NCBI GenBank assembly: GCA_044226625.1
Contig: JBGAGQ010000003.1
Span: 128,001-192,000, forward strand
DNA: 64,000 nucleotides
Reading direction: 5' to 3'
DNA from: Thermoanaerobaculia bacterium
Lineage (GTDB): Bacteria > Acidobacteriota > Thermoanaerobaculia > Multivoradales > UBA5704
Made by a program: the position numbers and the translations under genes. The notes below the pieces were generated by a model that worked only from the letters and a program-made list of their open reading frames with translations, did no database searches and was not told the DNA's origin. Of this stretch, positions 1-64,000 are shown in pieces. The stretch's first letter is position 1; each line of letters starts with the position of its first letter.

Positions 1-4
1 TGGT

Positions 5-287
5 CCGGACCAGAACACCACTGATCCGGATCAGAACACCAGTGATCTGGACCAGAACACCACTGATCCGGACCAGAACACCATCGATCCGGACCGGAAC
101 ACCAGTGATCCGGATCAGAACACCAATGATCTGGACCAGAACACCGGTGATCTGGACCGGAACACAAGGGGTCTGGACCGGATCACTGGTCATCTGGACC
201 ACACCACCAGTGATCTTGATCCGATCCCCCACGGACCTGGACCGGATCTCCCGTGAGCTCGACCACAACACCGGTGAGCTAGGCTAG
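5..287 (+). repeat. Tandem array of ~13 degenerate 21-nt units (consensus CYGGACCAGAACACCASTGAT); probably the 3' end of a heptad-repeat ORF entering from the left edge
   Basis: Units start at 5,26,47,68,89,110,131,152,173,194,215 (22 nt),237,258. Frame 2 reads PDQNTTD/PDQNTSD/LDQNTTD...; the last units (LDRISRE, LDHNTGE) are in frame 3 after an extra C in CCCCC at 226-230. Confidence 0.85.
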
Positions 288-288
288 G

Positions 289-615
289 CCAGCCGCCTCC
301 GCTTTCTGGGACGCGAACCTGAAGCACGCTCCCCGAGCGAAGCGCTGACTGGCGGAGGGCGGCTTCGCCCGGGTGCTCGGCGGGAACGGGCGGCTGGAGC
401 AGCGCCGGTGATCTCGGTGCCCCCCTCCTAACCTCCCTCCGCAAGAAGGAGAGGGACGTTTGGCGGCTGGCGGTGGAACGACGGAACGGAAGAGCGTTTC
501 CTCTCCCCGGCAAGAGGGGCGAGGGACGTTCGGGCGGCTGACTGCGCCTGCAATCGGAAAGCCGGAAGGGACGAGCGCCTCCTCCCCCGCTTGCGGGGGA
601 GGACCGAGGTGGGGG
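289..615. repeat. Cluster of REP-like palindromic elements
   Basis: Perfect hairpin CCTCCCCCGC-TT-GCGGGGGAGG at 581-602; related CCCTCC...GGAGAGGGAC (~421-457) and CCTCTCCCC...GAGGGAC (~500-527); CCAGCCGCC (289)/GGCGGCTGG (389) inverted pair. Confidence 0.55.
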
Positions 616-689
616 CGCCGCGGTCGCGATCTTCCCCCGCCCGGCTGGGTTACACTGTCGCGACTTTTTCAAGCCAAAGAGGAGGACGG

Positions 690-2690
690 ATGGACGCTCC
701 CGAATCGAAGTCCCTTCCGGAGAACGCCTATCAACCGCTCGCCCCGGGCGAGACCTACGCGCCGATGGTTCCGGCGAGCGCGGAGGTGCCGGAGGCGACG
801 CTCCGCTCGGTCGGTTGGGGTCTCGCGCTCTGCATCCTCTTCACGATCGCCTCGGCCTACTCGGGGCTCAAGGTCGGCCAGGTCATGGAGGCCTCGATCC
901 CCATCTCGATCCTGGCGATCGGCCTCGCGCGGGTCTACAAGCGGCGCTCGACCCTGCTCGAAAACGTCATCCTCTCGGGGATCGGCGGCACCTCCGGCGC
1001 GATGGTGGCCGGGGCCATCTTCACCCTCCCCGCGCTCTACATCCTGAATCTCGACCCCCATCCGGTGCAGACCACGTTCATCTGCCTCGCAGGAGGTGTC
1101 CTCGGCGTCCTGTTCCTGATCCCGCTCCGGCGGTATTTCGTGCGCGAGATGCACGGCAAGTTCCCTTACCCCGAGGCGACCGCGATCACCGAGGTCCTCG
1201 TGACCGGCGAAAAGGGGGGATCGCAGGCCGCCCTCCTCCTCCAGGCGACGGGGATCGCCGCGGTCTACGACTTCTTCATCACCACGTTCCAGATCTGGAA
1301 GGAGACGCTCGACTTCCAATTCGTCGGCATCGTCAAAACAGTCGGCGACAAAGCCCGGGCGGTCCTGCGGTTCGACGCGATCGCGTTCATCCTCGGCCTC
1401 GGCTACGTGATGGGGCTTCGCTCCTCGATGATCCTCTGCGCCGGGGGCGTGCTCTCGAACCTGGTCCTCGTGCCGCTGATCTGGATGGTCGGCCGCCACT
1501 TCCCCGACGTCGTCTATCCCGGCACCAAGGCGATCGCCGAGATGTCGGCGGGCGAGATCTTCCGTAGCTACGTCCGATTCGTCGGCGTCGGCGCGATCGC
1601 GACCGCAGGGATCATTGGCATCATCAAGTCGCTGCCGATCGTCATCGGCTCGTTCTCGATCGCGGCCAAGGCGTTCCGGAAAGGCGAGGACGCGAGCCAG
1701 GAGCGGACCGACCGCGACATCTCGGTCGGCATCATGCTCGCGGGCGTCGTGGTCTCGGCGCTGGCCGCCGGGATCTTCTTCCAGTCGCTCGGCGCTTCGT
1801 TGATCGTGGTCCTCGTCGGCCTCGGCCTGACCCTCCTCTTCTCGTTCTTCTTCGCCTCGGTCGCCGCCAATGCGATCGCGACCACGGCGCGCAACCCGGT
1901 CTCCGGCATGACGATGCTCACCATCATCGTCTCCTCGGTCGTGCTGCTCCGCTTCGGCCTCTCGGGCACCACCGGCATGTTCTTCGTGATGGCGATCGCG
2001 GGCGTCGTCTGTACCGCCCTCTCCGTCTCCGGCCAGACGATCACCGACCTGAAGACCGGCTACTGGCTCGGCTCGACCCCGGCCACGCAGCAGAAGGTGA
2101 AGTTCCTCGGCGTCTTCGTCTCGGCGATCGCGGTCGCCGCGACCATCATGCTGCTCGCCAAGGCGTTTCAGTTCGGCGAGGCGGTCCCGGGCGATCCGCG
2201 GCAGATGCTTCCCTCGCCTCAGGCCTCGATCATGAAGGCCCTGGTCGAAGGGTTCATGAGCCACCAGCCGGTCGCCTACATCCTGTTCGGCGCGGGCGCC
2301 ATGATCGCGATCGTGATGGAGATGCTCGGCGTGCCGGCGCTCACCTTCGCGCTCGGCATGTACCTGCCGCTCGAGCTAAACTCCCCCGCCCTCGTCGGCG
2401 GCTTCCTCGCCCACTTCATCGAGAGGCGCTCGCAGCGCGTCGGGGGCGAGAGGGGCCGGTCGATGCGCGAGCGGGGGGTGATCATCGCCTCCGGTTTGAT
2501 GGCGGGCGGCGCGCTCGGCGGGGTGTTCGGAGCGGCCTTCCGGCTGTTCCCCTGGTATTCGGAAGACAAGCTCCAGACTCCCTTCTACACCAACGAGGCC
2601 GTCTCGCAGACCGTCTCGGCGGTCTTCTTCATCGCGCTCTGCGTCTACGTCTGGGTGAGCGCGGTACGGGAGAAGCGGGCGGCCGGATAG
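690..2690 (+). CDS. OPT family oligopeptide transporter
   Basis: Highly hydrophobic ~666 aa; motifs YSGLKVG, YPEATA, NPVSGMT, DLKTGYWLGSTP, PQA; GGAGGA RBS at 681-686 before ATG 690. Confidence 0.92.
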   Translation: MDAPESKSLPENAYQPLAPGETYAPMVPASAEVPEATLRSVGWGLALCILFTIASAYSGLKVGQVMEASIPISILAIGLARVYKRRSTLLENVILSGIGGTSGAMVAGAIFTLPALYILNLDPHPVQTTFICLAGGVLGVLFLIPLRRYFVREMHGKFPYPEATAITEVLVTGEKGGSQAALLLQATGIAAVYDFFITTFQIWKETLDFQFVGIVKTVGDKARAVLRFDAIAFILGLGYVMGLRSSMILCAGGVLSNLVLVPLIWMVGRHFPDVVYPGTKAIAEMSAGEIFRSYVRFVGVGAIATAGIIGIIKSLPIVIGSFSIAAKAFRKGEDASQERTDRDISVGIMLAGVVVSALAAGIFFQSLGASLIVVLVGLGLTLLFSFFFASVAANAIATTARNPVSGMTMLTIIVSSVVLLRFGLSGTTGMFFVMAIAGVVCTALSVSGQTITDLKTGYWLGSTPATQQKVKFLGVFVSAIAVAATIMLLAKAFQFGEAVPGDPRQMLPSPQASIMKALVEGFMSHQPVAYILFGAGAMIAIVMEMLGVPALTFALGMYLPLELNSPALVGGFLAHFIERRSQRVGGERGRSMRERGVIIASGLMAGGALGGVFGAAFRLFPWYSEDKLQTPFYTNEAVSQTVSAVFFIALCVYVWVSAVREKRAAG

Positions 2691-2700
2691 GCGGAGGCTC

Positions 2701-2744
2701 CGTAGGACCCGCGGCGGCAGCTCCGCGCCGAAGCGGGTCCTACG
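2701..2744. terminator. GTAG-ended inverted repeat between convergent genes (REP-like or bidirectional terminator)
   Basis: CGTAGGACCCGC (2701-2712) ... GCGGGTCCTACG (2733-2744), a perfect 12-bp inverted repeat. Confidence 0.6.
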
Positions 2745-2757
2745 AGATCGATCACGT

Positions 2758-5685
2758 CTACTTGAAGCTGAACCGAACTCCGAGCCGGAGGATGCGCGCT
2801 CCCAGGACCTCCAGGACGTGGTCCGAGGTGTTGCGACCGAGCAGCGCCTGACGTTGCAGGACGGTCGCGCGGTTGAGCGCGTTGAAGCAGTCGAGGCTCC
2901 AGGTCGCCGAAAAGTCGCCGCGCCGAATCTCCTTCTGGATCCTCAAGTCGAGCACGTGGACGTCGGGGTATCGCGTCAGACGGGAGCTCGCCGGCAGATA
3001 GGTGAGACGGCTTTCGTCGAGCTCCGCGCGGGACTGCTGCACGGCGTAGCGGAGCGGATAGCCTTGGTGCCCCGTGGCCGAGGCCGCGAGGTCGAATCCC
3101 CAGAGCCGGCCAGGGGCGATCTGTACCAGCCCGGTCAAGGCGTACGACCAGCGACTGTTCAAGAAGACGTTCCCCTTCGCCCCTCCGGGAAAGTTCGAAC
3201 CGGAGAGCACCTGGCTCCCGTCGACGACGCCTCCCGTGATCGCGTCGGTCGGGTCTTCGTTCTCGGCCTCGGGGATGCGCCATCGCCAGTCCTGCACGCC
3301 GAGGTTCCCGCGCAGCATCCAGCGATGGCCGAGCCGCTTGTCGAAGGTGAGAAACGCGCCCCGGAACTCCTGCTCTCGATCGCCGTTCTCGAGCCGCGCG
3401 CCGCCGCGCGTCGAAACGCCGTCCCGCAGCGTCCAGTAAGGGGTCGTGAAGCTCTGGCCATTCGGCAGCATTCCCGAGACGACCCCTTGGAGGACGTAGT
3501 CGTCTCGCCGATGCGGTCGGCCGCGCCGATTCAGGTTCTCCGGCGAACGGGGATCCGGATCGTCGAACACCAGCAGCTCGCGCTCGAGAAGCTTCGACAG
3601 CCGCCGCCAGGTGACCCGGAGGCCGATCACCAGGTCGGGACGGAGCGCACGCTCGACGCCCAGCAACACCTCGTCGGTGATCGGCGCCTCGAGCTCCGGA
3701 TCGATCTGGTTCGACACCAGCGGTCCGAAGTTGAGGGGGTTGATCCCTCCGGTCGGCGGTCCAGCCGAATCGAGCAGCTCGTCGGGTTCGAACGTCTCCC
3801 CGCCGCCGTTGGTGGTGTAGAAGTAGAGGTACTGCGGGTTCGCGGCCGGACTGACGAAGGCCGCCGTGTCGGTCCCGAGCTGGTCGGCGTACCTCGAATA
3901 CGACGCGCGGACGAGGGTGGTGCGCTCCCTGCCGAGCGCCCAGGTGGCGCCGAGGCGCGGTACGACATTCGACCATTCGAAACCACCATCGCCGCCGGGA
4001 ACGGAGATCGCGGGAAGCAGCTCGGGAAACGCGGGATTCGCGCGCACTTCGATCGGCAGGTTGCGTCCGCCTTGCCGGTCGTAGCGGAGGCCGGCGTTGA
4101 CCGTGAAGCGGCCGAACGTCGCGGTGTCCGAGGCGAAGGCGTCGACGTACCGACCGCGATAGCGCACTTGGGCGTCGCGGGAGATCGCGGCGATCCCGCC
4201 GCAGCACTCCCAGCCGCCGCCCGGCGTCCGGCTGAGCGACGATTCGAGCGCGGTGCGGTAGCCGACGCCGAAACGCAGCTCGTGGGAGACGTCGCGCGTG
4301 TCGAGGTAGGCGCTCGCCGCGCCGCGGACCTGGCGCTGGGCGCGCTCGGCCCGGGTGAGGAAGAAGCTGTTGTGCCAGACCTGATCGTCGTCGAGGAACG
4401 GCACCTTGTCGCCCACGGCCGGGAGCAGCTGAAAGCCGCCGTTCACCCGCGAGGCGAGCACCGAGAGATGGAGACGCGAGCCGATCTGTTGGCCGTCCTC
4501 GACCTTCCAGGCGGTCGGCACGGGACCGAAGCGCGACTGGTTCCAATCGGTTTCCGGCGGCCGTTGCGGGCTCGCGCCGAATCCGTGACGCGACTTGTCG
4601 TCGTGCCAGAAGAAGAGGGTGGCCGAGTTGCCGTCCGCGAGCTTCGCGTCGAGCTTCAAGTTGCCGGCCGGTAGCTCGGTCGACTCGGAGAAATCGGCGA
4701 TCGTCCGACGCTCCACTTTCGGATCGCCGTAAGAGCCCCAGACCCAGAGGCGGTCGCGGACGAGCGGACCGCCCAGCTCGAGTCCGAGGTCGGTCAGGCG
4801 CTCGACCCGGTTGCCAGCGCGAAACGGGGCCTGCGCGTGGTTGCGGTTCCAGGGGCCCGCTTGGCCGAGGTCTTCGTCGTCGAAATCGAGCCCCGAGCGA
4901 AGCGTGGCGCCCGAGTAGTAGGCGCGCCCGCTGCCGCGCCAGACGTCCGTGCCGCGCCGGGTGACCAGATTCACCACCACGCCGCCCGAGGCGATCTCCG
5001 CGTCGTTGCCTCCGGTCGTTACCTGGATCTCCTCGAAGGCGTCGAAATCGAACTGCCCCGGAGAGCTGCCGAGCGCGGCCATGTCCGTGATCACCATGCC
5101 GTCGAGCGACCAGACCGTCTGCTCGCCCGGCGATCCGGGACCGACGAGGCGCGATTGCAGACCGGTCTCCGTGCCGCCGACGTTGATCCGATCGGTGAGC
5201 ACCCCCGGCGTCGTCCGGAGGATCGCCCACGGATCGCGCGAGGTGGGTACCGCGTCGAGCTCGGCGCGAGGCACCGACGTGCCGCTCGAGAACCGCCGCT
5301 CGTCGAGCGCCGGCGCCTCGGCCGTGACGGTCAACGTCTCCTGCTCGACGGGCGAGAGGGTCACGGAGAGATTGACGGTACGTCCGACCCGGATCTGGAG
5401 GTCGGGGACCGAGAACGGCGAGCGCCCGGGGTGAGTTACCTCCAGCCGATAGGCGCCCGGCGCGAGACCGAGAAAGCGGAAACGTCCCTCGGCGTCGGTG
5501 CCACGCGTTTCCGCTCCGCCACCGCCCGAGAGGGTCGCGACCGCACCGGCGAGCGGCGCGCCCGAGGGATCGACCACCGTGCCGTGGAGGTTGCCGTCCT
5601 GAAGTTGGGCGGCGAGCGGCGGGGCCGCCCACAGGGCGGCGGCGAAAGGCAGACAGAGTCCTAGCCGACGAAGTCGGAATCGCAT
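2758..5685 (-). CDS. TonB-dependent receptor with N-terminal carboxypeptidase-regulatory-like domain
   Basis: Signal peptide; GTVVDPSGAPLAGA repeat-domain start; plug motifs (RDPWAIL..PGV, GGVVVNLVTRRG); GLRYD; FNALN; C-terminal RLGVRFSF; AGGAGGG RBS. Confidence 0.9.
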   Translation of the reverse strand: MRFRLRRLGLCLPFAAALWAAPPLAAQLQDGNLHGTVVDPSGAPLAGAVATLSGGGGAETRGTDAEGRFRFLGLAPGAYRLEVTHPGRSPFSVPDLQIRVGRTVNLSVTLSPVEQETLTVTAEAPALDERRFSSGTSVPRAELDAVPTSRDPWAILRTTPGVLTDRINVGGTETGLQSRLVGPGSPGEQTVWSLDGMVITDMAALGSSPGQFDFDAFEEIQVTTGGNDAEIASGGVVVNLVTRRGTDVWRGSGRAYYSGATLRSGLDFDDEDLGQAGPWNRNHAQAPFRAGNRVERLTDLGLELGGPLVRDRLWVWGSYGDPKVERRTIADFSESTELPAGNLKLDAKLADGNSATLFFWHDDKSRHGFGASPQRPPETDWNQSRFGPVPTAWKVEDGQQIGSRLHLSVLASRVNGGFQLLPAVGDKVPFLDDDQVWHNSFFLTRAERAQRQVRGAASAYLDTRDVSHELRFGVGYRTALESSLSRTPGGGWECCGGIAAISRDAQVRYRGRYVDAFASDTATFGRFTVNAGLRYDRQGGRNLPIEVRANPAFPELLPAISVPGGDGGFEWSNVVPRLGATWALGRERTTLVRASYSRYADQLGTDTAAFVSPAANPQYLYFYTTNGGGETFEPDELLDSAGPPTGGINPLNFGPLVSNQIDPELEAPITDEVLLGVERALRPDLVIGLRVTWRRLSKLLERELLVFDDPDPRSPENLNRRGRPHRRDDYVLQGVVSGMLPNGQSFTTPYWTLRDGVSTRGGARLENGDREQEFRGAFLTFDKRLGHRWMLRGNLGVQDWRWRIPEAENEDPTDAITGGVVDGSQVLSGSNFPGGAKGNVFLNSRWSYALTGLVQIAPGRLWGFDLAASATGHQGYPLRYAVQQSRAELDESRLTYLPASSRLTRYPDVHVLDLRIQKEIRRGDFSATWSLDCFNALNRATVLQRQALLGRNTSDHVLEVLGARILRLGVRFSFK

Positions 5686-5691
5686 CGAACA

Positions 5692-5748
5692 GCCCTCCTG
5701 AGAGGTTGGAAGCTACGTCGGTTCGACGTTAGCCAACCGTTGGAGGGC
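5692..5748 (-). promoter_or_regulatory. Long 5'-UTR stem-loop that sequesters the Shine-Dalgarno of the TonB-dependent receptor
   Basis: Nested complementary pairs GCCCTCC/GGAGGGC, GGTTG/CAACC, GCTA/TAGC, CGTCG/CGACG around a 3-nt loop. Confidence 0.5.
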
Positions 5749-5832
5749 ATGCGATTGCTGTGACGCGAAATCGCACGAATCTGGGATCGCGGGCCGGTCC
5801 GCGAGGTCGGGGATCGAGGCCGCGTTCGGCTT

Positions 5833-6231
5833 TTAACGTCCGAACGCCTTCCAGATCGCCGCCGCTTTGAGGCCGATCACCGTCAACGCCATCACCGCGA
5901 GCACGCCGAGGTAAAGCAGCGTCAGGCGCGTGTCGCGGAGCAGGCAGCGGCTTCGCAGCAGCCCCGCGCGAAGCGCCTTGCCATAGGCCACGAGGCCGAG
6001 AATGGCGAAGAAGGCGAGCACTACGGGCGGGGAGAAGAGCCAGGCGAGCGCGGCGAGCGTCGCGTAGGTGCAGAGCCGGAACGGATCCTCGACCGCGGGG
6101 GTCGCGGAAGCGACGGGGGCGACGGGAGGTTGCGCCACGCGGAGAGCCTGCTCCTCCCGCGCTTTGCGCGCCGCGGCGAGGGCGGGCGGTTCGTTCTCGT
6201 TCGAGTTTCCCTCGGGATTGTTCGAGCTCAT
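5833..6231 (-). CDS. Small membrane protein (132 aa, ~3 TM) of the Lgt-like/radical SAM operon
   Basis: ATG overlaps the radical SAM stop (ATGA); hydrophobic C-terminal half with DPFRLCTYAT and RSRCLLRD motifs. Confidence 0.75.
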   Translation of the reverse strand: MSSNNPEGNSNENEPPALAAARKAREEQALRVAQPPVAPVASATPAVEDPFRLCTYATLAALAWLFSPPVVLAFFAILGLVAYGKALRAGLLRSRCLLRDTRLTLLYLGVLAVMALTVIGLKAAAIWKAFGR

Positions 6232-7796
6232 GGGGCCACTCCCTTCGCCATCGCGCCGACTCGCTCGGCGAGCTTGGTCCGGGCGAGAGGATCCCAGGCC
6301 TGGATCGCGCAGAACGGCACGCATTGGTGCGCCCCTTCCTGATCCGTCGCGCCGACGTGGACGCAGCACTGGATCAGTCGCTCTTCGATCATCGTGTTCA
6401 TGTCCATGAACGGCTTGATCGTGATCCGCTTGATCCGCTCTCCCACCAACCGTCGGAACGCCTCGCCGCGACCGAGGAGCGCCTCGCCGGCGAGCCGGGA
6501 GAGCGTCGAGAGCCCGAGGTCGCACGCGGTACAGACGTCGCGGAAGAGCGCGCCGATCCCCTCCTGCGCGAGCGAGCTCGATTCGGAAAACAGGCCGAGG
6601 AACGCCTGCTTCACGAGCTTCCGGAGCTCGGCCGACAGCTCCGGATCGATGATCCGGTTCGCGACCAGCCCGAGGTGGGAACGGAGCGCGTCCACGCCGA
6701 CGATCGAGGTGAGCGAGCGCCACTCCCCCGAATCGGAGCGCAGCAGATAACCGATGCTGCAGCAGTGCGGATGGCTGCATGGCAGCGCGGTGAGGTCGCG
6801 CCACGAGACCAGCCCGCCGGTCTGCGGCCCCAGGCGCGCGAGCGTGCCGGTGTGGGTGAGGCGGTCGAGCGGGTCGATCGCGGTCGAGCGGCCGCTGCCG
6901 AACTGCGGCTGGATCGAAACGCCGCCGACGAACGGCGTGTCGATCGCCACGCGGAGCACTTCGCCGATCTCGTCGTCATTGATTCCGAGCGTCGCGGTCA
7001 TGGTCAAGGTCGTGAAGACCCCCGCCTTGGACAGTCGCTCGATCGCGCGCGATTTCACCTTCCCCAGGTCGGCGCCCCGATGGTAGCGATGGGTCTCGGC
7101 CCGAAGGCCGTCGAATTGCAGATAGACCTCGATGCGCTGGCGGTGCTTTTCGAGGAACGCGACGAGCGCGTCGTCCTGCGCAATCGCGATGCCGTTGGTG
7201 TTGAGCAGGATCCGGCCGATCGGCCGGGAGGTCAGCCCCGCGAGCAGCCGGAGCAGCTCCGGGTGGAGCGTCGGCTCGCCCCCGGAGAGCATTACGACGT
7301 CGAGCCGGCCTTCCTCGCGCGCCAGCCGGACGTCGACATTCCGCAGCACCTCGTCGACCGGCACCACGCCGCGAAGCTGCGGCGAGCTCGAGGCGAAGCA
7401 GTTCGGGCAACACAGGTTGCAGGAGAGCTCGACGTCTTCGAGGAGGATGCAGGTGTGCTGCGTCTGCAGCTCCGGCAGGCCGCGAAGATAGGCCGCCGGG
7501 ATCGGATCGAAATTGCCCGGCCGGTCGGGGACGTGGCGCTTCGTCGGCGCCGTCCACTCCTCCAGCCAGCGCAGGATCTCGGCCGACTCGTCGTAAAGCG
7601 TTCGGACCAGCCCATGGTCCGGGCAGCCGCGCACCAGGTAGACGCGCCCCCCCTCTTCCTCCGCGAGATACCCCGCGAGCCGCCGGACCTCGGCGAGCGG
7701 CCGGTCGGGGCGCTCGGCGTGGCAGTGCGGGCAGAACGCCGTCACGTACCGGTGCAGGCGGTCGCCTCGAAGGGGCATGCCGGCGGATGCGCTCAA
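6228..7796 (-). CDS. Radical SAM protein, tetraether synthase (Tes/GDGT-MAS/MJ0619)-like family
   Basis: CNLCCPNC (CxxxCxxC), SGGEPT, LNTNG, YLQFDG; N-terminal CPHC...CPDHG rubredoxin-type motif; C-terminal HPHC, CCVH, PFCA. Start is TTG 7796 (TTGA overlap) or ATG 7778. Confidence 0.85.
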   Translation of the reverse strand: MSASAGMPLRGDRLHRYVTAFCPHCHAERPDRPLAEVRRLAGYLAEEEGGRVYLVRGCPDHGLVRTLYDESAEILRWLEEWTAPTKRHVPDRPGNFDPIPAAYLRGLPELQTQHTCILLEDVELSCNLCCPNCFASSSPQLRGVVPVDEVLRNVDVRLAREEGRLDVVMLSGGEPTLHPELLRLLAGLTSRPIGRILLNTNGIAIAQDDALVAFLEKHRQRIEVYLQFDGLRAETHRYHRGADLGKVKSRAIERLSKAGVFTTLTMTATLGINDDEIGEVLRVAIDTPFVGGVSIQPQFGSGRSTAIDPLDRLTHTGTLARLGPQTGGLVSWRDLTALPCSHPHCCSIGYLLRSDSGEWRSLTSIVGVDALRSHLGLVANRIIDPELSAELRKLVKQAFLGLFSESSSLAQEGIGALFRDVCTACDLGLSTLSRLAGEALLGRGEAFRRLVGERIKRITIKPFMDMNTMIEERLIQCCVHVGATDQEGAHQCVPFCAIQAWDPLARTKLAERVGAMAKGVAP

Positions 7797-8203
7797 TGGA
7801 ACCCCGAGTTCCCCATCGCGAAGATGCATACTCCCGCCGCCACGGCGACCTCGAGGGCGAGGAGCGCCACCGAAAAGAGAGCGCTGAACATCAACAGCCG
7901 GCCGGGGAAGGAGATCTTGCGGGCGATCAGGATCAACCCGAGCACGAACGCGAACGGCACGAGACCCGCGGCGAGGGCGAGGAAGGCGCTCATCGCCTGC
8001 GATTGGTTACGAAAGACGAACACCCCGACGACGATCGTGAGGTGATGCAGGAACGCGAAGAGCAGAGCCCACGGCCAGGCGCGGCGTTCGGGTAGCGCCG
8101 GAAGAATGCCGGGCGGATGCGGGGCCGGCGGGGCAACGACAGCAGGTTGCGGAGGGGCGGGCGGAATCGCCGATCCGTCGGGGGGCACGTCGCCGGTCGT
8201 CAT
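7793..8203 (-). CDS. Small membrane protein (136 aa, Pro-rich N-terminus, 3 TM, C-terminal GxC)
   Basis: ATGA overlap with the upstream Lgt-like gene; three hydrophobic segments, the last ending AAGVCIF. Confidence 0.75.
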   Translation of the reverse strand: MTTGDVPPDGSAIPPAPPQPAVVAPPAPHPPGILPALPERRAWPWALLFAFLHHLTIVVGVFVFRNQSQAMSAFLALAAGLVPFAFVLGLILIARKISFPGRLLMFSALFSVALLALEVAVAAGVCIFAMGNSGFH

Positions 8204-9060
8204 GACGTCTTCTTCTCCATTTCAGGAAATGAGATCGCTTCCGGTGCCGCGGCGGTCGGTTCGTCCCGAACCACCTCCCCTGGCGGAATCCGCCCGCGTC
8301 GACCCCCGCCTCGGCGCAGCCACCAGCCGCCGAGCAGCAGCATCGAGGGGATCAAGAACCACTGCGAGCCCGACAGGCCGAGGGCGAACGGCGGGTTCGC
8401 GCGCGTGAATTCGAGAAGGAAACGCACCGGAGCGTACAGCGCGAGGTAGAGCTTGAACAGGTCTTGCCGCCAGGCGGCCTCGCGGGCGAGCCGGACGAGC
8501 AGCGCGAACGCCGCGAGGTGGAAAACGATCTCGTAGGCGAACGACGGATGGAGCGGCCGGCCGATCCACGCCGCGGGAAATCCGGGGATCGTGGCCGCCC
8601 GCGCCGCGTCGACCGTGACGCTCCAAGGGAGATCGGCGGGGCGTCCCGGGATCTCGGTGAGCAGGCAGCCGACGCGGCCGATCGCGATGCCGAGCGCCAC
8701 GGGCGCCGCGAACAGCTCGCCGGTCGAGCGGCGCAGGCCGACGAGCCGCTTCGTCGCGAGCGCTCCGAGGTAGGCCCCAGCGAGGCCGCCGAGCACGCTC
8801 TGCCCGCCGCGCAGGGCGAGATCGGCCAACGAGTGCCCGCCTCCGTCGCCGAGGTAGCGCCAGACGACCCCGAGCTTCGCGAACAGCACGCCGCCGATCA
8901 AGGCGCCGCAGAGGACCGCGAGGTGCTCGTCGTCGAACCGGCCCGTCCGACGCGCGGCGCGCAGGTAGAGGACCGTCGCGACGATCACGCCGAAGAGCAC
9001 GAACGCGCCGTGCCGAGAGACGCCGAGGCCGTCGAGCCCGACGGATGCGGAAGGGAGCAT
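8200..9060 (-). CDS. Prolipoprotein diacylglyceryl transferase (Lgt) family protein, divergent paralog
   Basis: GGQSVLGGLAG, GIAIGRVGC, HPSFAYE, YAPVRFLLEFTR motifs; multi-TM; start ATG 9060. Confidence 0.85.
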   Translation of the reverse strand: MLPSASVGLDGLGVSRHGAFVLFGVIVATVLYLRAARRTGRFDDEHLAVLCGALIGGVLFAKLGVVWRYLGDGGGHSLADLALRGGQSVLGGLAGAYLGALATKRLVGLRRSTGELFAAPVALGIAIGRVGCLLTEIPGRPADLPWSVTVDAARAATIPGFPAAWIGRPLHPSFAYEIVFHLAAFALLVRLAREAAWRQDLFKLYLALYAPVRFLLEFTRANPPFALGLSGSQWFLIPSMLLLGGWWLRRGGGRRGRIPPGEVVRDEPTAAAPEAISFPEMEKKTS

Positions 9061-9188
9061 GTTCGGTGGAGTGTACGCCGACCGCCGTGCCGCCGGCCCA
9101 AGAGGAATGCCGGGCACGCTTGGACTCCGGATCCGGCCAACTCGTAGAAAGCGGTAGAGCTTCGCCTTTCCAGAAGGAGATCCTTCTC

Positions 9189-10034
9189 ATGCCCGAGCGC
9201 GTTCGCCTCCTCGCGCTTTCGACACGCGCCACCATCTCGCTGCTGTTGGTCGGCGCGTTCCTCGTCGTGGTCGGATTCTTCGACGAATTTCTCGGCTGGG
9301 ACATCTTCGCCCCGCCGCTCGAGAGGGCGCTCACCGGAGTCTTCGCCTCCTGCGTGGCGCTGGGCGCCTTCGGCCTCGCGATCAGCCTGGCGGTGGGAAT
9401 CCGCGATGCCGTGGCGGCCGTCGAGCGGCTCGGTCCTCCGAGGAGCCCGGCAGAGCAGAGTCCGCCGCTCTCCCGCAAGAGCGCGTGGATCTGGCTCGGC
9501 TCGATCTTCGCGCTCTTCGTCGTCACGGTGCTCGCGTTCAACGGCGCCAACGAGCGCCTGCTCGCAGGGCGGCAGCGCATGTTCAAGAAGCTCGCGCACC
9601 GCCAGATGTCGACGCTCGCCCCCCGCTGGGCGGCGGAGCTCTCCGCCGTGCCGCGCCCCTGCCCGACCTGCGTGCCCGCGGGTCTCAAGGAACTGGTGCG
9701 GGCCTTCGACGCCCAGTCGTTCTGCCGTTCGGTCGACGTCTTCCTTCCCGACCCGGACGACGCGGACGTCCTGTGGCGTTACGTCCCCGACCGGAACGGG
9801 CATCCCGAGCTCGAACGCATCCTGGTCTCCCGGGATCAGGAGCGTGCGATCTCCCAGGCGCTCCGCGGCCAACCGGCCTGGCTGGACCAGATGGACGGCG
9901 ACGTGAATTGGATCTCCTATCGGGTCGTTAGGGGACCCGGCGGACGAGGCCTCGGAGTGGTCGAAATCTTCGGCAATTCCGACGAAACCTACGGCGACTA
10001 CTTGAGCCTCGCCGCCGAGCCCGCGCAGAACTGA
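9189..10034 (+). CDS. Hypothetical membrane protein (3 TM plus soluble C-terminal domain)
   Basis: AAGGAGA RBS before ATG 9189; three hydrophobic segments; CPTC motif. Confidence 0.65.
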   Translation: MPERVRLLALSTRATISLLLVGAFLVVVGFFDEFLGWDIFAPPLERALTGVFASCVALGAFGLAISLAVGIRDAVAAVERLGPPRSPAEQSPPLSRKSAWIWLGSIFALFVVTVLAFNGANERLLAGRQRMFKKLAHRQMSTLAPRWAAELSAVPRPCPTCVPAGLKELVRAFDAQSFCRSVDVFLPDPDDADVLWRYVPDRNGHPELERILVSRDQERAISQALRGQPAWLDQMDGDVNWISYRVVRGPGGRGLGVVEIFGNSDETYGDYLSLAAEPAQN

Positions 10035-10078
10035 CAGGCGAAACGACGGGGCCTACGGCGAGATAGACTCCCGTCACC

Positions 10079-11461
10079 ATGCACCACGGCTCGGCCTCTC
10101 TCCCCCGCCTCGCGGCGCTCGTCGCCCTTCTTGCGCTCGCCTCCCCGCTGCTCGCTCACGAGGAGACCGGCGTCTCGCCCCTCCAATCCGGCCCGATGGT
10201 CGGCCTGTCCGACGTGGGCGAGGTGGAGCTCTGGCTGCAGACGAAACAGCCGGCGCGCGCGCAGCTCCGCTTCTGGCTCGCGGGCGCGGAGGTCTCGTCG
10301 CGGCTCTCGCGGGAGATCGCGACCACCGAGGAGGGGGATCGGATCGCGCGGTTTCGCCTCGTGAACCTGGTGCCGGGGGTGAAATACGAATACGAGGTCT
10401 ACGTCGACGGGCGGCGGGTCGGCCTGCCCTACGCCACCGCGTTCAAGACGCAGGAGATCTGGCGGTGGCGCACGCCCGCGCCCGACGTGCGCGCGGCGTT
10501 CGGCTCGTGCGCCTACATCAACGATCCTTCGGCGGACCGGGAGGGCGAACCGTACGGCGGCGGGTACGAGATCTTCAACGCGATCCTCGCGCAAAAACCC
10601 GACCTGATGCTCTGGCTGGGCGACGACATCTATTACCGGGAATCCGACGTCGGGACCGAAGAGGGGATGCGCCGTCGTTGGGCGCGCGACCGCTCGATCC
10701 CGGAGCTCCAGCCGCTGTTCGGCTCGGTGCATCAATACGCGATCTGGGACGACCACGATTTCGGCCCGAACGACTCGGATCGCTCGTTCGCCGGTCGCGA
10801 GACTTCCCTGCGCGTGTTTCGCGACTATTGGGCGAACCCGCAATACGGCACCGCCGAGCTCCCCGGCGTGTTCGGTCGGTTCTCCTGGGGCGACGTCGAG
10901 TTCTTCCTGCTCGACGACCGCTTCTACCGGACCCCGGACGAGTTCCCCGACGACGCCTCGAAACGGATGTTCGGCCGCGAGCAGTTGCGCTGGCTCGAAG
11001 AGGCGCTGGTCTCCTCCGACGCGACGTTCAAGGTCGTCGCCTCGGGCAATCAGATGTGGAATCCCCTCGCCAACTACGAAGCGCTCGGCCGCTATCCCGC
11101 CGAGCAGCGCGAGCTGCGCGACTTCTTGGTGAAGGCGAAGATCCGCGGCCTCGTCTTCCTCACCGGCGACCGCCATACGTCGGAGCTGCTCAAGGTCGAC
11201 GTCCCCGGCCTCTATCCGTTCTACGAGTTCACCTCGAGTCCGCTCACCTCGGGCATGGCCAGCTCGTTCGAAAAAGAGGCGAACAACCCCGCCCGCGTCG
11301 CCGGGACCTGGGTCACCGACCGTCGCAGCTTCGGGCTGCTCGAGGTCACCGGGCCGCCGGAAGATCGTGTGCTGACGCTCCGAGCGATCGATGCCAAGGG
11401 CACCGAGCTCTGGAAGCACGAGATCCACGCGCGCGAGCTCGAACCGCCCGCAAAGAAATAG
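10079..11461 (+). CDS. phoD: Alkaline phosphatase D family protein
   Basis: Signal peptide; FGSC, WLGDDIY, IWDDHD, LDDRFYR, LTGDRH, EFTSSP motifs. Confidence 0.9.
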   Translation: MHHGSASLPRLAALVALLALASPLLAHEETGVSPLQSGPMVGLSDVGEVELWLQTKQPARAQLRFWLAGAEVSSRLSREIATTEEGDRIARFRLVNLVPGVKYEYEVYVDGRRVGLPYATAFKTQEIWRWRTPAPDVRAAFGSCAYINDPSADREGEPYGGGYEIFNAILAQKPDLMLWLGDDIYYRESDVGTEEGMRRRWARDRSIPELQPLFGSVHQYAIWDDHDFGPNDSDRSFAGRETSLRVFRDYWANPQYGTAELPGVFGRFSWGDVEFFLLDDRFYRTPDEFPDDASKRMFGREQLRWLEEALVSSDATFKVVASGNQMWNPLANYEALGRYPAEQRELRDFLVKAKIRGLVFLTGDRHTSELLKVDVPGLYPFYEFTSSPLTSGMASSFEKEANNPARVAGTWVTDRRSFGLLEVTGPPEDRVLTLRAIDAKGTELWKHEIHARELEPPAKK

Positions 11462-11563
11462 CGCCGGCGAAGTCGACTCCTTCGCACGGCGCTTTGGCTT
11501 CTCGAATCGGCTCTCGCTCGGACTCTGCGCCCGAGCGGGCCGGCGTCCATCCTCGACCCGAGG

Positions 11564-11896
11564 TCAGACGAGGTCTTTGACCGTCTTGCTCGAGCCGTTC
11601 GACTTGACCGAGGCCATGCCGTTCTCGCAAGCCCCGGACGACGAATACAGCTCGCTCGTGCCGATTACCTGGTGGTTGCCCGCCCGAAGATTGAAAAACG
11701 GCTTGCCGTTCGACGACGTCTTCTGCACGTACCGCTTGTCGTTGCCGCAGTTCTTCTGCACCGACGCGATCCCCTTGACCGCCGAGGAGCGCGACCGATA
11801 GAGCTCGCTGGTGAGGATGACCTCTCCGTTGCCCGCCTTCAGAACGAAACGAAACTGCCCGTCGCTGCTCTTCTTCAGCTCGAACCAACCGGACAT
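11564..11896 (-). CDS. yegP: YegP family protein (tandem DUF1508)
   Basis: Two repeats F.F.L.A.N..VI.TSE.Y.S...C..G..SV..N; GAGGAG RBS. Confidence 0.9.
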   Translation of the reverse strand: MSGWFELKKSSDGQFRFVLKAGNGEVILTSELYRSRSSAVKGIASVQKNCGNDKRYVQKTSSNGKPFFNLRAGNHQVIGTSELYSSSGACENGMASVKSNGSSKTVKDLV

Positions 11897-11955
11897 CGCG
11901 GCTCCTCCTCGAATGGAATTGTGCCTTCGACGCTAAAGCGCTTCGAACGGCCTTG

Positions 11956-12846
11956 TCAATGTGAGCCCGGCGCGACGAAACGGACCTCGAACATCTTCGG
12001 CCAGAGCTTCCCCGTCACGTAAAAGAACTTGCCCTGCGGATTCCAGGCGATGCCGTTCAAGACCTCGGCGCCCGCCAAGCGTTCTTGAGGCGTGAGCAAC
12101 CCGGAGGCGTCGATCGACGCCGTCACCTCGCCCGTCGCGGCGTCGATGCGCACGATTTCGTCGGTCTGATACACGTTCGCGTAGACCGCGCCGTCCACGC
12201 ACTCGAGCTCGTTCAGGTAGAAGACCGGCTGGCCCGAGCGACGGACGGAGACGCGAGCCGTCTCGGCGAACGTCTGCGGATCGTGAAAGGTCAGGACGTC
12301 GGTGCCGTCGCTCCGGATCAGGCGCTTGCCGTCGAAGCAGAGTCCCCACCCCTCACCGGCGTAGCGAAAGTCCGTCCCCCGGGCGAACGTCGCGAGATCC
12401 CAGGAGAACGCCAGGTTCTCGCGCCAGGTGAGCTGGAACAGACGTTGGCCGACGAGCGCGAGACCTTCGCCGAAGACCTCCGGCGGCAGAGCCACCTTGC
12501 GCCGCACCGCGCCGGTCTTCGGATCGACCTCGCGCAGGTCCGAGCGCCCGTACTGGCCGGCGCTCTCGTACAACGCCCCCCGCTGCCAGACCAACCCTTG
12601 GGTATACGAGCCGGTGTCGTGAGGATGGGTCGCGAGCACCTGGACGACGAGGCTCTCGACCGGTTTCGCGGGAGCCGGGGTCGCTCGAGAGGCCGCTCCC
12701 GCGCTGGGCGCTGCCGCCGAGCGCTCCGCCGCGGCGGGCGAGGCCTGCGCTTCGTTCGTGGCGTTCGTCGCCGGGGCCGCGCAGGTCGCGAGCGCCAACG
12801 CCAAGGGAACCGCACCGAGCCAGGAAAAGGCGATCGACGCCGCCAC
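11956..12846 (-). CDS. Glutaminyl-peptide cyclotransferase (beta-propeller type)
   Basis: YTQGL, ESAGQYG, FGEGL, LTW, EGWGL, SDGT, LNELE, VLNGIA, TGKLWP motifs; N-terminal signal. Confidence 0.9.
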   Translation of the reverse strand: MAASIAFSWLGAVPLALALATCAAPATNATNEAQASPAAAERSAAAPSAGAASRATPAPAKPVESLVVQVLATHPHDTGSYTQGLVWQRGALYESAGQYGRSDLREVDPKTGAVRRKVALPPEVFGEGLALVGQRLFQLTWRENLAFSWDLATFARGTDFRYAGEGWGLCFDGKRLIRSDGTDVLTFHDPQTFAETARVSVRRSGQPVFYLNELECVDGAVYANVYQTDEIVRIDAATGEVTASIDASGLLTPQERLAGAEVLNGIAWNPQGKFFYVTGKLWPKMFEVRFVAPGSH

Positions 12847-12851
12847 TCCGC

Positions 12852-15413
12852 TTACCCCCGGCCTTCGAAGGAACAGCCCGCGAGATCGTCCGGCATGCCC
12901 ATCGCCGGCTGGCCGATCGGCTGCCCGGGCGGCAGGTCCGGTACGGGATCCGCCGGCTTGTCGAGCACCGCCGCGCGCGAGAAGAAGCGCTCGATTTCGC
13001 GCACCAGGTGGGCGAAGGTCGCGCGCTCCTCGGCCGGCTCGGCGCCCGAGATCGGTCGCCGCGCGAGGCTCGACAGGGCGGCCTCTACCCGAGCGCGAAC
13101 GCCGGGGGTCGCGGCGGGGTTGGCCGCGAGCGCGATCAGCCGGCGCACGGCGACCGCTTCGACCGTGCGGCGGATTTCGGCCAGGCGCGGCGACGAGCCC
13201 CCGGAGAAGCTCGCGGAAACGATCTTCTCGATCACCTCGTCGAGCCCGAGCTGGGCCGGGTCGCGCCGGTGCTGATCGACCAGCCGGGCCGCGCGCTCGG
13301 GAGCGAGCAGGGCGCCGATCGCGAAATCGGCCGCGGTCGCCGCCGCGCCGAGCGGATCGAAGATCGGACCGCTTCCGCCCCCGAAGGTCTCGACCGAATC
13401 CCGCACCTCGGGAGGCCGCGGCGGCAGCAGCGCGAGGACGGAATCGGGCAGGTCGAGCTCCGCGGGGGCGACCGTCGCGAGCACCGCGGCGAGAGCGCGC
13501 CGCTGGTCGACCGCCGGAACCGGTGCGACCGGAGCCTGGCCGTCACCGGGCATCGCGTAGGCATAGGTGGCGCCGCCGACGCTCCTCGCCGCCGCTTCGA
13601 GCTGATAGCGGGTGTGGAAGTAGACGGGGGCGAGGACCTCATTGAGCAGCGCGAGCGGCCGGCTCTTGCCGAGGTTGCCGGCGCCGAATTTCGCGAGCGC
13701 GATCCGCCGCACTTTGGCCGACGTCTCGAGCGAGGCGATCGGATCGGGTCCGTTGTCCCAGAGGTTCGCGAGCGGATGGGCCGCGCCGAGCGGCCGCGCA
13801 TCCTGATCGGAGAGGTAGACCATGCCGCGCGAGAGCGTCTCGGCGACGATCGCAGCGAGCCCCGCCTCCTCCTGCTCCTCGGGAAACTGACTGTACAGGT
13901 AGCGGATCGCCTGGACGTCCCACGCCCCGACGCCCGTCGCGTAGGCTTCGGACAGGTCGAGGTTTCCGGCGGCGTCGATCTTCACCAGCGGCGCCGGGTA
14001 GTCCATCACTGAGGCGCGCCCGTAGGTCGAGGCCGCGAAGTTGTGCGCGAGACCGAGACTATGTCCCACCTCGTGCGCTGCGAGCTGGCGGATGCGCGCG
14101 AGCGACAACTCGATGGGATCCGCCGGTCCGCCGTTACCCGTGGCGCCCGCGCCGAGCAGGCCCTCGAACAGCAGGCGGTCCTGGCGCACCCGCTGCGAGC
14201 CGAGCAGGACATGGCCGTTGATCATTTCGCCGGTGCGCGGATCGATCGCACCGCCGCCGTACGACCAGCCTCGGGTCGAGCGGTGCACCCATTCGATCGT
14301 GTTGTAGCGCGCGTCCTCCGGATCGATCCCCTCGGGCAGCACCTCGACCCGGAAGGCATCGACGAACCCCGCGGCCTCGAACGCCTCCTTCCACCAGCTC
14401 GCCCCTTCGACGAGCGCGCTGCGGACCGGCTCGGGCACGCCGCGGTCGACGTAGTAGACGAGCGGCTCGACCGCCTTCGACCGCGCGGCGGCCGGATCGA
14501 CCTTCTGTAGCCGATGGCGCGCCGCGAACGCCCCTTCGAGCGGCGCCGCCAGGGGAACCGCGAAATCGAGGAAGCCGACGGTGAAATGCCCCATCCGGGG
14601 ATCGAAACGGCGCGGGCGGAAACCCGCCTCCGGCAAGGCGAACAACGACTGCCGGGCGTAGAGCGTCGCGGTTCGATCCCCTGCGGGCGACGGCGTCACC
14701 TCGCGCACGAGCGGCCCTGCGCTGCTCGACTGGAACGTGAGCAGGGCCGACAGCACGACGTTCTTCGGAAACGCCTTGCAACCCTCGAGGTCCACCGCGC
14801 TGCGCGCCGCGTCGAACGACCAAGCGCCCTGCCGCGCGTTCGACATCGCCGCGACGACACCGTGGGAGTCGCGCAGGAGGAACGACGTGAGATCGACGAG
14901 GATGCGGCCGTCGGGATTCTCGACCTCGACCGGCGCCGCCCAGAGCACCGACGTCGCGAACGACTCTTCGACCGCCCGTCGCTCCTCCGGATTCGACGAC
15001 GGCACCTGCGCCCCGGCCCGGAAGCCCAGGTTCGGCAGCTCGAACAGGACCCTTCCGCCCAGCCGCCGCACGTCGAGAATCACCGACTCCGACACCTGCC
15101 CCCGATCGAGACCGACCGGATTCGATCCCAGCCCGGAGCGCAGCGCCTCGACGTAGAGATAGCGCCCGATCCGGCCGTCCGGGCCGCCCGGCGGCAGCGC
15201 GAGCCAGACTTTGCCTGCCTTCTTGTCGAGGTAGAGGTCGAGTAATCCCGCGCGATGCTCGAGGCCGGCGATCTTGGCCTCGACGGGAGGTTTCTCGGGC
15301 GGTTTGGGAGGAGCCACCGGCGGCTTTTTCGCTGCCGCCGCGACGGAGGCGATTCCAAGCAGGGAGAGGAGCCAAACGGAAGAAGCGAGGCGGGAGCGGA
15401 TGCGTCGGACCAA
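12852..15413 (-). CDS. Secreted zinc-dependent metalloprotease (Met-zincin, DUF5117/DUF4953-type)
   Basis: HEVGHSLGLAHNF, SVMDY Met-turn, DPRMGHF, DPRTGE; AGGAGGT RBS at 15421-15427 before TTG 15413; signal peptide. Confidence 0.88.
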   Translation of the reverse strand: MVRRIRSRLASSVWLLSLLGIASVAAAAKKPPVAPPKPPEKPPVEAKIAGLEHRAGLLDLYLDKKAGKVWLALPPGGPDGRIGRYLYVEALRSGLGSNPVGLDRGQVSESVILDVRRLGGRVLFELPNLGFRAGAQVPSSNPEERRAVEESFATSVLWAAPVEVENPDGRILVDLTSFLLRDSHGVVAAMSNARQGAWSFDAARSAVDLEGCKAFPKNVVLSALLTFQSSSAGPLVREVTPSPAGDRTATLYARQSLFALPEAGFRPRRFDPRMGHFTVGFLDFAVPLAAPLEGAFAARHRLQKVDPAAARSKAVEPLVYYVDRGVPEPVRSALVEGASWWKEAFEAAGFVDAFRVEVLPEGIDPEDARYNTIEWVHRSTRGWSYGGGAIDPRTGEMINGHVLLGSQRVRQDRLLFEGLLGAGATGNGGPADPIELSLARIRQLAAHEVGHSLGLAHNFAASTYGRASVMDYPAPLVKIDAAGNLDLSEAYATGVGAWDVQAIRYLYSQFPEEQEEAGLAAIVAETLSRGMVYLSDQDARPLGAAHPLANLWDNGPDPIASLETSAKVRRIALAKFGAGNLGKSRPLALLNEVLAPVYFHTRYQLEAAARSVGGATYAYAMPGDGQAPVAPVPAVDQRRALAAVLATVAPAELDLPDSVLALLPPRPPEVRDSVETFGGGSGPIFDPLGAAATAADFAIGALLAPERAARLVDQHRRDPAQLGLDEVIEKIVSASFSGGSSPRLAEIRRTVEAVAVRRLIALAANPAATPGVRARVEAALSSLARRPISGAEPAEERATFAHLVREIERFFSRAAVLDKPADPVPDLPPGQPIGQPAMGMPDDLAGCSFEGRG

Positions 15414-15496
15414 GGGGCGTACCTCCTGAGAAACCGGTTCCTCGACTCTATCAGCCGACCCGGCAAGCCGGTCGCCGCCCCTTAGCGAGCGTTCGT

Positions 15497-16505
15497 TCAC
15501 CCCATCGCGTTCGCGAGCGCGTGAGCCAGGGCGTCGCCCTCGTCGGCCGCATGCTCCCCCATCCAGCAAACCTGGAACCAGTTGCGCTTTACGAGGTAGC
15601 CGCTCCGGTAGGAGAGCAGGATTCCCTCGGCCTCCAGCCGCTCGCCCAGGTCGAAGGCCCGGTGGCCTTCCGGCGGCACGAGCGTGAGGACCCAGGAGGC
15701 CGTCCGCTCCGGAGGGGCGACCGAGTAAAAGCCGAGCGATTCGAGCCGCGCGCGAAGCTCGGCCGAAGGCCGGTCGCGATCGCAAGGTCCGCTCGGGAGG
15801 ACACCGCCGCGGCCCTCGAGCGCGCGGCCGAGCGCAGCGAGCAGGTTCGAGGAGGCGGTAAACGGCACCCCCTCTTCGCGCGCCCAGAGGCCAAGATCGA
15901 GATAGCGCGGCAGCTTCGGCGAGGGCGCGATCTCCTCGCGATGGAACACGACCCCGAGACCGGGATAGGACGCGAGCCCCTTGCCCGAGGTCGCCGTCGC
16001 GAGCCAGGCCGCGGAGAGGTCGACTGAGGCGTTTCCCACCGAGCTGATCGCGTCGACGCAGAGCTTCGCGCTCCGCTCGCGCGCGATCTCGGCCAATCGG
16101 CCGAGATCGTTCAGCACGCCGGTCGAAGTCTCGCAATGGACCGCCCAGATCCAGTCGATCGGACCGTCGAGCCGCGCGATCTCGGCGAGCGGGAGCGCTT
16201 CGCCCCACTCCGTGCTCGATCAGCCGCTCGCCGAACTCGCCGTTCGATAGGATCAGCCCGCGTCCGGCGATCCGAGACAGCTGAGCCGCCACGGCGTCGT
16301 TCGCGAGGGTCCCCGAGCCGACGAGGAGCTGCACATGGGGCAGCCCGACGAGCCGGCACAGCCGCTCCTTCACCTCCGCGAGCATCGAATGGAAAACGGC
16401 CGAACGATGGGAGATCGCCGGGGCGGCAAAAGCCCGCGCCACCTCCTCGTGCACGGGTACGGGGCCGGGGAGAAACGAGATCCGCGGCGGACCGCCGTCG
16501 ATCAT
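15497..16505 (-). pseudogene. Class V PLP aminotransferase, frameshifted near 16211
   Basis: N-part FLPGPV, SHRS, GSGTLAND, NGEFGERL in one frame; C-part HCETSTG, VDAISSVG, SGKGLASYPG in another; the junction ERLIEH-G-EWG lacks the usual intervening residues. Confidence 0.75.
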
Positions 16506-17071
16506 GAGTCGACCTCCGCCGCGAGGCGTTTCGCCGCCGGAGCGAGATCGTCCCAACGGACGAACATCGCCCGGTACGGCGCCTCGGGCGTGCCGATCGG
16601 CGGACCGAACGTGACGAAGCCGAGATGGCGATAGAGCTTCGCCTGCCGCTCGATCCCGGAAATCACCGCGAGGTCGCATCCTTCCGCACGCCCCTGCCCG
16701 ATCGCCCGCGCGAGCAGCCCCGAGAAGACGGAGCCTCGGCGCCGCCCCGGCACCACCGCGAGCAGGCGAACCTCGCAGGCTCGGGCATGGGGCGGGAGGT
16801 AACGGTCCAGATCGGTCAGCTTCCCGTCGAGGGAGAAGGGACGCTCGCACGAGACGGCGATCATGCCGACCACGCGCCCGTCCTCGAGCGCGACGAACGC
16901 CGCGCTCGACGCGAGCCGCGGGTCGACCACGAGCCCGTCCGGCCGCGCGGGGTGCTGGGGAATCTCTTCGGCGAACGTCCGATGGATCAACGCGTACGCC
17001 TGCTGGAGCTCCCACTCTTCGGTGAGGCGCTTGAAGACCACGCCGGCGGGCGACGATCTTCCAACCATCAC
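16502..17071 (-). CDS. GNAT-fold acyltransferase
   Basis: TFAEEIPQH, CEVRLLAV, LYRHLGF motifs; ATGA overlap with the aminotransferase. Confidence 0.8.
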   Translation of the reverse strand: MMVGRSSPAGVVFKRLTEEWELQQAYALIHRTFAEEIPQHPARPDGLVVDPRLASSAAFVALEDGRVVGMIAVSCERPFSLDGKLTDLDRYLPPHARACEVRLLAVVPGRRRGSVFSGLLARAIGQGRAEGCDLAVISGIERQAKLYRHLGFVTFGPPIGTPEAPYRAMFVRWDDLAPAAKRLAAEVDS

Positions 17072-17116
17072 GAAGGGGTCGCTGGCATCGAACCTTGAGT
17101 ATAGACCGCCCGTTCC

Positions 17117-17145
17117 TTGTCGGACCGCGGGATTTGTTCTATAAC
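17117..17145 (+). promoter_or_regulatory. Sigma70-type promoter of the DEAD-box helicase gene
   Basis: TTGTCG-17 nt-TATAAC, ending 9 nt before ATG 17155. Confidence 0.55.
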
Positions 17146-17154
17146 TCGTCTGGA

Positions 17155-18360
17155 ATGCAGAGTTTCGCCATCCCTCAACATCCCGTCGCCACCACCGACA
17201 AGTCGTTCGCGTCCCTGGGGCTCTCCGCCCCGATCCTCCAAGTCGTCGACTCGATCGGCTTCCAGCACCCGACGCCCATCCAGTCCGAGGTGATCCCGAT
17301 CGCGCTGTCCGGCCGCGACCTGATCGGCCTCGCCGCGACCGGCTCGGGGAAGACCGCAGCGTTCAGCTTGCCGCTCGCCGAGCGGCTCTTTCATGGACGC
17401 GGTCTACGCGGCCTGATCCTGTCGCCGACGCGCGAGCTGGCGCTTCAAACCAAGGCGTTCCTCGACCTGTTCGGTCACGATCGCCAGCTCGACACCGCCT
17501 GCCTGATCGGCGGCGTCCGCATGGGTCCCCAGTTCGACGCGCTCAAGCGGGGGCCCGACGTCGTCGTCGCGACCCCCGGGCGCCTGCTCGACCACGTCGA
17601 GCGGAGGACGCTCAAGCTCGACGCGATCGAAGAGCTGGTGCTGGACGAGGCCGATCACATGCTCGACCTCGGCTTCCTGCCGCAGGTGCAGGAGATCCTG
17701 GCGCTCCTTCCCCGCGAGCGGCACACGATGCTCTTTTCGGCGACCATGCCGCCGCCGATCGAGCGCCTCACGAAGCTGTTCTTGAAGGACCCGGCGCGGG
17801 TCGACATCCTGCCCGAGGGAGGCGCCGCGACCGGCCTCACCCACCGGCTGTACATGGTGAACGATCAGGACAAGAAGGCCTGCCTCCACGCGCTGCTCCA
17901 TCTGAACCTCGGGCGGACGTTGATCTTCATCCGCCGGAAGAGCGACGCCGAGTGGCTGACCGCGGTGCTCGAGCGGGAAGGCTTCAACGTCGGCCGCATC
18001 CACGCCGACCTCACCCAGGCGCAACGGGTCCACGAGCTGCGCAACTTCCGCGAGGGCAAGACGCGCATCCTCGTCGCGACGGGCGTCGCCGGCCGGGGCA
18101 TCGACATCCCGGAGATCGAGCACGTCATCCACTTCGACCTGCCGGAGAAAGTCGACGACTACATCCACCGCGCCGGCCGCACGGGACGCGGCGCGTTGAC
18201 CGGCCTGGTCTCCTCGATCGTAACCTGGCAGGACATCCCGACGATCCGCGAGGTCGAAGGGGTCCTCGGCTTCGAGATCCCCCGCTGCACGGTGCCCGGC
18301 GTCGAGCCGTGGGTGGAGCTCAAACCGAAGACGACGATCCGCCGTCGCCTGCTCCGCTGA
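17155..18360 (+). CDS. DEAD-box RNA helicase
   Basis: Q motif (PTPIQ), GSGKT, PTRELA, TPGR, DEAD, SAT, RGID, HRAGRTGR. Confidence 0.95.
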   Translation: MQSFAIPQHPVATTDKSFASLGLSAPILQVVDSIGFQHPTPIQSEVIPIALSGRDLIGLAATGSGKTAAFSLPLAERLFHGRGLRGLILSPTRELALQTKAFLDLFGHDRQLDTACLIGGVRMGPQFDALKRGPDVVVATPGRLLDHVERRTLKLDAIEELVLDEADHMLDLGFLPQVQEILALLPRERHTMLFSATMPPPIERLTKLFLKDPARVDILPEGGAATGLTHRLYMVNDQDKKACLHALLHLNLGRTLIFIRRKSDAEWLTAVLEREGFNVGRIHADLTQAQRVHELRNFREGKTRILVATGVAGRGIDIPEIEHVIHFDLPEKVDDYIHRAGRTGRGALTGLVSSIVTWQDIPTIREVEGVLGFEIPRCTVPGVEPWVELKPKTTIRRRLLR

Positions 18361-18373
18361 AACGCCCCCCGAA

Positions 18374-20779
18374 TCAGCCCTCGCCCACGCCGGGGATCGC
18401 GTCCCTGCGGACCGGGACCTGCCGACGGCGGTAGCCCCAAATGCCGTCGAGGCGTTCGGTTCCGGTCGTCTTCTCGAGCCCTTCGGAGACCATGCGGAAC
18501 GCCTCGACCACCCCGGGCACAATGAGGATGTGGCCGTTGCCGTCGCGCGGCATCTGCCAGCGGAAGTCCTGGAGAGACCCGAGCTCCAGCATCGCCTCCC
18601 GCAGCTCGCCGTAGAGCCCGTGCAGCCGGGCGCAGAGCGCCGCGAGGCCGCAGGTGGCGAAGAACGAATAGGGCTCGATCCGGTCGATCGCGGCCAGGAG
18701 CTCGTCTCCGGTCCGGCAGCGGACCACCTTGTCGGCGAGATCCTCCCGATCGGTCCGAGCGGTCGCGAGGATCGCGTGGGGCCGCACGTCGACGAAGCCG
18801 CCGGTCGAAAGATGGAAGTCGCGAAAATCTTCGAGCGTCCCACCCGAGCCCGCCGCGTGGCTCCTCGCGATGTGCTCTGCGATCCGCTCGGTGCGATCAC
18901 AGAGGATCTCGAACGGCGCGACGAAGAAACCGCTGCGGACGAGCGTCTCGCCGTCCCGCTCGTAGACAATCGGCGAGCCGAGCGAGGGGACGGCGTGAAC
19001 GGCTTCGAGCGCGCGGCGGAAGATCCGGAGCTGCGCCTGCGACTTGAGCGGAAACAGGCCGTCGTTCCGCCGCGGATTGAGCGCCGCGAGCTGCTCGGCG
19101 TCGTCGGCGCCGACGAGGATCTGCATCTCCCGCGCGAGGTCCTCGAACGGCCAGCGTTCCAGGATCTCGAAGGTGAGCGGCCGCGACCGCTCGAGGAGGA
19201 AGCGCTCCGGGTCGAAGCGGTCGAGGTCGACGTACGGATCGATCGCGTCGAGGTCGACCGTGCGCAACCTATGGAGCAGGATCAGCAGCGACAGCACGTG
19301 TAGTTCCCCCTGGTGCTTCGCCGAGCCGAGGTCCTGGAGCGCCATGGGCTCGAGGCCCGAGAGCTGGGAGGCGAGCAGCGGCGGCTGGTTCAGCAGATCG
19401 AAGACCTGGCGCGAGTTGTCGGTCTCGCCGAAGTAACAGACGTTGTTCTCCTCGCGAGGAAACCAGGGGGCGTTGCCGTCGTCGCCGAGCACGCCCACCG
19501 AGGCGAGCACGAGCGCGAGCTCGCTCGCGGTTGCCACGCGCATCACGCGGTAGAGCGCGTCGGTGTTGGCGACGCTGAAGAAGCCGTTTTCGCCGCTCCG
19601 GATCGAGTAGGACGGGCGCAGGACCTCGCCCGCGGCGAACCGCGCGGGACCCTCCGGCGGGTCGTCCAGCGGGATCGTGAGAGGCGGCGCCACCCGCACC
19701 ACGTGGCGCTGGGGCTTGCCGTCGTCTCCCTTGCGGTGGGCGCCCGGAAAGACCTCCTCGGCCGCGTCGTGGATCAACCGCGAGGGGCGGCCGTGGAGGG
19801 GGATCGGCTCGCGCAGCCGCACCTCGTCGATGCCGATCGCCGCCGCGGTGATCAGGATCTTCAGGCCGAGCTGGCCGTACTCGTGCGCCAGCTCCTCGGC
19901 GAACCGCTGCTTGTCGACCAGGAACTCGTCCTTCGCGCTGTGGGCGAAGCCGAGCCGGATGCTCCGCCGCTTCCCGCCACCCTTCGGATCGGGCCCTTCG
20001 TCGTACATCCCGCCGACCGCCGTGGTGTGGGCGACGAGCACTTCTTCGGCCAGCTCGCGGACCTCCGCGAGGTCGTCGCGGAACGAGTGGACGAAGGCCT
20101 CCTGAAGCTCGTCCTGCGCCGCGGCGGAAACGCCGGGGAGATGGCTCGCCACCTGCTTCAGATGCTCCTGGTGGTAGGCGATCAGGCTCGGGATCGGAAT
20201 CCCGAGGGTTACCGAGCGGAATCCCGGCCTGCCGTCGCCGTGCTTTTGGAGATAGTTGCGGAGGAAAGTCGACACGGGTCGCGACCGGCCGATCGCGGCG
20301 AGCATCGTCTCGATCGGGGAGGCGCCGCCCCCCGGAGCGAGCCCCTCGACGAACGAGCGAACGAACGCCCGGCGTTCCTCGGGAGCCACGTCCTGGATCG
20401 CGCCCAGGCCGGGCAGCGCCGTCAGGCGGAACCGCTCCAAGGCGACGAAAACCCCGCTCGCGGTGAGGAAGCCGGTCCCCACCTTCCGCGGCAGGCGATC
20501 GGCGCCGTGGCGCGTCTCGACGTGCCGGAACAGCCGGCGGGTGAAGGCCCGGATGTCGTCTTTGCCGAGCCCGGTCGCGAGCAGGATGGGCACGTCTCCG
20601 GCGCCGGGGCTGGCGACGGTCATCATCTCTTCATACATCGAGAGCATCTGGAGCAGCGCGGTGCCGCCCACCGCCCCGGTGCCGCCGATGATCGCGTGGA
20701 GGTCTCGCCACCGCTCGCCCGAGCGAGCCGCTCGGGCGAGGCGCGGCCCAAGCCGTTCCTTCTTATAGCTTCGAGTCAT
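18374..20779 (-). CDS. Hypothetical ~800 aa protein with an N-terminal Rossmann-like motif
   Basis: AIIGGTGAVGG near the N-terminus; host-like codon use; consensus promoter immediately upstream of ATG 20779. Confidence 0.75.
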   Translation of the reverse strand: MTRSYKKERLGPRLARAARSGERWRDLHAIIGGTGAVGGTALLQMLSMYEEMMTVASPGAGDVPILLATGLGKDDIRAFTRRLFRHVETRHGADRLPRKVGTGFLTASGVFVALERFRLTALPGLGAIQDVAPEERRAFVRSFVEGLAPGGGASPIETMLAAIGRSRPVSTFLRNYLQKHGDGRPGFRSVTLGIPIPSLIAYHQEHLKQVASHLPGVSAAAQDELQEAFVHSFRDDLAEVRELAEEVLVAHTTAVGGMYDEGPDPKGGGKRRSIRLGFAHSAKDEFLVDKQRFAEELAHEYGQLGLKILITAAAIGIDEVRLREPIPLHGRPSRLIHDAAEEVFPGAHRKGDDGKPQRHVVRVAPPLTIPLDDPPEGPARFAAGEVLRPSYSIRSGENGFFSVANTDALYRVMRVATASELALVLASVGVLGDDGNAPWFPREENNVCYFGETDNSRQVFDLLNQPPLLASQLSGLEPMALQDLGSAKHQGELHVLSLLILLHRLRTVDLDAIDPYVDLDRFDPERFLLERSRPLTFEILERWPFEDLAREMQILVGADDAEQLAALNPRRNDGLFPLKSQAQLRIFRRALEAVHAVPSLGSPIVYERDGETLVRSGFFVAPFEILCDRTERIAEHIARSHAAGSGGTLEDFRDFHLSTGGFVDVRPHAILATARTDREDLADKVVRCRTGDELLAAIDRIEPYSFFATCGLAALCARLHGLYGELREAMLELGSLQDFRWQMPRDGNGHILIVPGVVEAFRMVSEGLEKTTGTERLDGIWGYRRRQVPVRRDAIPGVGEG

Positions 20780-20788
20780 AGAGCGGGC

Positions 20789-20817
20789 AACGTACTTCTC
20801 GAACGCTCGCCCGTCAA
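20789..20817 (-). promoter_or_regulatory. Sigma70-type promoter
   Basis: TTGACG-17 nt-TACGTT, then 9 nt to ATG 20779. Confidence 0.65.
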
Positions 20818-21389
20818 GGGTCGCGTTCGCGGCGACTCCCCCGTCGGCCCCCTCGCCGAGTGGCGCGATCCGAGCCTTCCCGGCCAAGGCCCGCCTTTTA
20901 TCGAGTCGAGCCAAGAGAAAAAGGAAGGACCACGAGCCGCGCTCGAAGTAACGATCAACGCCCAAGATGAAGGGAAGATTAATTTTCACCCTTTTGGCGG
21001 CGAAAAACAGTTCCGGAGAGCACGCTCTCGCAAACGAATCGAATGGCCTCAAGGGCGACGAAACGGGCGGCCAATTTTCCCTATGGCCCCGCAAAAACCC
21101 TGGAACGACGGGACCTCTTGCGCGAAGCGATTCTCGCGACGTTCTTCGGTCCCTCTTTCTGCCGAACGTCGCACTATCCCTTTTCAGGACGCAAGCTACA
21201 TTCCGAAGAAAGTCAACACCGCATCGAATCTCGCAATCGGCCGCAAACCTTTCGTTTCTGGCCGCAGATAAGGAGCCGAGCCCGCTGGCTCGGTTCCGCA
21301 CGAGGCGCCTCGGCACCGACCTCATCGCGAGGACCGGGCTCGAGAACGCTTCGGGCGTGATCCAGCGAACCGTTCGGAGGATTGGCAGA

Positions 21390-22253
21390 ATGCGGAAGGG
21401 TAGCCTGAGGTTCGGTCTCGTCGTCTCCTGTGGTGTCCTGGCCCTCGCGGCCGCCGCGGCGAAAGCGGAACCGTTGCGGGAAGAGGCGGCAGCTCCCGGC
21501 CGCCGGATCGTCTACACTCCGGCTCGGGGTCACGAGTCAAAAGTTCGCCGAGCGGTGAACATCACCAACCACGGCGGCCCCACCATCACCTCCGCCAAAG
21601 TCGTCTACATCTTCTGGGGCGCGGATTTCTGCACCGGTGGCGTCGATCGCACGTATGCGACCACCCTCCAGGCGTACCGGAACCAGTTCGGCACGACCCC
21701 CGAGTACAACACCATCACCCAGTACTCGGGCATCCAGCTCGCGAACCTCGGCACCGGCACGCCCGACCTGTTCGACTGCGCGAACCCGCCGGCCAAGGTG
21801 ACCGACAACGCGGTTCGCAACAAGGTCAACGCCTACATCGCGTCCTTCGGCTTCAACGCCAGCACGATCTACGAGGTGGTGATCCCGCGCGCCTCCTACT
21901 CGTCGAGCGGCGGCAGCACCTCCTGCGGCGGTCCGCACCTCTCCTATTGCGCGTATCACAGCTGGATCGGCTCGGGAGCGAGCGCCAAGAAGTACTCGAT
22001 CCAGCCCTATCCCAGCTGCTCGGGCTGCCAGGTCGCCGGCTGGTCCGCGGTTCAGAACCAGGAGCACTTCGTCTGCCATGAGACCCGCGAAGCGGTGACC
22101 GATCCGACGGGTACCGGCTGGTACGACTCCTCGGGCGCGGAAGCCGACGACAAGTGCGCTTGGACCCCCTCACCGTTCCTCGGCACCGGCGGCTACGGTT
22201 ATCAGTACGAGTGGTCCAACGCGGCGAGCGCCTGCGTGAAGACCGTTCCCTGA
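21390..22253 (+). CDS. Secreted Cys-rich protein, Phi-1/EXORDIUM-like
   Basis: GGAGG RBS; signal peptide; NHGGP..VYIFWG, YCAYHS, HETREAVTDP, GWYD..G.E.DDKCAW. Confidence 0.7.
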   Translation: MRKGSLRFGLVVSCGVLALAAAAAKAEPLREEAAAPGRRIVYTPARGHESKVRRAVNITNHGGPTITSAKVVYIFWGADFCTGGVDRTYATTLQAYRNQFGTTPEYNTITQYSGIQLANLGTGTPDLFDCANPPAKVTDNAVRNKVNAYIASFGFNASTIYEVVIPRASYSSSGGSTSCGGPHLSYCAYHSWIGSGASAKKYSIQPYPSCSGCQVAGWSAVQNQEHFVCHETREAVTDPTGTGWYDSSGAEADDKCAWTPSPFLGTGGYGYQYEWSNAASACVKTVP

Positions 22254-22280
22254 CGGAAGCCATTTCTCGAAGAGCACCGT

Positions 22281-22312
22281 GCGGGCGGCGCGAGCCGCCC
22301 GCGTTTCGTTTT
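22281..22312 (+). terminator. Rho-independent terminator
   Basis: GCGGGCGGC-GCGA-GCCGCCCGC followed by GTTTCGTTTT. Confidence 0.75.
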
Positions 22313-22386
22313 CGGCGCATCTCGTGCGGCTCGGGCTATCCTTCCCGCGGGAGGGCTTCTCCTCCCGATATCCCGCCGGAGCCTCG

Positions 22387-23280
22387 ATGCGCCCGAATCT
22401 GTTCGCCCGAATCTCGCCGTACCTCGTCGCCGCCGCCGTCTGCCTCTCCCCCGCCCTCGCCAGCGACGACGACGGCCGGGCGGAGATGACCGCTCCGACC
22501 GAGCCTTTCCGGATCTTCGGACCGCTCTACTATGTCGGCACGAAAGACGTGACGAGCTATGCGATCGCTACGAAGGAGGGCCTCATCCTCTTGGACGGTG
22601 GGCTCCCCGAGACGGCGGCGCAGATCGAGGCGAGCCTCGGAACGCTTGGCTTGAAGCTCTCGGATACGAAGTACCTGTTGAATTCCCATTCGCACTTCGA
22701 CCATGCCGGAGGGCTCGCTACGCTCAAGAAGCGGTCGGGCGCGCGCATGGTCGCGAGCGAGCGCGACGCGGCGCAGCTCGAAGCCGGGGGTAAGGGGGAT
22801 TTCGCCTGGGGGGACGACAACACCTTTCCGCCGGTCGTAGTCGATCGTCGGATCGGCGAGGGGGACACGGTGACCCTCGGCGGCGTAACGCTCACCGCCC
22901 ACCTGACGCCCGGCCACACGAAAGGATGCACCACCTGGACGGCGAGTTTCGAAGAGAAGGGGGAAAAGCTCCGCGCGGTCTTCTACTGCTCGACGAGCGT
23001 TCCCGATCCGGAGAACTACCGGCTCGCCGGCAACCCGCGCTACCCCGAGATCGTCGCCGACTACGAGCGGAGCTTCAAAAGCCTCCGTGAGCTGCCGTGC
23101 GACCTCTTCCTCGGCGCCCACGCCTCGTTCTTCCGCCTCGAGGAGAAGGCGGCGAAGCTCCGCGCCGGCGACCGAAAAGCGTTCGTCGATCCCGCAGGCT
23201 TCCGAGCGTACGTCGACAAGAGCGAGAAGCGCTTCCGTGAGCTGCTTGCGACGCGGTCTCCATCGAAACCAAATCGTTGA
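22387..23280 (+). CDS. Subclass B3 metallo-beta-lactamase-like protein
   Basis: Signal peptide; PFRIFGPLYYVGT, SHSHFDHAGG, PGHTKGCTTW, terminal GAH ligand. Confidence 0.85.
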   Translation: MRPNLFARISPYLVAAAVCLSPALASDDDGRAEMTAPTEPFRIFGPLYYVGTKDVTSYAIATKEGLILLDGGLPETAAQIEASLGTLGLKLSDTKYLLNSHSHFDHAGGLATLKKRSGARMVASERDAAQLEAGGKGDFAWGDDNTFPPVVVDRRIGEGDTVTLGGVTLTAHLTPGHTKGCTTWTASFEEKGEKLRAVFYCSTSVPDPENYRLAGNPRYPEIVADYERSFKSLRELPCDLFLGAHASFFRLEEKAAKLRAGDRKAFVDPAGFRAYVDKSEKRFRELLATRSPSKPNR

Positions 23281-23352
23281 CTAGAGACTGCTAAATCATG
23301 GAGGCCCTCCGCCCGATCGATCCTGCTAGGTCATCCGCTTTTGCGTCCGCCT

Positions 23353-23889
23353 TCAGGCGCGCTCGTCGGGCCGGGTCACATCCGGGACGTCTTCGCCGAG
23401 TGCCGTCGCGAGGTCGATCTGATGCTCCTGCTCCTGCTTCAAGATCTCCCGTAGGTGCTCGGAGAGGGCGAATTCACCGAGCTGCTCGGCCTGACGCACC
23501 CGCACGCGATAGTTGCGGATCGTCTCGTTCTCGTTGTCCAGGTCGAAGCGCAACATGTCGACCGCCTTGTCCGAGACCTTGACCGGTTTGGGCGTCACCG
23601 TGGGCTGGCCGCCCAGATAGTCGATCTGCTTGGCGATCTCGATCGCGTGCGCCAGCTCCTCGGCCGCGTGCACTTCGAGCTCCTGGGCGATCGCCATGTA
23701 CTGCGCGCCCTTGATCACCTGGGAGTAGACGACATAAGCGATCACCGCCTGGAATTCGCGGGCGAGATCTTCGTTCAGCAGCTCGATCATCCTCTGTCGG
23801 CTGATCGGGGAATCGGCAGAATTCTCCGGTTGCGCAAGCTTTCCTTTCGATACGGCGGCAGTTTTTTTCGCGTTCGGTTTCGCGGCCAT
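23353..23889 (-). CDS. Ferritin-like (bacterioferritin/Dps-like) protein
   Basis: LNEDLARE..A...Y, EELAHA, LGGQP, ENE, EQEH di-iron ligands; AGGAGGG RBS. Confidence 0.85.
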   Translation of the reverse strand: MAAKPNAKKTAAVSKGKLAQPENSADSPISRQRMIELLNEDLAREFQAVIAYVVYSQVIKGAQYMAIAQELEVHAAEELAHAIEIAKQIDYLGGQPTVTPKPVKVSDKAVDMLRFDLDNENETIRNYRVRVRQAEQLGEFALSEHLREILKQEQEHQIDLATALGEDVPDVTRPDERA

Positions 23890-23999
23890 AGGGGCCCTCC
23901 TTGCGCCAGACTGAAGGGTGCAAAATCCGGTCCGCGCCGAAGGTCCTCCTCCCCCGCATTCCGGGGAGGATCGAGGTGGGCGCCCTTCCACCCGTCGAC

Positions 24000-24881
24000 C
24001 TACCCTCCCGCCTGCATCAACCGCACGTAACCGTCTTCGAGCCCGGGGCGAGCCGGTTCGACTTTCTCCAGGTTCCCCGGTCGCGGGCCGACCAGGCGGA
24101 GCTCGACGCCGTCGGCGTGATGGAGCATCGAGACGACGGTCCTTCCCGGCTCGGGCTCGGCGAGGCTCGGAGCCATCGCGGTCCAAACCGACCCGGCGGC
24201 GACCTCGGCGAGCGCCGCCGGGGTGCCACGAAACAGCAATCGGCCGCGCGCCAGGACCGCGAGGTCGCGGCAGGTCTGTCCGATGTCTTCGACGATGTGG
24301 GTGGAGAGGATGACCGTCCGATCGGCCGCGAGGCGGACCAACAGATTGCGAAACCGAATCCGCTCCTCCGGATCGAGCCCCGCGGTCGGCTCGTCGACGA
24401 TCAGCAGGCGTGGATCGTTGACGATCGCCTGGGCGATGCCGACCCGCCGCTTCATGCCGCCGGAAAACCCTCCCACCTTCCGATCCGCCACCTCCGTGAG
24501 CGCCACCTCGTCGAGGACCTCGGCCACGCGCTGGCGGCGCAGGTGAGGATCGTCGAGGCCCTTGAGGATAGCCATGTAATCGACGAACTGCGACGCCGTG
24601 AGCTCCGGGTAGAGCCCGAGCTCCTGCGGCAAATACCCCAGCGTCGTCTGCGTCGCCCGGCGTCCGGAAGCCGATCCGAGATCCTGGCCGAAGACGCGGA
24701 CCGATCCACCGCTCGGGCGGACGATCCCGGCGAGGATGCGCAGCAGGGTGGTCTTGCCCGCGCCGTTCGGCCCGAGCAACCCGAACATTCCGGGCGCGAT
24801 CGCGAGATCGATCCCCGCGAGCGCCTTGCGTCCCTTGGCCCCGCGGCCGTATGCCTTCTCGAGCCGTTCGATCTCGATCAT
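24000..24881 (-). CDS. ABC transporter ATP-binding protein
   Basis: GPNGAGKT, FSGGM, VDEPTAGLDP, STH. Confidence 0.95.
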   Translation of the reverse strand: MIEIERLEKAYGRGAKGRKALAGIDLAIAPGMFGLLGPNGAGKTTLLRILAGIVRPSGGSVRVFGQDLGSASGRRATQTTLGYLPQELGLYPELTASQFVDYMAILKGLDDPHLRRQRVAEVLDEVALTEVADRKVGGFSGGMKRRVGIAQAIVNDPRLLIVDEPTAGLDPEERIRFRNLLVRLAADRTVILSTHIVEDIGQTCRDLAVLARGRLLFRGTPAALAEVAAGSVWTAMAPSLAEPEPGRTVVSMLHHADGVELRLVGPRPGNLEKVEPARPGLEDGYVRLMQAGG

Positions 24882-24894
24882 GGACTGCCCATCT

Positions 24895-25569
24895 TCATAG
24901 ATACCGTTCCTTGCGACGCCAGAGCACCACGGCGAGGACCAGCAGAACCGCTGCGGCGACGGTCAGCGCGAAGCGGTTCGCCGCGAGGCTCGGGGCGTTC
25001 GGCGAAAAGACTCCATGGAAGAGAAAGAGCGGATGCGCGTTTGCCTCGAACCAACGCTTCATGAGCAGCTCTACCAGCCAGGTTCCGCCGACGAGAAACG
25101 CGCCCGTCGCGGGTTGGGCTCCGGCGAGCGCGCCCGCCGTCCCCAGTGCGACGAGAAAGAGCGTGGGGACGAGCCACATCGCCTGCAGGTCGAGCGTTCC
25201 ACCGAGCGGCGAGAAGTCGACGCCGAGCGCTCCGGCCGCGAGCTGAAGGATTCCCGCGGACAAGGCTTGGATCGAGAGGATCAGCCCCAGGCGAGCGGCG
25301 AGCGTCCGCTCCGCCCGTTCGGGAGTCGCCGCCTTGAGCTCGAACGCCGGGTCGCCGAGAAGGGCGTAGGCCGCAAGGATGCCCCCCACCAGCGGTAGCA
25401 GGAACCCGAGATAAGCGCGCGCGAGCGCGAAGCGGATGCCGGGCTGACCCATGATCCCGAGGATCGCGAGGAAGAGCACGAGGAACGCCGGGTGGAACCA
25501 CAGCGCGTCGCGGCGGTAGGTGAGCCACGCGTAACGCCATCCGGCGGTCGACAAGTAGGGCCGCCTCAC
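24895..25569 (-). CDS. ABC-2-type exporter permease
   Basis: Six hydrophobic segments; GTGA overlap with the upstream permease; adjacent to the ABC ATPase. Confidence 0.7.
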   Translation of the reverse strand: MRRPYLSTAGWRYAWLTYRRDALWFHPAFLVLFLAILGIMGQPGIRFALARAYLGFLLPLVGGILAAYALLGDPAFELKAATPERAERTLAARLGLILSIQALSAGILQLAAGALGVDFSPLGGTLDLQAMWLVPTLFLVALGTAGALAGAQPATGAFLVGGTWLVELLMKRWFEANAHPLFLFHGVFSPNAPSLAANRFALTVAAAVLLVLAVVLWRRKERYL

Positions 25570-26381
25570 GCGTTCCTCGCCCGGCGGTTCAGGAGAACGA
25601 TCACGCCGCCGAGGACCGCGAGGACGGAGCCGAAAAGGACCCCGAGATTCGCGAACGCTTCGGTCGGCGTGGAGCGCACCGTCTCGGCGGAGGTGAGCGA
25701 CGGCGGGCCGGCGAAGAACGCTTGCAAGACGAAGATCCCGCTCGGCGTGAGCAGGGTGCCGTTCAGGGTCGGGAACAGCTTCGGCGGGATGAAGTTCGCC
25801 CAAAACCAATAGCCGCAGAACAGGATTTGATAGACCGGCAGCGGCATCACGGGACAGGCGAGCGAGAAGGCGACCACGAACGCGAACGCGGGAACGGTGA
25901 TGCCGACGAACGCCGCGGGGACCGCGTAGAGCATCGCGGCGTCGGCGCGTCCGAGCGCCACCAGGACGAGCGCGATCGCCAGGACCCAGAGGATCACCGG
26001 GATCAAGGACGAGGCGAGGGCGGCGAGGAATTTCGCTCGCACGTAGGCGAAATTTGAGAGCGGCGTACTCCGTTGCAGCTCGCGAACACCAAGCCGGCCG
26101 TCGCGCTCGATTCGGTCGGCGGAGAGGATGCCGGCGATGAGCGGGAAGAAGACGTTCGCGGCGAGCAGGAACCGACCGGCGACACCCCACGCCTGCTCGC
26201 GCGAGATGACCTCTCCCCGCACCATCTCCCCGAGCGGCGGCGGCGAGAAGAGCAGCGTCGTGTAGAACGCGAACAGCAGGCCGTACGCGATCCAGAGGCT
26301 TTTCCGGCGCAGCGACATACCGAGCTCGTGGCGAAAGGCTCCGGAAGGTCGTGGCATCGGACGTTTGTTCTCCTGGTTCAC
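25566..26381 (-). CDS. ABC-2-type exporter permease
   Basis: Six TM; ADRIERD..LGVREL..STP..YVRAKF pattern. Confidence 0.75.
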   Translation of the reverse strand: MNQENKRPMPRPSGAFRHELGMSLRRKSLWIAYGLLFAFYTTLLFSPPPLGEMVRGEVISREQAWGVAGRFLLAANVFFPLIAGILSADRIERDGRLGVRELQRSTPLSNFAYVRAKFLAALASSLIPVILWVLAIALVLVALGRADAAMLYAVPAAFVGITVPAFAFVVAFSLACPVMPLPVYQILFCGYWFWANFIPPKLFPTLNGTLLTPSGIFVLQAFFAGPPSLTSAETVRSTPTEAFANLGVLFGSVLAVLGGVIVLLNRRARNA

Positions 26382-26489
26382 CGCGCTTCTAGTTTCGAGA
26401 CGACCGCCGAAGCGAAATGTTTCCGGCCGCGAGTGCCACGTCGCCCATAGAAATTCGGTCCCGAGAGATTGCAGGAGCCGACGGCGGAG

Positions 26490-28094
26490 TCAGAATTCGG
26501 CCGCGAGCTCTCGGAAAAGCTCGGCGTCGCGTGAGTAGACGTCGCGGCCGAGCCGAAGCGTGCCGTCCTCATCCACCCACGCGGTCCAGTAGGCGACGTG
26601 AACCGGAATCGGTTCCGGAATCGCGATCCGGCGCTCGATTCCGGCGTCGATCGCGGCGCGGATCGCCTCCGACGTCCACTTCTGATCGCCGGCGAGCATC
26701 CAGACCGCGAGGTCGAACGGCTTCTCGATGCGGATGCAGCCGTGGCTGAACGCGCGCACCGTTCGACCGAAGAGGGATGGAGCCGGGGTGTCGTGCAAGT
26801 AGACGCCGAAGCGGTTTGGGAAGAGGAACTTGATCCGCCCGAGCGCGTTACCCGGCCCCGGCTTCTGGCGCAGTCGGTTCGGCCCGAGGACCTCGTACCC
26901 TTCGCGGCGCAGGTACCCCGAATCTTTCGCCGCCTTCGGCAAGATCTCCTCGACCGCGATCTTCTTCGGCACGTACCACGACGGGTTCCAGACCACCGCG
27001 TTCATCGCGCTCGAGAACATCGGCGTCTTGGTGAACGGCTTGCCGACGATTGCCCGCATCTCGAGCTCCGTCCGGCCGTCCGCGACCGCGACCAGGTGGA
27101 ACGCCGCGATGTTCACCAGGACGTAGCGGCGACCGAGGTCGTGCGGCAGCCAGCGCCAACGCTCGAGATTCGCCTCGATCGTGCGGACGTGGTCTTCCGC
27201 ACGCAGGTTCAGCTCGGCGAGCGTCACCGGTCCTACCGCTCCGTCCTCGGCGAGACCGTGCCGCGATTGAAAGGCGCGTACGGCCTCGGCAAGGGATTCG
27301 TCGAACCGATCGGGCTCGGCCGCGGAAAGCACGGGCGCCGCGGCGTCGGCCGTGGCGGCGTCGGCGAGACGCGAGCGGAGGGAGACCAACCGTTCTCCCC
27401 GATCGCCCAGGCGCAACGTCGGCCCTGGAGCGACCAGATCGGGAGCAGGCCGCCCCGCCAGTTCTCGATAGCGGCGGAGCGCGGCGCGCAGCCGGCGATA
27501 TCCGTCCGCCGGCGGAGCCAGCTCGGCGATCGCGGCGCGGACGCGATGCTCCCGAAGGGCAGCCTCGAGCACGGCGGGCAAATCGGCCGCGTCGGGCGTG
27601 AGCGCGCAGTCGGAATAGAGCTGCTCGGGGTTGACCGTGCCGTGGCGCAGGTGGGAGGCGAACGTGAGGAAGGCGTCGGAAAAGAGGAGATCGAAATCGG
27701 CCCGGGCGAGCGCGTCGGAGGGTGCCCGCTCCGCGGTGGCGAGCTTCCGCAGCGACGAGAGCCGATAGTCCTCCGGCCGAAGCCCGTCCTCCTCCGCCCC
27801 GCCGATCGCCGAGAGGAGGTCTTCGACCTCGGGCGACGGGCCTTGTTCGGTGATCCAAGCTGGAACGAACGATCGGCGCTCATAGAAACAGGAGAGATCG
27901 GCTGAGCCGCGCCAGCTCTTGCCCTCGGCTGAAAGCACGGGACGCCCTGCCGCGAGGCGTGCACGGAGCACCACCGAGAGACGCTCTCCCTCCGAAGTCT
28001 CTTGCCCCACGATCGAGCCCGCGATTCCGCCGAGCGCCATCCCGAAAGCGAGAGCCAGCCATCTCGGGCCGAAACCTTTGAGTCCACCGTTCAC
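26490..28094 (-). CDS. L,D-transpeptidase (YcbB/LdtD-like) with peptidoglycan-binding domain
   Basis: AVRAFQSRHGL..DG.VG, NLERWRW, NALGRIKF, YLHDTP, SHGCIR. Confidence 0.92.
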   Translation of the reverse strand: MNGGLKGFGPRWLALAFGMALGGIAGSIVGQETSEGERLSVVLRARLAAGRPVLSAEGKSWRGSADLSCFYERRSFVPAWITEQGPSPEVEDLLSAIGGAEEDGLRPEDYRLSSLRKLATAERAPSDALARADFDLLFSDAFLTFASHLRHGTVNPEQLYSDCALTPDAADLPAVLEAALREHRVRAAIAELAPPADGYRRLRAALRRYRELAGRPAPDLVAPGPTLRLGDRGERLVSLRSRLADAATADAAAPVLSAAEPDRFDESLAEAVRAFQSRHGLAEDGAVGPVTLAELNLRAEDHVRTIEANLERWRWLPHDLGRRYVLVNIAAFHLVAVADGRTELEMRAIVGKPFTKTPMFSSAMNAVVWNPSWYVPKKIAVEEILPKAAKDSGYLRREGYEVLGPNRLRQKPGPGNALGRIKFLFPNRFGVYLHDTPAPSLFGRTVRAFSHGCIRIEKPFDLAVWMLAGDQKWTSEAIRAAIDAGIERRIAIPEPIPVHVAYWTAWVDEDGTLRLGRDVYSRDAELFRELAAEF

Positions 28095-28165
28095 GCCTGG
28101 AGATTGACCGCGATCTTCAAGGTGCGCAACCCCCGATCAGGTAGAGGTAGGCCTCGAACGCCCCC

Positions 28166-29671
28166 CTACTTCACCGGAAACGCCATCACGCCCCCCTGGA
28201 TCGTCGTCACGATCACGAGGTCGCCCGCGAGCGCCGGAGAGCCGGCGATGCCCCATTGGTGGGCTCCCGGAACGTCCGGCAGCGGATGCCGTCGCAGCAA
28301 TCGACCGGTCGCGCGGTCGAGAGCGGAAAAGCTCGCGACGTGATGGATGAAGTAGGGCTCGCCTCCGGCCGCTCCGACGAAGATCCGATCGCCCACGAGC
28401 AGCGGCGTACCGAAGGTCCAGCCGTAGACGTCAGAGCGCCAGAGCACCTTCCCGTCCTCGGGGCGGATCGCGCTCACGCGGCGAAGGTCGGAAGAGCCGA
28501 CGTACAGAATTCCATCCGCCAGGACCGGCGTCGATTCGAGCCACGAGCCCCAGAAGAAGAGCTTCCACAGCCGCTCCCCGGTCGAAAGATCGAGCGCGAA
28601 CAGGCCGGCCCCTCGGTTCCCGATGAAGACCCTCGTACCCTCGACGAGCGGCCGGTCCTCGACCTCGGCGCCCGTGTCGAATCGCCAAAGCTCCTTACCG
28701 GTCGCCCGGTCCAGGGCGTAGACGAAATGGTCAGCGCTGCCGAAGATCACTTTGTCCCCGGCTACCGCCGCCCCACCGCGAACCTTGCCGCTCGTCGCGA
28801 TTCGCCACTTTCGCGCGCCCGTGGCCGCGTCGATTGCGTGGAAGCCGCCAGCTCCCGACCCGACGTAAACCACTCCGTCCGCGACCTCTGGCTTCGGCCC
28901 GTGCCAGTCCCAGTCGAAGACCTCCGGATGCCCGATCACTCGCGAGACCCGCTCGTCGCCCAAGTCGTATCGCCAAACTTCCTTGCCGTCGTCGCGGCGC
29001 AACCGAAGCAGGTAACCGTTGTCGCAGACGAAATAGACCGCGTCCGCGGTCACCATGGCCGTGCCGAAAACCGGCCGACCGGCGGCGAACGACCAGAGGA
29101 TCTTGCCGTCGCGGGCGTCCAGGGCGTTGAACACGCCGCCCGTCGTTCCGACGTAGACCTTGCCGTCGAAGACGATGGGTGACGCAAAGATCTGGCCGTT
29201 CAAGCGCGTCTGCCAGGCGGGAGCCGGTCCCTCCGGAACGGCGGGGATCGGCGTTGGCTCGGGAAGCCGCTCGGCTCGACGAAAGAGCGCCGCGCTGTTC
29301 GGCCCCGGATAGGTTCCTTCGAGCACGCCCTCGTGCAATCGCAGCTTGAGCGCCAAATCGTCGAGAAGGATCCACTCCCCTTCCCGTCGGACCGTGCCGG
29401 CCTTGACGTTGAAATAGTTCGAGATCGGCTGGGTCAGGAAGAGATCGACCCCGCCGTCCGCGCTCCCTCGCAGATCGAGCCCGACCTCGATCCGCTCCTT
29501 CTCGGTACCGATCGTCCCCAGCCAGAGCCCGACGATCGGATCCATCGCGGCAGGCGGCTCAGAGGCTCGAGCCCCGGTGCTCCAAACCATCGCCACGCCC
29601 AGAACCGCAGCCGCAACGATCCATGAAACCCGGTTCTTCGAGCGACATACCTCCCCTATGAGCTTTCGCAT
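28166..29671 (-). CDS. Secreted PQQ-like beta-propeller repeat protein
   Basis: Repeated ALD..TG...W motifs; signal peptide; start uncertain. Confidence 0.8.
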   Translation of the reverse strand: MRKLIGEVCRSKNRVSWIVAAAVLGVAMVWSTGARASEPPAAMDPIVGLWLGTIGTEKERIEVGLDLRGSADGGVDLFLTQPISNYFNVKAGTVRREGEWILLDDLALKLRLHEGVLEGTYPGPNSAALFRRAERLPEPTPIPAVPEGPAPAWQTRLNGQIFASPIVFDGKVYVGTTGGVFNALDARDGKILWSFAAGRPVFGTAMVTADAVYFVCDNGYLLRLRRDDGKEVWRYDLGDERVSRVIGHPEVFDWDWHGPKPEVADGVVYVGSGAGGFHAIDAATGARKWRIATSGKVRGGAAVAGDKVIFGSADHFVYALDRATGKELWRFDTGAEVEDRPLVEGTRVFIGNRGAGLFALDLSTGERLWKLFFWGSWLESTPVLADGILYVGSSDLRRVSAIRPEDGKVLWRSDVYGWTFGTPLLVGDRIFVGAAGGEPYFIHHVASFSALDRATGRLLRRHPLPDVPGAHQWGIAGSPALAGDLVIVTTIQGGVMAFPVK

Positions 29672-29759
29672 CCCACACCTCATGCACCCAACCGGGCGCG
29701 ATCTCCTCTCGGAGACGAGATACGGGAGGTGACAGGACAGGTTTCCGCGAGGGCGATGC

Positions 29760-31325
29760 CTACCCCTCACCCGCCGCCCGCGCGCGTTCGAAGCGGGTGG
29801 CCTCGTCCTCAGGGAGCGTGCGCGCGGCAAGGAGGAAGAAGCCGAGGGCGACGACGTTCGCGATCAAGGCGAGCGAGATCGCGATGCGGAGGTCGCCGAA
29901 AGCCATGCTCAGGCGGCCGATCGTGTAGGGGCCCATCGCGAGACCGATCAGGGTGTTGACGAGCAGGAACGCGGCCGAGGCCATGGCGCGCATGCGGGGG
30001 AGGACGAGGTCCTGGATCGTCGAGGTGCCGGGGCCGAGCCAGAGCGCGGAGGCGGCGTAGAGCGGGAGCGCGAAGGCGAGCGCCGCGGTGGTGTTCGGGG
30101 TCCAGCAGACGGCGAGCGCGAGCGGAATCGTGAGAACGGCGTTCAACATGCCGACGTAGAGGCGCCCGCGCGGCGAACGCAGTCGCAAGCGGTCGGCGAC
30201 CACGCCGCCGAAGGTCACGCCGATCCAGCCGCCGAGCGCCGCCGCGCCGCCGACGAGGAAGCCGAGCCGATCGAGCGGGATCGCGTGGACGCGGGAGAAG
30301 AACGGCGCGAGCCAGAAGCCGAAGCCGTAGCCGTTGAACGAGAGGAACGAGAAGCCGAGGACCGAGAAGATCATCGAGCGGGTGCGGAAGATCAGCGCCG
30401 TGCTCGGTCGGTCGCGGAGCGCGAGCGATTGCCCCCAGGAGACCGCGGCATAGATGCCGAGCGCGAGCGAGCCCCATTGCGCCGGGTTGCCGAGCGCGCC
30501 GGTGAGAAGGTACGCGGCGCCGACGAGCCCCAGCGCCGCGCCGAGGTTTGCGGCGAGCATGGCGGCGGAGGCGCCGCGGCGGATGAGGTTCCAGACCGTG
30601 AACGGTGGGATCACCGAGGCCAGCTCGGCGAGGAACGCCGGGAGCGGCTTTACTTGCTCTCGGGCCCCCGCCAGATCACCGCCGTCGCTCATCCCCCGCT
30701 TCGGCTCGCGCAATGTGACGGCCCAGAGCGCGAGCGGAATACCGGGAAGGCCGACGACGAAGAACGCGGCCTGCCAGCCCGAAAGGCCGAGCGGCGCGCC
30801 GCCGGATGCGAACGCCTGGTCCCACCGGTCGACCACCAGGCCGCCCAGGAACAGACCGAGGCCGGAGCCCAGGTAGATGCCGCTCGAGTAGATCGCGAGC
30901 ACCGTGGCGCGCCGGGCGCGCGGGAAGTAGTCGGAGAGGAGCGAATAGGCGGCGGGCGAGGCGCTCGCCTCGCCGATCCCGACGCCGATGCGGGCGAGCG
31001 CGAGATGGGCGAACGACCGCGCGAGGCCGGAGAGCGCCGTCATCACGCTCCAGAAACCGAGCCCGATCGAGATCAGCCGGCGCCGGTCCCAAACGTCCGC
31101 GAGGCGGCCGAGCGGCAAACCGAACAGGGCGTAGAAGACGGCGAACGCCGTGCCGTAGAGGTACCCGAGCTGCGCGTCCGTCGCGCCGAGGCCGGCCTTG
31201 ATGCGCTCGGCCAGGATCGAGAGGATCTGGCGATCGAGGAAGTTGAAGACATAGACCAGCACCAGCACCGCGAGCACATAGCGCGCGTACGGGCCGCCGA
31301 CCTCGTCGTTCTTGTCGTCCGCCAT
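29760..31325 (-). CDS. MFS transporter (spinster-like)
   Basis: NFLDRQIL, GRLADVWDRRR, RIGVGIGEA, SDYFP. Confidence 0.9.
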   Translation of the reverse strand: MADDKNDEVGGPYARYVLAVLVLVYVFNFLDRQILSILAERIKAGLGATDAQLGYLYGTAFAVFYALFGLPLGRLADVWDRRRLISIGLGFWSVMTALSGLARSFAHLALARIGVGIGEASASPAAYSLLSDYFPRARRATVLAIYSSGIYLGSGLGLFLGGLVVDRWDQAFASGGAPLGLSGWQAAFFVVGLPGIPLALWAVTLREPKRGMSDGGDLAGAREQVKPLPAFLAELASVIPPFTVWNLIRRGASAAMLAANLGAALGLVGAAYLLTGALGNPAQWGSLALGIYAAVSWGQSLALRDRPSTALIFRTRSMIFSVLGFSFLSFNGYGFGFWLAPFFSRVHAIPLDRLGFLVGGAAALGGWIGVTFGGVVADRLRLRSPRGRLYVGMLNAVLTIPLALAVCWTPNTTAALAFALPLYAASALWLGPGTSTIQDLVLPRMRAMASAAFLLVNTLIGLAMGPYTIGRLSMAFGDLRIAISLALIANVVALGFFLLAARTLPEDEATRFERARAAGEG

Positions 31326-31400
31326 CCCATCCTCCTCAAGAAAACTTCCGATGTTCGGTCCTTGGAGGCTTCTGGCCTTTGTCGCGAGATGAAGGTGGCC

Positions 31401-31494
31401 GCCCCCCGGAGAATTCCGCGAGGACGGCGCGAAACTGTCTGAGCCCCAAAGGGGCGAGTTTTGAGCGCCACCGCAGCGGAATCCTCCGGGGGGC
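31401..31494. repeat. ~94-bp miniature inverted-repeat (MITE/REP-like) element
   Basis: 19-bp terminal inverted repeats with 1 mismatch (GCCCCCCGGAGAATTCCGC / GCGGAATCCTCCGGGGGGC); nested GGCGC/GCGCC, AAACT/AGTTT and GCCCC-AAA-GGGGC. Confidence 0.6.
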
Positions 31495-31501
31495 CCTCAC
31501 C

Positions 31502-32512
31502 TCACAGCACGAACGCCGCGCCCGCTTGGTTGTACCCGACGCCCGACCCGAGCAGCACCACCAGATCGCCCGACCCGGCTTTCCCCGCTTCGAGTGCGTC
31601 GTGCAGCGCCATGGGAATACAGGCAGACCCCGTGTAGCCCCACTTCTCCATGACCATGTGGGCACGCTCGACCGGGAGCCCCAGATCGGCCATGACGATC
31701 TCGATCGATGGTTTTCGCACCTGGGTGAAGATCCAAAGCTTCACCTCGCCGAGCCCGAAGCCGCCCTGCGCGGCGAGCCTGCGCGCGAGGCGCGGCCACC
31801 CCTCGTGGTTCACTTCCGGCGGATAGCGCTCGTAGGACTTCACCGTCGTCCGCCCCGCCTCGACCGACTCCTTCGACGCCGGCTCGACCGTACCGCCCGA
31901 GAGGATCGCCCAGTTGCGCGCGTAGGAACCGTCGGCCTGGAACGCCGCGGCCACGAAGCCGGGCTCGTCGCCAGCCGTCAGCACCGCTGCCCCCGCGCCG
32001 TCGCCGTAGAAGAACCGGGTCGGCTCGGTCGGCGCCGCGAGCCGCTGCATCAGATAGGCCCCCACCACCAGCACGGTCCGAAGCGCCGGATTCGAGGCGA
32101 TCATCCCGGCCGCCGCGGCCATGCCGGTTGGAAACGAGGCGCAGGCGCAGCCGACGTCGAACGTCCCGGCGTTCTTCGCGCCGAGCTTGTGCTGGAGCAC
32201 GACCGAGGTCGCGGGGGTGAGGTAGTCGGGCGAATCGGTGCCGAGGACGATCAGGTCGATCTCCTCGGGCGTCTTGCCGGCGCGGTCGAGCGCCTGACGC
32301 GCCGCTTCGAGCGCGAGGTCCGAAGTCGCCTGGTCGTCGCGCGCCCAGTAACGGCGAACGATGCCGGTCGACGCCTGCATCTTCTCGACGTACTCGGGCG
32401 CGACGCCCGCCAGCAACGCGGCGAGCTCGGCGTTGCCGACCTCGCGCTCGGGCAGGTAGAGACCGGTCGAGGCGATCCGCGCGAAGCGCGGCGCGGAAGA
32501 GATCCGGTTCAA
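31502..32512 (-). CDS. 3-oxoacyl-ACP synthase III (FabH)-like protein with a non-canonical active site
   Basis: STGLYLP, TGI..R, DVGCACASF, GDGAGA; FTQVR where HQAN is expected and GYTGSAC where GNTS is expected; TTGA overlap. Confidence 0.85.
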   Translation of the reverse strand: MNRISSAPRFARIASTGLYLPEREVGNAELAALLAGVAPEYVEKMQASTGIVRRYWARDDQATSDLALEAARQALDRAGKTPEEIDLIVLGTDSPDYLTPATSVVLQHKLGAKNAGTFDVGCACASFPTGMAAAAGMIASNPALRTVLVVGAYLMQRLAAPTEPTRFFYGDGAGAAVLTAGDEPGFVAAAFQADGSYARNWAILSGGTVEPASKESVEAGRTTVKSYERYPPEVNHEGWPRLARRLAAQGGFGLGEVKLWIFTQVRKPSIEIVMADLGLPVERAHMVMEKWGYTGSACIPMALHDALEAGKAGSGDLVVLLGSGVGYNQAGAAFVL

Positions 32513-33381
32513 TGCGGATCCCCCGGCGGCGGAGCGTCCGCGGGTTTCTCGTCGGGAGATTTTACCGGAGCGGCCCGTTCGATCGCGTTCTCGATGCGCG
32601 CCGCGGCATCGTCCGGATGTTCGAGCACGTACCCGTGCGAGGCTCCCGGCACGATCTCCAGCGTCGATCCCGAGATCGCCTTGTGCAGCTCCTCGGAGTA
32701 CGGAGGAGGAAACGTCACGTCTTTCTCGCCCGCGATGATCGTCACGGGCGCGCGGATCTTTCCGAGCTTGGGCGCGAGGTCCATCGTTTCGAGCGCGGCG
32801 AGGATGGCGTCCACCCCGGCAAACCAACTCTTGGGCAGCGCGGCCACCTGCTGGCGGCGGAGCGGCAACGCCTCCTTGTTCGCGGCGATCCATTCGGGCG
32901 AATACGTGGTCGGCACGATCGTGTCGAGCACCCGGCCGCCGTCGCCCCCGGCGACCGCCTCTTGGGCGAGCTTGCGGAGCAACTTCGTTCCGGCGACGTT
33001 TTCTTCCGAGAGGCGCGCGGTCGAGTTGAGCGCGACCACCGAAGCGACGCGATCCGGATGCTCCGCGGCGAGCACCAACGCCACGAGCGAGCCGAACGAG
33101 GTCCCCGCGAAATGCGCCTTCGGAATCTCCAAGCGGTCCAGCACGGCGACCACGTCGCGCGCGTGACCGGAAAGGTCCGTCGGCGCGGGCGCGTCGGCCG
33201 AAATCGGCGACTGCAGCTGACCCCGGAAATCGAGCAGGATCACCTTGTGCTTGCCGCGCAGCTTCGCCGCCACGGGCTCCCAATGAAACGTCGTCATCAT
33301 GCCGCCGTTCAACAGGACGATCGGCGCGCCGGCCGCGTCCCCCTGGACGACGTAATGGATGGCGGGAGGTGCGTCGATCAT
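32509..33381 (-). CDS. Alpha/beta fold hydrolase
   Basis: DFRGQ, GTSFG nucleophile elbow, GEKD, SHG; ATGA overlap. Confidence 0.88.
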   Translation of the reverse strand: MIDAPPAIHYVVQGDAAGAPIVLLNGGMMTTFHWEPVAAKLRGKHKVILLDFRGQLQSPISADAPAPTDLSGHARDVVAVLDRLEIPKAHFAGTSFGSLVALVLAAEHPDRVASVVALNSTARLSEENVAGTKLLRKLAQEAVAGGDGGRVLDTIVPTTYSPEWIAANKEALPLRRQQVAALPKSWFAGVDAILAALETMDLAPKLGKIRAPVTIIAGEKDVTFPPPYSEELHKAISGSTLEIVPGASHGYVLEHPDDAAARIENAIERAAPVKSPDEKPADAPPPGDPH

Positions 33382-34934
33382 GGCTCGGCTCCTGACTCTC
33401 TGAGATAGCGCTCGCGCAGATCGCCCTTGACCACCTTGCCGTACGGCGTGCGCGGCAGGGCCTCGACGAACACGAACACGCTCGGGTGCTTGTAACGGGC
33501 GAGGCGAGGGCCGAGGAACTCTACCAGCTCCTCCGCGGCCGGCCGGCGCTCTCCGGCGACCACGAACGCCACCCCCATCTCCCCCCACTTCTCGTCCGGC
33601 ACTCCAACCACCGCGGCGTCGCGGACGTCCGGATGGAGCAGCAGCTCCCCCTCGATCTCGGCCGGATAGACGTTCACGCCGCCACGGATCAGCAGGTCTT
33701 TCGCCCGCCCGGCGATCGTGTAGAAGCCGTCCGCATCGCGCCTCGCGAGATCGCCGGTGCGCCACCAGCCGTCCTCGGAGAGCGCCTCGGCGGTCGCCTC
33801 GGGGCGGTTCCAATAGCCGCGCGAGACGTGCGGCCCCCGAAGGTGGAGCTCGCCCACCTCGCCATCCGCCACCTCGTTGCCGTCCGCTCCGACCAGCCGC
33901 GCCTCGGCGAACAACAGCGGCTTGCCGATCGAGCCTGCCTTGGCGATCGACTCCTCGACCGTCATCGCGAAGCAGTTCACCCCGACTTCGGTGAGGCCGT
34001 ACCCCTGTTTGAAGACGATGCCGCGCTCCTGGTAGCGGTCGATCAGGAAGCGCGGCAGAGGCGCGCCCCCCGAGACCAGCCAGCGCACCGAAGAGAGATC
34101 GGCGGCGGCGAACGCGGGATGTTCGGAGAGACGCTCCCACACCGTGGGCACGCCGAGCACCACCGTCGCGCGTTCGCGCTCGATCGTCCGCCAGACCTCC
34201 TCGGCGTCGAATCCCGCGTGGAGCACGATCGTGCCGCCGATCGTGACGATCGGAACAAGAAACGCGAACAGCCCGCCCGCGTGGTAGAGCGGCAGGAAGA
34301 TCGGCGTCACGTCGTCCTCCCGAAGCTGCCAGGAGACGACCGTGTTGTAACCGTTCCAGAGCACCTGCCGGTGCGGGATCATCACGCCTTTCGGCCTGCC
34401 CGTGGTGCCGCTCGTGTAGAGCAGCGCCCACAGATCCTCGGACTCCAGCCGCGCGGCCTCGAACGGGCCTTCGGAGAGCGCCGCGATCTCCTCCGTCAAC
34501 GCGAGATCCTCAGGCACCGCGCGCAGGTGGGTATCGAGCGCCACGCCGAGCCGAATCGGCAGGAGATCGCGTAGCTCCCTCGCGTGGGCCGCGTGATCGC
34601 CGTCGTAGAGAAGGACGGTCAGGCCGCTGTCCTCGACCAGGTGGGCGATCTCCCGCGCCGTGAGGCGCGTGCCGATCGGAACGAGCACGGTGCCCGCTTT
34701 CGCGCAGGCGAAGAAGACGTCGAGGAACTCGACACGGTTGCCGGAAAGAAGCCCGACGCGGTCGCCCTTGCGCAGGCCGAACCGTTCGCGGAACAGCTGC
34801 GCCATCGCGACGGCGCGCCGGTCGAGCGCCGCGTACGTGAGCCGCTCGGCCCCCGGCGCGGGCGGCACCGTGACGAGCGCGAGCTTCTCCGGCGTGAGCC
34901 GTGCGCGCTCCCCGAGGAGGTCTCCGGCGATCAC
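33378..34934 (-). CDS. Long-chain acyl-CoA synthetase (AMP-binding)
   Basis: YTSGTTGRPKG, GYGLTE, TGD, GRAKD, LPRT..GK. Confidence 0.93.
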   Translation of the reverse strand: MIAGDLLGERARLTPEKLALVTVPPAPGAERLTYAALDRRAVAMAQLFRERFGLRKGDRVGLLSGNRVEFLDVFFACAKAGTVLVPIGTRLTAREIAHLVEDSGLTVLLYDGDHAAHARELRDLLPIRLGVALDTHLRAVPEDLALTEEIAALSEGPFEAARLESEDLWALLYTSGTTGRPKGVMIPHRQVLWNGYNTVVSWQLREDDVTPIFLPLYHAGGLFAFLVPIVTIGGTIVLHAGFDAEEVWRTIERERATVVLGVPTVWERLSEHPAFAAADLSSVRWLVSGGAPLPRFLIDRYQERGIVFKQGYGLTEVGVNCFAMTVEESIAKAGSIGKPLLFAEARLVGADGNEVADGEVGELHLRGPHVSRGYWNRPEATAEALSEDGWWRTGDLARRDADGFYTIAGRAKDLLIRGGVNVYPAEIEGELLLHPDVRDAAVVGVPDEKWGEMGVAFVVAGERRPAAEELVEFLGPRLARYKHPSVFVFVEALPRTPYGKVVKGDLRERYLRESGAEP

Positions 34935-34935
34935 T

Positions 34936-35718
34936 TCAGCTCCCGATCACCAATCCGCCGTCGACCGAGAGCACCGCGCCGTGAACGAAGCTCGCCGCGT
35001 CCGAGGCGAGCCAGAGGTACGCCCCGGCGATCTCCTCGACCCGGCCGAGCCGCCCGAGCGGGGTCTTGCCCGCGATGCCGTCGATCACCTTCTGCGGCAT
35101 CTTCTCGACCATCTCGGTCGAGATGTAGCCGGGCGCCACGGCGTTCACCCGGATGTTGTAGCGCCCCAGCTCGCGCGCCCAGGTGCGGGTCATCGCAATC
35201 ACCCCCGCCTTGGTCGCCGAGTAGTTGGTCTGGCCGAAATTGCCGTACAGGCCGACCACCGAGCTCGCCGACAGGATCACCCCGCCGCCTCGCTCGATCA
35301 TCCCGGGCACCACGGCCCGCGTGGGAAGGAAGACCCCACGCAGGTTGACGGCGAGCACGGCGTCGAAATCGGTCGTCGACATCGTGCCGAGCAGCGAGCC
35401 GTCCTTCCATTTCGCGAGCTGCGCGTCGCGCGTGATCCCGGCGTTGTTGATCAACACGTCGATCCGGCCGAAGCGCTCGAGAGCGCGCGCGACCCCTTCA
35501 CCCACCGCCGCCTCGTCGGCGACGTCGACCGCGTCGAACAGCGCCTCCCCTCCCCCGCTTTCGATCTCCGCCGCCGCGGCCTCTCCCGCCTCGGCCGAGC
35601 GGTCCCACAGCACCACTTTCGCTCCTTCGGTCGCGAAGCGCCGAGCGGTCGCGCGGCCGATTCCCGCGGCGCCGCCGGTGACCAGCACGACCCTGCCGCC
35701 AAGTCCCGTCTCGATCAT
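34936..35718 (-). CDS. fabG: SDR oxidoreductase, FabG/PhaB-like 3-oxoacyl reductase
   Basis: TGGAAGIG, NNAGITRD, GNFGQTNYSATKAG, VAPG. Confidence 0.85.
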   Translation of the reverse strand: MIETGLGGRVVLVTGGAAGIGRATARRFATEGAKVVLWDRSAEAGEAAAAEIESGGGEALFDAVDVADEAAVGEGVARALERFGRIDVLINNAGITRDAQLAKWKDGSLLGTMSTTDFDAVLAVNLRGVFLPTRAVVPGMIERGGGVILSASSVVGLYGNFGQTNYSATKAGVIAMTRTWARELGRYNIRVNAVAPGYISTEMVEKMPQKVIDGIAGKTPLGRLGRVEEIAGAYLWLASDAASFVHGAVLSVDGGLVIGS

Positions 35719-35818
35719 GAAATACCCTCGGAAAGCCGGCCGGACGCGCGCGGACCGAAGAGTCCCCGGGCGTCCGGCCGAGTGCAGCGGAACGATGCCG
35801 AGAAAGGCGCTTCGTCGA

Positions 35819-38182
35819 TCAGAAGAACTTGTAGTCGATCGTCGCGAGCACCGTGCGCGGCGCACCGTAGGACCCGACCAGGATACCGAGCGCCGGGATG
35901 TTGTACCCGTTCGTCAGATATCCCTTGTCGGTCAGGTTCTTGCCGTTCACGCCGACGCGCCACTTCGCGTTCGGCGACAACCAGCTGATCGAAGCGTCCC
36001 ACAGGCTGAAGGCGTCCTGGACGATCGGCAGCAGCGGCTGGCCGGGGCGCCCCGGATACGGGCCTCCTTCGTTGGTGAGCACCGACTCGTCGCGATAGGC
36101 GACGCCGAACGAGCCGCTGATCAACCCCTTGGAGATCGGGAAGCTCAGGTTCGCGTGGAGCGCGCCCGTGAACTCCGGCGCGTTCGTGATCACCTGCGTG
36201 TCGACGAAGCCGTCGCGGTTCGCGTCCAGGAACTCGTCCGGCTTCGCCGAGAGGTAGCTCACGTTGCCCACCAGACGGAACCAGCTCGCGGCGTGCGGCG
36301 AGCCGTCGAATTCGACCTCGACCCCCTTCATCGTCGCGTCGCCCGCGTTCAGGAAGTTGCCGAAGAAGGCGTCCTCGACGCCGTCGCCGTTCGAATCGTA
36401 GGCGGTGAACGTGCTCACCTGGATGTCCTTGTACTTGCCGTAGAACGCCGCCGAGTTGAGCACCAGCTGCCGGTCGAACAGCACCGTCTTCAAGCCGACC
36501 TCCAGCACGTCGAGCACCTCGTCCTTGAACGGCAACGCGGAGGCGGGAAAGACGGAAGCCTGGGCGCGCACGTTGAAGCCGCCGCTCTTGAAGCCGCGCG
36601 AGAGGGTCGCGTAGGCGAGGACGTTCGGATTGACCTGATAGTCGACGCCGAGCTTCGGCGCGAGAGAGTTGAAGGTGACGGTCTTGTCGAAGTCAGCGGT
36701 CACCGCGTTCGGCACGGTGAAGGTGTCGTTCGTGAAGCCGCGGTTCAGCGCGATCACGTTCTTCTTCTCGCGCGTCGCCCGGAGGCCGAGGTTCAACTGG
36801 GTCTTCGGATTGAGCTGATAGCTGCCGTCGCCGAAGAGCGCGATCGAATCGGTGTTGGTCTCCCCTTCCGTGGTGCCGAAGATCCGGTTCAGGAAGATGT
36901 TCTTCACCAGACCGCCGGCTTTGCCGTCGAAGTAATAGGCGCCGAGGACGCCGGTGATCTTGCCGCCGCCGTCGTAGTTGAACTGCAGCTCTTCCGACGT
37001 CTGCTTGTCGAAGTAGGTCGCGATGACGTCGGTGATGCGCGCGGGCGTCGTGTCGAAGTCGATGTTGTTGTCCGAATCCGATTTCCGGTGCGCGGTGATC
37101 GACTTGGCCGACCACGGATCGCTGATCTTCCAAGAGACCACGAGCGACGTTCCGCTCGCGTCCGTGCTGTTTTTCGGCGCGAGACCGCTTTCCGTGTCGA
37201 AGTTGTTCGAGAGCGCCGGGCAGGCTCGGCCGAGGAACAGCGGGCAGAGCGGGTTCGGCGCGAGGCGGCGATATCCCTTCGGCTCCGCGTCGTCCTTCGT
37301 CTGGTCGTAGCTCACCTGGACCTTCACGTCGTCGGAGACGAGCCAGTCGAGCGCGGCGCGAAACGCCTTCGTGTCCTTGTCCGAGACGTCGCGGCCGGTC
37401 AGCCGGTTGGTGCCGTAGCCGTCGTGCTTGAGCGACGCCGCGGCGATCTTGCCGCGCAGCTTGCCGGCGACCAGCGCGCCCGAGAGGCTCGCGCGGAAGT
37501 CCTCGTTCGAGAAGCTGCCCGGCGAGATCGAGAGACGGCCGTCGAGAGTGTCGGTGAGCTCGCGGCTCACGTACTTGATCGCGCCGCCGATCGTGTTCTT
37601 GCCGTACAGCGTCCCCTGCGGTCCGCGCAGCACCTCGATCCGCTGCACGTCGTAGACGTCGAGCAGCGCCCCTTGCGGCCGGGCGATGTAGACGTCGTCG
37701 AGATAGAGGCCGACACCCGGGTCGACGCCCCAGAGCGGGTCGGCCTGGCCGATGCCGCGCATGAACGCGGTGAGCGTGGTGGTCTGGTTGCGCCCTTGAT
37801 AGATCGAGAGGTTCGGTACGGAGGACTGAAGCTCCGAGATGTCGGCCGCGGCGGTCTCCTCGAGCGCCTCGCCACCCAGGACGGTGACGGCGACGGGGAC
37901 TTCCTGGACGTTCTCTTCCCGCTTGCGGGCGGTGACGATGATCTCGTCGGAGACGGTCGGCGTCTCCTCCTCGGCCTTCACCTCCTCCTTCTTTTCCTGC
38001 GCGTCGGCGGCGGGAGCCTGCGCCGCGTCTTGCGCCGCCTTGGCGATCGGGTCCGGGCTCGCGGAGTCGGTCGCGAACACCGCGCCGCCGGTCCCGACGA
38101 GCGCCGCCATGAGGAACAGCGACAGGGCTCCAAGCGACGACGCGCCCCCTCCCGAGATTCTCAGCTCTCTACGACCATTCAT
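35819..38182 (-). CDS. TonB-dependent receptor
   Basis: IIVTARKREE TonB box, RIEVLRGPQGTLYG, GFKSGG, KNLTD, C-terminal YKFF. Confidence 0.92.
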   Translation of the reverse strand: MNGRRELRISGGGASSLGALSLFLMAALVGTGGAVFATDSASPDPIAKAAQDAAQAPAADAQEKKEEVKAEEETPTVSDEIIVTARKREENVQEVPVAVTVLGGEALEETAAADISELQSSVPNLSIYQGRNQTTTLTAFMRGIGQADPLWGVDPGVGLYLDDVYIARPQGALLDVYDVQRIEVLRGPQGTLYGKNTIGGAIKYVSRELTDTLDGRLSISPGSFSNEDFRASLSGALVAGKLRGKIAAASLKHDGYGTNRLTGRDVSDKDTKAFRAALDWLVSDDVKVQVSYDQTKDDAEPKGYRRLAPNPLCPLFLGRACPALSNNFDTESGLAPKNSTDASGTSLVVSWKISDPWSAKSITAHRKSDSDNNIDFDTTPARITDVIATYFDKQTSEELQFNYDGGGKITGVLGAYYFDGKAGGLVKNIFLNRIFGTTEGETNTDSIALFGDGSYQLNPKTQLNLGLRATREKKNVIALNRGFTNDTFTVPNAVTADFDKTVTFNSLAPKLGVDYQVNPNVLAYATLSRGFKSGGFNVRAQASVFPASALPFKDEVLDVLEVGLKTVLFDRQLVLNSAAFYGKYKDIQVSTFTAYDSNGDGVEDAFFGNFLNAGDATMKGVEVEFDGSPHAASWFRLVGNVSYLSAKPDEFLDANRDGFVDTQVITNAPEFTGALHANLSFPISKGLISGSFGVAYRDESVLTNEGGPYPGRPGQPLLPIVQDAFSLWDASISWLSPNAKWRVGVNGKNLTDKGYLTNGYNIPALGILVGSYGAPRTVLATIDYKFF

Positions 38183-38198
38183 CGTTCATTCCCCTTTT

Positions 38199-38891
38199 TC
38201 AGTCGATGGCATCTTTGGACGAGCGAGCGCGTTTCGGACGCGGTGCGGTCCGAGGCTCGCCCGGCATTTCAAAGCGAGGGAGGAGGCCGAGGCGCAGGAT
38301 GCGGCAGAACTCGGCGACCGCGGTCTTGGAATCGAGGCCCAGGTGCATCGGAACGCCGAAGCACTTCTCGACCGTGAAGTAGTAGAAGAACCAGCGGGTG
38401 GCCATCATCACGCCGAACAGCGGGCTCGGATCGCCCAGCTCGCCGCGCTCTTGGCGCGCTTTCAGGTTGTCCTCGTAAGTCGCCGAGAAGCGCTCGGCCA
38501 TCCGCCGGTAGAACTCGTGGATGTGCTTGCCCTTGAACTCGATGACGTCGATGTAGATCAGCAGGATCGAGTGCGAGTTGCGATCGACCACCTGCTCGAT
38601 CGCCGCGGCGAGATCCTCCAGGTCGTCCGGAAATCGGTTGGCGGCGAAGATCTTGTTGAGCGGCAGCTCGGGGTCGGTGAGCTCCTGCCAATAGCGGTCG
38701 ATCAACACCGCAAGGATCTGCTCCTTGCCGCCGAAGTGGTGGTAGAGGTTACCCACCGAGACGTTCGCCTTGCGCGCGATCTGCCGCATCGTCGTGGCGC
38801 GGAAGCCCTGCCGCGAAAACAGCGCGAGCGCCGCCTTCTGCACCTTCTTCATCGCCGCGTCGCTGCGGTCGGCCTGCGTCCTCTTGCGCAT
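38199..38891 (-). CDS. TetR/AcrR family transcriptional regulator
   Basis: AALALFSRQGF..TTMRQIA..A.VS.GNLYHHF..KE HTH. Confidence 0.92.
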   Translation of the reverse strand: MRKRTQADRSDAAMKKVQKAALALFSRQGFRATTMRQIARKANVSVGNLYHHFGGKEQILAVLIDRYWQELTDPELPLNKIFAANRFPDDLEDLAAAIEQVVDRNSHSILLIYIDVIEFKGKHIHEFYRRMAERFSATYEDNLKARQERGELGDPSPLFGVMMATRWFFYYFTVEKCFGVPMHLGLDSKTAVAEFCRILRLGLLPRFEMPGEPRTAPRPKRARSSKDAID

Positions 38892-38919
38892 CGCTCCCGG
38901 ATCCGAACCGAAGATCCCG

Positions 38920-38975
38920 AACGAACGTTCGGTTTGTTTTGCGCGGAGGATAGGGGCGCTCCGGGGAGCGGTCAA
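38920..38975 (-). promoter_or_regulatory. Promoter plus putative TetR operator
   Basis: TTGACC (38975-38970)-17 nt-TATCCT (38952-38947); perfect palindrome CGAACGTTCG at 38922-38931, just downstream of the inferred start site. Confidence 0.6.
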
Positions 38976-39112
38976 GCCGCACCGCGGCGTAAATCGGGAG
39001 GAGGATCGGGACGGGATTCGTCAGGCGGAGCGAAGCTCGCTCCACGCGGAAGCTAACCCGCGGCGCTTCCGATCGTCTAACCTTCCGGAACGACTCTCCG
39101 AGGAGGAAACTC

Positions 39113-39670
39113 ATGCGCCTTCGACCGCTCGCCCTTTGCCTCGCCCTCGCCCTGATCGCCGCCGGCGCACGGGCGGCTCAGGAATCCCCTTCTCCGGAGG
39201 CACTCGCGAAGACGGCGGCGGAGCTCACGCGCAAGGGCGACTGGGCCGGGTTTGCCCGGATGATGCACCCGGAGGCACTCGCCGAGCTCACGCGGATCTT
39301 CCGGCCGATCGTCGCGGCCGAAGGGGCCGGTCCGATGCGGTCGGCGTTCTTCGGCGTCGAGAGCCTCGAGCAGTTCGACGCTCTCACGGATGCCGGGGTG
39401 TTCGAGCGGTTGATGACCAATCTGGCGAAGAACGTCCCGGCGGTGGCCGAGGCGATGTCGACGTCCGAGATCTTCGTCGTCGGCTCGCTTCCCGAGGAGG
39501 ACCAGCTGGTCCACGTCGTCTACCACGGGGGCGCCAAGGCTGAAGGGCTGATTTTCTCGAAGACCTCGGTGATGACCTTCCGCCGCTACAACGGCGAGTG
39601 GCGGGCGCTGCTGTCGGGAAACGTCGAAGGGCTCGCGGCGCGCCTGCGGCAATTGACGCAAGCGAAGTGA
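39113..39670 (+). CDS. Hypothetical secreted protein
   Basis: GAGGAGG RBS; signal peptide ending ARA-A; host-like codon use. Confidence 0.75.
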   Translation: MRLRPLALCLALALIAAGARAAQESPSPEALAKTAAELTRKGDWAGFARMMHPEALAELTRIFRPIVAAEGAGPMRSAFFGVESLEQFDALTDAGVFERLMTNLAKNVPAVAEAMSTSEIFVVGSLPEEDQLVHVVYHGGAKAEGLIFSKTSVMTFRRYNGEWRALLSGNVEGLAARLRQLTQAK

Positions 39671-39682
39671 CGGGTCCGTTCC

Positions 39683-40675
39683 TCATGTCGGGTCGAAAAG
39701 GCGCAGCCGATCCTCGATCCAGCCGCGGACCTCGGCCGCGCAGCCGACCCGCGCGAGCGCGGTGCGAAACTGCTCTCGATACTCTGGCTCCGCCAGATAG
39801 TGGTAGTGCAACAGGATCGGAATCCGCCCCGGCTCCAGCGGCCATGCCGGGGTGCCGTCGACGTGCAGGTGCAGCGGGATGTTGAACCGATCGTCGTAGA
39901 CCCGGACGTCCGAGGTTCGACTCCAGATAGCGACGGAGAGCGCGGCCTGGCTCGCGCCCCACCATTCGCTGGCCGCGCGGCCGACGAACCCGGTGGAGGC
40001 GAGGATGTCGAGACCGGCTCCGGCCCACGGCCGCAGATGCTCCGCCCGAGACGCGAAGAAGATTTCCCGGGTCCGCTCGAGAATCCCGAGATCGCGCCGG
40101 ACCACAGTGAAGCCGCCGTTGTACGAGGCGCGGATCGACGCTCGATCGATCGTCGTCTCGAGGAATGGCAGACGGTCGAGCCCGATTCCGCCGAGCGCGC
40201 AAAGACGGGACCAATACGCCTCCAGCGGGTCTCCCTGACCGCTCGAAGCCGACCCTTTGAGGTCGACCGGCCGAATCCCGACGTCGGCGCGCACCAACTC
40301 GGGCTCCCCCACCCAGACCATGTCGGAATCAAGCATCACGAGAAACTTCGATTCGAGGTTGCCCTCAGCCCAGGCACCCACGACGATGCGGTTGATCGTG
40401 CCGTAGGCGCTCGCGGTCTCGTTCAGGGACTCGGCCCGATAGGTCACGTCCAGCGCCTCGAGGCGGGAAACGTGGTCGGGCGAGAGGGCCAGGTGAGGTC
40501 GCGGCGCGACGGCGACGATCGCAGAGCTCCGGTAGCGGCCACCGAACGTCCGCAGGCTCTCACAGAGAAGGAGCGCCTGCGGCAGGAGCCGGTTCTCCTC
40601 CACGCAGAGGAGGAACGTAACCTCTCCTTCCCCAAGGGTGTCCATCGCGAGCTCCGCGCCGGAAAGTCCGGTCAT
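39683..40675 (-). CDS. Glycosyltransferase-like protein (GT-A fold, GT8-like)
   Basis: MLDSD DxD motif, YNGG, HYH; ATGA overlap with the GT4 gene. Confidence 0.6.
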   Translation of the reverse strand: MTGLSGAELAMDTLGEGEVTFLLCVEENRLLPQALLLCESLRTFGGRYRSSAIVAVAPRPHLALSPDHVSRLEALDVTYRAESLNETASAYGTINRIVVGAWAEGNLESKFLVMLDSDMVWVGEPELVRADVGIRPVDLKGSASSGQGDPLEAYWSRLCALGGIGLDRLPFLETTIDRASIRASYNGGFTVVRRDLGILERTREIFFASRAEHLRPWAGAGLDILASTGFVGRAASEWWGASQAALSVAIWSRTSDVRVYDDRFNIPLHLHVDGTPAWPLEPGRIPILLHYHYLAEPEYREQFRTALARVGCAAEVRGWIEDRLRLFDPT

Positions 40676-41724
40676 CTCCACCCGTCCGATCGACCGGATT
40701 TCTCGGAGTGCTCCTTGGTCGCGGAGCCGCCGGCCAGCACCGCGCGAAACATCGCTGCATAGCGAGCCGCCTGCCTCGACCAACTCCAGTCCTCCACCGC
40801 CGCGCGGGCGGCCCGCCCCATGCGTCGGCGCAGATCCTCGTCATCGCGTAATCGAACGATCTTCGCAGCGAAATCGCCCGGATCCCGCTTGGCGAAGAAG
40901 CCGTTTTCGCCGTCCCGGATCAGCTCGGGCATGTTGCCGACCGGCGTGGTGATCACCGGCAGGCCGCAGGCTGATGCCTCCAGGCAGGGGTTCGGCGTCC
41001 CTTCGCTTCGGCTCGCGCATAGGTAAACGTCGATCCCGCGATAGAACTCGAGCATCTCGTCGCGGTCGCGCCACGTCTCTTCGCGCACGGCCAACCGCAC
41101 TTCGACGCCGGCCCGTTCCGCCGCAGGCTCGATCACCTCTCGGACACCGCGGTGCTCTGGGCCATGGTTGGTGAGGCTCCCCGCCCACCCGACGCGAAAC
41201 GGCCGTCGCGACCGCACCGGCACCTCGGAGGAGCCGGGACGAAAGAAATCGACATCGACCCCGTTCGGGGTGTAATGGACGGGTCGGCTCAAAATCGACC
41301 GCATCTCCTCGAAGAGCCGTCGGTTGTTGGCGAAGACCGCCGCAGGCATCCCATTGAGGGTCCGAACCGCGGGCTCGCGCCAAGCTCCCTCCAGCTCGTA
41401 ATGGCTGCATACACCGATCATCAGGCGGTCGCGCCGCTTCGCCAGCTCCGCCCGCAGGCCCGCGAGCCGCTCGACCTGGAGCCAATAGTAGAGAAGCACA
41501 CCGTCGGCGCGGACTAGGTCGTCGGCGTTCACCTGATCCTGGTATCGCTTGACGATCTCGAACGATCCGGCGAGCTCTCGCGCCAGCGCATCGGTCTTCC
41601 GGTCGTGGGCCCAGTTCGGTCGATCGACGACGCACAGGACGACCGGCCGTGCGCGTGTCGCGAACGGCCTCCCGAGCCAGCGCCGTAATCGGGGGCCGAG
41701 CGCCAGGCCGCTCAAACTCGCCAT
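40672..41724 (-). CDS. Glycosyltransferase family 4
   Basis: PNGVD..F, SEGTPNPCLEASACGLPVITTPVG, NGF. Confidence 0.88.
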   Translation of the reverse strand: MASLSGLALGPRLRRWLGRPFATRARPVVLCVVDRPNWAHDRKTDALARELAGSFEIVKRYQDQVNADDLVRADGVLLYYWLQVERLAGLRAELAKRRDRLMIGVCSHYELEGAWREPAVRTLNGMPAAVFANNRRLFEEMRSILSRPVHYTPNGVDVDFFRPGSSEVPVRSRRPFRVGWAGSLTNHGPEHRGVREVIEPAAERAGVEVRLAVREETWRDRDEMLEFYRGIDVYLCASRSEGTPNPCLEASACGLPVITTPVGNMPELIRDGENGFFAKRDPGDFAAKIVRLRDDEDLRRRMGRAARAAVEDWSWSRQAARYAAMFRAVLAGGSATKEHSEKSGRSDGWR

Positions 41725-42509
41725 TGCACGCAGTGGGTCGTCCTCGGAGCGGACGGATCGAGATCGCCATCGACGACGAGCCGCTTCAGTTCCCTCTCCG
41801 AGGGAAGCTCAACCGACTCCGCGCGGAGCGTCGGTCGCCAGCTATGCCAACCACCGCGAACCTCCTCCGGGTCGTAGGTCTTCGCGGCGTATTTCCGCGC
41901 CACGTGCTCGCGGCTCAGGAAGAGGTAATGGCACATCTTGAACCGGTGCGGTGAAAGCCGTTGGTCGGCAAAGCGGACGTTGTGCCCGCCGGTGCTCGCG
42001 AGGTCCACCCGCGCCGGCTGCCGCTTCCATGCCCGCACCAGATGGAGGGGGCTCGGGGCGAACGGGTAGTACCAGCGCATGGTGCGTCGAAAGTCCGGGT
42101 GGTCGTGGTGCGGTTCTTCGCGCGTGGGCACGAACGTGAACTCCTGAAACTCGATCGCGTCATACCCCTCGCGATCCGCTTCCGCGAACGCCTCGAGCAG
42201 CGTCTGGCCCGGTCGCGGCGGCAAGAGGATCTCGTCGGCATCGAGATGGATGAACCAGTCGGCGTCCAGCTCCGCCGCCAGCGCCTCCTTGCGGCCCAGG
42301 ATCTGTCGCCAGCGAAACGTGCCGTCCCGAGGGAGCCGTTCGATGCCTCGGAGCCCGAGCCCGAGGTAGGCGGCGGCGATCGTCTCGGTGCGATCGGTCG
42401 ACTGGTTGTCGCACAAGTAGGCTTCCACCCCGTGGGCGGCGAGGTGCTCCAGGCAGCCGCCGATGAAGCGTTCCTCGTTGTAGGCCGCGATGATCGCCAG
42501 CACCCGCAT
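41712..42509 (-). CDS. Glycosyltransferase family 2
   Basis: AYNEE, DNQSTD, HLDADE. Confidence 0.85.
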   Translation of the reverse strand: MRVLAIIAAYNEERFIGGCLEHLAAHGVEAYLCDNQSTDRTETIAAAYLGLGLRGIERLPRDGTFRWRQILGRKEALAAELDADWFIHLDADEILLPPRPGQTLLEAFAEADREGYDAIEFQEFTFVPTREEPHHDHPDFRRTMRWYYPFAPSPLHLVRAWKRQPARVDLASTGGHNVRFADQRLSPHRFKMCHYLFLSREHVARKYAAKTYDPEEVRGGWHSWRPTLRAESVELPSERELKRLVVDGDLDPSAPRTTHCVQWRV

Positions 42510-42516
42510 GAGATAG

Positions 42517-42545
42517 AGGATAATCGAGCCTCCAAGACCCGCCAA
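42517..42545 (-). promoter_or_regulatory. Promoter of the GT operon (leaderless)
   Basis: TTGGCG-17 nt-TATCCT, 7 nt before ATG 42509; no SD. Confidence 0.6.
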
Positions 42546-42590
42546 ACGCCATGTTCTCAATCCGGTAACCCTTCCGACACTGGAGCTTCG

Positions 42591-43757
42591 ATGTCGTCTC
42601 CGCTCATCGTCTGCGGTATGCACCGCTCTGGAACCTCGCTCGTCGCGAGCGCTCTCGAAAGAGCGGGTCTCGCGATCGGCCGCGACGTGGCGTCCCCCGG
42701 CCTCGGCAATCCGCGGGGTCATTTCGAGGACTCCGATTTCCTCGACCTGCACGAGGAGATGCTCGCGGCGAAGGGTGAGAGTTGTTTCTCGATCGGACCG
42801 GACTTCGAGCCGCCCGCGGACGTGCGCTTCGTCGACCGAGCCCGGGAGCTGGTCGCGGAACGGCAGTCGAACGACGTCTGGGGTTGGAAAGATCCGCGCA
42901 CCACGCTGTTCCTCGAGTTCTGGGACCACGTGGTGCCCGACGCGCGGTACCTTTTCCTCTATCGCCCACCGGTCGACGTCGCCCTTTCGCTCTGGCGGCG
43001 CAACGGCGATCTCGAGCTGCGCGAAGCCCCCTGGCGCGTGATCCTCGCCTGGGAGGTCTACAACCGGCGCCTGCTCGACTTCGCCGCGCGGCACCCCCAT
43101 CGCTGCCACGTCGCCCAGGTGCCTGCGGTCGCCGCCGACCTCGGGACGCTGGTGCGAGCGCTGCGCGACGATCTCGGCGTTCCCCTGCGCGAGGACGCCG
43201 TGGGCGCCGTCTACGTCCCTCGGGAGCTTTCGGTGGAAGTGCCGCCGAATCCCGTCTGGGAGGGCCTGATCCCCGAGGCCCTCGCGCTCTATCGCCTCCT
43301 CGAGGAGCGCGCGGCCCGGCCCGCGCTCGGAAACGGCCCCGGCGAGCTCTCCCCGGAATCCTCCCGCGAGCTGGTGCTGCTCCGCGCGGCCGAAACCCTC
43401 CTCTTCGCGCTCCTCGAACGATGTGACCGGAAGCCGAGGACCGAGACGCCGTCGATCGACCAGCGCAAGGCGTATCACCGCATCCGCATGGAGGACGAGG
43501 CGGCGGTCGCCTTGGACTTCGCGCTCGAAAGCGGCCTGCCCGAGACGAGCGAGATGGCCGCCGCTCTGGTGCGCGAGCGCGAGCGGATCGAAGAGCTGAT
43601 CGCCGGCCTGATCGACGAACGCGAGCGCTGCGCCGCCGCCGAGGCTCGCGCCGCCGAGCTCGGACGGACGATCCGCGGCATCGAGCAGTCGTGGAGCTTC
43701 GCCCCGACCCGCGCCTGGTGGTGGCTGCGCGGCCGTCTCGGCCGACGGAAGTCGTAG
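42591..43757 (+). CDS. Sulfotransferase family protein with C-terminal coiled coil
   Basis: GMHRSGTS PAPS-binding motif, N.RGHFE, WGWKDPR, YR.P..V..SL. Confidence 0.85.
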   Translation: MSSPLIVCGMHRSGTSLVASALERAGLAIGRDVASPGLGNPRGHFEDSDFLDLHEEMLAAKGESCFSIGPDFEPPADVRFVDRARELVAERQSNDVWGWKDPRTTLFLEFWDHVVPDARYLFLYRPPVDVALSLWRRNGDLELREAPWRVILAWEVYNRRLLDFAARHPHRCHVAQVPAVAADLGTLVRALRDDLGVPLREDAVGAVYVPRELSVEVPPNPVWEGLIPEALALYRLLEERAARPALGNGPGELSPESSRELVLLRAAETLLFALLERCDRKPRTETPSIDQRKAYHRIRMEDEAAVALDFALESGLPETSEMAAALVRERERIEELIAGLIDERERCAAAEARAAELGRTIRGIEQSWSFAPTRAWWWLRGRLGRRKS

Positions 43758-43808
43758 TTTCCCAACTCTCCCGACGCTGACCCGCCCGCTTTCGAGGGGA
43801 AGGCGAAG

Positions 43809-44462
43809 CTACGGCTCGGCGTCAGGTCTCGAGGGCAGGAGCGCCTCCCGCCTCTTGCGTGTGAGGTAGAGCACGAGCAGAGCGAGCGCCGCGCCGAGTA
43901 GGGCGAACGACATGTCCTTCTGCGCGTCCCAGGGGTCTCCCTGCTGGCCGTTGTAGGCGTCCGCGTCGGCCCCGGCGAGAACCAGCGACAGACCCCATTC
44001 GAACAGCTCGTAGACCATGCTCCAGGCGAGCACGAACTCGAAAGCGGCGTAGTAGGCGAACCGGCGCGGTGCCCGGAAGTAGCGGACGCAGACTTCCCAG
44101 ACCGGCCGGACCCACAGGGCCCCGAAACCGAAATGCACCAGGCGGTCGAAATGATTGCGCCGGAACCCGAATCGCTCGGTGAGCGAAAAGCCGATGAGCC
44201 GCCGCGCCCATTCGTCATAGGGGACGTACGAGTAGATGTAGCGCGCGCCGACGACGTGAAGCAGGAGGAATGCCGCGAGGCAGGTGACCGCCGGGCTCGA
44301 GAGAGGAAAGCGCCGTGCGGCGAGCGGCCAGAGCACGAGGCACAGCACGGTCGGAATGTGCTGGAGCAGCATTTGGTCCGGATACGGAGCCGCGATGCAG
44401 CTCGCGAGGAGAGCGAAGAGGCAGAGCGCCCAGAGGGCGCTCTGATAGCGATCACCGAACAT
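43809..44462 (-). CDS. DUF2238 (YjdF-like) membrane protein
   Basis: GARY.YSYVP, RNHFDRLVHF, YELFEW, QQGD.WDAQKDM. Confidence 0.88.
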   Translation of the reverse strand: MFGDRYQSALWALCLFALLASCIAAPYPDQMLLQHIPTVLCLVLWPLAARRFPLSSPAVTCLAAFLLLHVVGARYIYSYVPYDEWARRLIGFSLTERFGFRRNHFDRLVHFGFGALWVRPVWEVCVRYFRAPRRFAYYAAFEFVLAWSMVYELFEWGLSLVLAGADADAYNGQQGDPWDAQKDMSFALLGAALALLVLYLTRKRREALLPSRPDAEP

Positions 44463-44494
44463 CGACTCGGCCGAAGCGCGCGATTCCGCTCCGG

Positions 44495-46933
44495 TCAGTC
44501 CCGCCGCAACGCCGTCAGCGGATCGAGATCCGCCGCCCGGCGCGCGGGGAGGAAGCTCGCGTACAAGGCGACCGCCGCGAGGAGCGAAGGGGCGAGGAGG
44601 AACGACAGCGGATCGGTGGCCGAGGTTCCGAACAGGAGCCCTTCGAGCCAGCGGGTGTGCACGAACGCCGCCGCGAGCCCCGCGGCGAGCCCGACGCCCG
44701 TGAGCGCCGAGGCCTGGCCGACGACCAACCCGAGCACCTGGCCGCGCCGGGCGCCGAGCGCCATGCGCACCCCGATCTCGTGGGTGCGCCGGCTCACGGC
44801 ATAGGAGATGACGCCGTAGATGCCGAGCGCGGCGAGGGCGAGCGCGAGCCCGCCGAAGAGGGAGAGGAGGAGCGCGGTGAAGCGGGGCCGGGTGACCGCC
44901 TCGGAGACCAGCTGGGAGAGCGGCGCGAGGTCCGAGATCGGCTGGGTCCGGTCGACCTCGGCGATCGCCGCGCGCACCGCCCCGGCGAGCCCCAGCGGAT
45001 TTCCGGCGGTGCGGACGAAGATCTTCATCGTCGAACGCCGGGCGATCGAGTTCGGCACGTAGAGCGCCGGGGCGGGGGGCGTCGCGAGGTTCTCGTTCCG
45101 CACGTCGCCCACCACGGCGATCACCTCGACCGGCTTGGCGCCGAACAGGAGGTGCCGGCCGACCGCATCTCCTCCCGGCCAGAGCCGTCGAGCGAGCGCC
45201 CGGTTGACGATCATCGCCGGGGGTGCCTCCACGCCATCCCGCGCGGTGAAGTCGCGGCCCGCGAGCCGCGGGATACCGAGCGCCCGGAAATAGCCTGGGG
45301 TCACGATGAACGTGCCGCCCTCTGGGGTGATCTCCTCGTCCCGCCCCTCGACCTTGAAGGAGTAGGGCTCGCCGCCGCCGCGCAGCGGTAGCGTCTTACT
45401 GCCTCCGACCGATTCGACACCCGGCAGCTCGGCGATCCGCGCGAGGAGCCGGTTCTGGTAGCGGGTCATGTCGGCCGGATCGGCGAATTTGCCATCGGCG
45501 AGGCTCACGGAGAGCGCCAACACGTGATCGGACCGGAAGCCCGGATCGACCTCGAGCAGGTTCCGGAAGCTTCGGACCAGCAGCCCCGCCCCGATCAGCA
45601 GCACGGTGGCCAGCGCCGTTTCCGCGACCACCAGCGCGCCGCGCGCGGCGCGGCCGCGCCGCCCCTCTCCTCCCCCGCGTCCCCCCTCGCGCAAGGCCTC
45701 GGGCGCCCGCGAGCTTGCGGCACGGAGGGCGGGGAGAACCCCGGAGAGCACCCCCGTCGCGATCGAGAGAGCAAGCGTGAACAGGAACACCGCGAGATCG
45801 GGGCGGATCTCCTCGGCCCGCGGCAGCTCGCGGCCGCCGAGCGCGATCAGGGCGTCGACGCCCCAACCGGCAAGGAGGAATCCGAGCCCCCCGCCGATCA
45901 GCGCGAGCAGCACGTTCTCGGTGAGGATCTGCCGCGCGAGCCGACCGCCTCCGGCACCCAGCGCGGCGCGCACCGCAAGCTCGTGCCGCCGCGTGGTCGT
46001 CCGGGCGAGCAAGAGATTCGTGAGGTTCGCGCAGGCGATCATCAGGACGAACGCCACCGCGGCGAACAGCACCAGGAGAGCCGGCCTCAGATCCCCGACC
46101 AGCGATTCGCGCAACGGCCGCACCACGGCGCGCTCCCGTTTCTCGTTGGTCTCGGGGTAGGCGCGCGCGAGCCGCGCGAACAGGGTGCTCGAGGCCGCCG
46201 TCGCCTGCTCGATCGTGGCCCCGGGGGCGAGGCGCGCCACCACCTCCATCCAGCGGAGGCCGCGCAGGTGGGGAATGTCGTCCTCACCCACTAACGAAAT
46301 CGGCGCCCAGAGATCGACCTCGCGCGTCGGCAGCACGAACGACGGGGGCATGACGCCCACCACCGTGAACGGCTCGCCTTCGAGCGTGACCTGCCGGCCG
46401 ACCACCGCCGGGCTCGCGCCGAAGCGCCGTCGCCAGAGGCCGTCGGAGAGAACCACGACGTGATCTTTGCCCACGGCGTCGTCCGATGGCTCGATCGTCC
46501 GGCCGAGCGCGGCGGGGATGCCGAGGGTCGAAAAATAGCCGCCCGAAACGGTCGCCGAATCGACGCGCTCCGGCTCGCCGTCGCCCACCAGGTTCATGCC
46601 GGTGAGCCCGGCCATGAAATGCGAGGCCGCGATCTTCGCAAACGGTGAGGGCTTCCCCGGCTTCGGGGAGAGATCGGCCACCAGGTCGTCGTAATCCTGG
46701 GGCGAAAACGCGGCCGAGATCCCGCCCGCCTGCTCCGGATCGGCGTAGTAGACGCGCACCAACCGGTCGGGCTCGGGATACGGCAGCGGCCGGAGCAGCA
46801 CGCCGTAGAGAACGCTCCAGATCGCGCTGTTGGCGCCGATCCCGAGCGCCAGGGTCGCGATCGCCACGGCGGCGAAGCCGGGGCTCTTCTTCAAGGTACG
46901 CGCCGCGTAGCGAACGTCGTCGAGCAAGGTCAT
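44495..46933 (-). CDS. ADOP-type duplicated ABC (MacB/FtsX) permease
   Basis: [29 protein letters not shown] twice, LPARRAA.LDP..ALR. Confidence 0.92.
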
Positions 46934-47092
46934 GGGGCGCTCCTCCTTGTCGTGGTTGTCCCTAGCCTACGAAAAAGGGCCGCCCAAGGTTCCACCGTTC
47001 ATCCCGGTTCGCCGCTTGCGCGCTCCTTCGGGCTGCCCTAGGCTTCCCCCTCCCATTCCATGGTGGTGCTGTCCCTTTGGAGGAGGCTTCTC

Positions 47093-47704
47093 ATGAGCGA
47101 CCTGCCCGATACGATCGCCGAAGCGGTCGAGAACGCCGGTGACGATGCCGGTTCGTCCCTGAACTCGGTGATCGCCCTGCTGGTCGCGCTGATCGCGACC
47201 TTCATGGCCGTCTGCAACATCAAGGACGGCAACATCTGCCAGGTGATGGCGCAGCAGCAAGCGAAAGCCGTCGATTCCTGGTCGTACTACCAGGCGAAGA
47301 GCATGAAGCAAAACCTCGCCGAGAGCGTGCTCGACCAGCTCACGTTCGAGAAGGAGTCCGGCGCCGATCGCCTGGCCCCCGCCGCCGCCGCGTTGCTCGA
47401 CAAGAAGATCGCGGCTTATTCGGAGAAGGTGACGAAGTACGGCTCGGAAAAAGACGAGATCAAAGCCCAGGCCGAAGCCGCCGAGGCCGAATACGACCGT
47501 CTGGGTCTCCACGACGACCAGTTCGACATCTCCGAGGCGGCGCTGAGCATCGCGATCGCGCTGCTCGGCGTCAGCGCGCTCACCCGCAAGCGCTGGCTCG
47601 TCGGCGTAGCGCTCTTCTTCGCCATCGCCGGACTGGTCTTCGGCCTCGCGGGCTTCCTCGGCTGGGGCCTACACCCGGATGCCGTGGCGAAGATCCTGAC
47701 GTAG
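47093..47704 (+). CDS. DUF4337-type membrane protein
   Basis: GGAGGAGG RBS; DSWSYYQAKSMK, HDDQFD; 3 TM. Confidence 0.8.
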   Translation: MSDLPDTIAEAVENAGDDAGSSLNSVIALLVALIATFMAVCNIKDGNICQVMAQQQAKAVDSWSYYQAKSMKQNLAESVLDQLTFEKESGADRLAPAAAALLDKKIAAYSEKVTKYGSEKDEIKAQAEAAEAEYDRLGLHDDQFDISEAALSIAIALLGVSALTRKRWLVGVALFFAIAGLVFGLAGFLGWGLHPDAVAKILT

Positions 47705-47752
47705 AAACTCGGCACCCTCGATTCCCGTAAGGCTCCCCAGGAGGGCACGAGC

Positions 47753-47950
47753 ATGTGGACATTCCTCGCCTGGCTGATCCTTTTCCTGCTCTGCTGGCCG
47801 CTCGCGCTCTTGGCGCTGGTGCTCTACCCGTTCGTCTGGCTGCTCTCGATCCCGTTCCGGCTCGTCGGGATCACGCTCGAAGCGGTGTTCGCGTTCCTGC
47901 GCGCGATCCTCTTCCTGCCGGCCCGAGTGCTCGGGGGAGGTCGGGCTTAG
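47753..47950 (+). CDS. Small hydrophobic protein (65 aa)
   Basis: AGGAGGG RBS; LCWPLALLALVLYP..WL..PFRL pattern. Confidence 0.75.
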   Translation: MWTFLAWLILFLLCWPLALLALVLYPFVWLLSIPFRLVGITLEAVFAFLRAILFLPARVLGGGRA

Positions 47951-47957
47951 CGGTTTG

Positions 47958-48530
47958 TTACGGCGGCGTTTTCTCCGTTCGACCGGCGGAGGCCTGTCGA
48001 TCCCTTCCTGTATCACCCGGACGGTCGGACAGGTAGCGAAGGGGCTCCTCCATTCGGCGGCAATTCCGAATCTCGAGGAGGGCCTCCGACCGATCGAGCA
48101 GGAAATCGAAACGCCTGACTCCGAGACGGCTGCTCTGATCGATTTGAAGGTAGCGGACCTGGCCAGCTCGGAGGTTGAGCTGAATTCCTCCGTAATCCTG
48201 GCTCACGGTGGAATGGAATCCGCTTTTTAGAATCCAGTACGCGGAGGCCCGGATCGCGGTCGACCCAGGCGCCACGGCCACCGATGAGTAGGTACCCCTC
48301 TGTACTTCCTCGAAAGCGGCGGCCCCTACCGATACCCAAACACGTTTCATCGAGCCGGGTCCTCCAGCGGGCCAATAAACGTAGATGAGGGCCTTATCCG
48401 GAGGCGGGGCTTCAGGTCGGGCGAAGAGATCTCCCGGTCGCGCCCACGGAGGCGGCTCCTCACAGGCCCCAAGGACGCCCGCGAGCAACATCCAGGGCAG
48501 GCATCTCGACCAGATCGTGGCGCTTCTCAT
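47958..48530 (-). CDS. Putative lipoprotein (DUF2846-like)
   Basis: Lipobox LGAC; PPPDKALIYVY; lower GC than flanks. Confidence 0.6.
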   Translation of the reverse strand: MRSATIWSRCLPWMLLAGVLGACEEPPPWARPGDLFARPEAPPPDKALIYVYWPAGGPGSMKRVWVSVGAAAFEEVQRGTYSSVAVAPGSTAIRASAYWILKSGFHSTVSQDYGGIQLNLRAGQVRYLQIDQSSRLGVRRFDFLLDRSEALLEIRNCRRMEEPLRYLSDRPGDTGRDRQASAGRTEKTPP

Positions 48531-48593
48531 CGATAGCTCGCTCCCCCTATGGAGCTACGCGAGATAGGGAATCTTTGTGGCTCGACTCGATCG

Positions 48594-49850
48594 CTACGGT
48601 TTCGCCGTGCCGTAGAGAAACCGAAGCATCCCTTCAACGCGGGAGGCCCAGGAGATCTCGTCGTGTTGGCCCCCCTCCAGTTCCTCGAAGTGGAGATCGA
48701 CTCCTTCCTTCCATCCCTTCTGGATAAGCGCGTCCCGGACGCGGAGCACCGCCGCTACGTAGTCGTCCCCCTCTCCCGTCCCGACGTCGACCCAGAGGCG
48801 TAGGCGCGGTTTCTCCTTCAGACCCTCGATCGTCTTGAGCATCAGCTCGCCATCCCAACGGACCGCGGGTGAGACCGCCAGCGCGGCGCCGAAGACCTTC
48901 GGTTTCTCGAGCCCGAGCCAGAGAGAGACGAGCCCTCCGAGCGAGGCACCGCCGAGCGCCGTGTCCTCGGGGGCGCGCCGGGAACGGTAGGTTCGGTCGA
49001 TGAACGGCTTGAGCTCCTCAGCGAGGAACCGGCCGTAAAGGCCCGCCTTACCACCCACCTTTTTCATCGATCCGTCGTCGTTCTTCCAGTCGATCGGGGT
49101 CGGCGCGTACTCGTCGAAGCGGTCCTTCGTGTTGGCGACCGCGACGACGATCACCGGTTCGATACGGCCGGTCGAGATGAGCTTCTCCGCCGCCTCGTCG
49201 ACTTGCCACTCCATCCCCTGCTCGCCGCCATCGAAGACGTTCTGGCCGTCGTGGAAGTAGAGCACCGGATAGCGCCGCTTCGTCTCGCGGTCATAGCCCG
49301 GTGGCAGATAGACCTGAACGTCCCGGGTGGGAAGCAGACGGGAAGGAAACGCCGGATGCCTCCTTATCGTGCCGACCCGGGACAGCTCGGGGGGCTCGGG
49401 CGGCGAGTTGAAAGCACGCCGAACGGTCTGCGTGGCGGCGCGCAGATAGAGCAGGCGATTGGTTCCGTCCTCCCACCCATCGCCTGGCCGTTCGGGGCGC
49501 TCGATCTTGAACTTGTAGGTCACCGGCTGGCCGCCGAACGGCGCGCGCGGGAAGGCGACCTCCACCTTATAGATCCCGTCGCCGTCGGGATCGGCGGCGA
49601 GGCGCGTCTCCGACCAGCCGAGCGGCACCGTTCCGCTACGCACTCCGACGCGGTCGCTCGTTGCTTGGAACCGGCCGGCGGCGATCTCCGCACGAAGGTC
49701 GATCTCGAAAAGGACGTGGAACTCCTGCGCTCCCGGCTGAACCAGGGCGAGAACGGGCTCGGCGGCGCCGAGCGGGCGCGCTCCGATGAGGGACGGAACG
49801 GCCAGGGTGAGGGCCAGAGCGGGAAAGAAGAACGCGGGTCGACAGAACAC
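48594..49850 (-). CDS. Secreted esterase (alpha/beta hydrolase) with CBM20-like N-terminal domain
   Basis: YLPPGY, YPVLYFHDGQNVF, GASLGG, HDE..WA.R; N-terminal YKF..WE.G.NR. Confidence 0.85.
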   Translation of the reverse strand: MFCRPAFFFPALALTLAVPSLIGARPLGAAEPVLALVQPGAQEFHVLFEIDLRAEIAAGRFQATSDRVGVRSGTVPLGWSETRLAADPDGDGIYKVEVAFPRAPFGGQPVTYKFKIERPERPGDGWEDGTNRLLYLRAATQTVRRAFNSPPEPPELSRVGTIRRHPAFPSRLLPTRDVQVYLPPGYDRETKRRYPVLYFHDGQNVFDGGEQGMEWQVDEAAEKLISTGRIEPVIVVAVANTKDRFDEYAPTPIDWKNDDGSMKKVGGKAGLYGRFLAEELKPFIDRTYRSRRAPEDTALGGASLGGLVSLWLGLEKPKVFGAALAVSPAVRWDGELMLKTIEGLKEKPRLRLWVDVGTGEGDDYVAAVLRVRDALIQKGWKEGVDLHFEELEGGQHDEISWASRVEGMLRFLYGTAKP

Positions 49851-50108
49851 GGTTGGGCCCTCCTCTTGGCGAACAAAGCGACTCTTGAAGCTTATCGCAC
49901 GCGCTGATGAAGGGACCGCTTGCGGGGCAATCGCTCGATCGCTATCAATGTGTCACAGGAAGTTCACGTACGAGCTATGGACGCGCCCCCTGCCAACCGC
50001 GGTCCTTCAGCTCTTGCTGTCACTTTCTCGTGACATTTGCGACACCCGCAAGCGCGGGTCCTGCTCTAGCGTCTTCGCAGCAGCTCTTTGAGAAAGTGGG
50101 AGGCTACG

Positions 50109-50747
50109 ATGAGACTTGTGGATCCCCGTCTCCAACAGGTCAAGGCGTTGACCGCATTGATGGCTGGAATGATCAATCAAATGGCCTACCGAAGTTTCGA
50201 TGAGGCTATCTATCTCCCGTCCAGCCACGTTGTTGACTGGCTGGACCGGCAGGACGAAGAAGTGAATCGGCTCGAGGAGCACCTCGAGGCTGAAATCGCT
50301 CTGACTCTCGCCCTGCATCATTCTTACGCCAGCGACTTTCGAGTACTCCGGGCCACGATGAGCTCGACGCGTCATCTCGAACATTTAGGCGACGCCCTCA
50401 AGAGCTTCGCGCGAAGAGTGTGGGAAACCCACGATGAGTTCGGAGTGTGCTTCCATTCTGGCCTCGTTCCCCTGGTGAAAGTTACAGGAGATCTCGTGTT
50501 CAACGCGCTTCGTTCGTTAACCGAGGAGAATCCGAACTTGGCAAATCAAACCGCGCTCGAAGGCCGCTCGACCGAACACTTAGTTCGCGACTGCCTTCAC
50601 GAATTTGCAAAGAGCGACTCCAGAGAGCCTAGCAAAGGCATGCACATCCGGGCGGGGGATCAACTCTATGCCGTAGCTTTGGAGGCCAAGCGCATCGCAG
50701 ATACGGTCTCCTATTGTCTCAATGGGGACCCTCTGCAAGAGCCCTGA
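50109..50747 (+). CDS. Divergent PhoU-like protein
   Basis: D.EVN.LE, ASDFR, LEHLGD, IAD.V.Y patterns; atypically low GC. Confidence 0.6.
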   Translation: MRLVDPRLQQVKALTALMAGMINQMAYRSFDEAIYLPSSHVVDWLDRQDEEVNRLEEHLEAEIALTLALHHSYASDFRVLRATMSSTRHLEHLGDALKSFARRVWETHDEFGVCFHSGLVPLVKVTGDLVFNALRSLTEENPNLANQTALEGRSTEHLVRDCLHEFAKSDSREPSKGMHIRAGDQLYAVALEAKRIADTVSYCLNGDPLQEP

Positions 50748-50776
50748 GGTCACTATCCGATGATCGTGCCTGGAGG

Positions 50777-52365
50777 CTACCTCGCGCCCAGCACCTCCAA
50801 CCGCACCGGCTCGTCGCGGTTCAGGTAGCTCTCCCCCGCCACGTTCATGCCGGTCGCTTGGTAGTTGCGATCGGCGCGCGCTCCCCAGCCTTCGAGGACG
50901 AGGAGGGCGATCGCGACGACGCCGAGGGCGCGGAGCGCCCGGCGCGGCAGCGGCGCCTCGGCCGGCGGTAGGAGGGGGCGCTCTCGGAGCGCGAGCCGTC
51001 CGATCCCAACCAGCGCCGACGCGACCAGGACGTTCCAGAACGGCAGGTAGAGCAGCCCTTGGCGAACGTAGCCGAAGAACAGGCCGGTCGAGACGAGACC
51101 CACTCCGGTAACGAGAAGGACGACGACGCCCCACCGGCGAGCTGACCCCGGCTGCATCAATGCGAAGATCCAGCCGAGCAGCGCGAGCGGGGCGAGAATC
51201 CAGAGCGCACCCTTGCCGTCGGGGAGGAAGACGTCGACCGCGCCGCGTACGCCGGAAAGGCCGCCAGGTCGATTCCACTGCGTCCAGCCGAGCCGAAAGG
51301 CGCCGAAGAAGCGTCCCCACTTGCGCAGGAGGAGCCGACCAAAACCGCGCGGGTTCTCGCGGATCCAATCCCAGGCCATTCGATCGCCGTGGAGCAGGAA
51401 CTTCAGATGCTCCGGGTTGCGGAGGTTGAGGACGTCCGAGGTGCTCGCCGAGGCCATCAGCGAGCGGGAGAACGTACCGTCCGCCCCGGCGTGGTTCGCG
51501 AGCGCGAGGTTGATCGGTCCGTAGATCGTGATCGGCACGAAAGTCGGAAGCGGTTCCGCCGCCCCCTCGTGAGCGTTCACCTCGGAGAGGCGCAGGGCGT
51601 TGCGGAGCGTCCATGGGGCCACGACGAGAAACGCGCCGAGGAGGGCGAACGCCCACGGACGAAGCGACGCGGGATTCGACGAACGTCGCGCTCGCCAGAA
51701 ACCCAACAAGCCGATGCCGAGGAGGAGCCCGCCGACCAGGACTCCTTCCGCGCGCAGGAGGGCGAGACAACCCAAGAGCGCGCCGAGCAACAGCCCCGTT
51801 CGCCACGTGCCGGTCGCGGCACCGGGAGCGGAGAGAGGATGTTCGAGCTTGCGGGTCCAGATCCAGAGGATGAGGAGCAGCAGGGTGGCCCACGTTCCTT
51901 CCGTGACCGGGGCGACGTGGATCACGTAGAGGCCGAATGAGTAGAGCGAGAGCAGCGCTCCAAGGAGCGCCGCGAGCCGGCCGACGTAGGGCCGCGCGAC
52001 GGCGTAGAGCAGGCCGATCGAGGCGCTCGCGACGAGGGCGAGGACGGCTTTCTCGGCGAAGAATGGAACCTTGGCGCTCGCGCCTCCCGCTCCGAGAAAG
52101 GTATGCAGGCCCGCGAGCAGCCAGGCGAAGCCGGGCGGATGGAACGGAATGCCGCCGTCGTAGAGCTTGCCCTCGAGCAACGAACGGGCATATAGATAAA
52201 AGGTTTCGGAGTCTCCCTCGTAGAAGATCGTGAACGGCCAGTCGCGATCGCGGTTCGAGACGAGGAAGAAAGGTCCGCGCGCGAGCCGGACGCTCGGCGA
52301 GGCGAGGCGGGCTTCGCTCGCGGCCCCGCCACAGCTCGGGGGTCGGGTCGTTTCTTGGGGCTCAA
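50777..52365 (-). pseudogene. GT-C (ArnT/PMT-like) membrane glycosyltransferase; 5' end apparently frameshifted near 52272
   Basis: YEGDS..Y, FHPPG, TE, PWTLRN motifs in the 50777-52270 frame. That frame has no start upstream of them, while TTG 52365 (behind TGcTATCGT) is in another frame and the first TM helix is missing. Confidence 0.65.
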
Positions 52366-52426
52366 GGCGGCGCGACGATAGCAGAGGGAATCGGTAACTG
52401 ATCGGAATCTGAGAGGAAGCGAGGAA

Positions 52427-52457
52427 AGGGGGACCGCCGGCGATCGGCGGCCCCCTG
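52427..52457 (-). terminator. Terminator after protease copy 1
   Basis: Minus strand AGGGGGCCGCCG-loop-CGGCGGTCCCCCT followed by TTCC. Confidence 0.6.
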
Positions 52458-52471
52458 TCGAGCTCGATCGT

Positions 52472-54541
52472 TTACAGCGTGCAGGTCGGCCGCGCGCCGC
52501 AGGCGATGCCGTGCGCGGTGTAGGCGTCCCAGATCCTGCAGCCGTTCGGCGTGCCGTTCGCGAGGTTGCCGTCGTCGTCGTCCGCGGCCAGGAACACCGT
52601 GTACCAGTTCGACGCCGCGCAGCCGTCCACCGTCGCCGCCGGGTTGCACTTGCCTCCCGCGGCGACGCGATACGCGCTCTTGCTCGGCGTCAAGCTCTTG
52701 TACCAGATCGAATCCATGTTCGCCCAACCGGCGGTCGAGCCGTAGCGGCTGACGAGCGACTGCGCGAGATCCCAGTTCGCCGAGCTCGCGATGTAGCTCT
52801 CGCAGTGCCCTTCATAACCCATCGGTCCCTGATAGGCGCCGATGAAGATCAGCTGGAAGTAGGGGCAGGTGTAGCGGTCGCAATTGATGCCGTTGTTGTC
52901 GGCGACCGTGCTCGGCTTGGCGATCGTCTTGGTGCCCAGCGTCGAGAAATCCTGCATGTCGCGCACGCCCGTGCAGGTCGTGCAGTTCGTGCAGGTGACG
53001 CCCGGCTGGAAGTTCGGGCCGATGCAGCTGTTCTTCGTCTCGAGGAAGGCGAACGTGTCGCCCACCGCCTCGCCCGTTCCCTTGTCGCTCGCGGCGCCGC
53101 CCGAGTTGGTGTCCATCCCATGGCCCCACTCGTGGAGGAACACCGCCGCGATCTCGCCCGTGTTCGAACAGCCGCCGCCCGAGCGGTAGAAGTTCACCGT
53201 CGAGCCGTTCCAGAACGCGTTGCACGTCTGGTTGATGTTCATGTTCGCGGTGACCGTACCGTTCAACCAGGCGTTGCCGGGCAGGAAGCCGGCGGCTTTC
53301 CGGTTGATGTTGGTCAGGTGGTAGTAACCCGACCGCGTGGCGTGGGTGTTGCCCGCGCCGCCGACGCCCGGCGTCGTGCAGTCGGTGCCGCCGCTCGTGC
53401 CGAACGCGAGGTTGCCCGTCGTCGAATCCGACAGCGAGATCGCGCCGCAGTTGTCGGTCATCTTGAAATACTTACCGTTGAGCGTCGAGGTCGCCGCCCC
53501 GCCCGAGTAGGTGTAATTGCCCGCGGCGTCGGTCACCTTTGCGCCGCCGTTCGTGACGTTCGCGAACGGCAGACCGCGCACCACCTCGGGGTCCGTGTTG
53601 GTGGTCGGGAAGATCCCCCCGGTCACCTGGGCGTAGGAGTTCAAATCGACCATCTCCAGCACGCGGCCGGACTTGGCGTCGACCACCGCCTGCCAGGTCG
53701 TCGGATCGCCGTCCCGCCGGAACGCGAGACGCCACGCCAGGACGTGGCCGTAGCCCTTGCCCGGAGCGCCCGCGTAACGCATCGCCGGCGCCTCGCCGGC
53801 GGTGAGCGTCGGGTAGATCCGGAGCGCGCCCGCGTCGACGATTTCGGTCTTCTCGAACAGGCCGACACCGAGGCCGGCGAGCGCCACGGCGAACGCCTCT
53901 TCGCGGGTGATCCGAGGCCGGACGTCGAGCGTCACGTCGGCGATCTTCTCCGCGCCGAACTGCACGATGTTGCCGTTGTTGACGCGGAAGAAGACGTTCG
54001 CCCCCTCGACCGGCAGGCCGCGATAGAACTGCTGCAGCTCGATCGACCAGAAGCGGCCGTCGCCCGAGCGCGCGCTCGACGCCGCGTCGAGCCGCAGCGA
54101 GGCCGGCGCGACCCGCAGGACCTCGGGGAACCGCGCGAGGAACCCGCGCACGCGCGCTTCGACGTCGGCAAGGGTGGGATCCCGGTCGAGCTTCACGTCC
54201 TCACGGGTCAGGCGGTTGCCCTTGCCCGGCATCAGCGGTATGCCCACCCCTTCGATCAGGTTCGGCCGGCCGCTCCGCGTGTCCATCCGGACCTCCCACT
54301 CCGAGGAGTGGTTCGCGAAGAAGCGGTCGAGCGCCGCGAGGTCGGCGGCCCGCCGCGTGCCACGCTCGTAGATCGCGAGCGAAGGCGTGACGTCGAGGTC
54401 GGGGACCGAGCCCCCGCGCGCGAAGGCGGCCGGACGCGGTGCGCCGGGGGGCGCCGAGGGCGGCTGGATGGCGTGAGCGAGCGACGGCGCGAGAATCGCC
54501 GCGGCGAGGACGACGAGACTCCTCGGACACAGAGCTTTCAC
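52472..54541 (-). CDS. Secreted gluzincin metalloprotease (M4/M36-like) with propeptide, copy 1
   Basis: GGAGGA-like RBS before GTG 54541; signal peptide; FTP/PepSY-like VVDAKSG; CNAFWNG, HEWGHG, GEAVGD; Cys-rich C-terminus. Confidence 0.85.
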   Translation of the reverse strand: MKALCPRSLVVLAAAILAPSLAHAIQPPSAPPGAPRPAAFARGGSVPDLDVTPSLAIYERGTRRAADLAALDRFFANHSSEWEVRMDTRSGRPNLIEGVGIPLMPGKGNRLTREDVKLDRDPTLADVEARVRGFLARFPEVLRVAPASLRLDAASSARSGDGRFWSIELQQFYRGLPVEGANVFFRVNNGNIVQFGAEKIADVTLDVRPRITREEAFAVALAGLGVGLFEKTEIVDAGALRIYPTLTAGEAPAMRYAGAPGKGYGHVLAWRLAFRRDGDPTTWQAVVDAKSGRVLEMVDLNSYAQVTGGIFPTTNTDPEVVRGLPFANVTNGGAKVTDAAGNYTYSGGAATSTLNGKYFKMTDNCGAISLSDSTTGNLAFGTSGGTDCTTPGVGGAGNTHATRSGYYHLTNINRKAAGFLPGNAWLNGTVTANMNINQTCNAFWNGSTVNFYRSGGGCSNTGEIAAVFLHEWGHGMDTNSGGAASDKGTGEAVGDTFAFLETKNSCIGPNFQPGVTCTNCTTCTGVRDMQDFSTLGTKTIAKPSTVADNNGINCDRYTCPYFQLIFIGAYQGPMGYEGHCESYIASSANWDLAQSLVSRYGSTAGWANMDSIWYKSLTPSKSAYRVAAGGKCNPAATVDGCAASNWYTVFLAADDDDGNLANGTPNGCRIWDAYTAHGIACGARPTCTL

Positions 54542-54687
54542 GTGGTCTCCTCCCTTTCGTTGAGGGGTGGTGGCTTGCCTTAAACACCGTAGTGCTCCCC
54601 GCCGAGGAGAACGAGCCGGCCGGGAGCGAGGCATTTTGGCGCGGTGCGCCGGACCACCCTGGGCAGGCCTCGCGGCCCCCCATACGA

Positions 54688-54716
54688 GAAAGGCCGCCAC
54701 TCGAAAGCGACGGCCT
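54688..54716 (-). terminator. Terminator after protease copy 2
   Basis: AGGCCGTCGC-TTTCGA-GTGGCGGCCT-TTC on the minus strand. Confidence 0.6.
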
Positions 54717-54745
54717 CTCCCCAGTCGAGAAAGGTGCCGGAACCT

Positions 54746-56809
54746 CTACTGCGTGCAGGTCGGCCGCGCGCCGCAGGCGATGCCGTGCGCGGTGTAGGCG
54801 TCCCAGATCCTGCAGCCGTTCGGCGTGCCGTTCGCGAGGTTGCCGTCGTCATCGTCCGCGGCCAAGAACACCGTGTACCAGTTCGACGCCGCGCAGCCGT
54901 CCACCGTCGCCGCCGGGTTGCACTTGCCGCCGGCGACCAACCGGTACGCGCTCTTGCTCGGGGTCAAGCTCTTGTACCAGATGGCGTCCATCTTCTGCCA
55001 ACCGGTGGTCGTGCCCCAACGGGTGACGAGCGACTGGGCGAGGTCCCAGTTCGCCGAGCTCGCGATGTAGCTCTCGCAATGCCCTTCATACCCCATCGGT
55101 CCCTGATAGGCCGTGATGCCGCCGCTCAGGTACGGGCAGGTGAAACGGTCGCAGTTGATGCCGTTGTTGTCGGCGACCGTGCTCGGCTTGGCGATCGTCT
55201 TGGTGCCCAGCGTCGAGAAGTCTTGCACGTCGCGCACGCCCGTGCAGGTCGTGCAGTTCGTGCAGGTCACGCCCGGACGGAAGTTCGGGCCGATGCAGCT
55301 GTTCTTGGTCTCGAGGAAGGCGAACGTGTCGCCCACCGCCTCGCCCGTCCCCTTGTCGCTCGCCGCGCCGCCCGAGTTGGTGTCCATCCCGTGGCCCCAC
55401 TCGTGGAGGAACACCGCCGCGATCTCGCCCGTGTTCGAGCAGCCGCCGCCCGAGCGGTAGAAGTTCACCGTCGAGCCGTTCCAGAACGCGTTGCACGTCT
55501 GGTTGATGTTCATGTTCGCGGTCAGGGTGCCGTTCAGCCAATTGTTGGTGGTGAGGAAGCTGGCCGCTTTCCGGTTGATGTTCGTCAGATGGTAGTAGCC
55601 CGAACGCGTGGCGTGCGTGTTGCCCGCGCCGCCGACGCCCGGCGTCGTGCAGTTGGTGCCGCCGCTCGTTCCGAATGCGAGGTTGCCCGTCGTGGTGTTC
55701 GAAAGCGAGATCGAGCCACAGTTGTCGCTCATCCGGATGTACCGGCCGTTGAGCGTCGAGGTCGCGGTGCCGCCCGAGTAGGTGTAGTTGCCCGCGGAGT
55801 CGGCCACTTTGCTGCCACCGTTCGTGACGTTCGCGAACGGCAGGCCGACGACCACCTCCGGGTCGGTGTTGGTGGTCGGATAGACACCGCCGGTCACCTG
55901 GGCGTAGTCGTTCAGGTCCTGGAGGCTCAGCAGGTTGCCGGTCCGCGCGTCGACCACGGCGCCCCACGTCGCCGCATCGCCTTCGCGACGGAAGGAGAGC
56001 TTCCAGGCGAGCACGTGGCCGTACCCTTTGCCGGGGTTGCCCGCGAAGCGCATGCCCGGGGCCTCGCCCTCGGTGAGGGTGGGATAGATCCGGAGCGTGC
56101 CCGCCTCGACGATCTCGGTCTTCTCGAACAGGCCGATGCCGAGCGCGGCGAACGCCTTCGCGAACGCCTCTTCACGGCTCACCGACGGACGCACGTCGAG
56201 CCGGACCTCGGCGATCTTCTCCGCGCCGAACTGCACGACGTTGCCCTGGTTGATGCGGAAGAAGACGTGCGCGCCGTCCACGGGGATCCCCCGGTAGTAC
56301 TGCGCGAGCTCGATCGCCCAGAACTGGCCGTCCCGGCCGGCGCGCGCGCTCGAGGTCTCGTCCAACCGGAGCTGGCCTGGCGCCACCCTCAGGATCTCGG
56401 GGAACTTCGCGAGGAACCCCCGCACGCGGGTCTCAACGTCGCGCAGCGTCACGTCGCCCGAATGGCCGAGCCCGAGGTCTTCGCGGGTCAGCCGGTTGCC
56501 CTTGCCGGGCAGCAGCGGGATACCGATCCCCTCGATCAGGTTCGGCCGCGCGTTGCGCGTGTCCATCCGAACTTCCCACTGGTCGGAATGGTTGGCGAAA
56601 AAGCGCTGGAACGAGGGGAGGTTCACGGCCTGCCGCGACCCGCGGCCGAAGATCTCGAGCGACGGCGAGACCTCGAGCAGGGTCGGCTTCGCCCCGAGCG
56701 GAGCTACGCGGAGCGATTCGTGCGGCGGAACGATGGCGGACGCGAACGACGGGAACCACAGGGCTGCGACGAGAGCGACGGCGACACTCCCCCTGACGAG
56801 GGTCCTCAT
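54746..56809 (-). CDS. Secreted gluzincin metalloprotease (M4/M36-like) with propeptide, copy 2
   Basis: AAGGAGGAG RBS before ATG 56809; same motifs as copy 1. Confidence 0.85.
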   Translation of the reverse strand: MRTLVRGSVAVALVAALWFPSFASAIVPPHESLRVAPLGAKPTLLEVSPSLEIFGRGSRQAVNLPSFQRFFANHSDQWEVRMDTRNARPNLIEGIGIPLLPGKGNRLTREDLGLGHSGDVTLRDVETRVRGFLAKFPEILRVAPGQLRLDETSSARAGRDGQFWAIELAQYYRGIPVDGAHVFFRINQGNVVQFGAEKIAEVRLDVRPSVSREEAFAKAFAALGIGLFEKTEIVEAGTLRIYPTLTEGEAPGMRFAGNPGKGYGHVLAWKLSFRREGDAATWGAVVDARTGNLLSLQDLNDYAQVTGGVYPTTNTDPEVVVGLPFANVTNGGSKVADSAGNYTYSGGTATSTLNGRYIRMSDNCGSISLSNTTTGNLAFGTSGGTNCTTPGVGGAGNTHATRSGYYHLTNINRKAASFLTTNNWLNGTLTANMNINQTCNAFWNGSTVNFYRSGGGCSNTGEIAAVFLHEWGHGMDTNSGGAASDKGTGEAVGDTFAFLETKNSCIGPNFRPGVTCTNCTTCTGVRDVQDFSTLGTKTIAKPSTVADNNGINCDRFTCPYLSGGITAYQGPMGYEGHCESYIASSANWDLAQSLVTRWGTTTGWQKMDAIWYKSLTPSKSAYRLVAGGKCNPAATVDGCAASNWYTVFLAADDDDGNLANGTPNGCRIWDAYTAHGIACGARPTCTQ

Positions 56810-57244
56810 GGGCACTCCTCCTTTTAGATCACAGGATGTTCCTGTACCCAAGTAGGTGCACGGGAAGGCGGTCGGCGAGACGAGGAATGTCGGAAGGCCG
56901 CCCGGACATTTCGCCGAGGAAAGTCGCCCCGTCCTCACCGGCCCGAGGAAGGCGGGCTCGCGAGCTCCCGCTGATCCCCGCACCGCGGATTTCCGGCCGA
57001 ACTTTCCGACGCCGCAAAGGCGCTTCCGCCGATCTTGCCGAAATGATGATGCCGTTTGCCGCCTCCCAGCGCGCGGCAGACCTCGGCACCACCCTTGCTA
57101 TCCGACACAAACGAAAGCTTTTCGTCGGTGCGCGACGAAGAGCGTGCTCCCAAGAGCGGGGGGAACTCTCGCCGGTCGAACCGATCCCGCAGGCTCGAGC
57201 CGGACCCCTTCGTCGTCGCGGGGTATTTGTGTAAGGAGGATTCG

Positions 57245-57829
57245 ATGACCCGACTAAAGAAATATCTCCCCCTGCTCGCCGGGGCCGCCGTCACCGCCGC
57301 TCTAGCCTCAGGTCCCGCTCGAGCCACCGATCTCGGCCTGTACGGCTCCTACTGGGATACCGACGCCTTGAACTCGACCGCGGGCGGCGGCATCAAGCTC
57401 GGCTTCGGCGAGGGATTGGTTCGCTTCGAAGTCCGCGCGAGCCACTTCCCCGATCTCTCCGAGAACCTGAATGAGCTCGTCGACAACGGCACCGGCCGCT
57501 TCAAGGTCCGCGCGACCGTTCCCGAGGCGGGAGTGACCTTCAACTTCGCCCCCGAGAGCCGATTTCAGCCCTACGTCGGCGCGGGCGCTTCCTACTACGT
57601 GCTCGACACGAACCGATTCGAGATCAACGACGAGGTGGGTTGGTACGGCCTCGTCGGCTTCCACGTCGGCGGCGCCGAGGGCGGTCCGGCCTTCTTCGCC
57701 GAGGGCGTCTACCACAAGGTCGACGCGACGATCGAAAACGACAGCGCGAGCGACCCGGACTTCAACGGCAAGGTCGACTTCGACCTCTCCGGCCCGGCGG
57801 TGAACGCGGGCGTGTTGTTCCGGTTCTAG
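57245..57829 (+). CDS. Outer membrane beta-barrel protein (8-stranded type)
   Basis: AAGGAGG RBS; signal peptide; PYVGAGA; C-terminal GVLFRF. Confidence 0.82.
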   Translation: MTRLKKYLPLLAGAAVTAALASGPARATDLGLYGSYWDTDALNSTAGGGIKLGFGEGLVRFEVRASHFPDLSENLNELVDNGTGRFKVRATVPEAGVTFNFAPESRFQPYVGAGASYYVLDTNRFEINDEVGWYGLVGFHVGGAEGGPAFFAEGVYHKVDATIENDSASDPDFNGKVDFDLSGPAVNAGVLFRF

Positions 57830-57856
57830 ACCGGCTCGAGACCCAGGGTGTAGTTC

Positions 57857-57891
57857 AGGACGGCGGGGAGGAATCCCCGCCGTTCCTCTTT
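57857..57891 (+). terminator. Terminator hairpin between convergent genes
   Basis: ACGGCGGGGA-GGAA-TCCCCGCCGT followed by TCCTCTTT. Confidence 0.7.
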
Positions 57892-60400
57892 AGATCGAGG
57901 CCTCGGCGTCCTCCAGCTCCCCGAGCCGCCGGCCGTACCCGTGCTTCTCGATCAACCGCCGCGCCTCAGAAAGCGCCTCGCGGTCTTTGAACATCCGCCC
58001 GCGATAAAGCGCGACGTCGGCGAGATATAGCGGCATCGGCCCGCGGGAAGCGATCTCTTTTACCGCGGCCAGGTCCGCCCGCGAACCGGTTTCGTCGCCC
58101 TCGGCGAAACGAAGCCAGGCTCGTGTGAGGAGGCCTTTGGGGAGATGGGTTAGGTGATGCGCGTTGCGTAGGAGGTCAACGGACTTCTCTATATCCGGTC
58201 GCGCAGCATCGGCAATAGTGCCTTCCAAAACTGACTGGTAGAGGGCCAAGCGACCGAGGATCAGATGACCTACAGCGCGATCCAGTGGGGCTCCATAAAC
58301 AGTTGCCCACCCTAACGCCTGCCTCGCCCGCTCCTCGACCTCTACCAAGCCTGCCGTAAAGCCTTCCCGAGACTCGCCACGAGCTGCGGCTCGCTCGGCC
58401 TCGCCGAGAAGGAGGACGCAATACCGGAAGCCCTGGAACGAGTAAAGCCGGGGAAAACCGTTTTCCCTCTTGCTCTGAAGGGTCTCGGCTTCGACGAATA
58501 GTGCCTCCGCCTCTTTCCGTCGTCCCAACTGGTGAAGACTGTCAGCCAGTGTCGAGCGAACTACAATTCTCAGGAACGGATCCGCGCTGCGGTCGGCCAA
58601 GGTGACACAACGCTGGGCCTCAGACATCGCTGCCAGCAACTCGCCCCTATCGAGCTCTAGTCGAATGAGGTTGCTAGCCGCTGCCGCCGCGTTCTTCCAC
58701 TCACCTTTTCTCTCATTTGCCTTCAGGGTAGCCCGAATCGGATCCGCCGCTTCCGTGAGCCGACCCAAGGCTTGTAACTGAATAGAAGCCTCATTGAGCA
58801 ACCAAAACTGGGCGGTCTCAGACAACAGGGACACCGTCGAAAACCAGGGAGTTTCGAAGAAATAGGCGAGCGCTCCCAGGTTCGATCCGAACGCGCCAAG
58901 CTTTCTCCAGCTAAAGAAGCCATCCGCCCCGGTGCCGCGCAGAACGCGGTCCCGATAGATTCCGGCGCGCGCCTCCTCATACCGCCCCGCCAGACAGCCG
59001 TGGGCCACAGCCTGATAAAGGGGCTGAAGGCCTTCGAGGGTGTCGGGCCAATGCTTCGTCGAGTCCCGCAGATGCTCGAACAGACGGCTGTGCGCGTCTC
59101 GCCATACCTCCTCATGCCTCTCGCGGAGCTGCTTGGCAAAGTACTCCCGGACGAGCGGATGGGCATCGAGCGCGCCGTCGTCGCGCTTGGAGAGGAGCTT
59201 CCGATAGGCGAGCTTCGTGACCGCGAGGTTCCATTGTGCGTCGGAGATTCCTACGAGAGGATCGGTCAGGCCCAGGATGACTGGATCGCGCCGCAATGCT
59301 GCAATGCAGCCGGGGTCGGCGGGCCGATCGAACAAGCCGAGCAGGCGAAGGATGGCGAGCTGGCGCTCGCCCGCTGCATTTTCCCCGCCCAGCCAGTTTT
59401 CGTACGTCGCGATGGCGCGGAATGCATGGCCGTTCTGCCGCTCGCGGTTCGCCTCCTCCAGCTCCACGAGATCGAGCTTCCGAACGTCCCCCTCGTACGC
59501 CTCATGGAGATAGGAGCCGAGGACGTCCAAGGTCAGCGCGTGGCCGTCCATCTCCTCGACCAACTCCTCCAACTCTTTTTGCGTCCCTATCACACCGAGC
59601 TTCCGGAGCAGCGCCACGCCGGCCGTCGTGCTCAACCGATCCAGGGTCCATTCGAGAAACCGCGTGCCGCGGTAGGCGTTGAGGTGCTCCGCGATTTTCT
59701 CCCGAGTCGTCACGACGCACAGCCCGGGGTTGCTCCCCGCGATACCCTTGAGCAGCGCCTCTAGGCCCGGGTCTTTGAGCTGCCCCGCGAGCGGGCTCGA
59801 TGCCGGGTATTGGAGCGGCTCCAGACCATCGAGGACCAACAGCGCTCTCCGCCGAGCGACGAATTCGGCGAGCTTGGAGCCCTTGTTCCACGCGGAGACA
59901 GGGCTCTCCGCGAGCTTCTCTCCCTCCTCGCCTCCGAAGAACCGGAGCGCCTCGTTTACGAACGGCTCGCCGGTGGCGGCGCTCTGCTCTTTCGTGCCTT
60001 GGCTGTAGAACGACCAATCGAAGTAGTCCGCTCCGCCGAGATCCTTCCCCGCCGCCCATTTCGCGACCAGCGAGGTCTTACCCACGCCGCCCCAAGCGAC
60101 CAGCGCCACGACGTGAATGCCGGGGCTCTCCCACGCGGCGTCGAGCCGCGCCAGGTCGATTTCACGCCCGAACAGCTCTTCAGCCACGTGGGTGAGGCGG
60201 GTGGTGGCGATCTTCGGCGGGACGGCAAGCGGGAGTGGTGCGGCAGGTGCGGGCGGAGGATAGATCGTTACGTCGCCGTAAACGTTGCCACCGACCGAAA
60301 CTCCGTGATCGCCCGATGTGACCTGTCGCGAAGCCGGAATCTCCTCCGGCCTCTCCGATTCCGCCTTCGGCGGCGGTCCTTGGCTCTTGCCTTCGCTCAA
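57890..60400 (-). CDS. STAND (NB-ARC/NACHT-like) NTPase with C-terminal TPR-like helical repeats
   Basis: LFGRE, Walker A AWGGVGKT, Walker B LLVLDGLE, sensor VTTR, GHALTL (GxP-equivalent), HPLVREYF (MHD-like); helical repeat C-terminus. Confidence 0.85.
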   Translation of the reverse strand: MSEGKSQGPPPKAESERPEEIPASRQVTSGDHGVSVGGNVYGDVTIYPPPAPAAPLPLAVPPKIATTRLTHVAEELFGREIDLARLDAAWESPGIHVVALVAWGGVGKTSLVAKWAAGKDLGGADYFDWSFYSQGTKEQSAATGEPFVNEALRFFGGEEGEKLAESPVSAWNKGSKLAEFVARRRALLVLDGLEPLQYPASSPLAGQLKDPGLEALLKGIAGSNPGLCVVTTREKIAEHLNAYRGTRFLEWTLDRLSTTAGVALLRKLGVIGTQKELEELVEEMDGHALTLDVLGSYLHEAYEGDVRKLDLVELEEANRERQNGHAFRAIATYENWLGGENAAGERQLAILRLLGLFDRPADPGCIAALRRDPVILGLTDPLVGISDAQWNLAVTKLAYRKLLSKRDDGALDAHPLVREYFAKQLRERHEEVWRDAHSRLFEHLRDSTKHWPDTLEGLQPLYQAVAHGCLAGRYEEARAGIYRDRVLRGTGADGFFSWRKLGAFGSNLGALAYFFETPWFSTVSLLSETAQFWLLNEASIQLQALGRLTEAADPIRATLKANERKGEWKNAAAAASNLIRLELDRGELLAAMSEAQRCVTLADRSADPFLRIVVRSTLADSLHQLGRRKEAEALFVEAETLQSKRENGFPRLYSFQGFRYCVLLLGEAERAAARGESREGFTAGLVEVEERARQALGWATVYGAPLDRAVGHLILGRLALYQSVLEGTIADAARPDIEKSVDLLRNAHHLTHLPKGLLTRAWLRFAEGDETGSRADLAAVKEIASRGPMPLYLADVALYRGRMFKDREALSEARRLIEKHGYGRRLGELEDAEASI

Positions 60401-60469
60401 CGTGGCGCTCCGGGGGTCGGACTGGATGGCGGAGCGTCCAGGATATCGCTGAAATGGAACAAGGATCGG

Positions 60470-60612
60470 CCGGCCCTTCAGGCCTTGGAATTGGATTTCG
60501 GTCCCCGAAACCCAGGCCGTTGGCCTGGGCTATTATGGAGCGGCCCTTCGGGCCTCAAGAGCAGCGCCTCGAATAGCGACGTTCGAGGGTTCCAAATCGG
60601 TGCCCTCAGGCC
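60470..60612. repeat. REP-like composite element
   Basis: GGCCCTTCAGGCC and GGCCCTTCGGGCC flank the hairpin CCCAGGCC-GTT-GGCCTGGG (60511-60529); third partial GCCCTCAGGCC at ~60602. Confidence 0.6.
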
Positions 60613-61739
60613 CGTCGCCGGATCGCCGCTCCCGGCGTCTCCGGCTCGAGCGCCTTCAGGTACTGCCGGTCGAACGCCGCGAGCTGGCTTTCGAGCTCGG
60701 AGTAGGGGCCGGGTTCCCAAGCCTTCGAGGTGACCCCTTTGTAGGTGTTCGCGCAGAGATCCCAATCTTGGCGATTGGTGAGATCCCAGAAGTCGATCGC
60801 GGGTTGGGGATCGAAACCAGGGGCGGCGATCGCGTCGGGATGGAAATACCAATCGCAGAAGATCCGGGTGCGATCGATCGCGAGCGGTTGCGCGCGATGG
60901 ATCAAAACGTAATCGGGATGGAACGATAGGAACGCGCTCGGGAAAACCGTGTAGTAATAGACGCGCCCCGCCTGCTCGGGCGAGAGGCCGGAGAACGGCA
61001 CCGCGCACCGGCCGCCGCCGATGGTCATACTTCCGGACGGATCGGTCATCCACATCGGTCCGCCGAGGACCGGTCCTTCGTCGAGGTCGTTTTCCGTGTT
61101 GCGATACGGGGTGAGCTTGTTCAGGTGCGGGTGTACGCCTGGGCAGTGGTAACACTCGCTGTAGTTGTGGAAGAAAAGCTTCCAGTTCGACTCGACCTCG
61201 TAGACCGTGGTGTGGACCGAGCGAAGCTCCGGCAGGCGCCACGCCTCGAACCGGCCGCCGAGCCCGGCGAGCGCTTGGTCGAACGGCACCGCGTCCTCGG
61301 CGAGGTTCACGAAAAGCAGCCCTTGCCACTCGGCGAGCGCCACGGGTAGGAGCGACCAATCTCCGTTCTCGAATCCGTGGACGTCCGCCATGCTCGGCGC
61401 CGCGCGGAGCGCGCCGTCCAGGCCGTAGGTCCAGGCGTGGTACGGGCAGACGATCGCCTTGCCCAACGTACCGCTCGGGTCACCGCACAGGCGGCTGCCG
61501 CGGTGGCGGCAGAGGTTGTGAAACGCGCGGACCTTGCCGTCCGTGCCGCGGATGACCAGCACGCTTTCGCGCGCGACGTCGAACCGGAAGAAGCTCCCCG
61601 GCGAGGCGAGCTGCGAGACGTGCCCGGCGAGCAGCCACGAGCGGGAAAAGATCCGCTCGCGCTCGAGGTCGAAGATCTCCATCGAGGCGAAATACTCACG
61701 GGACAGGGTGCGCTGACCGAAGGAGGTACGGGATTTCAT
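60606..61739 (-). CDS. Rieske non-heme iron oxygenase alpha subunit (GbcA/choline monooxygenase-like)
   Basis: NLCRHRG...CPYHAW Rieske motif; NWK, ECYHC..VHP, QD mononuclear iron ligands. Confidence 0.92.
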   Translation of the reverse strand: MKSRTSFGQRTLSREYFASMEIFDLERERIFSRSWLLAGHVSQLASPGSFFRFDVARESVLVIRGTDGKVRAFHNLCRHRGSRLCGDPSGTLGKAIVCPYHAWTYGLDGALRAAPSMADVHGFENGDWSLLPVALAEWQGLLFVNLAEDAVPFDQALAGLGGRFEAWRLPELRSVHTTVYEVESNWKLFFHNYSECYHCPGVHPHLNKLTPYRNTENDLDEGPVLGGPMWMTDPSGSMTIGGGRCAVPFSGLSPEQAGRVYYYTVFPSAFLSFHPDYVLIHRAQPLAIDRTRIFCDWYFHPDAIAAPGFDPQPAIDFWDLTNRQDWDLCANTYKGVTSKAWEPGPYSELESQLAAFDRQYLKALEPETPGAAIRRRA

Positions 61740-61835
61740 GGCGGCCCTCGAGAATGGAGGCCCAGTTTAGCATCCGGCTTGCGCCCGCCTGGAGGCCAGG
61801 TGATAGTCTTCGCCCGCCTTTCCGGGGCCTTTCTG

Positions 61836-62984
61836 ATGCCGATTCCTTCGCCGTTCCACGAGCGCACGTTCCCTTTGTGCACCAGCTACCGCTGGAAGGA
61901 CTGGGCGGGCTATTGCGCCGTGTCGAGCTACGACACTTCGCACGAACGCGAGTACTTCGCGTTCCGCGAGGCGGCCGGCCTGCTCGACGTCACTCCCCTC
62001 TACAAATATGAAGTGGTCTCGAAGCTCAAGGCCGGCCGGGTCGCCTACACCTGCTGGTGCGACGACGGCGGCAAGGTCGTCGACGACGGTACGGTCGCGC
62101 GCCTCGAAGACGAGCACTTCCGCGTCACCGCGGCCGATCCGTCGCTCCATTGGCTGACCGCGCTCTCCCGCGGCTACGACGTGCGAATCGAGGATTCGAG
62201 CACGCGGCTCGCGGCGCTCGCGCTTCAAGGGCCCCTGTCGCGCGACGTCCTGAAGAGCGCCACGACCGGCGCCGACCTCGACCGGCTCAAGTTCTTCGGC
62301 GTGACGCAAGCGAAGCTCGGCTCGATGCCGATCTGGATCAGCCGCACCGGCTATACCGGCGACCTCGGTTACGAGATCTGGGTCGATCGGGAGCAGGCGC
62401 TCCCCACCTGGGACGCGCTGATCGAGTCCGGCCGCCCGTACGGCATCGAGCCCGCCGGCCTCGACGCGCTCGACGTGGCGCGGGTGGAGGCGGGCTTCAT
62501 CCTCCTCGGCAACGACTACTTCAGCGCGAAGAAAGTCGTGCTCGAATCGCGCAAGTCGACGCCGCACGAGCTCGGGTTCGGCTGGATGGTCGACCTCACC
62601 CGCGGCAACTTCATCGGCCGCGACGCGATCGAGGCGGAGACGAAGCGCGGCTCGATCTGGCAGCTCGTGGGGCTGGAGATCAGCTGGGAGGAGCTCGAGG
62701 CGCTCTACGCGAGCTTCGACCTGCCGCCGAGCCTGCCGGTCACCGCGCGGCGCGACGCCCTGCCGGTCTACGCCGAGGACGGCCGCCAGATCGGCCAGGC
62801 GACCAGCCACACCTGGTCGCCGATCCTCAAGAAATATCTCGCGATCGCCTCGGTGCATCGCGGCTTCGAAACGCTCGGCGGCAAGCTCGCGATCGAGCAC
62901 ACCGTCGAGTACGAGCGGCGCCAGGTGACGGCGACGGTCGCGAAGCTCCCCTTCTACGACCCCGAAAGGAAGAAGAAGCCGTGA
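61836..62984 (+). CDS. Aminomethyltransferase (GcvT-like folate-binding) family protein
   Basis: LLDVTPL, DDGTV, ALQGP, SRTGYTGDLGYEI, RVEAG, PFYDP; a conserved segment near 62015 appears deleted in frame. Confidence 0.88.
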   Translation: MPIPSPFHERTFPLCTSYRWKDWAGYCAVSSYDTSHEREYFAFREAAGLLDVTPLYKYEVVSKLKAGRVAYTCWCDDGGKVVDDGTVARLEDEHFRVTAADPSLHWLTALSRGYDVRIEDSSTRLAALALQGPLSRDVLKSATTGADLDRLKFFGVTQAKLGSMPIWISRTGYTGDLGYEIWVDREQALPTWDALIESGRPYGIEPAGLDALDVARVEAGFILLGNDYFSAKKVVLESRKSTPHELGFGWMVDLTRGNFIGRDAIEAETKRGSIWQLVGLEISWEELEALYASFDLPPSLPVTARRDALPVYAEDGRQIGQATSHTWSPILKKYLAIASVHRGFETLGGKLAIEHTVEYERRQVTATVAKLPFYDPERKKKP

Positions 62985-64000
62985 GCGCTTCGCGATACGA
63001 CGCAATCGTCGTGGGGGCCGGCCACAATGGGCTGGTCTGCGCGGCCTATCTCGCCAAGGCGGGCCGGAAAGTGCTGGTCCTCGAGCGGCGCCATCAGGTG
63101 GGCGGCGCCACCACCAGCGAGGAGATCTACCCCGGCTTTACCTATACCTGCTGCTCCTACGTCGTCTCGCTGCTCCGGCCGTGGATCATCCGCGACCTCG
63201 ACCTGCCGCGTTTCGGCTACGAGATCCTGCCGCTCGAATCGACGATCACGCCGTTCCCCGACGGCCGGTATCTCATGCGCGACGCCGATCCCGAGCGGAC
63301 GCGCCGATCGATCGCGAAGTTCTCGCCCAAAGACGCCGAGGTCTACAAGCGGTTCGGCCAGGAGATGGCCGAGCTCGGCCGGCTGATCAAGCCGCTGATC
63401 GACGAGGCGGCGCCCGATCCCCTGTCCCGCGACCCGCGCGAGCTGCTGCGCCTCGGGCGCCTGGCGAAACAGCTGCGAGGCCAGGGCGAAGAGTGGCTCT
63501 ACGCGAACGTCAAGATGATGACGATGAGCGCTGTCGACTTCCTCTCGGAGCGCTTCGAGAGCGAGGAGCTGATCGCGCCGATGGCGATCTCCGGGATCAT
63601 CGGCACGTTCCTGGGCATCCGCTCGCCGGGCACCGCCTACGTGCTCCTCCACCACTACATGGGCGAGATCGACGGCAGCTTCCGCGCCTGGGGCCTCGCC
63701 GATTCCGCCCGCGCGCTCGGGGTGGAGATCCGCACCGAGGCGCCCGTCGCCCGGCTGCTGATGAAGGGCGGCAAGGCCGCGGGCGTGGTGCTCCAGAACG
63801 GCGACGAGATCCTGGCGAAGCAGGTGGTCTCCGGGCTCGATCCGAACCGCACGTTCCTGAAGCTCGTCGGCGAGGAGAACCTCGATCCGGAGATCGTCCA
63901 GCAGGTCAAGCGCTTCAAGATGCGCGGCTCCTCCGGCAAGGTGAACCTGGCGCTCGACGGACTGCCCGACCTCGCCTGCCTGCCGGGTCCGGGGCCGCAT
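62981..64000 (+). CDS. Phytoene desaturase-like FAD-dependent oxidoreductase (runs off the window end; not in the ORF track)
   Basis: GTGA overlap; YDAIVVGAGHNGLVCAAYLAKAG.KVLVLE...VGGA; PGTAYVLLHHYMGEIDG; no stop codon before 64000. Confidence 0.88.
   Translation, partial: MSASRYDAIVVGAGHNGLVCAAYLAKAGRKVLVLERRHQVGGATTSEEIYPGFTYTCCSYVVSLLRPWIIRDLDLPRFGYEILPLESTITPFPDGRYLMRDADPERTRRSIAKFSPKDAEVYKRFGQEMAELGRLIKPLIDEAAPDPLSRDPRELLRLGRLAKQLRGQGEEWLYANVKMMTMSAVDFLSERFESEELIAPMAISGIIGTFLGIRSPGTAYVLLHHYMGEIDGSFRAWGLADSARALGVEIRTEAPVARLLMKGGKAAGVVLQNGDEILAKQVVSGLDPNRTFLKLVGEENLDPEIVQQVKRFKMRGSSGKVNLALDGLPDLACLPGPGPH

Follow-up and report, generated by a model that had tools for sequence, protein, structure and literature searches.

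Within the window, by which we mean the whole 64,000-nucleotide stretch of DNA analysed here, four co-directional genes on the minus strand encode LgtL, a paralogue of prolipoprotein diacylglyceryl transferase (Lgt), a small membrane protein termed mp136, a radical SAM enzyme related to Tes and GDGT-MAS, and a second small membrane protein, mp132 (Table 1). Reading of the open reading frames confirmed that the four genes are real and that they lie where the original prediction had placed them. The ATGA overlaps at 8203-8200 (LgtL/mp136) and at 6231-6228 (radical SAM enzyme/mp132) are both certain. The TTGA overlap that had also been claimed exists if TTG 7796 is the start of the radical SAM gene but not if translation begins at ATG 7778, 15 nt past the upstream stop. 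The gene model used here (P0001) begins at the latter codon, and homologues align from the same residue; TTG 7796 and ATG 7829 are alternative starts. For LgtL, the start at ATG 9060 agrees with homologues, while the longest open reading frame extends to GTG 9117. From the overlaps alone, we infer that the four genes are co-transcribed. The single promoter of the original prediction was not recovered: a sigma-70 consensus scan of 5600-9400 returned 0 sites, and no sigma-70-like match was found in the intergenic stretch where the promoter would be expected. The divergent plus-strand gene beyond that stretch (9189-10031) encodes a membrane protein with no Pfam family and is not conserved among the related loci examined. 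When compared with the PADLOC anti-phage defence models, three of the four operon proteins had no match and the radical SAM enzyme had a weak generic viperin match only (25 bits).

Table 1. Coordinates of the four-gene set and of its upstream intergenic stretch in the window.
Feature	Position	Strand	Details
LgtL, paralogue of prolipoprotein diacylglyceryl transferase	8200..9060	-	286 aa from ATG 9060; PF01790
mp136, small membrane protein, GxC-tail family	7793..8203	-	136 aa; iterated HMM family
Tes/GDGT-MAS-like radical SAM enzyme, clade A	6228..7778	-	516 aa from ATG 7778; PF04055 + PF23545
mp132, small membrane protein	5833..6231	-	132 aa; no Pfam/NCBIfam family
Intergenic stretch between the operon and the divergent plus-strand membrane-protein gene	9061..9188		Expected promoter location

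The first gene had been proposed to encode an Lgt-like transferase and its product indeed matches PF01790 over residues 31-261 (101.2 bits, cut-off 24.9). It remains under the Lgt equivalog cut-offs (TIGR00544, 49.9 vs 118.9; NF000778, 47 vs 334). Another contig of the same genome (C6) encodes a better-scoring Lgt (160 bits vs 101.6 for LgtL), relative to which LgtL is a second, divergent copy with 29% identity (alignment A1). Because of this 160-bit copy, LgtL was rejected as the housekeeping Lgt. The LgtL family profile aligns with E. coli Lgt from end to end (5AZB; E 9e-22). Residue conservation was scored over 23 sequences: R129, E177, R213, E217 and R220 of LgtL are invariant and E136 and Y209 near-invariant (R129, E136, Y209, R213, E217 and R220 being invariant or at least 90% conserved), and each is identical in the aligned E. 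coli Lgt, the identities falling in the GR.G, HPS..YE and Y...R...E..R columns. We take R143, E151, Y235, R239 and E243 to be the catalytic Arg/Glu/Tyr set of the E. coli enzyme, with numbering and roles presumed. In contrast, its His103, the His of the H-G-G-L motif, is aligned with a Leu in LgtL. Judging by the kept Arg/Glu/Tyr columns, LgtL looks catalytically competent.

The radical SAM enzyme is composed of PF04055 (Radical_SAM) and PF23545, the zinc ribbon of the HMPTM/GDGT-MAS family. Among solved structures, GDGT-MAS alone was matched (7TOL; E 1.4e-29; residues 20-338 and 452-492 aligned). The domain order is that of Tes/GDGT-MAS, i.e. a rubredoxin-like zinc ribbon with three Cys and one His, a radical SAM core and a C-terminal cluster domain. 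The invariant Cys and His residues are C16, C19, C52 and H55, then C120, C124 and C127, which form the CX3CX2C radical SAM motif also seen in Tes/GDGT-MAS, and C416 and C419, an extra CxxC by which the window enzyme differs from them. Nine invariant cysteines lie in the C-terminal half, and the Cys-rich C-terminal part shares FMD...CC.H...PFC with Tes/GDGT-MAS.

The Tes-like character claimed for this enzyme thus holds at the level of the wider Tes/GDGT-MAS-like superfamily, to which PF23545 and the 7TOL match assign it, but not at the level of Tes itself. The enzyme scores 136.9 bits on the Tes model NF045702 (cut-off 450), on which Tes equivalogs of Acidobacteriota score 550-580 bits. In a tree of 73 rows, built by quick search with SH-aLRT supports and no bootstraps, five acidobacterial Tes equivalogs form their own clade (SH-aLRT 100) and the window enzyme falls in another (SH-aLRT 100), the deep branches being weak. 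According to the accessible part of PMC13459092, the [4Fe-4S] cluster of the Tes N-domain is bound by three Cys and one His. We infer that the motif CxxDCGxCxxH is this ligand set; it occurs in none of the 81 sequences of the window enzyme's clade (clade A) and in 77 of 78 sequences of a sister clade (clade B) described below. On its score, its separate clade and the missing motif, the enzyme was rejected as a Tes equivalog, a position outside the Tes clade being one of the outcomes that the original prediction had named as counting against it, and because the motif is absent and the Tes score far below cut-off, its chemistry may differ from that of Tes. The top NCBIfam model for the window enzyme and for 62 of 63 close representatives is TrsS (NF045646). 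This match gives no function, because the score of 183.5 bits is far below the cut-off of 490 and TrsS is itself listed as an uncharacterised selenoprotein family (PMC13188914, in the section available). Mss of Thermotoga and Thermoanaerobacter is similar by description, being a radical SAM enzyme proposed to join bacterial fatty-acid tails (extracts of PMC13159169 and PMC13459092). By description it also differs, as its authors consider it only a remote relative of Tes (extract of PMC13159169) and no Lgt partner is mentioned in the extracts of either source.

Both small proteins are Cys-bearing membrane proteins, as originally proposed: each has hydrophobic helices, and C126 of mp136 and C54 and C96 of mp132 are all conserved. 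Both are single copy in their own genome and neither has a Pfam or NCBIfam family; the atlas clusters of mp132 are all named "hypothetical protein". D49-P50, C54, T58, W64, Y83, G90, C96 and L108 of mp132 are invariant (alignment A2), and its helices were modelled at residues 16-33, 50-66, 68-88 and 101-131 in an ambiguous model (pTM 0.39).

mp136 has a Pro-rich N-terminus and three hydrophobic segments, and its invariant Cys126 lies in a G-x-C motif 10 residues from the C-terminus. It belongs to a divergent family, referred to here as GxC-tail proteins, in which 66 of 74 best hits have the Cys within 25 residues of the C-terminus. Counting back from the Cys in alignment A3, 62 of 63 rows have Gly at position -2, and A/I/V/L occupies position -1; the last Lys/Arg and the Cys are a median of 20 residues apart, with 2.6 Lys/Arg ahead of the hydrophobic stretch and 0.14 past the Cys. 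The final module thus reads as 2-3 Lys/Arg, about 20 hydrophobic residues and then [A/G]-G-x-C. With its positive stretch, hydrophobic segment, small residues and invariant Cys, it looks like a lipoprotein signal peptide placed internally, the Cys being lipobox-like. There are differences. Firstly, the protein has three helices and the tail forms its C-terminal end. Secondly, the lipobox consensus is L-[AS]-[GA]-C, whereas the GxC tail fixes Gly at -2 and a hydrophobic residue at -1. Thirdly, only 4-18 mostly hydrophobic residues follow the Cys, and these are not conserved. Using the positive-inside rule only, from which all topologies of the small proteins given here are derived, the Cys is predicted to lie in the outer leaflet, at the end of the last helix. 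GxC-tail genes are multi-copy at some loci (six paralogues in L037, three each in L070 and L083), as is often the case for substrates.

The cassette was then compared across 80 related loci which, with the window locus, constitute a clade A set of 81. These are labelled as six phyla (Acidobacteriota, Chloroflexota, Gemmatimonadota, Rhodothermota, Bacillota and Actinomycetota), with 62-89% identity among their radical SAM proteins. The carriers found belong mostly to Actinomycetota and Chloroflexota, and the named cultured ones are Knoellia, Marmoricola, Nocardioides and Mycobacterium. The predicted pairing of the Lgt-like and Tes-like radical SAM genes proved to be strongly conserved: by HMM, LgtL adjoins the radical SAM gene in 72 of the 81 loci, six of the nine others having less than 750 nt of contig upstream, whereas none of the five Tes equivalogs has an Lgt-like gene within 1.5 kb. 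mp132 lies directly after the radical SAM gene in 71/81 loci, and six loci lack it despite complete flanks (four Mycobacterium, Aldersonia and one Nocardioides). A GxC-tail protein was detected by iterated HMM in 74/81 loci; about four of the seven without one (L022, L026, L035 and L036) have several kb of flank. No conserved neighbour was found around clade A loci besides the cassette genes. As it is found again next to the radical SAM gene at 80 further loci, the gene set is more than chance, and it is best explained as a self-contained, horizontally mobile membrane module with LgtL and the radical SAM enzyme at its core.

The idea that a housekeeping lgt simply happens to lie beside an unrelated radical SAM gene is scarcely credible in light of these data. 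It would fit with PF01790 being the ordinary Lgt family, and with some source names of the radical SAM enzyme being 7,8-dihydro-6-hydroxymethylpterin dimethyltransferase, a label which presumably stems from an earlier assignment of the archaeal GDGT-MAS protein. It is contradicted by the better Lgt elsewhere in the genome, by the score of LgtL below every Lgt equivalog cut-off, by an adjacency kept over six phylum labels and by the domain fusions described next; moreover, the solved relative with the same zinc ribbon was deposited as a lipid synthase, GDGT-MAS.

The pairing of the two enzymes extends beyond clade A, to a second radical SAM clade and to natural fusion proteins. Clade B radical SAM enzymes (about 35% identity) likewise have Lgt-like neighbours: both genes are present in 78/80 clade B metagenome loci, in a sample selected on Lgt motifs. 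Of 28 acidobacterial Tes-like loci sampled blind to Lgt, 9 carry an Lgt-like gene upstream, and all of these fall in a single fully supported clade, clade B. GxC-tail proteins were found in 22/80 clade B loci by HMM (13/78 by a motif heuristic) and mp132 in 0/80. Given this patchy distribution, not every Lgt-radical SAM pair can depend on a GxC-tail protein as its acceptor. The fusions, found in two of ten scanned relatives (P0215 and P0216), combine LGT, zinc ribbon and Radical_SAM in a single protein; the P0215 cluster has three members on three contigs. In a Foldseek search, the model of P0215 matched 7TOL (E 2e-32), on which it superposes with a TM of 0.76 by target, and 5AZB (E 8e-9), i.e. 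the Lgt fold, followed by SkfB and SuiB (both about 1e-7). LgtL thus differs from Lgt in being encoded with a radical SAM enzyme, and some of its relatives in being fused to one.

SkfB and SuiB bring to mind a RiPP-type maturation, in which the radical SAM enzyme would modify one or both small membrane proteins, for example by a thioether or C-C cross-link at a conserved Cys, and LgtL would add a lipid anchor while the lipid tails stay untouched. The invariant cysteines of both small proteins would be in keeping with this, as would the presence next to the radical SAM gene of small, fast-evolving genes that are at times multi-copy, and the nine cysteines of the C-terminal half would suffice for auxiliary clusters such as those of peptide-modifying enzymes. 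We nevertheless judge it very unlikely: the nearest relatives by sequence, HMM and fold are lipid enzymes, with 7TOL far ahead of SkfB and SuiB on the Foldseek list, the residues past the GxC Cys are not conserved, and the Cys itself, if in the outer leaflet as predicted, would be beyond the reach of a cytoplasmic enzyme.

Our preferred reading, held tentatively and at somewhat less than an even chance, is that the operon encodes a dedicated protein-lipidation and lipid-tail-remodelling module, with a chemistry deduced from sequence. LgtL would take diacylglyceryl from phosphatidylglycerol and pass it on to mp136, the receiving group being the thiol of the invariant Cys with which the last helix ends in the outer leaflet. 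The presumed acceptor site would thus lie in a dedicated polytopic protein, on its internal C-terminal helix, as opposed to the N-terminal signal peptide used by Lgt; given the GxC tail, lipidation of mp136 is plausible. The radical SAM enzyme, on the cytoplasmic side and probably tethered to the membrane through mp132, would act on this lipid pool too, subjecting the ends of alkyl chains to radical chemistry of the Tes type. By analogy with Tes, which joins lipid tail ends via a cluster-bound intermediate (extract of PMC13459092), it may cross-link lipid tails, and the reaction could be a C-C coupling or a macrocyclisation, acting either on the phosphatidylglycerol donor or on diacylglyceryl once attached. 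The outcome would be a lipid that is bound to protein and modified in its tails. As the acceptor Cys would face the outer leaflet and the enzyme the cytoplasm, direct action on the attached lipid needs an extra step, for example modification of the donor before transfer.

The same enzymes might instead serve a free-lipid pathway, a bacterial counterpart of GDGT-MAS in which LgtL and the radical SAM enzyme would remodel ordinary phospholipid of the membrane: phosphatidylglycerol might, for instance, be macrocyclised or coupled at its tails to give a membrane-spanning lipid. LgtL would then act as a membrane-embedded subunit for lipid binding or head-group transfer, and the small proteins would be structural or regulatory components and not substrates. 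Fusion of the Lgt and radical SAM domains suggests that both handle one lipid molecule, and the pair is the only universal part of the system, as the clade B counts illustrate. Those relatives of the radical SAM enzyme that have been characterised all work on free lipids (PMC13459092, as far as its accessible part goes), and iso-diabolic acid-producing Acidobacteria lack mss and mostly lack strict Tes homologues, leaving a synthase to be found (extract of PMC13159169). We consider this pathway rather doubtful. LgtL retains transferase residues, which goes beyond a mere lipid-binding fold, and across six phylum labels the cysteines of the dedicated small proteins are invariant. The clade A cassette was found in only 2 of 301 sampled Acidobacteriota genomes, and with carriers being mostly Actinomycetota and Chloroflexota, the link to acidobacterial membrane-spanning lipids drawn in the original prediction is weak. 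Furthermore, we know of no report of membrane-spanning lipids in Knoellia, Marmoricola, Nocardioides or Mycobacterium, which also counts against a free-lipid role.

Returning to protein lipidation, a bolder proposal would be that the Lgt-associated clades of Tes-like radical SAM enzymes represent a lipid biology of a new kind, in which a dedicated small membrane protein, via its internal C-terminal lipobox-like Cys, is the covalent anchor of a lipid whose tails are then radically coupled, yielding a protein-bound macrocyclic or membrane-spanning lipid; or else that bacteria make membrane-spanning lipids (iso-diabolic acid or branched tetraether precursors) by means of Lgt-radical SAM pairs, which would be the oxygen-tolerant synthases still missing, with the Lgt-like domain delivering phosphatidylglycerol to the radical enzyme. 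In either form, we regard this as unlikely.

A literature search found no paper describing this gene set, in agreement with the claim that the combination has no characterised pathway, and the four-gene set appears to be undescribed. So far, the role seen for Lgt has been a single one, that of the first enzyme in lipoprotein maturation, and Tes-like enzymes have been viewed as stand-alone lipid synthases. Their conserved and at times fused pairing implies a step in membrane biochemistry without a described counterpart, which would yield either a protein-lipid conjugate of a new covalent kind or tail-linked bacterial lipids by a new route. "Bacterial Tes homologues" are in use to infer the producers of branched tetraether biomarkers (extracts of PMC8941075 and bioRxiv 10.1101/2022.04.07.487437). 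Here, such homologues include at least two large clades that are separate from Tes equivalogs and have other partners, so that homology by itself may mislabel them. The presence of the cassette in the cultured, tractable genera Knoellia, Marmoricola and Nocardioides makes the question directly testable.

The operon encodes a conserved mobile module built around an Lgt paralogue and a radical SAM enzyme of the Tes-like kind. Fusion proteins tie the two together, and in most cases one or two small, dedicated membrane proteins with conserved cysteines go with them. On the minus strand, four ORFs run head to tail from 9117 to 5833 (see table). The original prediction had them joined throughout by ATGA/TTGA overlaps behind one promoter. 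Two ATGA junctions are indeed present, whereas a TTGA junction between genes 2 and 3 forms only with a TTG start at 7796, and the stored gene model and related loci fit the ATG listed in the table. A consensus scan of 5600-9400 returned no sigma-70-like site, so that the single promoter is an assumption. For terminator-like sites the count was one, located in the gene for LgtL, which is below the expectation of 2.1 from shuffled sequence.

Genes of the operon, in order along the minus strand
Gene	Product	Coordinates	Strand	Start and junction
1	LgtL, Lgt paralogue	9060-8200	-	ATG 9060 preferred; homologues begin there
2	mp136, membrane protein with GxC tail	8203-7793	-	its ATG overlaps the LgtL stop as ATGA
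3	radical SAM enzyme	7778-6228	-	ATG 7778 fits stored model P0001 (516 aa) and related loci
4	mp132, 132-aa membrane protein	6231-5833	-	its ATG overlaps the radical SAM stop as ATGA

On one side of the operon is a TonB-dependent-receptor-like outer membrane protein that contains a CarboxypepD_reg domain (2758-5685, minus strand); on the other, past a divergent unknown membrane protein, is a PhoD-like phosphatase (10079-11461, plus strand). Neither is kept in related loci. A protein of 110 aa containing two DUF1508 repeats (E = 6e-42) is encoded at 11564-11896 (minus strand), in a region whose GC dips to 0.64 against about 0.69 in the surroundings.

LgtL matches the LGT family (PF01790) at 101.2 bits and is far under the NCBIfam Lgt equivalog cut-offs. 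Since the genome (6.6 Mb in 133 contigs) encodes a better-scoring Lgt (160 bits) on another contig, LgtL is a paralogue. A profile of 22 family members and the genome's own Lgt aligned with residues 14-290 of the E. coli Lgt chain (5AZB; E = 9e-22). In this alignment, the invariant R129, E177, R213, E217 and R220 of LgtL and the near-invariant E136, Y209 and H171-P172-S173 all face identical residues in E. coli Lgt, while a Leu occupies the column of the His in the H-G-G-L motif. Among the conserved columns are what we take to be E. coli R143, E151, Y235, R239, E243 and R246. Structural and mutational work has shown R143 and R239 of E. coli Lgt to be essential.

Homologues of the radical SAM enzyme number in the thousands, the best 120 being 68-100% identical; the few with a source name are labelled Thermoanaerobaculia/Acidobacteriota, Oscillochloris/Chloroflexales, Herpetosiphonaceae and Gemmatimonadetes. 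The best 80 of 306 relatives, obtained by scanning one genome per species, were collected as loci L005-L084. Their radical SAM proteins are 62-89% identical to that of the window, with which they constitute clade A, and their record titles cover Acidobacteriota, Chloroflexota, Gemmatimonadota, Rhodothermales, Clostridia and many Actinomycetota. Neighbours were counted by HMM searches of all ORFs in these 80 loci and the window (n = 81). LgtL is encoded on the same strand in 72/81; of the nine misses, six have less than 750 nt of upstream contig, L015 has a partial LgtL downstream at a contig end, and L076 and L084 have full flanks in which the HMM found no LgtL. The mp132 HMM matched in 71/81 loci. 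Four of its ten misses are at contig ends; in the other six, all with full flanks (four Mycobacterium, Aldersonia and Nocardioides sp. MH1), it found no mp132. No other gene was found conserved around the cassette among the related loci. Thus, the predicted co-occurrence of the Lgt-like and radical SAM genes holds, with a conservation far beyond what a single window could reveal. The proposed link to acidobacterial lipids is weak, as mp132 together with the clade A radical SAM gene occurs in only 2 of 301 sampled Acidobacteriota genomes, the window's and a second from its genus. Such patchiness, together with the high identity between phyla, points to horizontal spread of the cassette.

The pairing extends beyond clade A. 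An exhaustive search of 1.84 billion representatives yielded 3,889 relatives of the radical SAM enzyme at E <= 1e-3, among them one member of the same family, P0121 (63% identity), and two sister proteins, P0122 (46%) and P0126 (41%), below which full-length hits have at most 38% identity. Two of ten Pfam-scanned representatives, P0215 (733 aa) and P0216 (671 aa), are natural fusions carrying LGT, zinc ribbon and Radical_SAM domains in a single chain; three proteins, each from a different contig, make up the P0215 cluster. In the P0215 model the domains are confident (pLDDT 83.4) and match both GDGT-MAS (7TOL; E = 2e-32, TM 0.76 by target) and E. coli Lgt (5AZB; E = 8e-9), the linker being disordered and the pTM 0.61, so that the relative placement of the domains is unreadable. 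The best 80 of 529 metagenome relatives of the fusion proteins (L088-L167) have an Lgt-like ORF in 78/80 and a radical SAM ORF in 78/80, adjacent and separate, in a sample selected for Lgt because the search patterns were drawn from the Lgt domain; the fused form was seen in none of them. In a sample unselected for Lgt, the 28 best Tes-like loci of the 301 Acidobacteriota genomes, nine have an Lgt-like gene upstream within a 1.5-kb flank. That a housekeeping lgt came to lie beside the radical SAM gene by chance is contradicted by the better Lgt elsewhere in the genome, the fusion proteins and the 72/81 adjacency.

According to Pfam, the radical SAM enzyme consists of Radical_SAM and the HMPTM/GDGT-MAS zinc ribbon (PF23545). 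Its nearest NCBIfam models are TrsS (183.5 bits, cut-off 490) and Tes (136.9 bits, cut-off 450). In an alignment of the window's protein with 62 full-length representatives, the TrsS model matches 62/63 rows and the Tes model 61/63; the best E-values (3.9e-136 and 1.6e-119, respectively), rather than per-member bit scores, suggest that no member reaches either cut-off. TrsS was set aside as a functional lead, appearing in the literature retrieved only as an entry in one paper's selenoprotein table, with no mention in a second preprint. A Tes-like match in another genome (G290, contig C176, 784-1710) contains a single in-frame TGA and may be a selenoprotein version, such as has been described for TrsS.

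A 73-row maximum-likelihood tree (quick IQ-TREE search, SH-aLRT as the sole support measure) was computed from 17/81 clade A proteins, 12/78 of a second Lgt-associated Tes-like clade (clade B), 25/28 acidobacterial loci, 17 representatives and the radical SAM portions of both fusion proteins. Three loci with several radical SAM ORFs each (L181, L190, L194) were excluded. Clade A (SH-aLRT 100) has P0122 and P0126 as sisters, and clade B (SH-aLRT 100) includes P0215 and all nine Lgt-adjacent acidobacterial loci. A third clade (SH-aLRT 100) holds five acidobacterial proteins above the Tes cut-off (550-580 bits), none of which (0/5) has an Lgt-like neighbour within 1.5 kb. The enzyme therefore falls outside the Tes family proper, both by score and by its clade apart from these five equivalogs. 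Support for uniting clades A and B is low (SH-aLRT 36), so that the tree neither shows nor rules out a single origin of the Lgt association. In L181 and L190 (G045 and G097, both Acidobacteriota), a tandem pair of full Tes-like radical SAM genes is succeeded by a shorter radical SAM ORF, the third in the row, and no Lgt-like gene was found within 1.5 kb.

For Tes (7TOL), a recent review (PMC13459092) lists a rubredoxin-like iron site and an N-domain [4Fe-4S] cluster, each with three Cys and one His, the radical SAM cluster, and a C-domain cluster with three Cys plus a Met. The first lipid radical is held on a sulfur of this last cluster. The rubredoxin-like site is matched in the window's enzyme. 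Fully or almost fully conserved across the 81 clade A proteins are C16, C19, C52 and H55, C110, the radical SAM cluster C120, C124 and C127 (CX3CX2C) and, in the C-terminal half, C334, C339 and C340, C416 and C419, C471, C472 and H474, and C486 and C490. At the position expected for the N-domain cluster, CxxDCGxCxxH is absent from 81/81 clade A proteins and present in 77/78 of clade B. As mp132 occurs in 0/80 clade B loci, one may speculate that clade A has lost the cluster and that mp132 stands in for it; however, about 26/63 representatives, judged by protein sequences alone, also lack the motif, and the six full-flank clade A loci have no mp132.

Neither small protein has a Pfam match, and each, like the radical SAM enzyme, is present in one copy in the window's genome. 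By tblastn, mp136 itself was found at only 4/80 loci; an iterated HMM places it in a family of divergent "GxC-tail" proteins present at 74/81. A variable N-terminus, either Pro-rich or a short helical domain, precedes three hydrophobic segments and a conserved end, in which [K/R]..R..G.G.L.G is followed after about ten residues by G-x-C. The gene lies between LgtL and the radical SAM gene in Acidobacteriota, after mp132 in Actinomycetota and upstream of LgtL in Chloroflexota. Among the 74 best hits, 66 have a Cys within the last 25 residues and 64 have G-x-C; four of the eight without an end Cys have the Cys motif followed by one extra helix. An alignment of 63 rows was pre-selected for the tail Cys, whose invariance there is thus partly by construction, 66/74 being the unbiased count. 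In it, Gly stands at -2 in 62/63 and A/I/V/L at -1, the last Lys/Arg is 16-26 residues from the Cys (median 20), and 4-18 residues (median 10) follow the Cys. Lys/Arg average 2.6 immediately ahead of the hydrophobic stretch and 0.14 beyond the Cys, so by the positive-inside rule the last helix would start inside and exit outside, placing the Cys close to its outer end. Lgt acts at the outer face of the membrane. The tail is built like a lipoprotein signal peptide, yet is internal and C-terminal. A complex prediction for LgtL (residues 1-265) with mp136 (residues 36-136) scored 0.18 against a mark of 0.32, which counts for neither binding nor non-binding. In L045, one ORF (4857-5987) resembles an LgtL-GxC-tail fusion; downstream of the last Lgt motif it reads like the usual C-terminus translated out of frame, so an assembly frameshift is the probable cause and the ORF was not used.

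Nine positions of mp132 are invariant in 63 sequences: D49, P50, C54, T58, W64, Y83, G90, C96 and L108. Its low-confidence model (pTM 0.39) has helices at 50-66, 68-88 and 101-131 and C96 in a basic loop, and at this pTM does not separate a hairpin from a kinked helix at 50-88, nor C54 and C96 on the same side from opposite sides. The nearest Atlas clusters are labelled "hypothetical protein", and a search for longer, fused forms gave none at E <= 1e-5, which is weak evidence.

Together, these features suggest a reading in which LgtL would be a working diacylglyceryl transferase with the GxC cysteine as its acceptor, and the radical SAM enzyme would work from the cytoplasmic side, perhaps bound to mp132, altering the ends of that lipid's alkyl chains either ahead of the transfer or following it. 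We propose this whole reading tentatively, at somewhat short of an even chance. Its main rival, that free phospholipid is the substrate of the two enzymes and the small proteins have an accessory role, is unlikely but serious: only the enzyme pair is universal, and in clade B, with mp132 at 0/80 loci, GxC-tail proteins were detected at 22/80 loci (HMM) or 13/78 (motif heuristic), counts that rule them out as a universal partner there. Several loci carry multiple GxC-tail genes (six in L037, three each in L070 and L083), which would fit a RiPP-like system; the enzyme's nearest relatives do not, and we regard that reading as improbable. In L037, a Chloroflexia MAG, the six tandem paralogues (2120-5877) separate the radical SAM gene from an Lgt-like gene (1197-1883); the N-terminal helical domain is duplicated in several of them, and the cysteine is missing from two.

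The original statement that no characterised pathway was known with this combination is supported, in that the system appears undescribed. NCBIfam, Pfam and PADLOC hold no model for the LgtL subfamily, mp132 or the GxC tail. The literature retrieved gave no account of diacylglyceryl transferase, radical SAM and tetraether together; the papers listed as pairing prolipoprotein diacylglyceryl transferase with radical SAM are unrelated by title and abstract, and abstracts from 2023 on about brGDGT/Tes radical SAM expression name no Lgt partner. In two surveys, a role in branched tetraether synthesis was proposed for 456 bacterial Tes homologues (Zeng et al., PMC8941075), and only 3/14 iso-diabolic-acid-producing Acidobacteria had Tes homologues, with no mss (Sahonero-Canavesi et al., PMC13159169); their supplements may include clade A or B members. 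The module thus appears to bring known kinds of enzyme into a new combination, with a chemistry that we infer from sequence. It is of high interest because cultured bacteria carry it, making its function directly testable: the actinomycetotal carriers include cultured Knoellia, Marmoricola, Nocardioides, Pedococcus, Aldersonia and four Mycobacterium species. At nine Nocardioidaceae-type loci (L054, L057, L061, L064, L069, L070, L077, L079 and L083) the cassette follows cdsA (PF01148), in most of them with pyrH and frr upstream of cdsA and an rlmN-like gene after the cassette, and looks inserted in a housekeeping array beside a phospholipid gene.
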